Shown piece by piece: positions 1-32,309 of a stretch of DNA of 32,309 nt (its first letter is position 1; every line of letters begins with the position of its first letter). The DNA is from Planctomycetota bacterium (GTDB taxonomy: Bacteria; Patescibacteriota; Patescibacteriia; Patescibacteriales; UBA12465). A program made the translations under genes and the position numbers. Under the pieces are notes generated by a model. The model did not search any database and was not told the origin of the DNA. It saw only the letters and a program-made list of their open reading frames with translations. Where the stretch lies: NCBI GenBank assembly GCA_025453315.1, contig JALOQQ010000002.1, forward strand, positions 1 to 32,309. The letters run 5' to 3'.

Positions 1-141
1 AACAAAATTATAAAAGAAAATTTGGGCATAAAATACATTGATATTGAAATAAATTAATCTTTTTTTTCTTCTTCTTCACTCTCTTTAAAATTTGTGTTGT
101 TTGTGCCATAATATTAATATTATTAATTAAATATTAATACT

Positions 142-1395
142 ATGCCCTCCTATTCTTATCTTCAACAATTTGACCCCCAGTTATTTTCTCTTTTACAAAA
201 AGAAGAGGAAAGACAAAATAATGAACTAGAATTAATTGCCTCTGAAAATTATGTCTCCCGAGCGGTTTTAGAAGCTATGGCCACTGTGTTTACCAATAAA
301 TACAGTGAGGGTTATAGTGGACACCGTTATTACGGTGGAAACCAAGTAATTGATGAATTAGAGAATCTAGCAATTGAAAGAGCAAAAAAACTTTTTTCTG
401 CCGAACATGTTAATGTTCAAGCGCTTTCCGGATCTCCAGCCAACGCCGCTGTCTACATGGCTTTTTTAGAACCAGGGGATAAAGTATTAGGCTTACGTTT
501 AGATCATGGAGGACACCTTTCTCATGGCCATAATGTTAATTTTTCTGGTCGTCTTTATAACTTTGTTCAATATGGTCTTAACCCAGAAACTGGTCGCATT
601 GATATGGATGAAGTAAGAAAAATTGCTCTTCAAGAAAAACCCAAAATGATTGTTGCTGGCTTCAGTGCTTATTCCAGAGAAATTGAGTGGGAAAAATTTA
701 AAGAAATCGCTGATGAAGTTGGCGCTTTTACATTTGCTGATATTGCGCACATTGCCGGATTAATCGCTGGTGGGGTTGCTAAAAATCCAGTACCAATTTT
801 CGATGTTGTTTCTACTACCACCCACAAAACTCTTCGTGGACCACGCGGCGCCATTATTATGTGTAAAGAAAAATTCGCCAAACAGATTGATCGTGCTATT
901 TTTCCCGGTATGCAGGGTGGTCCTCATGACCACATTACCGCCGCTAAAGCAGTTGCTTTTGGCGAGGCCTTAAAACCGGAATTTAAAGTCTATGCTCAAC
1001 AAATTATTAATAATTCTAGGGCGTTAGCAAATAAATTATCAAGCTTGGGCTACCAAGTTGTTTCTGGTGGTACCGACAATCATTTAATGGTAGTAAACCT
1101 ACATCCCCGGGGTTTAAGCGGAAAAGAAGCTGAACAAACTCTAGAAAATATCGGTATTTCTGTTTCTCGCTCTACTATACCCAATGACCCTAATCCTCCT
1201 CTTAATCCCTCAGGTATTCGTATTGGCACTCCAGCCGCCACCACTAGAGGAATGAAAGAAAACGAAATGGAACAGGTGGCTATTATTATAGACTCGGCTT
1301 TAAATAATAAAAACAACTCAGAAACACTTAATACATTAAAACAAGAGGTACGAAAGCTTTGCCAAAAATTTCCCTCTCCTAGCGCCACTTTATGA
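142..1395 (+). CDS. glyA: serine hydroxymethyltransferase
   Basis: 417-aa ORF with full-length SHMT pattern (ELIASENY, GGHLSHGH, PLP-lysine region TTTHKTLRGPRG). 4-nt ATGA overlap with folD. Confidence 0.95.
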   Translation: MPSYSYLQQFDPQLFSLLQKEEERQNNELELIASENYVSRAVLEAMATVFTNKYSEGYSGHRYYGGNQVIDELENLAIERAKKLFSAEHVNVQALSGSPANAAVYMAFLEPGDKVLGLRLDHGGHLSHGHNVNFSGRLYNFVQYGLNPETGRIDMDEVRKIALQEKPKMIVAGFSAYSREIEWEKFKEIADEVGAFTFADIAHIAGLIAGGVAKNPVPIFDVVSTTTHKTLRGPRGAIIMCKEKFAKQIDRAIFPGMQGGPHDHITAAKAVAFGEALKPEFKVYAQQIINNSRALANKLSSLGYQVVSGGTDNHLMVVNLHPRGLSGKEAEQTLENIGISVSRSTIPNDPNPPLNPSGIRIGTPAATTRGMKENEMEQVAIIIDSALNNKNNSETLNTLKQEVRKLCQKFPSPSATL

Positions 1396-2231
1396 AAATA
1401 ATTAATGGCAAAAAAATAGCTGAAAAAGTAAAAGACGATATTGTAAAAGAAGTGCATTCTTTAATAAAAAACAATTTTAATCGCCCCTGTTTGGCTATTA
1501 TTTTGGTTGGAAATCGCTCCGATTCAAAACTATATGTTTCTTTAAAAGAAAAGGAAGCAAAAAGCGTTGGGATTGATACTCATCTTTATAAATTTCCCAA
1601 TAATATAAAAGAAAAAGATTTATTAGATGTTATTTCTTTCCTTAATAAAGATTCAGAAGTACACGGAATTTTAATACAACTTCCTCTACCAAAACACCTT
1701 AATACTGATAATATTATTAAAGCGATTAACCCCCAAAAAGACGCTGATGGTTTTCACCCCAATAAAAATCCCGGGGTAATTTCTCCAGTCTATGCCTCGG
1801 TTTTACAAATGCTTTCGGAAATAAAATTTAACCCCAAAAATAAAAAAATTTTTATTCTTTGTAATTCTTTAATTTTTGGAAATGGCTTAGCTGAATTATT
1901 AAAAAAAGCTGGTGGAATAATAACCGTAAGCCAAACTAAGAATAAAAACGAAATTAAAACTCACTCCCTAGAATCTGATCTCTTTATATCGGCTATTGGC
2001 CGGGCCAACTTTATTACCAAAGAATTTATTAAAACCAATTCCGTTATTATTGATATTGGCATTAGTAAAGATGAGGGAAAAAGAGTTAAAGGAGATTTTG
2101 ATTTTGAAGATATAAAAAACAAAGCCTCTTATATTACTCCCGTTCCTGGAGGAATCGGACCATTAACCATAGCTATGTTGTTTAAAAATGTTCTCTTCTT
2201 ATATAAGAACAATTCTTCGCTTAAAAATTAA
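1392..2231 (+). CDS. folD: bifunctional methylenetetrahydrofolate dehydrogenase/cyclohydrolase
   Basis: 279 aa. Motifs ILVGNRSDSKLYV, GILIQLPLP, DADGFHP, PVPGGIGPLTIAML. Translationally coupled to glyA. Confidence 0.9.
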   Translation: MKIINGKKIAEKVKDDIVKEVHSLIKNNFNRPCLAIILVGNRSDSKLYVSLKEKEAKSVGIDTHLYKFPNNIKEKDLLDVISFLNKDSEVHGILIQLPLPKHLNTDNIIKAINPQKDADGFHPNKNPGVISPVYASVLQMLSEIKFNPKNKKIFILCNSLIFGNGLAELLKKAGGIITVSQTKNKNEIKTHSLESDLFISAIGRANFITKEFIKTNSVIIDIGISKDEGKRVKGDFDFEDIKNKASYITPVPGGIGPLTIAMLFKNVLFLYKNNSSLKN

Positions 2232-2350
2232 ATGTTTTAACTATTGTTCTTGTTATTAACCAGAGACTTCCCATGATCAAAAAACAATTACTCCCGAACA
2301 ACAAATTACTGTGTGAAATTTCTAATTATCTAAAAACTTATTTCTTGCTA

Positions 2351-2384
2351 ATATAAGCCATTTAAAATGGCTTATATTTAATTT
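2351..2384 (+). terminator. intrinsic terminator-like hairpin after folD
   Basis: 10-bp stem ATATAAGCCA/TGGCTTATAT with 7-nt loop, followed by a T-rich tail. AT-rich stem, so moderate confidence. Confidence 0.45.
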
Positions 2385-2441
2385 AATACTTCTTAATTAT
2401 TCTTATTTTAATTTTAAGCTGATATGCTACAATAGGCCTAT

Positions 2442-4211
2442 ATGATCGAGCAAAAACACACCCCCAAAGACCAACTTTTAAATTTATTAAAGATCCATTA
2501 TGGCTTTGACAATTTTCGCCCTGGACAAGAAAAAGCCATTGATAGTATTTTGGCTAAAAAAAACACTGTCGTTATTATGCCCACTGGTGGCGGAAAATCA
2601 TTAATATATCAATTGCCTTCTTTAATTCTAGATGGCTTAACTCTAGTTGTTTCTCCTCTTATTTCTTTAATGAAAGACCAGGTTGATTCTTTAAATAAGG
2701 TTGGTATTCCGGCAACTTTTTTAAATTCTTCATTATCATTAAAAGAAAGCGAAGAACGTTTGACGGCCATACAAAACAATAACTATAAAATAGTTTATGT
2801 TGCACCAGAACGTTTTTATAACAAATCTTTTCTTGATAGTCTTGGTCAGATTACTATTAGCTTGTTTGCTATTGATGAGGCCCACTGTATTAGTCAGTGG
2901 GGACATGATTTTCGTCCCAGTTATGTTAGATTAAAAGAAGCTATAAAACTAGTTGGCAACCCGGTTGTGGTAGCTCTTACCGCTACCGCCACTCCAGAAG
3001 TAAAAGAAGATATTATAAAACAATTAGGCCTAGTTGACCCCGAAGTTATTGTTACTGGTTTTGCTAGACCAAATCTCCAACTTGGTGTTATTCAGGCTAA
3101 TGATAGTAGCAAATTAGAGTTTATTGTGGATATTGTAAAAAATAATAACACCGGCTCAGGAATCGTTTATACCAGTACTAGGGCCAAGGCCGATGAAATA
3201 GTGGCTCTCCTGTCAGAAGAGGGTGTGAGGGCTGTGGTGTATCATGGAGGCATGGACTCTAATAGTCGTAGTTGGGTGCAAGAAAGCTTTATGAATAATC
3301 AGGCCCAAGTGGTTGTGGCTACTAACGCTTTTGGGCTAGGAATTAATAAAAAAGATATTCGTTTTGTTATTCATCATGATATGCCCGGGACAGTAGAGGC
3401 TTATTATCAAGAAGCTGGACGAGCCGGAAGAGACGGAAAAGAAAGTTTTTGTTTATTATTTTATTCACCAAAAGATCGTTATCTTCATGAGTTTTTTATT
3501 AAAGGAGATAATCCCCCTCCCCAGTCTATAGTTGAAACCTATGAAATAATTTTAAATAAATATCTTAATCAAGAAAAAACCATAAACCCTAATAATTATT
3601 TATTAGACTCTGTCTTAATCACTTATTCGGAAATTGCTGAACAACTTAGTGAAAAAATACCCGAAATGGCTATCGGCACTGCCCTTAAACTTTTAGAAAA
3701 AGAAGGTTATTTGGCCAGACCGAACGAAAGAACCTCTAGTGCTTATTTAAAAATGAAAATTAATATCAACACTGTAATTGAAGAACTAAAGGGCAAACAA
3801 AAAAATTCTTTTACTAAGCTTTGTGATAAATTTTCTACTGAACTTGAAAAAGGTTGGCGCATTAATTTAGAGGAAGTTTCTTCTCTTTTAGAAATAAAAA
3901 AAGATAGTTTACAAAGATTAATAAAAAAAGGCGTTGAACAAGATTGGTGGTATTATGAACCGCCCTTTAGAGGAACTGAAGTAAAAATATTAAAAAAAGT
4001 TTGCCCGGACGACATAGAACTAAACCTGAGCGCTCTAAAAGAAAAAATGAAAAAGGCTTACGAGAAATTAGACTTAATAGAAAATTACATTTATCACTCG
4101 GGTTGTCGCCAACAGTATATTTTAGAATATTTTGGTGAAAATAAAAGTTTTAGTTGCGGTAAATGTGATCGTTGCCTAAAACCCAAAAAAGAATACTTAT
4201 CTTCTTATTAA
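2442..4211 (+). CDS. recQ: RecQ-family ATP-dependent DNA helicase (atypical C-terminal architecture)
   Basis: 589 aa. Walker [14 protein letters not shown] box [16 protein letters not shown], motif [12 protein letters not shown]. Terminal Cys4 cluster C555-X16-C572-X2-C575-X2-C578 in the context [12 protein letters not shown]...CGKCDRC. Confidence 0.9.
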
Positions 4212-4215
4212 TATT

Positions 4216-4974
4216 ATGAGGGCCGAACAAGAACAAAAACTATTAAACTTAGTAAAACAAAATTATAATTCTTGTGCCCAAGAATTCTGTTCTACTAGAA
4301 AAAAAATGGTTTGGCCCAAGCTAAAGAGTATTGTTGATGAATTAATTAATAATCAGCCCGAGCAAACCAAGTTTATTTTAGATGCGGGTTGTGGCAATGG
4401 ACGTCTTATCCCTATCTTACCAAGTAATTGTTATTATTACGGTATTGATGTAAGTGCAAACCTTCTCTCTTTGGCAGAAAAAAATGTTATTGAGTGGAGA
4501 AGCCAAGTGCCCCTACCCCAAAAAATAACTTTTCGGGCTGGTAGTTTAGTAAATAAGAGTGAACTCCCACTAGATATTTCTTTTGATCTTATTTTTTGTA
4601 TAGCAGTTATTCATCACCTCCCGGGCAAAAGCTTACGCTTACAAGCTTTAAATAACTTAAAATTGTTGTTAAAAACAAATGGCCACTTAGTTATTAGTTT
4701 TTGGAATTTTTTTAGTCTCAATAATTTGTTTAAAAAAAGGGGTTTATTGTTGGTCTTAAAATTTGCTCTCTTAAAATTATTGGGTAAAAATAATTTTGAT
4801 TTTGGTGATTTGTTTTTCAACTGGGGAAATAAAAATAAAGTTTCACCCGACAGTTTGCGTTATTACCACGCCTTTACTTTGCGGGGTTTTTGCCGCCTGG
4901 CCCGAGAAGCTAATTTTAAAATTGAAAAAATTGAAAAAGATAGTTATAATTACTACATTACTCTTAAAAATTAA
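4216..4974 (+). CDS. class I SAM-dependent methyltransferase, Trm9/ALKBH8-like
   Basis: 252 aa. Motif I LDAGCGNGRL. IAVIHHLPG...LLKTNGHLVISFWN resembles the Trm9-type post-motif II/III region. Starts 4 nt after the recQ stop. Confidence 0.7.
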   Translation: MRAEQEQKLLNLVKQNYNSCAQEFCSTRKKMVWPKLKSIVDELINNQPEQTKFILDAGCGNGRLIPILPSNCYYYGIDVSANLLSLAEKNVIEWRSQVPLPQKITFRAGSLVNKSELPLDISFDLIFCIAVIHHLPGKSLRLQALNNLKLLLKTNGHLVISFWNFFSLNNLFKKRGLLLVLKFALLKLLGKNNFDFGDLFFNWGNKNKVSPDSLRYYHAFTLRGFCRLAREANFKIEKIEKDSYNYYITLKN

Positions 4975-5011
4975 TAATTAAAAACCCAATAATTTTTGGG
5001 TAAAGAAAAAT

Positions 5012-5344
5012 ATGTCTAATGCGCTTGATGTTACTAAGCAAACTTTTCAAAGCGAAGTTTTAAATTCTGCCCTTCCAGTATTAGTAGATTTCTGGGCGCC
5101 CTGGTGTATGCCTTGTCGTATGATGGGACCAACCTTGGACGAACTATCAACCGAGTTAGAAGGTAAATTAAGAATTGTTAAAGTTAATACTAATGAAGAA
5201 GAAAACCAAGAAATAGCCCAACAATATCAAATACAAAGCATTCCTAATTTAAAGCTTTTTGTTGGCGGGAAAGTAATACAAGAATTTGTTGGTTTACAAT
5301 CCAAAGACGACTTAAAAGAATCTTTATTAAACGCTATTAAATAA
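5012..5344 (+). CDS. trxA: thioredoxin (non-canonical CMPC active site)
   Basis: 110 aa. Thioredoxin length and layout, active-site context FWAPWCMPCRMMGP, cis-Pro region IQSIPNLKLF. Confidence 0.9.
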   Translation: MSNALDVTKQTFQSEVLNSALPVLVDFWAPWCMPCRMMGPTLDELSTELEGKLRIVKVNTNEEENQEIAQQYQIQSIPNLKLFVGGKVIQEFVGLQSKDDLKESLLNAIK

Positions 5345-5405
5345 GCTATTCTTCTCTCCAAGCCAGTCACAAACAACAAGCCACCAGCACAAGACTTAAT
5401 GTAAT

Positions 5406-5440
5406 AAAAAAATAAACCGCTTATAACGGTTTATTTTTTT
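5406..5440. terminator. bidirectional intrinsic terminator between convergent trxA and the lipoprotein gene
   Basis: Stem ATAAACCG/CGGTTTAT (5412-5419/5427-5434), 7-nt loop, flanked by an A-run 5' and a T-run 3'. Confidence 0.7.
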
Positions 5441-5459
5441 ATATAAAACTCTGATTTAT

Positions 5460-6440
5460 TTAGTTGCCACAAGAAGCATTAATATTGGTTCCGTTATTAC
5501 TAAAACCAAATCCCGGGGCTGGAGCTTCTGCGGAGAGCTGTTTTGAACATTCGGCTGGTTGAGTAGTAAAGGCTGAACAAATAGTTTTCAATAAACTGCT
5601 AGCATCTCTACCAGAAGAAATGTTTTCACCGTTAATTATTAAAGTAGGAGATCCCTGAACACCATATTTAGCATTGTCTTCTTTGTTTACATCAAATCCT
5701 GGAAAATTGCCCTGCCAACCAACTTTTTTCTCATAGTTGCTTGTAACTTTATACTTTGTATCAGTGGCTTTAACACAAGCCTTTAATTTAGTAGCACTTA
5801 CTTTGGCAGTTTTTAAACACTCGTCTGATTTACCGTCTTCCAAGAAACATGTTAGGTAAGCACTTAACTTAGTTGGTTCTTCTTTTTGAATACAATATTG
5901 AATCAAATTTTCATCCAATTCTTTCTTTTCATGCATAGCATAATCACAGAACTTTAATTTAAAATCAATTTTATTTCCTAGGGTTTCTAAAACCGGTAAC
6001 ATACCTTTTTCAATTTGGGTGCCGTAAGGACAATAACTCATAACAAATAATTCTACTTCTGGCTTGGCATTCTTCTTAGTAACTTCGGTTATTTCAGCTG
6101 GCTTATTGGCCGCGGCTGTTTTCTTTTCAGCTTCTTTAATAATTATAGCCTCTGGAAAAAAGGTTTTTCCGTCTTTAGTAATGTAAGATTCTACTTTTTG
6201 ATCATTACCAATGTTTACAGTTAATTTATATAACCCATCAGCTTCTTCAACTTTTTCAATAGTTGCCTTACTTCCCTGGGCCATTAAATTATCATTAATA
6301 AATTGTTCGGTCTTAGTTTTTATTTGATCAGTACTAACCGCTGTTATTTTTTGTACCTCTGATTTTTTAACCAAAGAACATCCCGTTATAACAAATAAAA
6401 CCGCTAAAACGGAAAGGGAGAAAACTATCGCTTTTTTCAT
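5460..6440 (-). CDS. secreted Cys-rich thioredoxin-fold (DsbA/GILT-like) lipoprotein
   Basis: 326 aa. Signal peptide with lipobox VITG-C21. Trx-fold-like segment ELFVMSYCPYGTQIEKG with CPYG where CxxC is expected. About 13 further Cys in the C-terminal half. Confidence 0.6.
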   Translation of the reverse strand: MKKAIVFSLSVLAVLFVITGCSLVKKSEVQKITAVSTDQIKTKTEQFINDNLMAQGSKATIEKVEEADGLYKLTVNIGNDQKVESYITKDGKTFFPEAIIIKEAEKKTAAANKPAEITEVTKKNAKPEVELFVMSYCPYGTQIEKGMLPVLETLGNKIDFKLKFCDYAMHEKKELDENLIQYCIQKEEPTKLSAYLTCFLEDGKSDECLKTAKVSATKLKACVKATDTKYKVTSNYEKKVGWQGNFPGFDVNKEDNAKYGVQGSPTLIINGENISSGRDASSLLKTICSAFTTQPAECSKQLSAEAPAPGFGFSNNGTNINASCGN

Positions 6441-6513
6441 AATTTTTTGTTAAATTATTTTTTAAATTAATAAATATAGTCTTATTATATTAAAAAGCCA
6501 CTCTAACGTCAAA

Positions 6514-7635
6514 TTACTGTCTTAATGGCATAACTATATAAAGTTGGCTTTCGTCTTTTTCTGGTTTAAAAACACAGGGGGCATTAGCGTCAATAACCTC
6601 TAAAACAACTTTATCACCCTCAATAGAGTTTAGGCCATCTAATAAATAACGATAATTTATAGTAATGTCATTATCATCACCAATTACTTTAGCTTCTAGT
6701 TCTACTGAACTCTCTCCAACCTGTCCTGAGGCCGCGGAGATTAAAACCCTATCCTTGGAACATGATAAACCAACATCATTTATTCCTGTTTTAGAAAAAA
6801 TTGCTGAAGCCTTAACCGCCCTTAGTAATTCTGCTCTAGATAAAATAATTCTGCTTTTATTTTTCTCTGGAATAATTTGTTTATAGTCTGGATACTGCCC
6901 ACTAATTATTCTAGAAATTAACTCGGTTGAATTTAAACAAAATAAAATTTGATTGTCAGAAATATAAATTAATACCTCTTGAGAATCTTCAGTCAACTCA
7001 ATACTGTTATTTAATATTTTAATTAATTCTTGGATGGTTTTAACTGGAACAATAATTCTCTCTTCTTGATTCTGATTCTCAATCTGACAAGCAATTTTTT
7101 TTTCTGATAATCTAAAACTATCCGTAGCCGCTAACACTAATTGATTATCAATAAAAGTAAAAAGTACTCCAGATAACTCCAAACGAGATTCGTTATTTGA
7201 TACTGCAAAGACAACCTTACTCAACGCTTCTTTAAAATCATTCCTTTTAACTTTGAATTGATTTTCTTTTTTTATACTTGGAATAAGTGGAAATTCTTTC
7301 GCTGATTGACCCTTTATTCTGGTTTTGTAATTTTCACAATTAACCTCTACCTCTTCACCTTCCTCTTCGGTTATTATTTCTATCTTTTGGTTTGGTAACA
7401 AAGAAACATACTCACCAAAAACTTTAGCATCAATAGTTATTTCCCCGCTTTTTTCAATCTTTCCCCTTAATTGGTGAGTAATACCAATTTCTAAATCAGT
7501 GGTTATTAGCTCAATATTGTCTTTTGCCCTAATTAAAATATTTCCCAGAATTGGTAAATTTATATTTTTACTAGTAGCACATCCTACGATTGAGAGAGCT
7601 TGTTTAAGGTTCTCTTGTAATCCTATTATTTTCAT
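6514..7635 (-). CDS. dnaN: DNA polymerase III beta sliding clamp
   Basis: 373 aa, three-domain clamp length. Lies immediately downstream of dnaA on the same strand. C-terminal YIVMPLRQ typical of DnaN. Confidence 0.9.
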   Translation of the reverse strand: MKIIGLQENLKQALSIVGCATSKNINLPILGNILIRAKDNIELITTDLEIGITHQLRGKIEKSGEITIDAKVFGEYVSLLPNQKIEIITEEEGEEVEVNCENYKTRIKGQSAKEFPLIPSIKKENQFKVKRNDFKEALSKVVFAVSNNESRLELSGVLFTFIDNQLVLAATDSFRLSEKKIACQIENQNQEERIIVPVKTIQELIKILNNSIELTEDSQEVLIYISDNQILFCLNSTELISRIISGQYPDYKQIIPEKNKSRIILSRAELLRAVKASAIFSKTGINDVGLSCSKDRVLISAASGQVGESSVELEAKVIGDDNDITINYRYLLDGLNSIEGDKVVLEVIDANAPCVFKPEKDESQLYIVMPLRQ

Positions 7636-7897
7636 AATTATAATATAGAATTAATAATAAGCGTTGTTGAAAAGTTTATTAATAAATATTTTTTAACTAA
7701 GTTTAGCTTCTTTTTGGGGTTTTTAAATGAAATTTTTTGGTGGGCAATTGGTGGGTAATTGTTAGGTGATTTGTGTATAGTTTTTCTTTTGGTTCTTTTA
7801 TACACAAATGATTAAAAAGTTTTAACAGAGAATGGTTGAGGTGTTAGTTATTTTTTAACAATCAATTAACAATCTTGTTCAGTGGTTTTACACTCTA
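7636..7897. other. candidate oriC segment (dnaA-dnaN spacer) with DnaA-box-like repeats and an AT-rich tract
   Basis: 262-bp non-coding spacer. AT-rich 7636-7736. Phased box-like repeats 7737-7780. TTATACACA (fits TTATNCACA) at 7798-7806. 11-bp perfect inverted repeat 7769-7779/7799-7809. Confidence 0.5.
7737..7780 (+). repeat. four tandem 11-bp units (TTGGTGGGCAA / TTGGTGGGTAA / TTGTTAGGTGA / TTTGTGTATAG)
   Basis: Read directly. Units 1, 2 and 4 match the TGTGGATAA orientation of the DnaA box at 6/9, 7/9 and 7/9. Unit 3 is degenerate. Spacing is exactly 11 bp, one helical turn. Confidence 0.6.
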
Positions 7898-9283
7898 CTA
7901 ATCTAACAACTGTTTAATAGAATCTAGTTCTTGTTTTAGTTTTTCATTTTCTTTTTTAAGCTCATTAGAAATTTTATTATAAGCGTGCATAGCGGTTGTG
8001 TGATCGCGACCACCAAGCTCTTCACCAATTGTGGGATAAGAGGTGTTTAATTCTTCTCTCATAAGATAAATGGCCACCTGTCTAGGCCAAACTAATTCTT
8101 TTTTTCGTCCCTCGCCCAATAAATCTTTATTGGTTATGCCATAATATTTAACAACCGCCTCAATAATATCTTTGGGGGTGGTGTTTTTGGGTTGAGCGTT
8201 TGCTAAGATATCGCTTAAGATGTTTTTAACGCTTTTAATAGAGGGTTCTACTTTATTTAATTGATGAGAGGCAATTATTTTATTAAGGGCACCTTCTAAT
8301 TCTCTAACATTATTTTGAATACAGCCGGCCACATAACTTAGCACCTCGCGGTCTAGTGGAAAGTTTTTTTCATTTGCCTTTTTTTCTAAAATAGCCATTT
8401 TTGTTTCGACGTCTGGTTTTCCAACATCAACAACCATTCCAGATTCGAAACGAGAAGTAAGTCTTTTTTCTACGGCTGGTATTAGTTTTGGTGGTCGATC
8501 AGAGGTTAAGACTATTTGTTTGTTGTCTTGTAATAATTCATTAAAGGTGTGAAAAAACTCTTCTTGAGTTCCGTCTTTTCCGCCCATGAATTGAACATCG
8601 TCAACCAACAACAAGTCTACGTTTCGATAAACGCTTTTAAATTCCTTGGCCCTACCACCATGAACAGCCTGAACATAATTATTCATAAACTTTTCACTGG
8701 TGGTATATAATATTTTAGAAGTTTTCTTTAAGAGATCGTTGCCAACAGCTTGTAATAAATGAGTTTTCCCAAGCCCAACGCCACCATAAATAAATAGTGG
8801 ATTATATATTTCTCCCGGGCGATCAACAACCGCCTTACATGCGGCATAAGCTAGTTCATTTCCCTTACCAACTACAAAATTTTCAAAAAGATATCTAGTA
8901 TTAAGCCCACAAGAATTTGTTTTTTGTCCATCAATCCTAGATTCAGGGGTTGCGCTTGGTGTGGTTTCTAAATTAGCGGGCTGATTATTAGAGAAAGAAT
9001 AATTATTAATTGGCTGTCTGCTAGAGGCGTCGCGTTTTAACTCAACTCGATATTGTATCTCAGAAATTTTTTGATGACTGATTTTTTCTAGAGCCCCTAA
9101 AATACTTTTATGGTATTTCTCTTCAAGCCACTTTTTAGCAAAAGCGTTTGGAACTCCCACAATAACCTTATTTTGTTCAAAAGAAGAAATGAAAGTGTCT
9201 TTAAACCAGGTAATAAAGTTAGCGCGGGATAAGTTTACTTCAATCTCGCCCAACACCGCTTGCCAAAGTTGCTCGTTGTTCAT
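7898..9283 (-). CDS. dnaA: chromosomal replication initiator protein DnaA
   Basis: 461 aa. AAA+ Walker A GGVGLGKTHLL, Walker B LLLVDDVQF, C-terminal DNA-binding signature GGRDHTTAMHA. Confidence 0.95.
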   Translation of the reverse strand: MNNEQLWQAVLGEIEVNLSRANFITWFKDTFISSFEQNKVIVGVPNAFAKKWLEEKYHKSILGALEKISHQKISEIQYRVELKRDASSRQPINNYSFSNNQPANLETTPSATPESRIDGQKTNSCGLNTRYLFENFVVGKGNELAYAACKAVVDRPGEIYNPLFIYGGVGLGKTHLLQAVGNDLLKKTSKILYTTSEKFMNNYVQAVHGGRAKEFKSVYRNVDLLLVDDVQFMGGKDGTQEEFFHTFNELLQDNKQIVLTSDRPPKLIPAVEKRLTSRFESGMVVDVGKPDVETKMAILEKKANEKNFPLDREVLSYVAGCIQNNVRELEGALNKIIASHQLNKVEPSIKSVKNILSDILANAQPKNTTPKDIIEAVVKYYGITNKDLLGEGRKKELVWPRQVAIYLMREELNTSYPTIGEELGGRDHTTAMHAYNKISNELKKENEKLKQELDSIKQLLD

Positions 9284-9406
9284 AGGGTATAAATTAAATT
9301 TTTATTTTTGATGAGCTTATTATATCAAAAAACACTAAGCCCGCAATCCTAAAAAAATGTTTATAAGTTGTTAATAATTGGTGTATAATTTAAAAATAAA
9401 AATTTA

Positions 9407-9435
9407 TTGACCTTTTTAAGTTGAAATGTTATTGT
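9407..9435 (+). promoter_or_regulatory. putative rpmH operon promoter
   Basis: TTGACC, 17 nt spacer, TATTGT with TG at the extended -10 position. About 95 nt upstream of the rpmH ATG. Confidence 0.4.
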
Positions 9436-9531
9436 TAATCTAATATTGTCTTCTCAAGGGACAATCTATTTGTTTAATGAAGGAGACAAAGAAAAACTAA
9501 AGTAAAATAATAAATATTAATAACAATTATT

Positions 9532-9669
9532 ATGCCAAAGCGCACCTATCAACCAAACAAGAAGCGTGCCCAGAAAAAACATGGATTCTTAAAGAGAATG
9601 AGCACTGCTAATGGTAGAAATGTTTTAAAAAGACGAAAAGATAAGGGTAGAAAAGTTTTATCTAAATAA
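9532..9669 (+). CDS. rpmH: 50S ribosomal protein L34
   Basis: 45-aa ORF below the ORF-track cutoff: [45 protein letters not shown]. Canonical L34 sequence in the canonical position upstream of rnpA. Confidence 0.92.
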
Positions 9670-9673
9670 AAAC

Positions 9674-10015
9674 ATGATTTTTAAGCAAGTTAGGCTTGCC
9701 AACCACAATGATTTTTTGAAAGTCTTTAAAACGGGACGTTCTTATTATAGTAAAAACATTGGGATTAGAAGTGCTCTTAATGATTTGGGATTAAACAGGA
9801 TTGGAATTTTAGTTGGATTAAGGGTATCTAAAATAGCAGTCAAAAGAAATAAAGTTAAAAGAATAATAAGAGGAATATTGCTCAAAGAAAAAGAAGAACT
9901 AAACAGCGGGAATGACATTGTTGTTATTGTTCAGCCCGGTATTTTAGACAAAAAAAGCACAGAAATAGAAGCAGAATTAAAAATAGCACTAAAAAAAGCA
10001 GGACTTTATAACTAA
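9674..10015 (+). CDS. rnpA: ribonuclease P protein component
   Basis: 113 aa, basic. [15 protein letters not shown] (RNR-type motif). Synteny rpmH-rnpA-yidD-yidC. Confidence 0.85.
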
Positions 10016-10017
10016 TT

Positions 10018-10272
10018 ATGCTTAATTTTAAATATCACCCACGTTATTTTGTCATCAGATTGATTAAACTATATCAAAAAACAATTTCTTTTGATCATGG
10101 TTTTTTTAAATTTTTATATCCTCATGGATTCTGTCGCTTTAAACCAACTTGTTCAGAGTATGCCGTTTCGGCACTAGAAAAATACGGTTTATTTAAAGGA
10201 ACGATTAAGGCTATTTGGAGAATATTGCGTTGCAACCCCTTTAATAAGGGTGGTTACGACCCATTAAAATAA
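10018..10272 (+). CDS. yidD: membrane protein insertion efficiency factor YidD
   Basis: 84 aa. [11 protein letters not shown] ... [15 protein letters not shown] hallmark. Confidence 0.9.
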
Positions 10273-10313
10273 TTTTTAATTTATAACCTTTTTATCTAAG
10301 GTTAGCCAAAAAA

Positions 10314-11075
10314 ATGATTTTCTTATTTCAAGTTATTTTTTATCAACCAATTTTAAACGTTTTGATTTTGTTATATAATTTTATTCCCGGTCACGATCTA
10401 GGAATTGCTATTATATTGCTAACCATAATTATTAAGTTGGTTCTTTGGCCACTTTCTAATCAGGCAATTAAGTCACAAAAGTATCTTCAAGATCTTCAAC
10501 CCAAAATTAATGAGTTAAAAGCTAAGTATGTGAATGATAAACAAGAAATGTCTAAAGCTTTAATGCTTTTATATAAAGAGCATAAAATAAACCCCTTTTC
10601 TTCTTGTTTGCCAATTTTAATTCAACTCCCCTTTCTTATTGCTGTTTACCAAGTTTTCCAAGATGGAATGAACAATAAATTGGGATTGGTCTATTCTTTT
10701 ATTACTAGACCAGAAAGCATTAACACTATTTCTTTTGCTTGGTTTAATGGTTTTGCTCTTAACTTAGCGGAAAAAAATATTTATTTAGCTATTTTGGCTG
10801 GAGCAGCTCAGTTTGTGCAAGCGAAAATGATGAGCACCAAAAGGTCTACGATTAAAACAGAGGGGGCAAAAGATGAAGATATGGCAGCCATAATGAACAA
10901 ACAAATGCTTTATTTTATGCCAGCTTTAACTGTTTTTATTGGTATGAGCCTACCAGCCGGTTTAACTCTTTATTGGTTTATTTCTACTTTATTAGCCGCG
11001 CTACAGCAACTAGTAGTTTTTAGAAAAATAAAAAAACCAGAGCACTCAGTTATTGAAGGAGAAGTGGTTAAATAA
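10314..11075 (+). CDS. yidC: membrane protein insertase YidC (short, monoderm-type)
   Basis: 253 aa, 5 TM-like segments. Motifs PLSNQAIKSQ, MLLYKEHKINPFSSCLPILIQLP, PAGLTLYW. Confidence 0.9.
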   Translation: MIFLFQVIFYQPILNVLILLYNFIPGHDLGIAIILLTIIIKLVLWPLSNQAIKSQKYLQDLQPKINELKAKYVNDKQEMSKALMLLYKEHKINPFSSCLPILIQLPFLIAVYQVFQDGMNNKLGLVYSFITRPESINTISFAWFNGFALNLAEKNIYLAILAGAAQFVQAKMMSTKRSTIKTEGAKDEDMAAIMNKQMLYFMPALTVFIGMSLPAGLTLYWFISTLLAALQQLVVFRKIKKPEHSVIEGEVVK

Positions 11076-11113
11076 ACTTTATCATATAACCCATAAATTT
11101 TAGGTAAATTAGA

Positions 11114-11185
11114 GTCCTCATAGTTTAATGGATAGAACGAGAACCTCCTAAGTTCTAAATCCACGTTCGATTCGTGGTGAGGACA
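11114..11185 (+). tRNA. tRNA-Arg (anticodon CCT)
   Basis: Hand-folded cloverleaf. Acceptor GTCCTCA/TGAGGAC, anticodon stem AGAAC/GTTCT with loop CTCCTAA, T arm CCACG-TTCGATT-CGTGG. 72 nt, no encoded CCA. Confidence 0.9.
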
Positions 11186-11205
11186 CAGGAGTGTTAATAA
11201 TATTG

Positions 11206-11234
11206 TTGCTTAATTTTCTAAATATTATTATAAT
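11206..11234 (+). promoter_or_regulatory. putative promoter for tRNA-Ala
   Basis: TTGCTT, 17 nt spacer, TATAAT. About 37 nt upstream of the tRNA-Ala 5' end. Confidence 0.5.
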
Positions 11235-11270
11235 AAAAATTGTTTGTTAATTTTGTATTTTGTATATTTA

Positions 11271-11344
11271 GGGCCATTAGCTCAGTTGGCTAGAGCGCTT
11301 CCATGGCATGGAAGAGGTCAAGGGTTCAAGTCCCTTATGGTCCA
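11271..11344 (+). tRNA. tRNA-Ala (anticodon GGC)
   Basis: Acceptor GGGCCAT/ATGGTCC with the G3:U70 alanine identity pair. Anticodon stem CTTCC/GGAAG with loop ATGGCAT. T arm AAGGG-TTCAAGT-CCCTT. 74 nt. Confidence 0.9.
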
Positions 11345-11452
11345 CAATTAAAATCTTCTTAAATTAAATTTATAAGTTCTTTATAGAACTTTCATCTTTT
11401 GTTTAGTTTTTTCAAAATAAAATACAATATTAACCAACCAAAAATCAAGATT

Positions 11453-11833
11453 ATGAAGAAGTACAGGATTCTTGTTGTGGATGATGAGCCCATTAATTTG
11501 GAGCTTATCTCAAGTTTTTTGAAAGATAATTATGAAGTTGTTACTGTTGATAATGGCGAAGCTGCCATTAAAATTGTTTCACAATCTCCCGGAGAGATTG
11601 ATGTTATTGTTTTAGATGTTAATATGCCGGTTAAAAATGGTTTTGAAGTGTGCCAAGAATTAATAGATGCACACCCCAACCATAGAATGAATAGCAAAAT
11701 TATGTTTTTCACGGCACAAGAAGCCCATGTTCGGGAAAAAAGTAGGGAATTTGGTTGTAGTTATTTAATGAAGCCTGGATCAAAGGATAATCTTTTAGGG
11801 GCAATAGAAAGAATTCTACAGGTTCTTAATTAA
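11453..11833 (+). CDS. stand-alone response-regulator receiver (CheY-like) protein
   Basis: Receiver signature LVVDDEP, phospho-acceptor VLDVNMP, FFTAQ, conserved Lys in YLMKPG. ATG at 11453 is preferred over the TTG at 11399 used by the ORF track. Confidence 0.8.
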   Translation: MKKYRILVVDDEPINLELISSFLKDNYEVVTVDNGEAAIKIVSQSPGEIDVIVLDVNMPVKNGFEVCQELIDAHPNHRMNSKIMFFTAQEAHVREKSREFGCSYLMKPGSKDNLLGAIERILQVLN

Positions 11834-11865
11834 ATTAAAAAATTAGAAAAAATGTTTTTCGCCCT

Positions 11866-11896
11866 TTAGTCTACGTTTATGTAGACTAATTTTTTT
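11866..11896 (+). terminator. intrinsic terminator after the receiver gene
   Basis: 9-bp stem TTAGTCTAC/GTAGACTAA, loop GTTTAT, then T7. Confidence 0.7.
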
Positions 11897-12017
11897 ACAA
11901 AAAATTTAGAAAATAGCCTATTTTATATATGTTTTATAAATATTTTATTAGTTGAATTTTATCTTTTAAAATAGTATAATGATAAATAAGAACTTAAATT
12001 AATGTAAAAATATAAAT

Positions 12018-12947
12018 ATGTACGATGTTATTATTTTGGGCGGTGGTCCAGCTGGGGTAAGTGCTGGAATTTTTGCTGCCAGAAGAGAAATGAAAACCTT
12101 GATGATTACTAAAAATATTGGCGGTCAAATGGTGTGGGCGGCTGAAATTGAAAATTATCCAGGATTTAAGCATATAGAAAGTTTTGACTTAATTGTTAAA
12201 ATGAGGGAACAAATTTTATCTTGTGGTGTGGAGTTAAAAGAAGAAGAAGTTCAAAAAATTGAAAAAAATGGTGATATTTTTGAAATTTATACATCCAAGA
12301 ATAAATATGAAAGCAAAACTTTGATTATAGCCATGGGCTTATCGCCAAAGAAATTGGCGGTTCCAGGAGAAGATCGTTTAAATGGTAAAGGAGTGTCTTA
12401 TTGTGCTAATTGTGATGGGCCATTATTTAGAAATAAGGCTGTGGCCGTTGTTGGCGGTGGAAACTCAGCCCTAGATGCGGCCGAAGTTTTGTCTAAAATA
12501 GCTAACAAGGTCTACTTAATCAATCACTCAGATTCTTTTAAGGGATTTGAGGTTTTGGTTAAAGAGGTTCAAAATAGAGAAAATATTGAAGTTATTTTTA
12601 ATTCAGAACTGAAAGAAATAAATGGCGAGAACTCGGTGCAAAATATAAAAATAGAAAATAAAGAAAAGGGTGTAAGAGAGATTTTAGTAGATGGAATTTT
12701 TATAGAAATTGGCAGAATTGCTAGCACCAACATAACATCGGGAATTGTTGAGCGAGATGAAAAGAATCAAATTATTATAAATGAAAAATGTGAAACTAAG
12801 ACCCCGGGTGTTTTTGCTGCGGGAGATGTTACTAATGGTGAATTTAAACAGATTACAATTGCCTCTGGCCAAGGAACAATAGCCGCACTAGCCGCTTATC
12901 AATATTTACAATTAGATAAAAAGAATCCTTTAGTTTGGACAAAATAA
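12018..12947 (+). CDS. trxB: low-Mr thioredoxin reductase-like flavoprotein disulfide reductase
   Basis: 309 aa. FAD site GGGPAG, redox-active C129-A-N-C132-DG, second dinucleotide site GGGNSA, FAAGDV. NHS replaces the HRR of the NADPH motif. Confidence 0.85.
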   Translation: MYDVIILGGGPAGVSAGIFAARREMKTLMITKNIGGQMVWAAEIENYPGFKHIESFDLIVKMREQILSCGVELKEEEVQKIEKNGDIFEIYTSKNKYESKTLIIAMGLSPKKLAVPGEDRLNGKGVSYCANCDGPLFRNKAVAVVGGGNSALDAAEVLSKIANKVYLINHSDSFKGFEVLVKEVQNRENIEVIFNSELKEINGENSVQNIKIENKEKGVREILVDGIFIEIGRIASTNITSGIVERDEKNQIIINEKCETKTPGVFAAGDVTNGEFKQITIASGQGTIAALAAYQYLQLDKKNPLVWTK

Positions 12948-13075
12948 ATTATTTTTATTTTGTTTAACAATAATTAGATTGATTGTTTCTTAGATTTTTT
13001 CTTTTTTAATATTTAAAATAATTTGCTAATATTAGCCAAATATAAGTAAAATTCTTATTATTTGGTAAAAAAAAT

Positions 13076-14401
13076 ATGGCCGAACAATATAACAAATCAC
13101 ATGTTATTGCTATCGACATGGGATATGGACATCAACGAGCAGCATATCCGTTTTTACCAATTAGTGAGGCTGGTGTTATCAGTGCTAATGATTACCCCGG
13201 CATTAAAGAGGCTGAAAAAAAAGATTGGGAAAGTGGAAGAAAATGGTACGAACTTTTATCTTATTTTAAGAAAGTTCCTTTTTTAGGTGACCTTGCTTTT
13301 TCCGTTATGGACTATTTTCAAAAAATAGAACCATTTTATCCAAGAAGAGATTTGTCAAAACAAATTACTCAACAAAAATATTTTTTTGATAAAGTAAAGA
13401 ATGGTTTGGGAAGAGACTTAATTCATAATTTAAACAAAAACCCACTTCCCTTTTTAACCACTTTTTTTGTTTGTGCTTATTTCGCGGAATATCATGGTTA
13501 TAAAAATGAAATTTATTGTGTTGTCTGTGATGCTGACATTTCTCGTTCTTGGGCCCCGGTCAATCCCAAAGAAAGTCGTATTATTTATTTAGCACCAAAC
13601 AAAAGAGTTAAAGAAAGATTACAACTATACGGCGTTAGAGCTAACCATATTTATGTTACGGGGTTTCCTTTACCAAAAGAAAACATTGGTAGTTTAGAAG
13701 AACAAGAAATATTAAAGACAGATTTAAGAACTAGATTGTTTAATCTTGATCCTAGACAGGTTTATTATAATAAATATCGAAAAACCATCGAAGAATGGAT
13801 GGATCCACAAAAATATCAACCACAAAAAAGAATTTTAACCTTAACTTTCGCGGTTGGCGGCGCAGGCGCTCAAAGAGAATTGGGCGTTACTATTTTGCAT
13901 AGTTTAAGAAATAAAATTAAAGCCAAAGAAATAAAACTTAATCTTATAGCAGGTATTAGGAAAGATGTTGCTGATTTATTTGCACACGAAGTTAAAGATT
14001 GTGAATTAGAGCTTGGTAGCGAAGTAGAAGTTATTTATTCGGAAGACAAAATGACCTCTTTCAAAATGTTTAATCAAACCCTACATAACACCGATATACT
14101 TTGGACTAAGCCATCGGAATTATCTTTTTATAGTGGTTTAGGTCTACCAATTATTATGTCGGATCCCGTTGGTTCTCAAGAACATTATAATCGTGACTGG
14201 TTAATGGCTATTGGTGCTGGAGTTGATAATCAAGATCCCAAATATACAGATGAGTGGTTGTTTGATTGGGTTAATTCTGGTTGGCTGGCTGAAGCGGCAA
14301 TGAAAGGTTTTATGGACGCTCCTAAGCTTGGAACTTATCATGTTGAAGATATTGTTTTACGTCATAAGATTAGTGAAATTCAAGACGCTCATTTGCTTTA
14401 A
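13076..14401 (+). CDS. putative GT-B glycosyltransferase, MGDG-synthase/UgtP (GT28)-like
   Basis: 441 aa. N-terminal IAIDMGYGHQRAA resembles the G-x-GH motif of the UgtP/MGDG synthase N-domain. C-terminal LWTKPSELSF...LPIIMSDPVGSQEHYNRDWL...GAG parallels KPGG...P-x-PGQE-x-x-N...GAA. Confidence 0.55.
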   Translation: MAEQYNKSHVIAIDMGYGHQRAAYPFLPISEAGVISANDYPGIKEAEKKDWESGRKWYELLSYFKKVPFLGDLAFSVMDYFQKIEPFYPRRDLSKQITQQKYFFDKVKNGLGRDLIHNLNKNPLPFLTTFFVCAYFAEYHGYKNEIYCVVCDADISRSWAPVNPKESRIIYLAPNKRVKERLQLYGVRANHIYVTGFPLPKENIGSLEEQEILKTDLRTRLFNLDPRQVYYNKYRKTIEEWMDPQKYQPQKRILTLTFAVGGAGAQRELGVTILHSLRNKIKAKEIKLNLIAGIRKDVADLFAHEVKDCELELGSEVEVIYSEDKMTSFKMFNQTLHNTDILWTKPSELSFYSGLGLPIIMSDPVGSQEHYNRDWLMAIGAGVDNQDPKYTDEWLFDWVNSGWLAEAAMKGFMDAPKLGTYHVEDIVLRHKISEIQDAHLL

Positions 14402-14403
14402 TT

Positions 14404-15345
14404 ATGTCTTGGCTTATTCTCGCGATTGTTTCCTACGTTATTTTAGCGGTAGTAAACTTAATGGATAAGTTTTTGGTTGATAATGTTTTACCGAGTAGTA
14501 AAGCCTATGCTTTTTTAGTTGGTTTCATGAGCGTTTTAATTATTATAATTGCCCCTTGGTTTTTAAATTGGCCGGGCTCTCATTTATTATTAGTTAATTT
14601 ATTAACCGGAGCTTTGTTCCCCCTAGCTTTATTGTTTTTGTATAGTTCTTTACACCGAGGAGATGCTTCTAAAATATTGGTTTTAATTGGTGGAATAGTT
14701 CCGGTCTTTTCTATAATTTTTTCTATAATTTTTCTTCAAGAAAAGTTTTCTAGTAACCAGTGGCTGGGGTTTGTTTTTCTTTTGATTGGTACTTTTGTTA
14801 TGGCTTTATTACCAGAACATCATAATTATTGGAAAGAACATGTGGGTATATTTAAAAGAAAATCTTTTCAAGGTCCTACATTGCTTTTAGCTATTTTAGC
14901 ATCTTTGTTTTTTGCCGCATTTTTTGTTGGGACAAAATATGCTTATACTGGACAAACTTTTTGGAGTGCTTTTATTTGGATCAGGATTGGTAGCGCTCTT
15001 ATGGCCTTGGCTTTTCTATTGCCAAAACACTGGCGCCATGAAATTATACGCTCTCTAACCCATCATTCTGGCCGTAGTAGTAAAAGCAATAAATGGTTAG
15101 TTTTGGGTAATCAAATTCTTTCTTCCGGTGGCTTTATTTTACAGAATTATGCAGTGTTTTTGGGTTCGGTGGCGGTAGTCAGTGCTCTTCAGGGGGTGCA
15201 ATATGCCGTTCTGTTAACACTAGGAATTGTGATAACTTTGTTTTTCCCTAAAATTTTAAAAGAAGATGTTTCTAAAAAGATTATTATCCAAAAAATAGCA
15301 GCGATTATTTGTATAGCCGTTGGACTTTATTATATTACTATATAA
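14404..15345 (+). CDS. DMT-superfamily (EamA-like) permease
   Basis: 313 aa, about 10 hydrophobic helices arranged as two similar halves. Starts 2 nt after the upstream GT. Confidence 0.7.
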   Translation: MSWLILAIVSYVILAVVNLMDKFLVDNVLPSSKAYAFLVGFMSVLIIIIAPWFLNWPGSHLLLVNLLTGALFPLALLFLYSSLHRGDASKILVLIGGIVPVFSIIFSIIFLQEKFSSNQWLGFVFLLIGTFVMALLPEHHNYWKEHVGIFKRKSFQGPTLLLAILASLFFAAFFVGTKYAYTGQTFWSAFIWIRIGSALMALAFLLPKHWRHEIIRSLTHHSGRSSKSNKWLVLGNQILSSGGFILQNYAVFLGSVAVVSALQGVQYAVLLTLGIVITLFFPKILKEDVSKKIIIQKIAAIICIAVGLYYITI

Positions 15346-15382
15346 AACAAATTATTTTTTAAAATTTGCTTTAGTTTTATTT

Positions 15383-16390
15383 ATGACCAAAACCAAAAAA
15401 AAGATTATTATTTTTTCCATTTTGATAATTTCGGTAACAATTTGGCTTTTAAAAACTTCTCATCCTTATCCTAGGGTTAAAGATATTAAATCAGACCCTT
15501 CTTTTTGGGGGGTAACTTTTTCTACTAAGTTTTCTGAAGAATTGGGATTAAACTGGCAAGAAGCTTATTTAGCAATTTTAGATGATTTAAAAGTTAAAGA
15601 TATTAGAATTCCGGTTTATTGGGATGAAATAGAGACTCAACAAAATAAATTTGATTTTAGTGATTATGATTTTATTTTAAATGAGGGAGCTAAAAGACAA
15701 GCTAAGTTTACTATAGCTATTGGGCGTCGTTTGCCTCGTTGGCCAGAATGTCACAGCCCAGAGTGGTTAAAAGAAATAAAACAAGATGAGGTTCAAAAAG
15801 CTACTTTAAAAATGTTAGAGACCGTCGTAGAACGCTATAAAAGTCGTCCAGAAATAATATATTGGCAAGTGGAAAATGAGCCACTTCTAGATCTTTTTGG
15901 AGAATGTCCAGACAGTGACCCGGCTTGGTTGAGAGAAGAGGTTTCTTTGGTAAGAAAACTAGACGATAGAGAAATTATTATTTCTGGATCGGGAGAATTA
16001 AGTAGTTGGCAAGAAGAGGGTAGAATAGGTGATATTTTTGGTACTACCATGTATAGAGTGGTTTATAATTCTGCGTTTGGTTATATACGTTATCCTTGGC
16101 CAGCCACTTTTTATTCTTTAAAAGCTAAGATGGCTCATATTGAGCCCCAGAATCGCATTGTCGCGGAGTTACAAGCCGAACCCTGGGTTCCAAATGGAAA
16201 AATGAGCGAAATGTCTAATAAAGAGGCTGATAGGTCAATGAGCTTAGAACAATTTAAATCTAATTTACAATTTGCTCAAAACGTTGGTTTTAGCAGAGTT
16301 TCTTTGTGGGGTGTCGAGTGGTGGTATTTTAAACTAAAGCAAGGAGATTCTTCTTTTTGGTACGAAGCTAAAAAATTATTTACTAATTAA
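15383..16390 (+). CDS. membrane-anchored glycoside hydrolase-like protein (clan GH-A TIM barrel)
   Basis: N-terminal TM (IIIFSILIISVTIWLL). VYWDEIE, then WQVENEP (acid/base NEP motif). Candidate nucleophile Glu about 100 aa later (VAELQAEPW). ATG at 15383 is preferred over the TTG at 15320. Confidence 0.6.
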   Translation: MTKTKKKIIIFSILIISVTIWLLKTSHPYPRVKDIKSDPSFWGVTFSTKFSEELGLNWQEAYLAILDDLKVKDIRIPVYWDEIETQQNKFDFSDYDFILNEGAKRQAKFTIAIGRRLPRWPECHSPEWLKEIKQDEVQKATLKMLETVVERYKSRPEIIYWQVENEPLLDLFGECPDSDPAWLREEVSLVRKLDDREIIISGSGELSSWQEEGRIGDIFGTTMYRVVYNSAFGYIRYPWPATFYSLKAKMAHIEPQNRIVAELQAEPWVPNGKMSEMSNKEADRSMSLEQFKSNLQFAQNVGFSRVSLWGVEWWYFKLKQGDSSFWYEAKKLFTN

Positions 16391-16402
16391 CTATATTAAT
16401 TC

Positions 16403-16432
16403 AAAAAAGACCCTTAGAGAAAGGTCTTTTTT
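16403..16432. terminator. weak bidirectional terminator-like hairpin
   Basis: AAAAAAGACC / GGTCTTTTTT stem with 10-nt loop, lying between convergent genes. Confidence 0.4.
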
Positions 16433-16539
16433 AATAGTAAAAAATTTTTATAACATAGCCGCTTTAAATAAAGACTCAAAAAATGTTTTGCTATATAATA
16501 ATTACAAGCCCTCAGACAAAGAAAGAAGAAGTTCAAAAG

Positions 16540-17613
16540 TTATTTTAAAAGAGGAATTATTAGGTCTGGCGCTTGTTTTATCCAGTCAGTAAAATCATTA
16601 TTTGCTTTATGATTTTTTAGATAATTTATTAATTCATCAATAACATATTTTTTATTCCAAATTCCAGCTCCCGCCGCGACAGCATCGTAGGCATTACAAA
16701 GTTGTTCAAAATGGCCCTCGGTTGGTACTAGTAGGGTCGGTTTTTTTAAATATAAGGCCTCACAAATAGACTCAAAACCCGCACTGCTAACGTAGGCCGT
16801 ACAGGACGATAATTTTTCTAAAAACAATTTATCGTGGAGGCGATAAAAGATTAAATTTTTATCTTGAACAAAAACCTCTTCAGCTTCTTTATTGTCCCAA
16901 AAAACCTCTAATTTTTGTTGAGAGTGTTTTTTGTGCCAAGCAATAATTTCCGGAGCATAGCCTGGGTTAAGAAGATAAACCAATAAAAAATTATTATTAG
17001 TATTTGGTAGTTGGTGGATTTCTTTCCTTAATAAGGGGGGCACTACAAAATAATTATTTTTTTGAAAAATACTTTTTATCGGTCGAAAAGAAAGGGCTAA
17101 TATTTTATCCGCTTTTAAAGCTGTTAAACGACTGTAAAATAAAAAAGCCTGTCGAGATAAATAATTATTCGGTGGTAAAGGAGCTTCTTTAAGAAAGAAA
17201 AAATATTGATGACCAATACAAATTAGTTTAGAGTGATGTTTTTTAAAGACGCGCGCCAAACCCGGTAAGGGGTCATAAAAGTTAACTATTATATCTGGGT
17301 TTGTTTCTTTAATAGTATTATTAATAAAAATCAGACTTTTAATAAAACGTCGCAAATGACTAATATTATATAAAATACTTTTTATAATTTGAACCCGGCG
17401 GTTATTTTTATCAAAACAAAAATTGGGACTAGAAAATTTTTCTACGCCAACGCCAATTTTTTCATAAAAGAATTTGGGTATTTCTCGATCATTATTTGTT
17501 CCAACTAACACTTTTATAACTTGATGCCCAGCTTCTTCTAAATGTTGTTTAAGCGATATGGCTTGAGTCATGTGTCCGCGGCCTTCGCCTTGGACAATAA
17601 AAAGATAATTCAT
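16540..17613 (-). CDS. GT-B glycosyltransferase (MurG/MJ1255-like family)
   Basis: N-terminal FIVQGEGRGHMTQAISL (G-x-G-x-GH nucleotide-sugar GT-B motif). C-terminal SSAGFESICEALYLKKPTLLVP. ATG at 17613 is preferred over the TTG at 17634. Confidence 0.65.
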   Translation of the reverse strand: MNYLFIVQGEGRGHMTQAISLKQHLEEAGHQVIKVLVGTNNDREIPKFFYEKIGVGVEKFSSPNFCFDKNNRRVQIIKSILYNISHLRRFIKSLIFINNTIKETNPDIIVNFYDPLPGLARVFKKHHSKLICIGHQYFFFLKEAPLPPNNYLSRQAFLFYSRLTALKADKILALSFRPIKSIFQKNNYFVVPPLLRKEIHQLPNTNNNFLLVYLLNPGYAPEIIAWHKKHSQQKLEVFWDNKEAEEVFVQDKNLIFYRLHDKLFLEKLSSCTAYVSSAGFESICEALYLKKPTLLVPTEGHFEQLCNAYDAVAAGAGIWNKKYVIDELINYLKNHKANNDFTDWIKQAPDLIIPLLK

Positions 17614-17735
17614 AGTGATTATAGTATAGCACAAAGAAGGGTCTATTAACTAAAATATTTTTATAATTTATTTTTTTTAGAGTTTGTACTAAAATGATTG
17701 TAATTACTAAATATTAGTTTATTTATAAGAAGTTT

Positions 17736-19496
17736 ATGAATTTATTTAAGGGTCGAAAAAACTTTTGGCTAGATTTATGGTTATTAATTAAACCGTTTAA
17801 GAAGAAAATTAAACTATTTTTCTTTTTAATTCTTTTTCTAGAATTATTAAAGTTGGGCAGTCCATATGTAATGAAGGAAATAATTAACACTCTAACTGGC
17901 CTTAATAATGCTAACGTCTTTAACTTAATAGAGCTTATTTTATTGTTTTTGTTTAGTGAAGGAATTATTTCTTTGTATTCGTTTTTTAATAGTAAAAGAT
18001 TTCTTAGTTTATCATCGGACATGGAATATTATTTTATTACCAGCGCACAAAAGAAATTATTAAATTTGAGTTTAGCTTATCACGAGCAAGAGGACACAGG
18101 AAATAAAATCATTAAAATAGAAAAGGGAATGTATAAAATAGTAGATTTGCTTAGCAATTCTTATTTTGAAGTAATTCCAACTATATTACAGCTAATAATC
18201 ACTTTCTTTGCCGTTTTATTTGTTAATTGGATTTTTATTATTCCTTTCCTTATTTTTACCCCAATTTTTGTTTTTTATGCTTTCCATGTTAATTATCTTT
18301 TATATCCTGTCCGTAAAAAAAGACATGAAAATGTTGAAAATGCTTTTGGTAAATTAGGACAAAGCATTATGAATATTAATACCGTTCAGTCTTTTGTTCA
18401 GGAAAAAAGAGAAAACCAGGAGTTTAAAAAATTCTGGGACAACATTAGAACAGCAGAAAAATTAGAATGGTTTAAGCGCACTTTTTTTATTTTTAAACGA
18501 GATTCTTTAGTAACAATAGGTAGAATAGCTGTTATTGCTTTGGGTGCTTATTTAATGCTAAATAAAGAAATTAATATCGGGTCATTTGTTTTTGTCTTAA
18601 CCTTATCGGAAAAATGTTTTATTTCTTTATATAGAATTTCTCGTTTTTATGACAACGTGGAAGATAGTGCGGAGGCTGTAAAGCGTTTTATAGACCTTTT
18701 AAAAAGAGACTCTAATATTAAGAATAAGCCAGGGGCCACTATTGCTAAGAAAATTATTGGAAAAATTTCTTTTAAAAATTTAAGCTTTACTTATGATCAG
18801 GGTAATACTATTTTAGATAATATTAATCTAGAAATTAATTCGGGTTGTTTTACGGCTCTAGTTGGTCCTTCGGGAGGGGGCAAAACTACTATGGTCCGCT
18901 TAATTTATCGGCATTATGACCCACAAATGGGCAAGGTCTTAATAGATGACAAAGATATTAGGGAGTATGATTTATATTCTTTGCGTAAGAACATGGCTAT
19001 TGTTCCTCAAGAAGTAGAAATATTTAACTCTTCTATTAAACATAATATTGCTTACGCTAATCCTGATGCTAGTTTTGAAGAAATTAAAGCGGCGGCTCGT
19101 ATTGCTAATGCCGAACAATTTATTATTAATTTAAAAGAGGGATATGAAACTGTAGTGGGTGAAAGAGGCGTTAAATTATCAGGTGGACAAAGACAGAGAA
19201 TTGGCATTGCCAGGGCTCTTCTGGCTAACCCACGTATTTTAATATTTGATGAGGCTACCAGTAATCTGGATAGTTGTAGTGAAAAATTGATTCAAGAAGC
19301 TATTGATAGAATAGCTAAAGATAGAACGTTAATAGTTGTAGCACATCGTTTAAGTACCATTCAAAAGGCTGATAAAATTATTGTTTTAGAAAAGGGAAAA
19401 ATAGTAGAAGAGGGTAATCATTTAGCTCTTGCTCAAAAAGGCGCGGGTTTGTACTCCAAATTATTAAGCCTACAAAAGATGGGTGATATAAAATAA
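17736..19496 (+). CDS. ABC exporter, fused permease/ATPase (MsbA-like half transporter)
   Basis: 586 aa. 6-TM exporter domain plus NBD with Walker A GPSGGGKTT, signature LSGGQRQR, Walker B ILIFDEATS, H-loop VAHRL. Confidence 0.9.
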   Translation: MNLFKGRKNFWLDLWLLIKPFKKKIKLFFFLILFLELLKLGSPYVMKEIINTLTGLNNANVFNLIELILLFLFSEGIISLYSFFNSKRFLSLSSDMEYYFITSAQKKLLNLSLAYHEQEDTGNKIIKIEKGMYKIVDLLSNSYFEVIPTILQLIITFFAVLFVNWIFIIPFLIFTPIFVFYAFHVNYLLYPVRKKRHENVENAFGKLGQSIMNINTVQSFVQEKRENQEFKKFWDNIRTAEKLEWFKRTFFIFKRDSLVTIGRIAVIALGAYLMLNKEINIGSFVFVLTLSEKCFISLYRISRFYDNVEDSAEAVKRFIDLLKRDSNIKNKPGATIAKKIIGKISFKNLSFTYDQGNTILDNINLEINSGCFTALVGPSGGGKTTMVRLIYRHYDPQMGKVLIDDKDIREYDLYSLRKNMAIVPQEVEIFNSSIKHNIAYANPDASFEEIKAAARIANAEQFIINLKEGYETVVGERGVKLSGGQRQRIGIARALLANPRILIFDEATSNLDSCSEKLIQEAIDRIAKDRTLIVVAHRLSTIQKADKIIVLEKGKIVEEGNHLALAQKGAGLYSKLLSLQKMGDIK

Positions 19497-19505
19497 GAGT
19501 TTAAT

Positions 19506-19580
19506 TGGAGCGGGTAGAGGGAATCGAACCCTCATCTTCAGCTTGGAAGGCTGACATAAAAGCCATTATACTATACCCGC
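19506..19580 (-). tRNA. tRNA-Gly (anticodon TCC)
   Basis: Reverse complement folds. Acceptor GCGGGTA/TACCCGC, anticodon stem TCAGC/GCTGA with loop CTTCCAA, T arm GAGGG-TTCGATT-CCCTC. CCA is encoded, the only tRNA here where it is. 75 nt. Confidence 0.9.
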
Positions 19581-19625
19581 AAGATATTGCTGATTGTAAT
19601 ATATTGTTTCACAAAAGGCAATAAG

Positions 19626-20813
19626 CTACACTTTAATAATTTTTTCTTTGCCGTTACGTATTAAAAATATAAAGTAAAAACCGGAAAAAACTAGGATAGC
19701 CAGGAAAAGAAATAAATAGTTTATACTATAGAATTTTAATAGCACTAAAGATATTATTGACCCAAAAACATACGCTAAAGGACCGGTGTTACGGAAAAAT
19801 TTTATAATACTCGCATCTTTAGCACTAACATGCTTAAAGAAATAAGAATCTCGCATAGATTCGGCTAAAGCGGCTCCACAGCGGCTCATAAAAAGAAGAA
19901 GAGCCCAAACAAAGGGACTGGTTGAGTCTGTTAAGGCCCAAATTAAACAGGACACAACTAAAATAACAAAACCCAGGGCTAATAGTCTTTTTTCGGCCCC
20001 ATATTTATCCGCTATAATACCAGCCGGAATTTCTATTAGAACAAAAGGTAGAAGCATAAAAGAAAACATATAACCAATAGTTTGCCAGGAAAAGCCAAAG
20101 TATTGATTTAGATAAAGGGGCATAAAAACTACGGCCATGCTAAAAAACAGATTTAGTAAAAAAGAAATAAAGAAAATACCTTTTAAATTAGGACGACGCC
20201 AAATAGTGCTTATAGTTTCAGAAATATTTATTTCAGAATACTTTATTTTTTTATCAATATTTTTTTTGTTCTTCCAAAAGACTAGAGCGAAAATAAAAAC
20301 AACACCAAGTGCTAGTAAAAATATAGTACGAAAACCGCCTGATTTTAACAAAAAGCCAGAAACAATAGGCATAGCTATCCAGCCCAAGTTAGTGGCTGTT
20401 AAAAACATAGTTCTAATTCTTCCGGTTTTATTATTTAAAGAAAAACTTTCAATAAAAATATCTAGGTTTGTTGGTATAACGTAAGAACAGATAATAAAAA
20501 CAGTAAAAAAGAATAAAACACTCCAGATGCTATTAGTAAAGAATGAAGATGAAAGGGCTAGTAGTGAAACTAGATTAAAGAGAATAAAGATTTTCGTAAG
20601 CCGATAATTCCCTATCTTTTTAATTAAAATATGAGAAGTCATTAAAATTAAGAACGAAACCAAGTTGGCAATTAAAAAAAACCAAGAAATTTTTTCCACG
20701 CTAACAAATTGCTCCAAGAAACTAGATTCAATATAAGCTGGCAAGGCTATTGAAACGGCGAAGATAAGTCCCAAGCCATATAAGATTTTTAAACTAAGCT
20801 TATTCTTTAACAT
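19626..20813 (-). CDS. MFS-type transporter
   Basis: 395 aa, about 12 hydrophobic helices in a 6+6 layout with a basic central loop (KNKKNIDKK). Start overlaps the lgt stop by 14 nt. Confidence 0.7.
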   Translation of the reverse strand: MLKNKLSLKILYGLGLIFAVSIALPAYIESSFLEQFVSVEKISWFFLIANLVSFLILMTSHILIKKIGNYRLTKIFILFNLVSLLALSSSFFTNSIWSVLFFFTVFIICSYVIPTNLDIFIESFSLNNKTGRIRTMFLTATNLGWIAMPIVSGFLLKSGGFRTIFLLALGVVFIFALVFWKNKKNIDKKIKYSEINISETISTIWRRPNLKGIFFISFLLNLFFSMAVVFMPLYLNQYFGFSWQTIGYMFSFMLLPFVLIEIPAGIIADKYGAEKRLLALGFVILVVSCLIWALTDSTSPFVWALLLFMSRCGAALAESMRDSYFFKHVSAKDASIIKFFRNTGPLAYVFGSIISLVLLKFYSINYLFLFLAILVFSGFYFIFLIRNGKEKIIKV

Positions 20814-21639
20814 GTTGTTTCTTAATAAAAATTTTTAATAAAAATAAAAAGCTTATTATAGTTATTACTAAACTAATTATTTGTGACAGACGCCAACCGT
20901 TAATCAATAGAGTTTCGTCTAAGCGTATAAATTCTAGTAAAAAGCGTAGAGCAGAATAAAGAAAAAAATAACTAAGAGAAATAATTAAAAAGGGCTTATT
21001 TAGTCCTTTCTTTTTTATTATATCATGTAAAAAAAAGAGAATAAAGAAGATTACTAAGTTTCCTAAAGATTCATAAAGAAAGGCGGGATGAAAAAAAGAA
21101 TTGTTTAAATAAAGTTCCGGTCTATTTTCTAAATTAATTGGTATGCCCCAGGGTAATTTTGTGGGTAAGCCAAAAATTTCTTGGTTAAAATAATTACCCC
21201 AACGCCCAATAGCTTGTCCGAGGGCTAGACCAGGAACAATAATAGCAATAAATTTATAAAATTCTGACCAAGATCCAGAAAAATGTTTTTTGATAAATAT
21301 TACTAAGGCTACGCCGCCCCCTATCATCCCGCCGTATATTGCCAATCCACCCTCCCAAATTTTAAAAATAGCTAAAAAATTAGAGAAATAATAAAGTGGA
21401 TCTACGAAAAGCACCTCATATATTCTGGCGCCTAATAAACCACCTATTATAGTTACAAAAGATAAGTCGATTATTAGAGAAGATTTAATATTATACTTTT
21501 TGCCAATATAAATAGTTATTAGCATGGCCAAGATTATTCCTAAAGTAACCATTAAGCCGTACCAATAGATTTGAATTGGGCCCCAGGAGAATAAAATAGG
21601 GCTTGGTATAAAATTATGAAGAAAAGAGAAAAAAAACAT
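20800..21639 (-). CDS. lgt: prolipoprotein diacylglyceryl transferase
   Basis: 279 aa. IYWYGLM N-terminal motif and the Lgt signature GRWGNYFNQE. Confidence 0.9.
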   Translation of the reverse strand: MFFFSFLHNFIPSPILFSWGPIQIYWYGLMVTLGIILAMLITIYIGKKYNIKSSLIIDLSFVTIIGGLLGARIYEVLFVDPLYYFSNFLAIFKIWEGGLAIYGGMIGGGVALVIFIKKHFSGSWSEFYKFIAIIVPGLALGQAIGRWGNYFNQEIFGLPTKLPWGIPINLENRPELYLNNSFFHPAFLYESLGNLVIFFILFFLHDIIKKKGLNKPFLIISLSYFFLYSALRFLLEFIRLDETLLINGWRLSQIISLVITIISFLFLLKIFIKKQHVKE

Positions 21640-21652
21640 TTGATAATATTAG

Positions 21653-21734
21653 TGCGGACGGAGAGACTCGAACTCTCAAGGGTTACCCCACATGGTCCTA
21701 AGCCATGCGCGTCTACCAATTTCGCCACGTCCGC
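21653..21734 (-). tRNA. tRNA-Leu (anticodon TAG)
   Basis: Class II tRNA. Acceptor GCGGACG/CGTCCGC, anticodon stem CATGG/CCATG with loop CTTAGGA, long variable arm, T arm GAGAG-TTCGAGT-CTCTC. 82 nt. Confidence 0.9.
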
Positions 21735-21744
21735 GGCTATTTCT

Positions 21745-21773
21745 ATATTAATAGATATGGTTTTTCTAGTAAA
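21745..21773 (-). promoter_or_regulatory. putative promoter driving tRNA-Leu (and probably lgt and the MFS gene)
   Basis: Minus strand reads TTTACT, 17 nt spacer, TAATAT. The -10 ends 10 nt before the tRNA-Leu 5' end. Confidence 0.5.
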
Positions 21774-21934
21774 GACCAGGCCGTTATTTTCTCTTATGAA
21801 ATTTGGCGTTGATTAATTGTCTTAAATAATGTTTTTAAAAAAGTAATTAACAGTTTTTAGATTTATGATTAAAAAAATATGTGTTATAATATAATAAGTT
21901 ATTAATCTTATTTCTAATTTTTAAATAAAAAACT

Positions 21935-24313
21935 ATGATCGACAACAAATTGGTTAGGTTCTTTGATGAACTTGGTATTAAAGACGTTCCTCAGGTTGGT
22001 GGCAAGAATGCTTCTCTAGGGGAAATGTATCATAATCTTTCCCAAAAAGGCATTAAGGTGCCAAATGGTTTTGCAACTACCGCTTTATTCTATAATAGAT
22101 TCATGGAAGAAACTGGTCTTAAAAATCAAATCAGAAAAATTTTAGAAGGATTAAATACTAAGAATGTTAATGATTTAATGAAAAGAGGTGAAAAAATTAG
22201 AAAAACAATTATTGCCACTGAATTTCCTAAAGATTTTGCCATTTCTATTATTGAAGCTTATAAAAAATTATCAGCTGAAAGCAAGGTTAAAAATTTAGAT
22301 GTGGCTGTACGCTCATCTGCTACGGCCGAAGATTTGCCTGACGCTTCTTTTGCTGGTCAACAAGAAACTTATTTAAATATTACAGGAGAAAAAGAATTAA
22401 TGTTGTCTGTAAAAAAATGTGTTGCCTCTTTGTTTACCAACCGAGCTATTTCTTACCGTGTTGATAAGGGTTTTGATCATTTTACTATTGCTCTTTCAGT
22501 TGGTATACAAAAAATGATTAGATCGGATTTGGCCGCCTCTGGAGTTATGTTTACTTTAGACACTGAATCTGGCTTTGAAAATGTTGTTTTAATTAATGGC
22601 ATTTATGGTTTGGGCGAAAATATTGTTCAGGGAAAGGTTAATCCTGATGAATTTTATGTTTTTAAACCAACTAAAAAGATTATTTATCATGCTATTGGTC
22701 ATAAAGATATAAAAATGATTTACAATAAGAATGAAAAGCAACCAACTAAAGACGTTTCTGTTCCGGTAGCTGATAGAAAAAAACAATGTATTACTAATGA
22801 ACAAGTGGTTAAATTAGCTGAATGGGGTATGATTATTGAAGAACATTATGGCAGACACATGGATATCGAGTGGGCCTTAGATGGTAAAACCAAGGAATTA
22901 TATATTATTCAAGCTAGACCAGAAACTGTTCAAAGTGTTAAAGATAGGAATATTCTAGAGCGTTATGTTTTGGAAAAGAAAGGAAAATTATTAGTTACCG
23001 GACAAAGCGTTGGCAGTAAAATTGGCGCAGGAATTGCCAATAGAATAATGACTATTAAAGATATTAATAAATTCAAACCAGGACAAGTTTTAGTAACTGA
23101 TATGACTGATCCTGATTGGGAGCCGATTATGAAGATTGCTTCCGCCATTGTTACTGATAATGGAGGTAGAACCTGTCACGCCGCTATTATTTCTCGCGAA
23201 CTAGGCATTCCTTGTGTAGTGGGAACCAATAATGCTTCCACTACGATTAAGAGTGGTAAAGTTATTACGGTTAGTTGTGCTGAAGGAGAAGCGGGTTATG
23301 TTTATGATGGAAAGTTGCCATTTAAAGTAGAGAGAGAAAATATCGGCGACTTGGTAAAGAATAGAAATTTTAAATCTAAAGTAATGATGAATATGGCTGA
23401 GCCAGATATGGCCTTCTCTAATTCATTTATTCCTAATGATGGTGTTGGTTTAGCTCGTTTAGAATTTATTATTAATAAACAAATTCAAGCCCATCCTTTA
23501 GCTCTTATTAATTTTAATAAAATTAAAGATAAGAAGGTTAAAAAGCAGATTGAAACATTAACTGTTGGTTATAAAGATAAATCCCAATTCTTTGTTGATA
23601 AATTATCAGAAGGAGTAGCTATGATTGCTTCAGCTTTTTATCCTAAAGATGTGATTGTAAGACTTTCAGATTTTAAGAGCAATGAATATGCTAATCTATT
23701 AGGTGGTAGTGAATATGAACCAATAGAGTCTAATCCAATGATTGGTTGGAGAGGCGCTAACCGTTATTATACTGAAAAATTTTTGCCAGCCTTTAATTTA
23801 GAATGTCAGGCTTTAAAGAGAGTTAGAGATGATATGGGGCTAACTAATGTAAAAATCATGATTCCATTTTGTCGTACGGTTGAAGAAGGAAAGCGCGTTT
23901 TAGAAATTATGGCCAAGAATGGTTTAGAAAGAGGCAAAAATAATTTACAAGTTTATGTAATGGCTGAAATACCAACTAATATTATTTTAGCAGAACAGTT
24001 TGCTGAGATTTTTGATGGTTTTTCAATCGGTTCCAACGATTTAACTCAATTAACTTTAGGCATTGATCGTGATTCTGGAGGTACCTTACATGTTTTAGGA
24101 GCTTCTAATGAAAAAAATGATGCTGTTAAATATTTAATTAAGCATCTAATAGAAGTAGCTAAAAAAACTGGTCGTAAGGTTGGAATTTGTGGTCAAGCAC
24201 CAAGTGACTTCCCAGATTTTGCTAAAATGTTAGTTGATTTGGGAATAGATAGTATTTCTCTTATTCCCGACACTATAATAAAAACCATGATGGTTTTGAA
24301 TAAAAAGCAATAA
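21935..24313 (+). CDS. ppsA: phosphoenolpyruvate synthase (pyruvate, water dikinase)
   Basis: 792 aa. N-terminal VGGKNASLGEM ATP-grasp region, phospho-His motif GGRTCHAAIISRELGIP, C-terminal PEP-utilizer domain with GSNDLTQ. Confidence 0.95.
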   Translation: MIDNKLVRFFDELGIKDVPQVGGKNASLGEMYHNLSQKGIKVPNGFATTALFYNRFMEETGLKNQIRKILEGLNTKNVNDLMKRGEKIRKTIIATEFPKDFAISIIEAYKKLSAESKVKNLDVAVRSSATAEDLPDASFAGQQETYLNITGEKELMLSVKKCVASLFTNRAISYRVDKGFDHFTIALSVGIQKMIRSDLAASGVMFTLDTESGFENVVLINGIYGLGENIVQGKVNPDEFYVFKPTKKIIYHAIGHKDIKMIYNKNEKQPTKDVSVPVADRKKQCITNEQVVKLAEWGMIIEEHYGRHMDIEWALDGKTKELYIIQARPETVQSVKDRNILERYVLEKKGKLLVTGQSVGSKIGAGIANRIMTIKDINKFKPGQVLVTDMTDPDWEPIMKIASAIVTDNGGRTCHAAIISRELGIPCVVGTNNASTTIKSGKVITVSCAEGEAGYVYDGKLPFKVERENIGDLVKNRNFKSKVMMNMAEPDMAFSNSFIPNDGVGLARLEFIINKQIQAHPLALINFNKIKDKKVKKQIETLTVGYKDKSQFFVDKLSEGVAMIASAFYPKDVIVRLSDFKSNEYANLLGGSEYEPIESNPMIGWRGANRYYTEKFLPAFNLECQALKRVRDDMGLTNVKIMIPFCRTVEEGKRVLEIMAKNGLERGKNNLQVYVMAEIPTNIILAEQFAEIFDGFSIGSNDLTQLTLGIDRDSGGTLHVLGASNEKNDAVKYLIKHLIEVAKKTGRKVGICGQAPSDFPDFAKMLVDLGIDSISLIPDTIIKTMMVLNKKQ

Positions 24314-24324
24314 AGATAAAAGAT

Positions 24325-24360
24325 AAAAAAATAGACGGAGTTATTACCGTCTATTTTTTT
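24325..24360. terminator. bidirectional intrinsic terminator (ppsA / 3D-domain gene)
   Basis: Stem ATAGACGG/CCGTCTAT, 8-nt loop, A6 upstream and T6 downstream. Confidence 0.75.
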
Positions 24361-24373
24361 ATGCAAATTTTTA

Positions 24374-24922
24374 TTACTCTATAACTTGTATTTTACTTAC
24401 TTGTACGCCAAATTGTTTAGCATCGGCCTTGTGTAACATCCATACATCTACCCTATCATCGAAACGTTGATTCATTCGGTCTCTAACAATAAAGACTTTG
24501 TCTCCAAATAAATCAGGAATTTTTACTTTAGTACCAAAGGGTAGAAAATTAGCCGCTATAGTATCTTCTTCGCCGTGTTTACAAACATTAAAGCCATTAG
24601 CGGTTATACAAGGAGAATCGTCACATTGAGCCGCTTCTGAATTATAAGCCGTAATTGTTCTAAGGCTCTCTGATAGAATTTTAGCATCAGGGTTTTCTGG
24701 TAGATGATTAATTATAGTAATTTCATCTTCAGCCTGTTGATGTAATATTTCTAAGGCATTACCTTCAGATTGTGCTAGTTCACTCGCCACGGCCTCGTCA
24801 GCTAAGGTTGGCATGGGAAAGAGGAGGGCTTGGAAACCAAAAGCAATAAATAAGAAGGAAAGAACACGTTTTTTTAAAAGAACTGAAATAATCCGTTTAT
24901 AACGATATTTCTGTTTTTTCAT
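24374..24922 (-). CDS. secreted or membrane-anchored 3D-domain protein (MltA-like fold, cell-wall associated)
   Basis: 182 aa. N-terminal hydrophobic anchor. C-terminal TAYNSEAAQCDDSPCITANG...IVRDRMNQRFDDRVDVWM matches the 3D (three conserved Asp) domain pattern. Confidence 0.75.
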   Translation of the reverse strand: MKKQKYRYKRIISVLLKKRVLSFLFIAFGFQALLFPMPTLADEAVASELAQSEGNALEILHQQAEDEITIINHLPENPDAKILSESLRTITAYNSEAAQCDDSPCITANGFNVCKHGEEDTIAANFLPFGTKVKIPDLFGDKVFIVRDRMNQRFDDRVDVWMLHKADAKQFGVQVSKIQVIE

Positions 24923-25062
24923 AAATAATTATATTTTTGACAAATTAAAAATCCCATGTTATAGGGATTTCGACCTAACAGTTTTATCATATCAACAGGA
25001 TAAGTCAATCTTGACATCGATGGTTATTTATTGTTTGATTATATTATAAGAATTTAACGTAT

Positions 25063-25296
25063 ATGAAGCAAATAATAATTTTTTTTGGTAAACCAGGCGC
25101 TGGAAAAACAACTTTGATCCAAAGTGCTTTGGAGCGCAACAGATATTTTGATTTAAAAGCTTTAGAAAGAAGATTGTTAAGAGATTTCCCAAATTCACAT
25201 TTGAATTTGCTTAAAGAAAATGGTTTAGATTTTAAAATTTTAAATACAGAAAACAATGTTGTACAAAATATAAAAATAATAAAAAATAGGCAATAA
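25063..25296 (+). CDS. small P-loop (Walker A) protein, possibly a truncated NTPase or kinase remnant
   Basis: 77 aa. IIFFGKPGAGKTT Walker A but no recognisable Walker B or lid. Own terminator overlaps the stop codon. Preferred over the lysine-rich antisense ORF 25044-25256. Confidence 0.3.
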   Translation: MKQIIIFFGKPGAGKTTLIQSALERNRYFDLKALERRLLRDFPNSHLNLLKENGLDFKILNTENNVVQNIKIIKNRQ

Positions 25297-25308
25297 GCCT
25301 ATTTTTTA
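25281..25308. terminator. bidirectional terminator between the P-loop ORF and tRNA-Glu
   Basis: Stem ATAGGC/GCCTAT (25286-25291/25297-25302), A-run upstream and T-run downstream. Confidence 0.55.
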
Positions 25309-25312
25309 TTCG

Positions 25313-25384
25313 TAGTCCCTAGGGGAATCGAACCCCTATTATCAGGATGAAAACCTGGTGTCCTAACCATTAGACGAAGGGACC
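25313..25384 (-). tRNA. tRNA-Glu (anticodon TTC)
   Basis: Reverse complement GGTCCCTTCGTCTAATGGTTAGGAC... Anticodon loop TTTTCAT, T arm AGGGG-TTCGATT-CCCCT. 72 nt. Confidence 0.9.
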
Positions 25385-25526
25385 AAAATTTATTCAATTA
25401 AAAAATTAAGCCAAAAATGTCTTAATTGATTATATTGTATATATAAGGCGATACATTGTCAATAATTTTATTTAAATTTACAGTCCGGATATAAAATGAT
25501 AGTATAAAATTATTAATTTATTACTT

Positions 25527-26567
25527 ATGTTTATTTTAGGTGTTGAAACTAGCTGTGACGAAACTTCTGCTTCAGTTCTTTCTGGAACTGGCCAGAAAAT
25601 AAAAATACTTTCTAATGTAGTGGCTTCACAGATAGAAATTCATAAAAAATATAATGGAGTTGTGCCAGAAATAGCTGCTCGTGAGCATGTTTTAAATATT
25701 ATTCCGGTAATTAATGAAGCATTAGTTAAGGCTAAGACATCTTATAAAAAAATTGATTTTTTAGCAGTTACTATTGGCCCAGGTTTAATTACTTCTTTAA
25801 TTCCTGGTATAGAAGCTACTAGGTCTTTATCTTATGCCTGGAATGTCCCGGTTATACCTATTAATCATATTGAAGGACATATTTATTCTAGTTTTATTAA
25901 TATTAGTAATCAGAATGTCTTTCCGGCCCTTATTTTAATCGTGTCTGGTGGCCATACTACTATAGTATTAATGAAAAATCATGGTAAGTATAAGATTGTT
26001 GGCGAAACCAGGGATGACGCTGCTGGGGAAGCCTTTGATAAGGCCGCAAAAATGCTGGGACTTGGTTATCCTGGTGGGCCAATAATTTCAGAAAAAGCTA
26101 GAATTTTTCAAGAGAGGGGTAAAAAATCAACATTATCACTTCCCCGCCCCATGATTAACTCTAATGACTTTGATTTTTCATTCTCTGGCCTTAAAACCGC
26201 TCTACTTTATCAACTTAAAAAGGATTTAAATTGGCATAATAGAGTTGAAGAATATTGTTATGAGGTTCAACAGGCTATTATTGATGTTTTAATTATTAAA
26301 ACAATGAAAGCGGCTATCAAAAATAAGGTAAAAACCGTAGTTCTTTGCGGAGGTGTTTCAGCTAATAAAAAATTAAGATTAGATTTACAAGAGAAAGTAG
26401 AAAATGAACTAAATTTACCATTTTTTGTTCCAGAATTTCAGTATACTACTGATAATGCCGCTATGATTGCCTCAGCCGCTTATTTTAAAGTAAAAAATAA
26501 AGTAAATTTTAAGAAAAATACTGATTGGCAGAAATTAAAAGCTAACTCTTCTTTAGATTTATGCTAA
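25527..26567 (+). CDS. tsaD: tRNA N6-adenosine threonylcarbamoyltransferase TsaD
   Basis: 346 aa. GVETSCDET, metal-binding NHIEGH, SGGHT, GGVSANKKL, DNAAMIA. Confidence 0.92.
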   Translation: MFILGVETSCDETSASVLSGTGQKIKILSNVVASQIEIHKKYNGVVPEIAAREHVLNIIPVINEALVKAKTSYKKIDFLAVTIGPGLITSLIPGIEATRSLSYAWNVPVIPINHIEGHIYSSFINISNQNVFPALILIVSGGHTTIVLMKNHGKYKIVGETRDDAAGEAFDKAAKMLGLGYPGGPIISEKARIFQERGKKSTLSLPRPMINSNDFDFSFSGLKTALLYQLKKDLNWHNRVEEYCYEVQQAIIDVLIIKTMKAAIKNKVKTVVLCGGVSANKKLRLDLQEKVENELNLPFFVPEFQYTTDNAAMIASAAYFKVKNKVNFKKNTDWQKLKANSSLDLC

Positions 26568-26639
26568 AATAAGCCCTTTTAATTGTTTTTAGATAAAACA
26601 TTAGTGTTTTGTTGTTTGTGTCATCATTGAAACTCACTG

Positions 26640-26668
26640 TTTACAAAATATTGGTAGTATTATATATT
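26640..26668 (+). promoter_or_regulatory. putative promoter for tRNA-Cys
   Basis: TTTACA, 17 nt spacer, TATATT. About 29 nt upstream of the tRNA 5' end. Confidence 0.5.
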
Positions 26669-26696
26669 AATATTGTTGTTTTGCGATATTATTATT

Positions 26697-26770
26697 GGCT
26701 CGGTGGCGAAGCTGGCTAACGCGGCAGTCTGCAAAACTGCTATCCATCGGTTCGAGCCCGATCCGAGCCT
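26697..26770 (+). tRNA. tRNA-Cys (anticodon GCA)
   Basis: Acceptor GGCTCGG/CCGAGCC, anticodon stem GCAGT/ACTGC with loop CTGCAAA, T arm ATCGG-TTCGAGC-CCGAT. 74 nt. Confidence 0.9.
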
Positions 26771-26774
26771 CAAG

Positions 26775-26807
26775 ATAAGTCCATTTTTTTATGGACTTAT
26801 TTTTTTA
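26775..26807 (+). terminator. intrinsic terminator after tRNA-Cys
   Basis: 10-bp stem ATAAGTCCAT/ATGGACTTAT, T6 loop, then T7. Confidence 0.75.
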
Positions 26808-26825
26808 TTAAGATATTCACATTGT

Positions 26826-26855
26826 TGTGTAAAATTGTGGATAACCTGTGTTTTA
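26826..26855 (+). promoter_or_regulatory. DnaA-box cluster including a perfect consensus box
   Basis: TGTGTAAAA (26826), TGTGGATAA (26836-26844, perfect reverse complement of TTATCCACA) and TGTGTTTTA (26847), at 10- and 11-bp spacing. Confidence 0.5.
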
Positions 26856-26974
26856 AGTGCATAAATTAGGCATTTAAGTCCAAAATACCTTAGACTAAAG
26901 ATGTTAATTTAAAAAATAAAAAGGCATCTTTTTGTCTAATATTAGCTATAAATAAGCTATTTTGTACACAAATA

Positions 26975-27003
26975 TTGACCCCACTATTAGAAAATGCTAT
27001 AAT
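26975..27003 (+). promoter_or_regulatory. near-consensus sigma70-type promoter with no downstream ORF
   Basis: TTGACC (26975-26980), exactly 17 nt spacer, TATAAT (26998-27003). Confidence 0.6.
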
Positions 27004-27009
27004 TATCTT

Positions 27010-27516
27010 ATAAGTTGATTGATTATTATATTTTGATGCAACGGAAAATTGAATAAAAAATTTATACATCGTTCTTTAGGCTTAAAAACAAAATAAATTG
27101 AAAATTGAATCGATCTTTATGTTCCTTTTTAACTAGAAGAAGTTTAGCTAAGTTTCTTAGATGAATTTCTTTGCTTTTTACTGATTCAGATTATTGAGAA
27201 TATTGACTCAAATAAATGCAAAATGAAAATTTTGCAACGATAAAGAAATGCAATAACAAAAAAAGAAGGATTATTATATTTCTTTATTATCGGTGAATTT
27301 CAGGTAAAACGGTCGGAATAGAATGAACTATTCACCACGAATTGGTAAAAAGTGGCTTCTACTCAATAAGAAGCTCCTCCCTAAGACATTAAATATTTCT
27401 TATCTATTTTAATTAATGGAAAAAGAATATCGTCTAAGGGTATAGGGGATCCAACTTGGCCTAGTAATTATTTTATATTATATATAAAAGGGGCCTCGTT
27501 GGCCCCTTTTATTTTT
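27010..27516 (+). ncRNA. candidate ~0.5-kb non-coding transcript of unknown class
   Basis: Bounded by the promoter at 26975-27003 and the terminator at 27486-27516. No ORF of 60 aa or more on either strand. Longest ATG ORFs are 26 and 29 codons. Local helices include a GAAA-tetraloop hairpin at 27217-27236. Boundaries are inferred, not measured. Confidence 0.4.
27486..27516 (+). terminator. strong intrinsic terminator
   Basis: AAAAGGGGCC / GGCCCCTTTT 10-bp stem (6 G:C pairs), 5-nt loop, followed by ATTTTT. Confidence 0.8.
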
Positions 27517-27572
27517 GGGAAAAAACTGGTTTAATAGAGAAATAGTATTTTATATTATTGAATTATAAATTT

Positions 27573-28634
27573 ATGGCACTATCTATTGGTATAGTTGGTT
27601 TGCCCAATGTTGGAAAATCTACCTTATTTAATGTTTTAACCAAAAAGCAAGTTGAAGCTTCTAATTATCCATTTTGTACTATTGACCCTAATGTTGGGGT
27701 TGTGAAAGTACCAGATATTCGTTTAGATAAGATCGCTGCTATTTCTAAGCCAGAAAAAATTATTTCCGCGGCTATCGAGTTTGTTGATATTGCTGGTTTA
27801 GTAAAAGGAGCTCATGAGGGCGAGGGTCTAGGCAATCAATTCTTATCACATATTCGCGAGTGTGATGCTATTTGTGAAGTAATTAGAGCTTTTAAAAATG
27901 ATGACATTATTCATGTGGCCGGTAAAGTTGACCCCAGAGAAGATAAAGAAACTATTAACATGGAACTTATTTTTGCTGATCTTTCTACAGTTGATAAGAG
28001 ATTAGAAAAGGTTGTTAAAGAAACAAAAAGTGGAGACAAAGAAGCTATAAAATTAAAAGACTTATTGGAAAAGACCAAAAAACATTTAGAGTCTGGCCTA
28101 GCCGCACGTACCTTATCTTTAGATGAAGATGAAAATAAGGCTTTAAAGAATCTTGGATTATTAACAATTAAGCCTATGATTTATCTTTTGAATAATGATG
28201 GTGGCGAAAATGTTGATTTGGGCCAAACTCAAGAAGAAATTATTAATATTAATGTTAAAATAGAAGAAGAAATTGCTAGTTTGCCAGAAGAAGAGCAAGC
28301 GGAATATAAGAAAGAACTAGGAATAGAACAAAGTGGTTTAGATAAATTAATTACTTCGGCTTATAGGTTGTTGGGATTAGAAACTTTTTTTACCACCGGG
28401 ACTGATGAAACCAGAGCTTGGACTATTATTAAGGGTAGTAAAGCCCCTCAGGCCGCTGGTGTTATTCATACTGATTTTGAGAAAGGTTTTATTAGAGCAG
28501 AGGTTATTTATTGGGAAGATTTCTTGGCAGTTGGCAGTGAATTAGCTGGTAGGGAAAAGGGATTATTACGAACAGAAGGGAAGGATTATGTTATGAAAGA
28601 TGGTGATATTTGTCATTTTTTAATAAATAAATAA
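27573..28634 (+). CDS. ychF: ribosome-binding ATPase YchF
   Basis: G1 [15 protein letters not shown], coiled-coil insert, C-terminal [34 protein letters not shown] at 27573 is preferred over the TTG at 27558. Confidence 0.92.
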
Positions 28635-28691
28635 TCATTAAAAACATTCCCTTTTTTCATTGTTATACTATATTATAATATTTGTTTTTAT

Positions 28692-28719
28692 AAAAAAACC
28701 GTTCTGAAGGCGGTTTTTT
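28692..28719. terminator. bidirectional terminator-like hairpin (ychF / methyltransferase)
   Basis: A7-CCGTT / GGCGG-T6 stem with wobble pairs, lying between convergent genes. Confidence 0.5.
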
Positions 28720-28755
28720 GTTATTTAAAATTATTTTATTATTTAAATTTATTTA

Positions 28756-29991
28756 TTATATTTTTTCTAATAATATTATTTCTCGCCACACCCTTTGTCC
28801 TTCGCGACCGTAGATTATGGTTTTTCTAAAACTGAGTGGCAGATGTTTTAAAAAATTAAATTTTTCATTTATTGTATCAATAATTTTTAAACCAGAAGTG
28901 CTAGGATTTAAAAACTTCATTTGTTTTTTACCTTCTCTTTCAAAAATAAACACTGGCCAAATTATTACTACTCGACCACCTTTTTTTATTAGTTGATAAA
29001 TTTGAGAAATGGCTTTGCTATATAGATTTTCTAATTCTTGTATTATTTTTTCGGTTCCATATTCTCCTCTTTGTGGGCCAAGATAGGGCTCGGTTACTAC
29101 TAAATCTATAGAGTTTTTTTCTATTTTTGTTGCTAAAACACAAGCATCTTCTAATAGGTATCTAATCGTAATATTGGTAAGTTTATATTTTTCTTCAATC
29201 CAAGAAATATTTTCTTTAGAGTCTTTTAAAGCTTTTTCTGAAATATCAGAGCCAATTAAATTTTTATAGCCCAGAGTTAGAGCTTCGCTTAAAACCGTAC
29301 CAGAACCACAAAAGGGATCTAAGAGTATTTTAAAAATTTTTCCTTTATTTTTGCCAGCGATATTTAGCATGATACGAGCAAGTTTTGGTGGTAGCATGCC
29401 AGATAAATCATCGCGTGAAGGACGACCATAATCTCGTGCTGAAAAGTCTTTAAAGTCTTGAGTGGCTAATGTTTTTCCTAATAAAATTTTATTTCCATCT
29501 TTAATAAAAGAAACTTCTAAACCACAAGATTCTTCCAAATCTAATAATTTATTTTGTACTACTATTACACTAGAAAGTATTTTTTCTTTACTAATCACCC
29601 AACGGCATTTAACATTTTTCTTTTTTAATTCGGTTTTGACAGTCATGCCTAATATTTTTGCGCTAGTTTTTATTTTGCCATGAAAAGAAAAACCGAAATT
29701 AAACTTTTTGTCTGGGTGTTTATCTGCTATTTTTATAGCTAATTCTTTAGTTTTAAATATTAGATCAGGAAGAGAACCATTACTTTCATCTAAAATAATA
29801 CCTATTTTTATAGTTCCCCCCAAAATATTCATTAAAGACTTAATATCTTGTTCTTCTTCTGTTTGCCAGGTTAGAATATCTGAGCCGATTAAATCTAAAC
29901 GACCCTCCACAATATTGGAGATTTCGGCTATAGAAAGTGCTGGATTGGAGCCTAAAAGAAAAAAATATTTCATATTTATATTATTAGGCAT
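28756..29991 (-). CDS. putative RNA methyltransferase, UPF0020/Trm11-like
   Basis: 411 aa. Motif I LDPFCGSGTVLSEA. Motif IV-like VVTEPYLGP. N-terminal ~190-aa non-catalytic domain. An alternative ATG at 29973 (MKYFFLLG) is possible. Confidence 0.7.
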   Translation of the reverse strand: MPNNINMKYFFLLGSNPALSIAEISNIVEGRLDLIGSDILTWQTEEEQDIKSLMNILGGTIKIGIILDESNGSLPDLIFKTKELAIKIADKHPDKKFNFGFSFHGKIKTSAKILGMTVKTELKKKNVKCRWVISKEKILSSVIVVQNKLLDLEESCGLEVSFIKDGNKILLGKTLATQDFKDFSARDYGRPSRDDLSGMLPPKLARIMLNIAGKNKGKIFKILLDPFCGSGTVLSEALTLGYKNLIGSDISEKALKDSKENISWIEEKYKLTNITIRYLLEDACVLATKIEKNSIDLVVTEPYLGPQRGEYGTEKIIQELENLYSKAISQIYQLIKKGGRVVIIWPVFIFEREGKKQMKFLNPSTSGLKIIDTINEKFNFLKHLPLSFRKTIIYGREGQRVWREIILLEKI

Positions 29992-30034
29992 TATTCAATC
30001 TTTGGCAAACTTTTTTTCGTTTTTATTTTTACTC

Positions 30035-30063
30035 TTGATTTTTTCTTTGAATTGTATTAATAT
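30035..30063 (+). promoter_or_regulatory. putative promoter upstream of the rpsF leader
   Basis: TTGATT, 17 nt spacer, TAATAT. Confidence 0.4.
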
Positions 30064-30138
30064 ATAGAAACAATTTAACAATATCTTTCCCACATCTCTC
30101 TTTAGAGATAGCTTCGCAATTAGACGAAGTTAAAGGTA

Positions 30139-30177
30139 TTTCCGTAATTAACCCCGGAAAGCCGAGGTTTTTATTTT
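30139..30177 (+). promoter_or_regulatory. terminator/anti-terminator-like alternative hairpins in the rpsF upstream region
   Basis: Hairpin A TTTCCG/CGGAAA (30139-30144/30155-30160). It overlaps hairpin B AACCCCGG/CCGAGGTT (30150-30157/30162-30169), which is followed by TTTTTATTTT. Confidence 0.4.
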
Positions 30178-30263
30178 ATAAAGACCAGGAAAGCTGTTAT
30201 TAATTGATTATTAATTTAATTCAAGTTGAAATTAAATTAAGGTTTAATTTTTTATAATTCACT

Positions 30264-30761
30264 ATGTCAAAAACCAAACAATCGGGCCTAGCCCATTATG
30301 AAATCCTTTTCATCGTACCAAACAGGTTTACTGAAGAAGAGGCTAAAGAAGTAATCGCTAAAGTTGAAAAGAACATTAAAGACAATGGCGGTGAAATTAC
30401 TTACCAAGAATATTGGGGTAAAAAGAAGTTAGCTTATATTATTGATCACAATAATTATGGCTATTACCAGCTTTTAGAATTTGATTACGAAAGCACTTTA
30501 TTGGAAAAATTAGATTCCAACTTACGTCTCTCGACTGAAATATTGAGACATCAAATTGTTAGAATGAAAAAACGCAGTTCTGAAGAAATTGCTAAGGCCA
30601 AAGAAAAAACTGATAAATTAAATGCTAAAGAAGAAGTGGTAGAGAAAGAAGAAAAGAAAGAAAAGCCAGATAAAGCCAAAGCTAAGGAAAAGGCTAAAAT
30701 TGATTTAAAAGATTTAGATGAGAAGTTGGAAGGTATTTTAAATGCTAAAGATTTATTATAA
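30264..30761 (+). CDS. rpsF: 30S ribosomal protein S6 with Lys/Glu-rich C-terminal extension
   Basis: N-terminal ~95 aa is S6-like (YEILFIV..., GYYQLLEF). Canonical rpsF-ssb-rpsR order. About 70-aa KE-rich tail. Confidence 0.9.
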   Translation: MSKTKQSGLAHYEILFIVPNRFTEEEAKEVIAKVEKNIKDNGGEITYQEYWGKKKLAYIIDHNNYGYYQLLEFDYESTLLEKLDSNLRLSTEILRHQIVRMKKRSSEEIAKAKEKTDKLNAKEEVVEKEEKKEKPDKAKAKEKAKIDLKDLDEKLEGILNAKDLL

Positions 30762-30809
30762 ACAAAAGCGTCTTGTCGCGACTCAGATCGCCAAACGCTC
30801 AACAAATCT

Positions 30810-31238
30810 ATGAATTTAAACAAAGCCATGATCATCGGCAACTTAACTAGGGATCCGGAAGTAAGAACTACTCCTTCTGGACAATCGGTTGCTTCTTTCT
30901 CGGTAGCTACTAATTACACTTGGGTTGACCAATCTGGTCAAAAACAAGAAAAAGCTGAATTTCATAATGTTGTTGCTTGGAGAAAATTAGCAGAAATTTG
31001 TGGTCAATATTTAAAGAAGGGTTCTAAAGTTTATGTTGAAGGCCGTTTGCAAACCACTGATTGGGCTGGACAAGATGGAGTAAAAAAATATCGCACCGAA
31101 ATTGTCATGGAAAACATGATTATGTTGGACAAAATGGGCGGTGGCAATGCTACTAATAATACTAATAATATTGATACTATTTCACTTCCCGAAACTGACG
31201 GTGAAGAGGAAATCAGGGTGGAGAATATCCCCTTTTAA
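30810..31238 (+). CDS. ssb: single-stranded DNA-binding protein
   Basis: 142 aa. OB-fold N-terminus MNLNKAMIIGNLTRDPEVR, FHNVVAWRKLAE, acidic C-terminal tip EEEIRVENIPF. Confidence 0.92.
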   Translation: MNLNKAMIIGNLTRDPEVRTTPSGQSVASFSVATNYTWVDQSGQKQEKAEFHNVVAWRKLAEICGQYLKKGSKVYVEGRLQTTDWAGQDGVKKYRTEIVMENMIMLDKMGGGNATNNTNNIDTISLPETDGEEEIRVENIPF

Positions 31239-31250
31239 TAAAACATTTAT

Positions 31251-31460
31251 ATGAAAAAAAGTAATAAAGAATGTTATTTTTGTGTCAACGACATTGAAGT
31301 TGATTATAAGGATACTAGAACATTAAAGAAGTTTGTTAATTTCTACATGAAAATTTTACCTGGTCAAAGAACCGGAACTTGCTCTTGGCATCAACGCAAA
31401 TTAGCTACCGCTATTAAGAGAGCTAGAATAATGGCTTTGTTGTCACACACTCATAAATAA
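31251..31460 (+). CDS. rpsR: 30S ribosomal protein S18
   Basis: 69 aa. CYFC..., DYKDTRTLKKFV, QRKLATAIKRARIMALL. Confidence 0.92.
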   Translation: MKKSNKECYFCVNDIEVDYKDTRTLKKFVNFYMKILPGQRTGTCSWHQRKLATAIKRARIMALLSHTHK

Positions 31461-31476
31461 AGTTAAGTTAATTTTT

Positions 31477-32034
31477 ATGTTAAGTTTTAACGAAATAAAA
31501 ACTGGACGCGTTATTCAATGGAATAACGAACCATATGTTGTTGTAAAAACCGACCATCATAAGATGGGACGCGGTGGAGCAGTTTTAAAGGTAAAGTTAA
31601 AAAATTTGATTAATGGCAATATCTTAGAAAAGACTTATCAAGGTAATGATAAGGCTGATGAGGCCGAGACTGAAACTAAAAAAGCTAATTTTCTTTATAA
31701 AGACGCTGACAATGCTTACTTTATGGACAATAGTAGCTATGAGCAATTTTCTTTATCTTTGGAAGGTTTGGGTGGAAAGGAAATATATTTAAAAGATGGC
31801 ACTGATGTTGATACTTTATATTTTAATAACAATCCTGTCGCTATTGATTTGCCAATCAAAATGAAATTTAAAGTTATTACTGCACCTCCTGGTATTAAAG
31901 GTAACTCAGCTGGCAATGTTAATAAACAGGTTGAATTAGAATCAGGCGCCTCTATTAATGTTCCTTTATTTATTAATGAAGGCGATGAAATTATTGTTAA
32001 TACCGATACTGGTGAATACGTAGAAAGAGCTTAG
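31477..32034 (+). CDS. efp: elongation factor P (Arg32-type loop)
   Basis: 185 aa. Three-domain EF-P length. Loop HHKMGRGGAVLKVKLKNL aligns with the KPGKGQA/KSGRNAA loop of characterised EF-Ps. Confidence 0.92.
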   Translation: MLSFNEIKTGRVIQWNNEPYVVVKTDHHKMGRGGAVLKVKLKNLINGNILEKTYQGNDKADEAETETKKANFLYKDADNAYFMDNSSYEQFSLSLEGLGGKEIYLKDGTDVDTLYFNNNPVAIDLPIKMKFKVITAPPGIKGNSAGNVNKQVELESGASINVPLFINEGDEIIVNTDTGEYVERA

Positions 32035-32057
32035 ATTATTTCAAATAATTACGAGCG

Positions 32058-32088
32058 AAAACCGGGTTAAAAGCCTGGTTTTTGTTTG
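32058..32088 (+). terminator. intrinsic terminator after efp
   Basis: AAAACCGGG / CCTGGTTTT stem (one G:U), 7-nt loop, T-rich tail. Confidence 0.6.
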
Positions 32089-32198
32089 GTTTAAGGAGTG
32101 TTATTCTGTCGAATAAAGTAGTATAATTAGATATTATAAGGAGTGATAATTGTTTTATAATAAAAATAATGAATTTTTAATAAAACAATTTCTTGTTT

Positions 32199-32309
32199 AT
32201 GACAATATTGGTTTTTATTTATTTTCTATTGTTTGCTTTTTTGTGTTTCAGGCGCTTGGATTGGGCGCTTAGTATTTTATTGTTTGCCCTCCCGTCTTAT
32301 CTAATTCGT
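32199..32309 (+). CDS. 5' fragment of a polytopic membrane protein (runs off the window)
   Basis: ATG at 32199 opens MTILVFIYFLLFAFLCFRRLDWALSILLFALPSYLIR..., open to the window end. Hydrophobic N-terminus reminiscent of O-antigen-ligase-like proteins, but only 37 codons are visible. Confidence 0.3.
   Translation, partial: MTILVFIYFLLFAFLCFRRLDWALSILLFALPSYLIR

Follow-up and report, generated by a model that had tools for sequence, protein, structure and literature searches.

Large structured RNAs with tertiary contacts are seldom discovered, and earlier finds brought to light new biochemistry such as riboswitches, ribozymes and RNA-only assemblies. Functional RNAs also arise from the trailers of tRNA operons, the 3'ETS-leuZ sponge of E. 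coli being one example. In ROOL, GOLLD and raiA, loop-loop contacts proved to be intermolecular, according to a preprint (bioRxiv 10.1101/2024.12.08.627333). In a study of 35 circular genomes of the CPR, RNase P RNA was detected in 10 only with lowered thresholds (Lui et al. 2021, PMC8172020); these diverged RNAs still score with RF00010 at such thresholds, and retain P1-P4 as well as the conserved regions (PMC8172020).

Here, a stretch of 32,309 nt (the window) was analyzed around a long gap between the genes for tRNA-Cys and YchF, for which a preliminary description had proposed a large non-coding RNA of unknown class. That reading is supported by the presence of homologs, covariation, the lack of a conserved ORF, the retained synteny and the absence of any Rfam match. 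We conclude with moderate confidence that the segment from ~27010 to 27516 on the + strand encodes a non-coding RNA that is stable and highly structured, and which is a divergent and expanded member of a family that matches nothing in Rfam and belongs to a Falkowbacteria-like group of Patescibacteria.

Gap, promoter and terminator

The tRNA-Cys–ychF gap (26772-27572) measures 801 nt, and is the longest gene-free gap in the ORF list of the window, followed by one of ~390 nt. The neighborhood reaches its G+C minimum, 23%, at 27000-27300. The upstream neighbor is conserved, as tRNA-Cys lies ahead of the RNA wherever loci were scanned for tRNAs; downstream, the ychF start lies 57 nt past the U tract of the RNA terminator. 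Annotation now calls up to 0.8 kb empty in these genomes, which is improved by recognition of the RNA family. The coordinates of all features are collected in Table 1.

The promoter, a near-consensus one of the extended -10 type, ranks first in a scan of 24-30 kb, where its 11/12 score is tied by a minus-strand site that lacks the TG, and is among the strongest in the region. The preliminary description, which had singled out both the longest non-coding stretch and the best promoter match here, was thus correct on the two points. The aligned position of the homologous promoter is identical in the relatives, and a strong promoter is common to all long-form loci (see below). Transcription would start at about 27010.

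The DNA upstream of the promoter is also conserved. Using nhmmer, the segment 26779-27009 matches eight related loci (L087, L005, L081, L006, L083, L084, L008 and L007) with E values from 4.7e-10 to 3e-5; the 3' end of the unit is matched to relatives as well. The upstream block contains an invariant TGTGGATAAC(Y)TGTGTTT with the perfect DnaA-box sequence TGTGGATAA at 26836-26844, which is invariant and present in all homologs; the window has no other perfect DnaA box. The invariant box is accompanied by two to four box-like repeats, one of which abuts the -35 element. The block is probably a protein-binding or regulatory region and not a part of the RNA. Its DnaA-box-like character points to regulation of the promoter by a DNA-binding protein, and the invariant box may link expression of the RNA to DnaA.

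At the opposite end, the terminator hairpin was missed by a simple terminator scanner only because its stem runs into the U tract. The G+C-rich terminator reported there in the preliminary description stands, but the short hairpin forms just the tip of a longer one, which covaries and spans 27445-27506. The minimum free energy (MFE) structure of the 3' domain is this long hairpin (-24.1 vs -20.2 kcal/mol for the short one), and the long hairpin with its U tract is likewise the MFE structure in the window and the 11 homologs compared. The short hairpin was rejected as the sole 3' structure, since the longer helix, H7, is both lower in energy and covarying. Within the long hairpin, an inner GGCC/GGCC helix is followed by an A+U-rich tip. 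Exact compensatory changes are found in H7 across the family, namely GAGGCUCAG/CUGGGCCUC, ..CAU/AUG.., GAAG/CUUC and GGAG/CUCC. The long hairpin would end transcription and also protect the 3' end.

Table 1. Positions of the RNA gene, its structural elements and its neighbors in the window
Feature	Position	Strand	Basis
tRNA-Cys(GCA)	26697..26771	+	ARAGORN; Rfam tRNA 59.4 bits
Terminator-like hairpin of tRNA-Cys itself	26772-26803		terminator scan
Conserved DNA block 5' of promoter	26826..26905	+	nhmmer alignments to relatives; invariant alignment columns
Second box-like site in upstream block	26857-26865		
Inverted repeat TTAAGTCCA-N9-TAGACTAAAG in upstream block	26874-26900		
Box-like GTACACAAAT, conserved, abutting -35 element	26964-26973		
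Sigma-70-type promoter, TTGACC–17-nt spacer–TG-n-TATAAT	26975..27003	+	promoter scan, 11/12 positions plus TG
5' extension specific to the window, ~165 nt	27010..27173	+	sequence, fold, motif coordinates
Conserved core	27174-27516	+	
H1 5' strand, CUUUUUACUGAUUC	27174..27187	+	MFE folds; composite alignment A5
H2 hairpin, stem AUUAUUGAG/CUCAAAUAAAU, 8-nt loop AAUAUUGA (27199-27206)	27190..27217	+	MFE fold
Junction arm A, UGCAAAAU-GAAA-AUUUUGCA	27217-27236	+	MFE folds, single-sequence prediction
Junction arm B, GAUAAAGAAAU...AUUUCUUUAUUAUC	27239-27291	+	MFE folds, single-sequence prediction
Junction arm C, GGUGAAU...AUUCACC	27292-27336	+	MFE folds, single-sequence prediction
H1 3' strand, GAAUUGGUAAAAAG, homologous to GGAGUUGGUAAGAA of the family	27339..27352	+	R1 alignment; A5 pair counts
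H8 hairpin, GCUUCU-ACUCAAUA-AGAAGC	27355..27374	+	R1 alignment
H6 hairpin, base CCCUAAGAC/GUCUAAGGG, variable interior	27379..27440	+	sequence, fold; position matches variable H6 of relatives
Long 3' hairpin plus U tract	27445..27516	+	MFE, family covariation, R1 match
H7, GGGG(AU)CCAAC paired with GUUGGCCCC	27445-27455 with 27498-27506	+	
Terminator hairpin AAAAGGGGCC-UCGUU-GGCCCCUUUU plus U tract	about 27486-27516	+	sequence
Alternative short terminator hairpin	27486-27510; U tract 27507-27516		
ychF, conserved downstream neighbor	27573..28634	+	Pfam YchF-GTPase_C and MMR_HSR1

Homologous units and the fold of the RNA

All related loci were retrieved via ychF, and the family was defined from 13 long-form homologs at Patescibacteria loci in the tRNA-Cys–ychF position. 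Each homolog is a promoter-to-terminator unit between these two genes, so that the flanking synteny is retained, and the accompanying YchF proteins are just 66-74% identical to that of the window, which places the homologs well beyond near-identical strains. No relative with a YchF identity above 74% was found among 5.8 billion proteins.

A covariance model of the 3' domain of the long forms (R1), built without the window, matches positions 27336-27513 over its full length with 50.2 bits (E 4.5e-9), the next-best match in the window being 20 bits. Because family members score 108-154 bits with R1, the window is a distant member. It shares with the family the position, the strand, the upstream block and the TTGACC-17-TGnTATAAT promoter, as well as the 3' domain (the H1 3' strand, H8, H6, and H7 with its U tract), H1 and the H2-H8 kissing interaction; the Hy-H3-H4-H5 arm with the loop GUCAAAAAGAAA is lacking.

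A short form of ~170 nt, with no promoter of its own, is present at three loci (L003, L162 and L082). It follows tRNA-Cys after about 5-10 nt, and its terminator ends ~20 nt before the start codon of ychF. The short forms are not detected by R1; a relationship to the long forms is suggested by synteny, by the order of H1, H2 and H8, and by loop-loop complementarity seen by eye. Since the short forms also lack the Hy-H3-H4-H5 arm, this arm appears to be a variable peripheral element outside the core. Their closeness to tRNA-Cys and the missing promoter indicate that they may be released from the tRNA precursor by tRNA-processing enzymes. At seven ychF loci with another upstream neighbor (L001, L004, L161, L164 and L180-182) the RNA is absent. 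Viral contigs were scanned with two DNA patterns, one of which gave no match and the other 12 loci that were taken as unrelated.

Compensatory changes are abundant in the family. In alignment A3, 82.7% of the cells pair, compared with 36-47% in slid controls, and 54 of the 90 pairs change on both sides (16-29 in slid controls); the observed values were reached by none of 500 shuffles. The kissing loop of the family occurs in five sequence variants, is 100% paired and covaries at four of its six positions, and one homolog (L002) has the palindrome GCUAGC on each side of the kiss. H1 and H7 carry invariant U-G pairs, which identify the + strand as the transcribed strand. A candidate helix, H3alt (UUAGCAAA/UUUGCUAG), was rejected because of uncompensated changes in L081, L185, L083 and L184; it is replaced by helix Hy (AGCAAAUUAA/UUAAUUUGCU), which compensates the changes in these four loci.

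Of the family elements, the helices H1, H2, H6, H7 and H8 are retained in the window together with the kissing loop; the junction arms differ, and a 5' extension is added. The folding energy of the + strand at 27010-27520 has a z value of -5.4 with respect to shuffles, and that of the minus strand -4.3. H1 consists of 14 contiguous base pairs and closes a multi-way junction in the MFE folds. In the unsupervised MAFFT alignment A5, the window row has a standard pair in each of the eight aligned pairs of H1, and the helix covaries across the family; the R1 alignment has a high posterior probability across CACGAAUUGGUAAAAAG in the 3' strand. H2 is positionally equivalent in A5 to the H2 of the family (UUGCCA-ACGCUGACG-UGGCAA). 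Its loop sequence UAUUGA (27201-27206) is complementary to UCAAUA (27363-27368) in the H8 loop, a 6-bp kissing interaction read from one sequence, with a chance probability of ~0.006 for two random 8-mers of the same composition. The two strands lie in 8-nt loops positioned like the GCUGAC/GUCAGC strands of the family, with five of the six pairs in register in A5.

In the junction, three arms of the window (A to C; 27217..27336) stand in the place of the single long Hy-H3-H4-H5 arm of the family. This region has no sequence homology to the relatives and does not contain the loop GUCAAAAAGAAA of the family arm; arms A to C are, therefore, predicted from a single sequence only. The same applies to the central 160 nt as a whole and to the 5' extension, neither of which is alignable to any relative. 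Two degenerate extra copies of the 5' motif of the family are found in the extension (27010-27029 and 27119-27139), together with a GAUG...CAUC hairpin, a long local hairpin at about 27131-27167 and an 11-nt direct repeat, GAAAATTGAAT, at 27044 and 27100. In the relatives the core begins no more than ~10 nt from the -10 element, and one of them (L183) has a duplication and insertion similar to this extension.

These results bear on two further statements of the preliminary description. The three local helices noted there are genuine parts of the fold, one being the conserved kissing hairpin H8 and the others arms A and C. The promoter-to-terminator unit is likewise real, but its conserved core is limited to 27174-27516, with 27010-27173 being an extension specific to the window.

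In the family fold, the junction is closed by H1, and H2 inside it kisses H8 just outside via six loop-loop pairs. This contact should lock a compact tertiary fold. The variable hairpin H6 and the long terminator hairpin H7 follow. The RNA would be released as a discrete transcript with predicted ends and stability, and we infer a trans-acting role, as folded RNA or ribonucleoprotein scaffold, rather than simple antisense pairing.

Alternative explanations of the locus

The main rival to a structured-RNA gene is that ychF has a cis-acting 5' leader here, riboswitch-like or in the form of a protein-binding attenuator, which we regard as unlikely. The strong promoter would then be that of ychF, the folded RNA would sense a ligand or a protein, possibly YchF, and the terminator just 5' of ychF would set the transcription that reaches the gene. 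Such a role would agree with the location of the RNA, directly upstream and on the same strand in the 13 long-form loci, the three short-form loci and the window, and with the short forms, in which the ~20 nt between terminator and start codon leave no room for a promoter. No obvious strong ychF promoter is present past the terminator in five long-form loci (L005, L006, L008, L002 and L166) or in the window. In addition, there are two alternative upstream pairing partners for the 3' strand of the terminator. However, both alternative 3' folds place a G+C-rich stem right before the U tract, and neither is an antiterminator. A conserved, separate ychF promoter (TTGGCAAAA-17-TATACT/TAATAT) follows the terminator in 8 of the 13 long-form loci, and would yield a leaderless mRNA in some of these. 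Further arguments against a leader are that ychF stands in other contexts without such an element in sister lineages, that 330-500 nt with freely varying peripheral arms would be unusual, and that no riboswitch or leader family of Rfam matches.

The remaining alternatives are far less probable. A very diverged housekeeping RNA (RNase P RNA, tmRNA, SRP RNA or 6S RNA) missed by standard models is highly improbable, and is already largely refuted. It would be in keeping with the size of 330-500 nt, the strong promoter, the RNase P RNAs that standard models reportedly missed in CPR genomes (PMC8172020) and the gene content of the window, which encodes the RNase P protein (rnpA, 9674-10015), yet has no RNase P RNA gene (rnpB) anywhere according to the Rfam scan. 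Short AAAAGUC-like strings in the relatives also resemble the 5' strand of P4. Against this, the RNA matches none of 4,227 Rfam families. At the gathering score the window and L001-L008 were covered, and a permissive cmscan (E <= 10, scores down to about 8-11 bits) of 26770-27600, the unit of L007 and one short form gave no RNase P, tmRNA, SRP or 6S match; all partial matches in the gap are driven by the terminator hairpin. Neither RNase P model (RF00010, RF00011) matches even at E <= 10, the P1 and P4 features (GAGGAAAGUCC and ACAGAA..CGGCUUA strands) are absent from the covariation-supported fold, and RNase P RNA was rejected despite AAAGUC-like and CAGA..GGCCUA-like strings in view of non-complementary P4 strands, which give no P4-type long-range helix, the negative Rfam result and the wrong architecture. 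For tmRNA, ARAGORN searches of the window and of 11 related loci gave no match, and Rfam none. 6S and SRP RNA have no Rfam match either, and the fold is a branched junction with 3' hairpins, without an end-to-end rod or a helix-8 motif. The unpaired 5' and 3' ends exclude P1, an acceptor stem or a closing stem, a tRNA-like domain is lacking, and many sister genomes lack this RNA at the locus. The exclusion by eye of tmRNA, RNase P RNA and SRP RNA in the preliminary description is thus backed by Rfam and ARAGORN.

It is equally hard to believe that the locus is primarily a DNA element, that is, a replication origin, or a DnaA-box cluster that titrates DnaA or is controlled by it, beside an A+T-rich unwinding region with a transcript that is incidental or serves origin-type regulation. 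The invariant perfect DnaA box with its box-like repeats in all homologs, the low G+C content of 27000-27300 and the position of dnaA, only about 18 kb away, would be in line with it. The minimum of the cumulative GC skew, by contrast, is found at 8-9 kb, beside dnaN-dnaA-rpmH-rnpA, rather than at 27 kb; just a single box is a perfect match; and the transcribed part has RNA-type compensatory changes, including strand-specific G-U pairs, that are unexpected for DNA. An oriC was rejected on the basis of the skew minimum near dnaA/dnaN and this covariation. Regulation of the RNA promoter by the box block is possible and compatible with a structured RNA. Lowest of all we place small proteins or DNA that has no function and is in decay, for instance what is left of a pseudogene, which could be argued from the central part of the window, unalignable to the relatives, and from short ATG ORFs. 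The longest + strand ORFs in 26975-27516 have 26 (27216-27296) and 29 codons (27323-27412), and one of 59 codons on the minus strand (26890-27069) overlaps the promoter, in agreement with the statement of the preliminary description that no ORF reaches 60 aa. No ORF is conserved in position or sequence among the 13 homologs or the window, and the small-protein reading was rejected for this reason. Furthermore, the substitutions in helices are compensatory and not codon-like, and the window keeps promoter, terminator, H1 and the kissing loop despite heavy sequence change.

Comparison with known RNAs

The novelty is confined to the family itself: no Rfam family or paper found describes the RNA, a literature search for a Patescibacteria or ychF RNA motif returned nothing relevant, and no new mechanism is claimed. 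Patescibacteria genomes are very small and streamlined, so a 330-500-nt RNA under a strong promoter is unlikely to be dispensable. The family offers a compact, well-defined and testable core, which comprises the closing helix with its junction, the covarying kissing loop of 6 bp and the long 3' hairpin, whose base also serves as the terminator. Which parts are essential is marked by the size variants found in nature, of about 170, 330 and 500 nt.

The promoterless short form just after tRNA-Cys is analogous to RNAs from tRNA trailers such as 3'ETS-leuZ. By contrast, the long forms and the window RNA each have a promoter of their own, most with a terminator after tRNA-Cys, and they greatly exceed the known trailer-derived sponges in size and in structure. 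The diverged RNase P RNAs of CPR genomes (PMC8172020) are similar in organism group, in a housekeeping-like appearance, in a size of 300-400 nt, in lineage-specific extensions and losses of helices, and in having been missed by standard annotation; the family RNA differs in scoring with no RNase P model and in having no equivalents of P1 and P4.

With the purine, lysine and cobalamin (L5-L13) riboswitches, the family has in common a closing helix around a multi-way junction, a 6-bp loop-loop contact, a location upstream of a gene and an intrinsic terminator at the end. One kissing hairpin of the family (H8), however, lies outside the closing helix, no junction sequence resembling a ligand pocket is common to the window and the relatives, and no terminator/antiterminator pair was found. 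The family RNA is also much larger, with variable arms, and is matched by no Rfam riboswitch model.

Among the large RNAs, a link to ROOL or GOLLD had been raised from the location next to a tRNA gene. It fails, as neither ROOL (RF03087) nor GOLLD (RF02032) matches at the gathering score (window and L001-L008) or at E <= 10 (26770-27600 and the unit of L007), leaving the tRNA adjacency alone in common; OLE, HEARO and raiA have no Rfam match in the window, the gap, L001-L008 or the unit of L007. The family thus differs from raiA, OLE, ROOL and GOLLD in matching none of their models, even at E <= 10, in its architecture (an H1-closed junction, the H2-H8 kiss and a terminator-embedded 3' hairpin), in its Patescibacteria hosts and in the lack of a prophage or mobile-element context. 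The general organization is, nevertheless, comparable. Like these RNAs, the family comprises molecules of several hundred nucleotides with their own promoter and terminator (here predicted from sequence), and with a pseudoknot or kissing loop in addition to many covarying helices; their phylogenetic range is narrow, they adjoin tRNA or translation-related genes, and the neighbors do not reveal the function. By analogy with ROOL, GOLLD and raiA, and in view of the palindrome GCUAGC of L002, multimerization through the kissing loop is conceivable. We tentatively propose, at somewhat less than moderate confidence, that the family is a new class of large, complex-folded RNA with a standing similar to that of OLE, raiA, ROOL and GOLLD, maintained behind a near-consensus promoter in the tiny genomes of one Patescibacteria lineage, in which a conserved core of junction and kissing loop would perform a trans-acting job, as a ribonucleoprotein scaffold, a ribozyme or a self-assembling RNA, that no known family covers.

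The intergenic unit and its homologs

The gap between tRNA-Cys and ychF spans 801 nt and is the largest in the window (the runner-up in the ORF list has ~390 nt), in agreement with the preliminary description, which had named it the longest non-coding stretch. Its claims of a best promoter match, a G+C-rich intrinsic terminator and the absence of ORFs of at least 60 aa also hold. The promoter at 26975-27003 (TTGACC-17-TGcTATAAT) matches 11/12 positions, has an extended -10 element and ranks top in a scan of 24-30 kb, where a minus-strand site without the TG reaches the same 11/12. The terminator at 27486-27516 is a G+C-rich hairpin, AAAAGGGGCC-UCGUU-GGCCCCUUUU, followed by a U tract. Between promoter and terminator, the + strand holds ORFs of 26 and 29 codons only, and a 59-codon ORF of the minus strand overlaps the promoter. 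The folding energy of 27010-27520 relative to dinucleotide shuffles gives z = -5.4 for the + strand and z = -4.3 for the minus strand.

Related ychF loci (L numbers) were collected from species genomes, metagenomes and an exact-protein look-up, and nhmmer, one of the searches proposed earlier, found homologous units in 13 of them (L002, L005-L008, L081, L083, L084, L087, L166, L183, L184, L185). The order tRNA-Cys, conserved DNA block, promoter, 310-400-nt transcribed region, terminator and ychF is kept in 13/13, and with it the flanking synteny that the preliminary description had asked to check. The homolog promoter is TTGACC-17-TGnTATAAT, from which L002, L008, L166 and L183 deviate slightly. 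Sequence alone aligns the window to the homologs in two stretches only, the upstream block with the promoter (E down to 4.7e-10) and the last 60-90 nt. Among 5.8 billion proteins no YchF is >74% identical to that of the window, which thus represents a lone lineage; the best named relatives belong to Falkowbacteria and "Patescibacteria group" MAGs. The MAGs behind L002, L006 and L008 carry public labels of Bacillota, Saccharimonadales or Gammaproteobacteria despite a Patescibacteria-type locus, and their contigs are probably mis-binned or mislabelled.

Pfam assignments give the gene order glyA, folD, recQ, ..., dnaN, dnaA, (rpmH), rnpA, yidC, ..., ppdK, followed by tRNA-Glu, tsaD, tRNA-Cys, the unit, ychF, an RlmKL-like methyltransferase gene, rpsF, ssb and efp. 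The cumulative GC skew is lowest at 8-9 kb, next to dnaA; from this and the dnaN-dnaA-rpmH-rnpA arrangement we place the chromosomal origin at 7636-9673, ~18 kb away from the unit. The dnaN-dnaA spacer contains TTATACACA/TGTGTATAG-type boxes plus GGTGGGCAATTGGTGGGTAATTG repeats, and rpmH (45 codons, 9532-9669), shorter than the cut-off of the ORF listing, occupies the dnaA-rnpA gap. The sole ORF in the 389-nt gap before tRNA-Glu (25063-25296, 77 codons) carries the P-loop motif GKPGAGKTT and lacks any Pfam match; it could be either a small kinase-like gene or the remnant of a gene.

The strongly conserved DNA block (26826-26973) that separates tRNA-Cys from the RNA promoter has an aligned counterpart in 13/13 long-form loci. 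It includes an invariant TGTGGATAAC(Y)TGTGTTT, which contains the sole perfect DnaA-box sequence of the 32-kb window (26836-26844), a second box-like TGTGTATAAA (window version GTGCATAAA), an inverted repeat TTAAGTCCA-N9-TAGACTTAA at 26874-26900, and AGTCCACAAT/GTACACAAAT adjoining the -35 element. The block resembles a promoter under the control of DnaA or a repressor.

Family fold and the copy in the window

The family fold was derived from A3, the alignment of the 13 homologs, with RNAalifold, a custom helix scan and manual refinement. The loops of hairpins H2 and H8 are joined by a kissing helix whose variants (GCUGAC/GUCAGC, GCUAAC/GUUAGC, ACUGAC/GUCAGU, GCUAGC/GCUAGC, GCUAGU/ACUAGC) are fully complementary in every case. 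Paired cells amount to 82.7% in A3 vs 36-47% with slid partners, and 54/90 pairs change on both sides vs 16-29 when slid; none of 500 shuffles reaches the observed values, which answers the earlier call for covariation. H1 and H7 contain invariant U-G pairs that would be A-C on the opposite strand, identifying the + strand as the RNA. No ORF is conserved across the homologs, in line with the original reading as a non-coding RNA and not a small protein gene.

Features of the tRNA-Cys/ychF region, the family fold and related RNAs (window positions unless A3 columns or a locus are named)
Feature	Position	Detail
tRNA-Cys(GCA)	26697-26771 (+)	ARAGORN, Rfam
tRNA-Cys own hairpin	26772-26803	directly 3' of tRNA-Cys; terminator scan
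ychF	27573-28634 (+)	ORF call and Pfam
Window H1	27174-27187 / 27339-27352	CUUUUUACUGAUUC / GAAUUGGUAAAAAG; 14 contiguous pairs
Window H2	27190-27217	loop AAUAUUGA
Window H8	27355-27374	loop ACUCAAUA
Window H6	27379-27440	
Window H7	3' of H6	GGGG(AU)CCAAC / GUUGGCCCC
Family H1	A3 78-86 / 271-279	closing helix; extended by GUUCUU/AAGAAU-type pairs
Family H2	A3 102-107 / 117-123	loop ACGCUGACG
Family kissing helix	A3 110-115 / 301-306	joins H2 loop to H8 loop
Family Hy	A3 141-150 / 260-269	outer helix of long arm
Family H3	A3 158-163 / 231-236	long arm
Family H4/H5	A3 179-194 / 210-225	conserved loop GUCAAAAAGAAA
Family H8	A3 292-298 / 308-314	loop AAGUCAGC
Family H6	A3 columns variable	variable hairpin
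Family H7	A3 371-379 / 435-443	long 3' hairpin; inner helices H7b and H7c
Short form	L003:2808-3000, L162:2314-2500, L082:837-1015	~170 nt
Sister-clade RNA	L164:5290-5480, L161:5851-6016, L001:5112-5291	long hairpin

R1, a covariance model for the 3' domain that was built from the 13 homologs with the window left out, aligns full-length to 27336-27513 (50.2 bits, E 4.5e-9; second-best window match 20 bits); family members score 108-154 bits. The window elements were assigned by guidance from the family and from L183, which has a 5' duplication and insertion similar to those of the window; H1 is independently predicted by single-sequence MFE folds. The H2 and H8 loops share a 6-nt complementarity, UAUUGA/UCAAUA (chance probability ~0.006), at the loop positions of the family kiss and with wholly different letters. 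In a composite alignment, made blind with MAFFT after the arms were cut out and a C10 spacer inserted, the window row keeps 8/8 H1 pairs and 5/6 kissing pairs in register, and the whole set is 93.8% paired vs 24-45% when slid. The window differs from the family in two parts, both known from single-sequence prediction only: three predicted hairpins at 27217-27336 replace the single long arm, and a 5' extension (27010-27173) adds ~165 nt, with two degenerate 5'-motif copies and the 11-nt repeats.

Three copies of the family 5' motif (AUAGGUUCUUUAACUA...) lie in the window RNA (27010-27029, 27119-27139, 27164-27187) and two in L183 (L183:1083-1165), with hairpins inserted between the copies and H1 formed by the last copy only. 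The kissing-strand core, AUUGA, is present six times in the unit, and each of the two 11-nt direct repeats contains it.

At the 3' end, the strand (M)UGGGCCUC can pair with an adjacent GCGGCC-type strand, forming the short terminator hairpin, or with GAGGCUCAK ~60 nt upstream, forming H7. Exact compensation in H7 comprises G-C to U-A at 379/435 and GAGG/CCUC to GAAG/CUUC or to GGAG/CUCC. In the 11 correctly sliced homologs, the 3' domain reaches its minimum energy with the long hairpin (-24 to -32 vs -8 to -22 kcal/mol for the short hairpin), which is also favored in the window (-24.1 vs -20.2 kcal/mol). Because the U tract is immediately preceded by a G+C-rich stem in either fold, the 3' end is probably an intrinsic terminator with a long stem that also protects the transcript end, and not a terminator/antiterminator switch.

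As judged by eye, the short form keeps the closing helix and the H1/H2/kiss/H8 order, with loop-loop complementarities GCUGAU/AUCAGC, UGCUGA/UCAGCA and AGCUGAA/UUCAGCU; a small hairpin replaces the long arm, and the 5' end lies a few nt after tRNA-Cys. It is detected neither by the long-form 3'-domain model nor by Rfam. A sister clade without the tRNA-Cys/RNA/ychF arrangement has a different long-hairpin RNA of ~150-190 nt with its own TTGACA promoter and terminator, located just downstream of tsaD in L164 and L161 and after tRNA-Glu in L001, where a perfect TGTGGATAAC box immediately precedes the -35 element. Its copies match one another in nhmmer (E 1e-27 to 1e-29) and no Rfam family.

Independent gene, ychF leader and known RNA classes

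At gathering score, Rfam recovers six tRNAs and nothing else in the window, and permissive scans (E <= 10) of 26770-27600, of the homologous unit L007 and of the short form L162 return terminator-driven noise only. ARAGORN detects no tmRNA. These searches place the unit outside ROOL, GOLLD, OLE, HEARO, raiA, 6S, tmRNA, RNase P and SRP; they uphold the earlier dismissal of tmRNA, RNase P RNA and SRP RNA, and the ROOL or GOLLD membership suggested from tRNA adjacency found no match at E <= 10. Since diverged RNase P RNAs are known from CPR genomes (PMC8172020) and the window encodes rnpA, RNase P RNA was also checked by structure, and was rejected because the family fold has no P1 or P4 equivalent.

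The unit is probably the gene of a stable, trans-acting RNA. That the RNA is instead a cis-acting leader of ychF is less likely, even though it lies directly upstream of ychF without exception (all loci being retrieved via ychF), the short form lacks a promoter and stops ~20 nt short of the ychF start codon, and the window and five long-form loci have no obvious strong ychF promoter. Against a leader, the RNA has a near-consensus promoter of its own and its terminator appears constitutive. In 8/13 loci, moreover, a second conserved promoter, TTGGCAAAA-17-TATACT/TAATAT, separates the terminator from ychF (among them L081:3964-4003, L185:1464-1503, L087:3965-4003; also L007, L083, L183, L184); its -10 element ends 7-8 nt before the ATG in L081, L185 and L087, implying a leaderless ychF mRNA. 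Finally, sister lineages in which ychF has a different upstream neighbour (L001, L004, L161, L164, L180-182) have no such RNA there.

The RNA combines its promoter with a compact covarying fold, in which a kissing loop accompanies a junction, and with a terminator-embedded 3' hairpin; its core is constant and its peripheral arms vary. As an independent gene, its promoter would be regulated through the conserved upstream box block, and the transcript would be released at ~27516, stabilised by the long 3' hairpin, and function in folded form, as RNA or RNP, instead of via antisense pairing. It is described neither among the Rfam 15 families nor in the papers found by literature searches, and we rate it as a member of a new RNA family. 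An orphan structured bacterial ncRNA is a familiar kind of object; the novelty lies in this family with its fold and host range.
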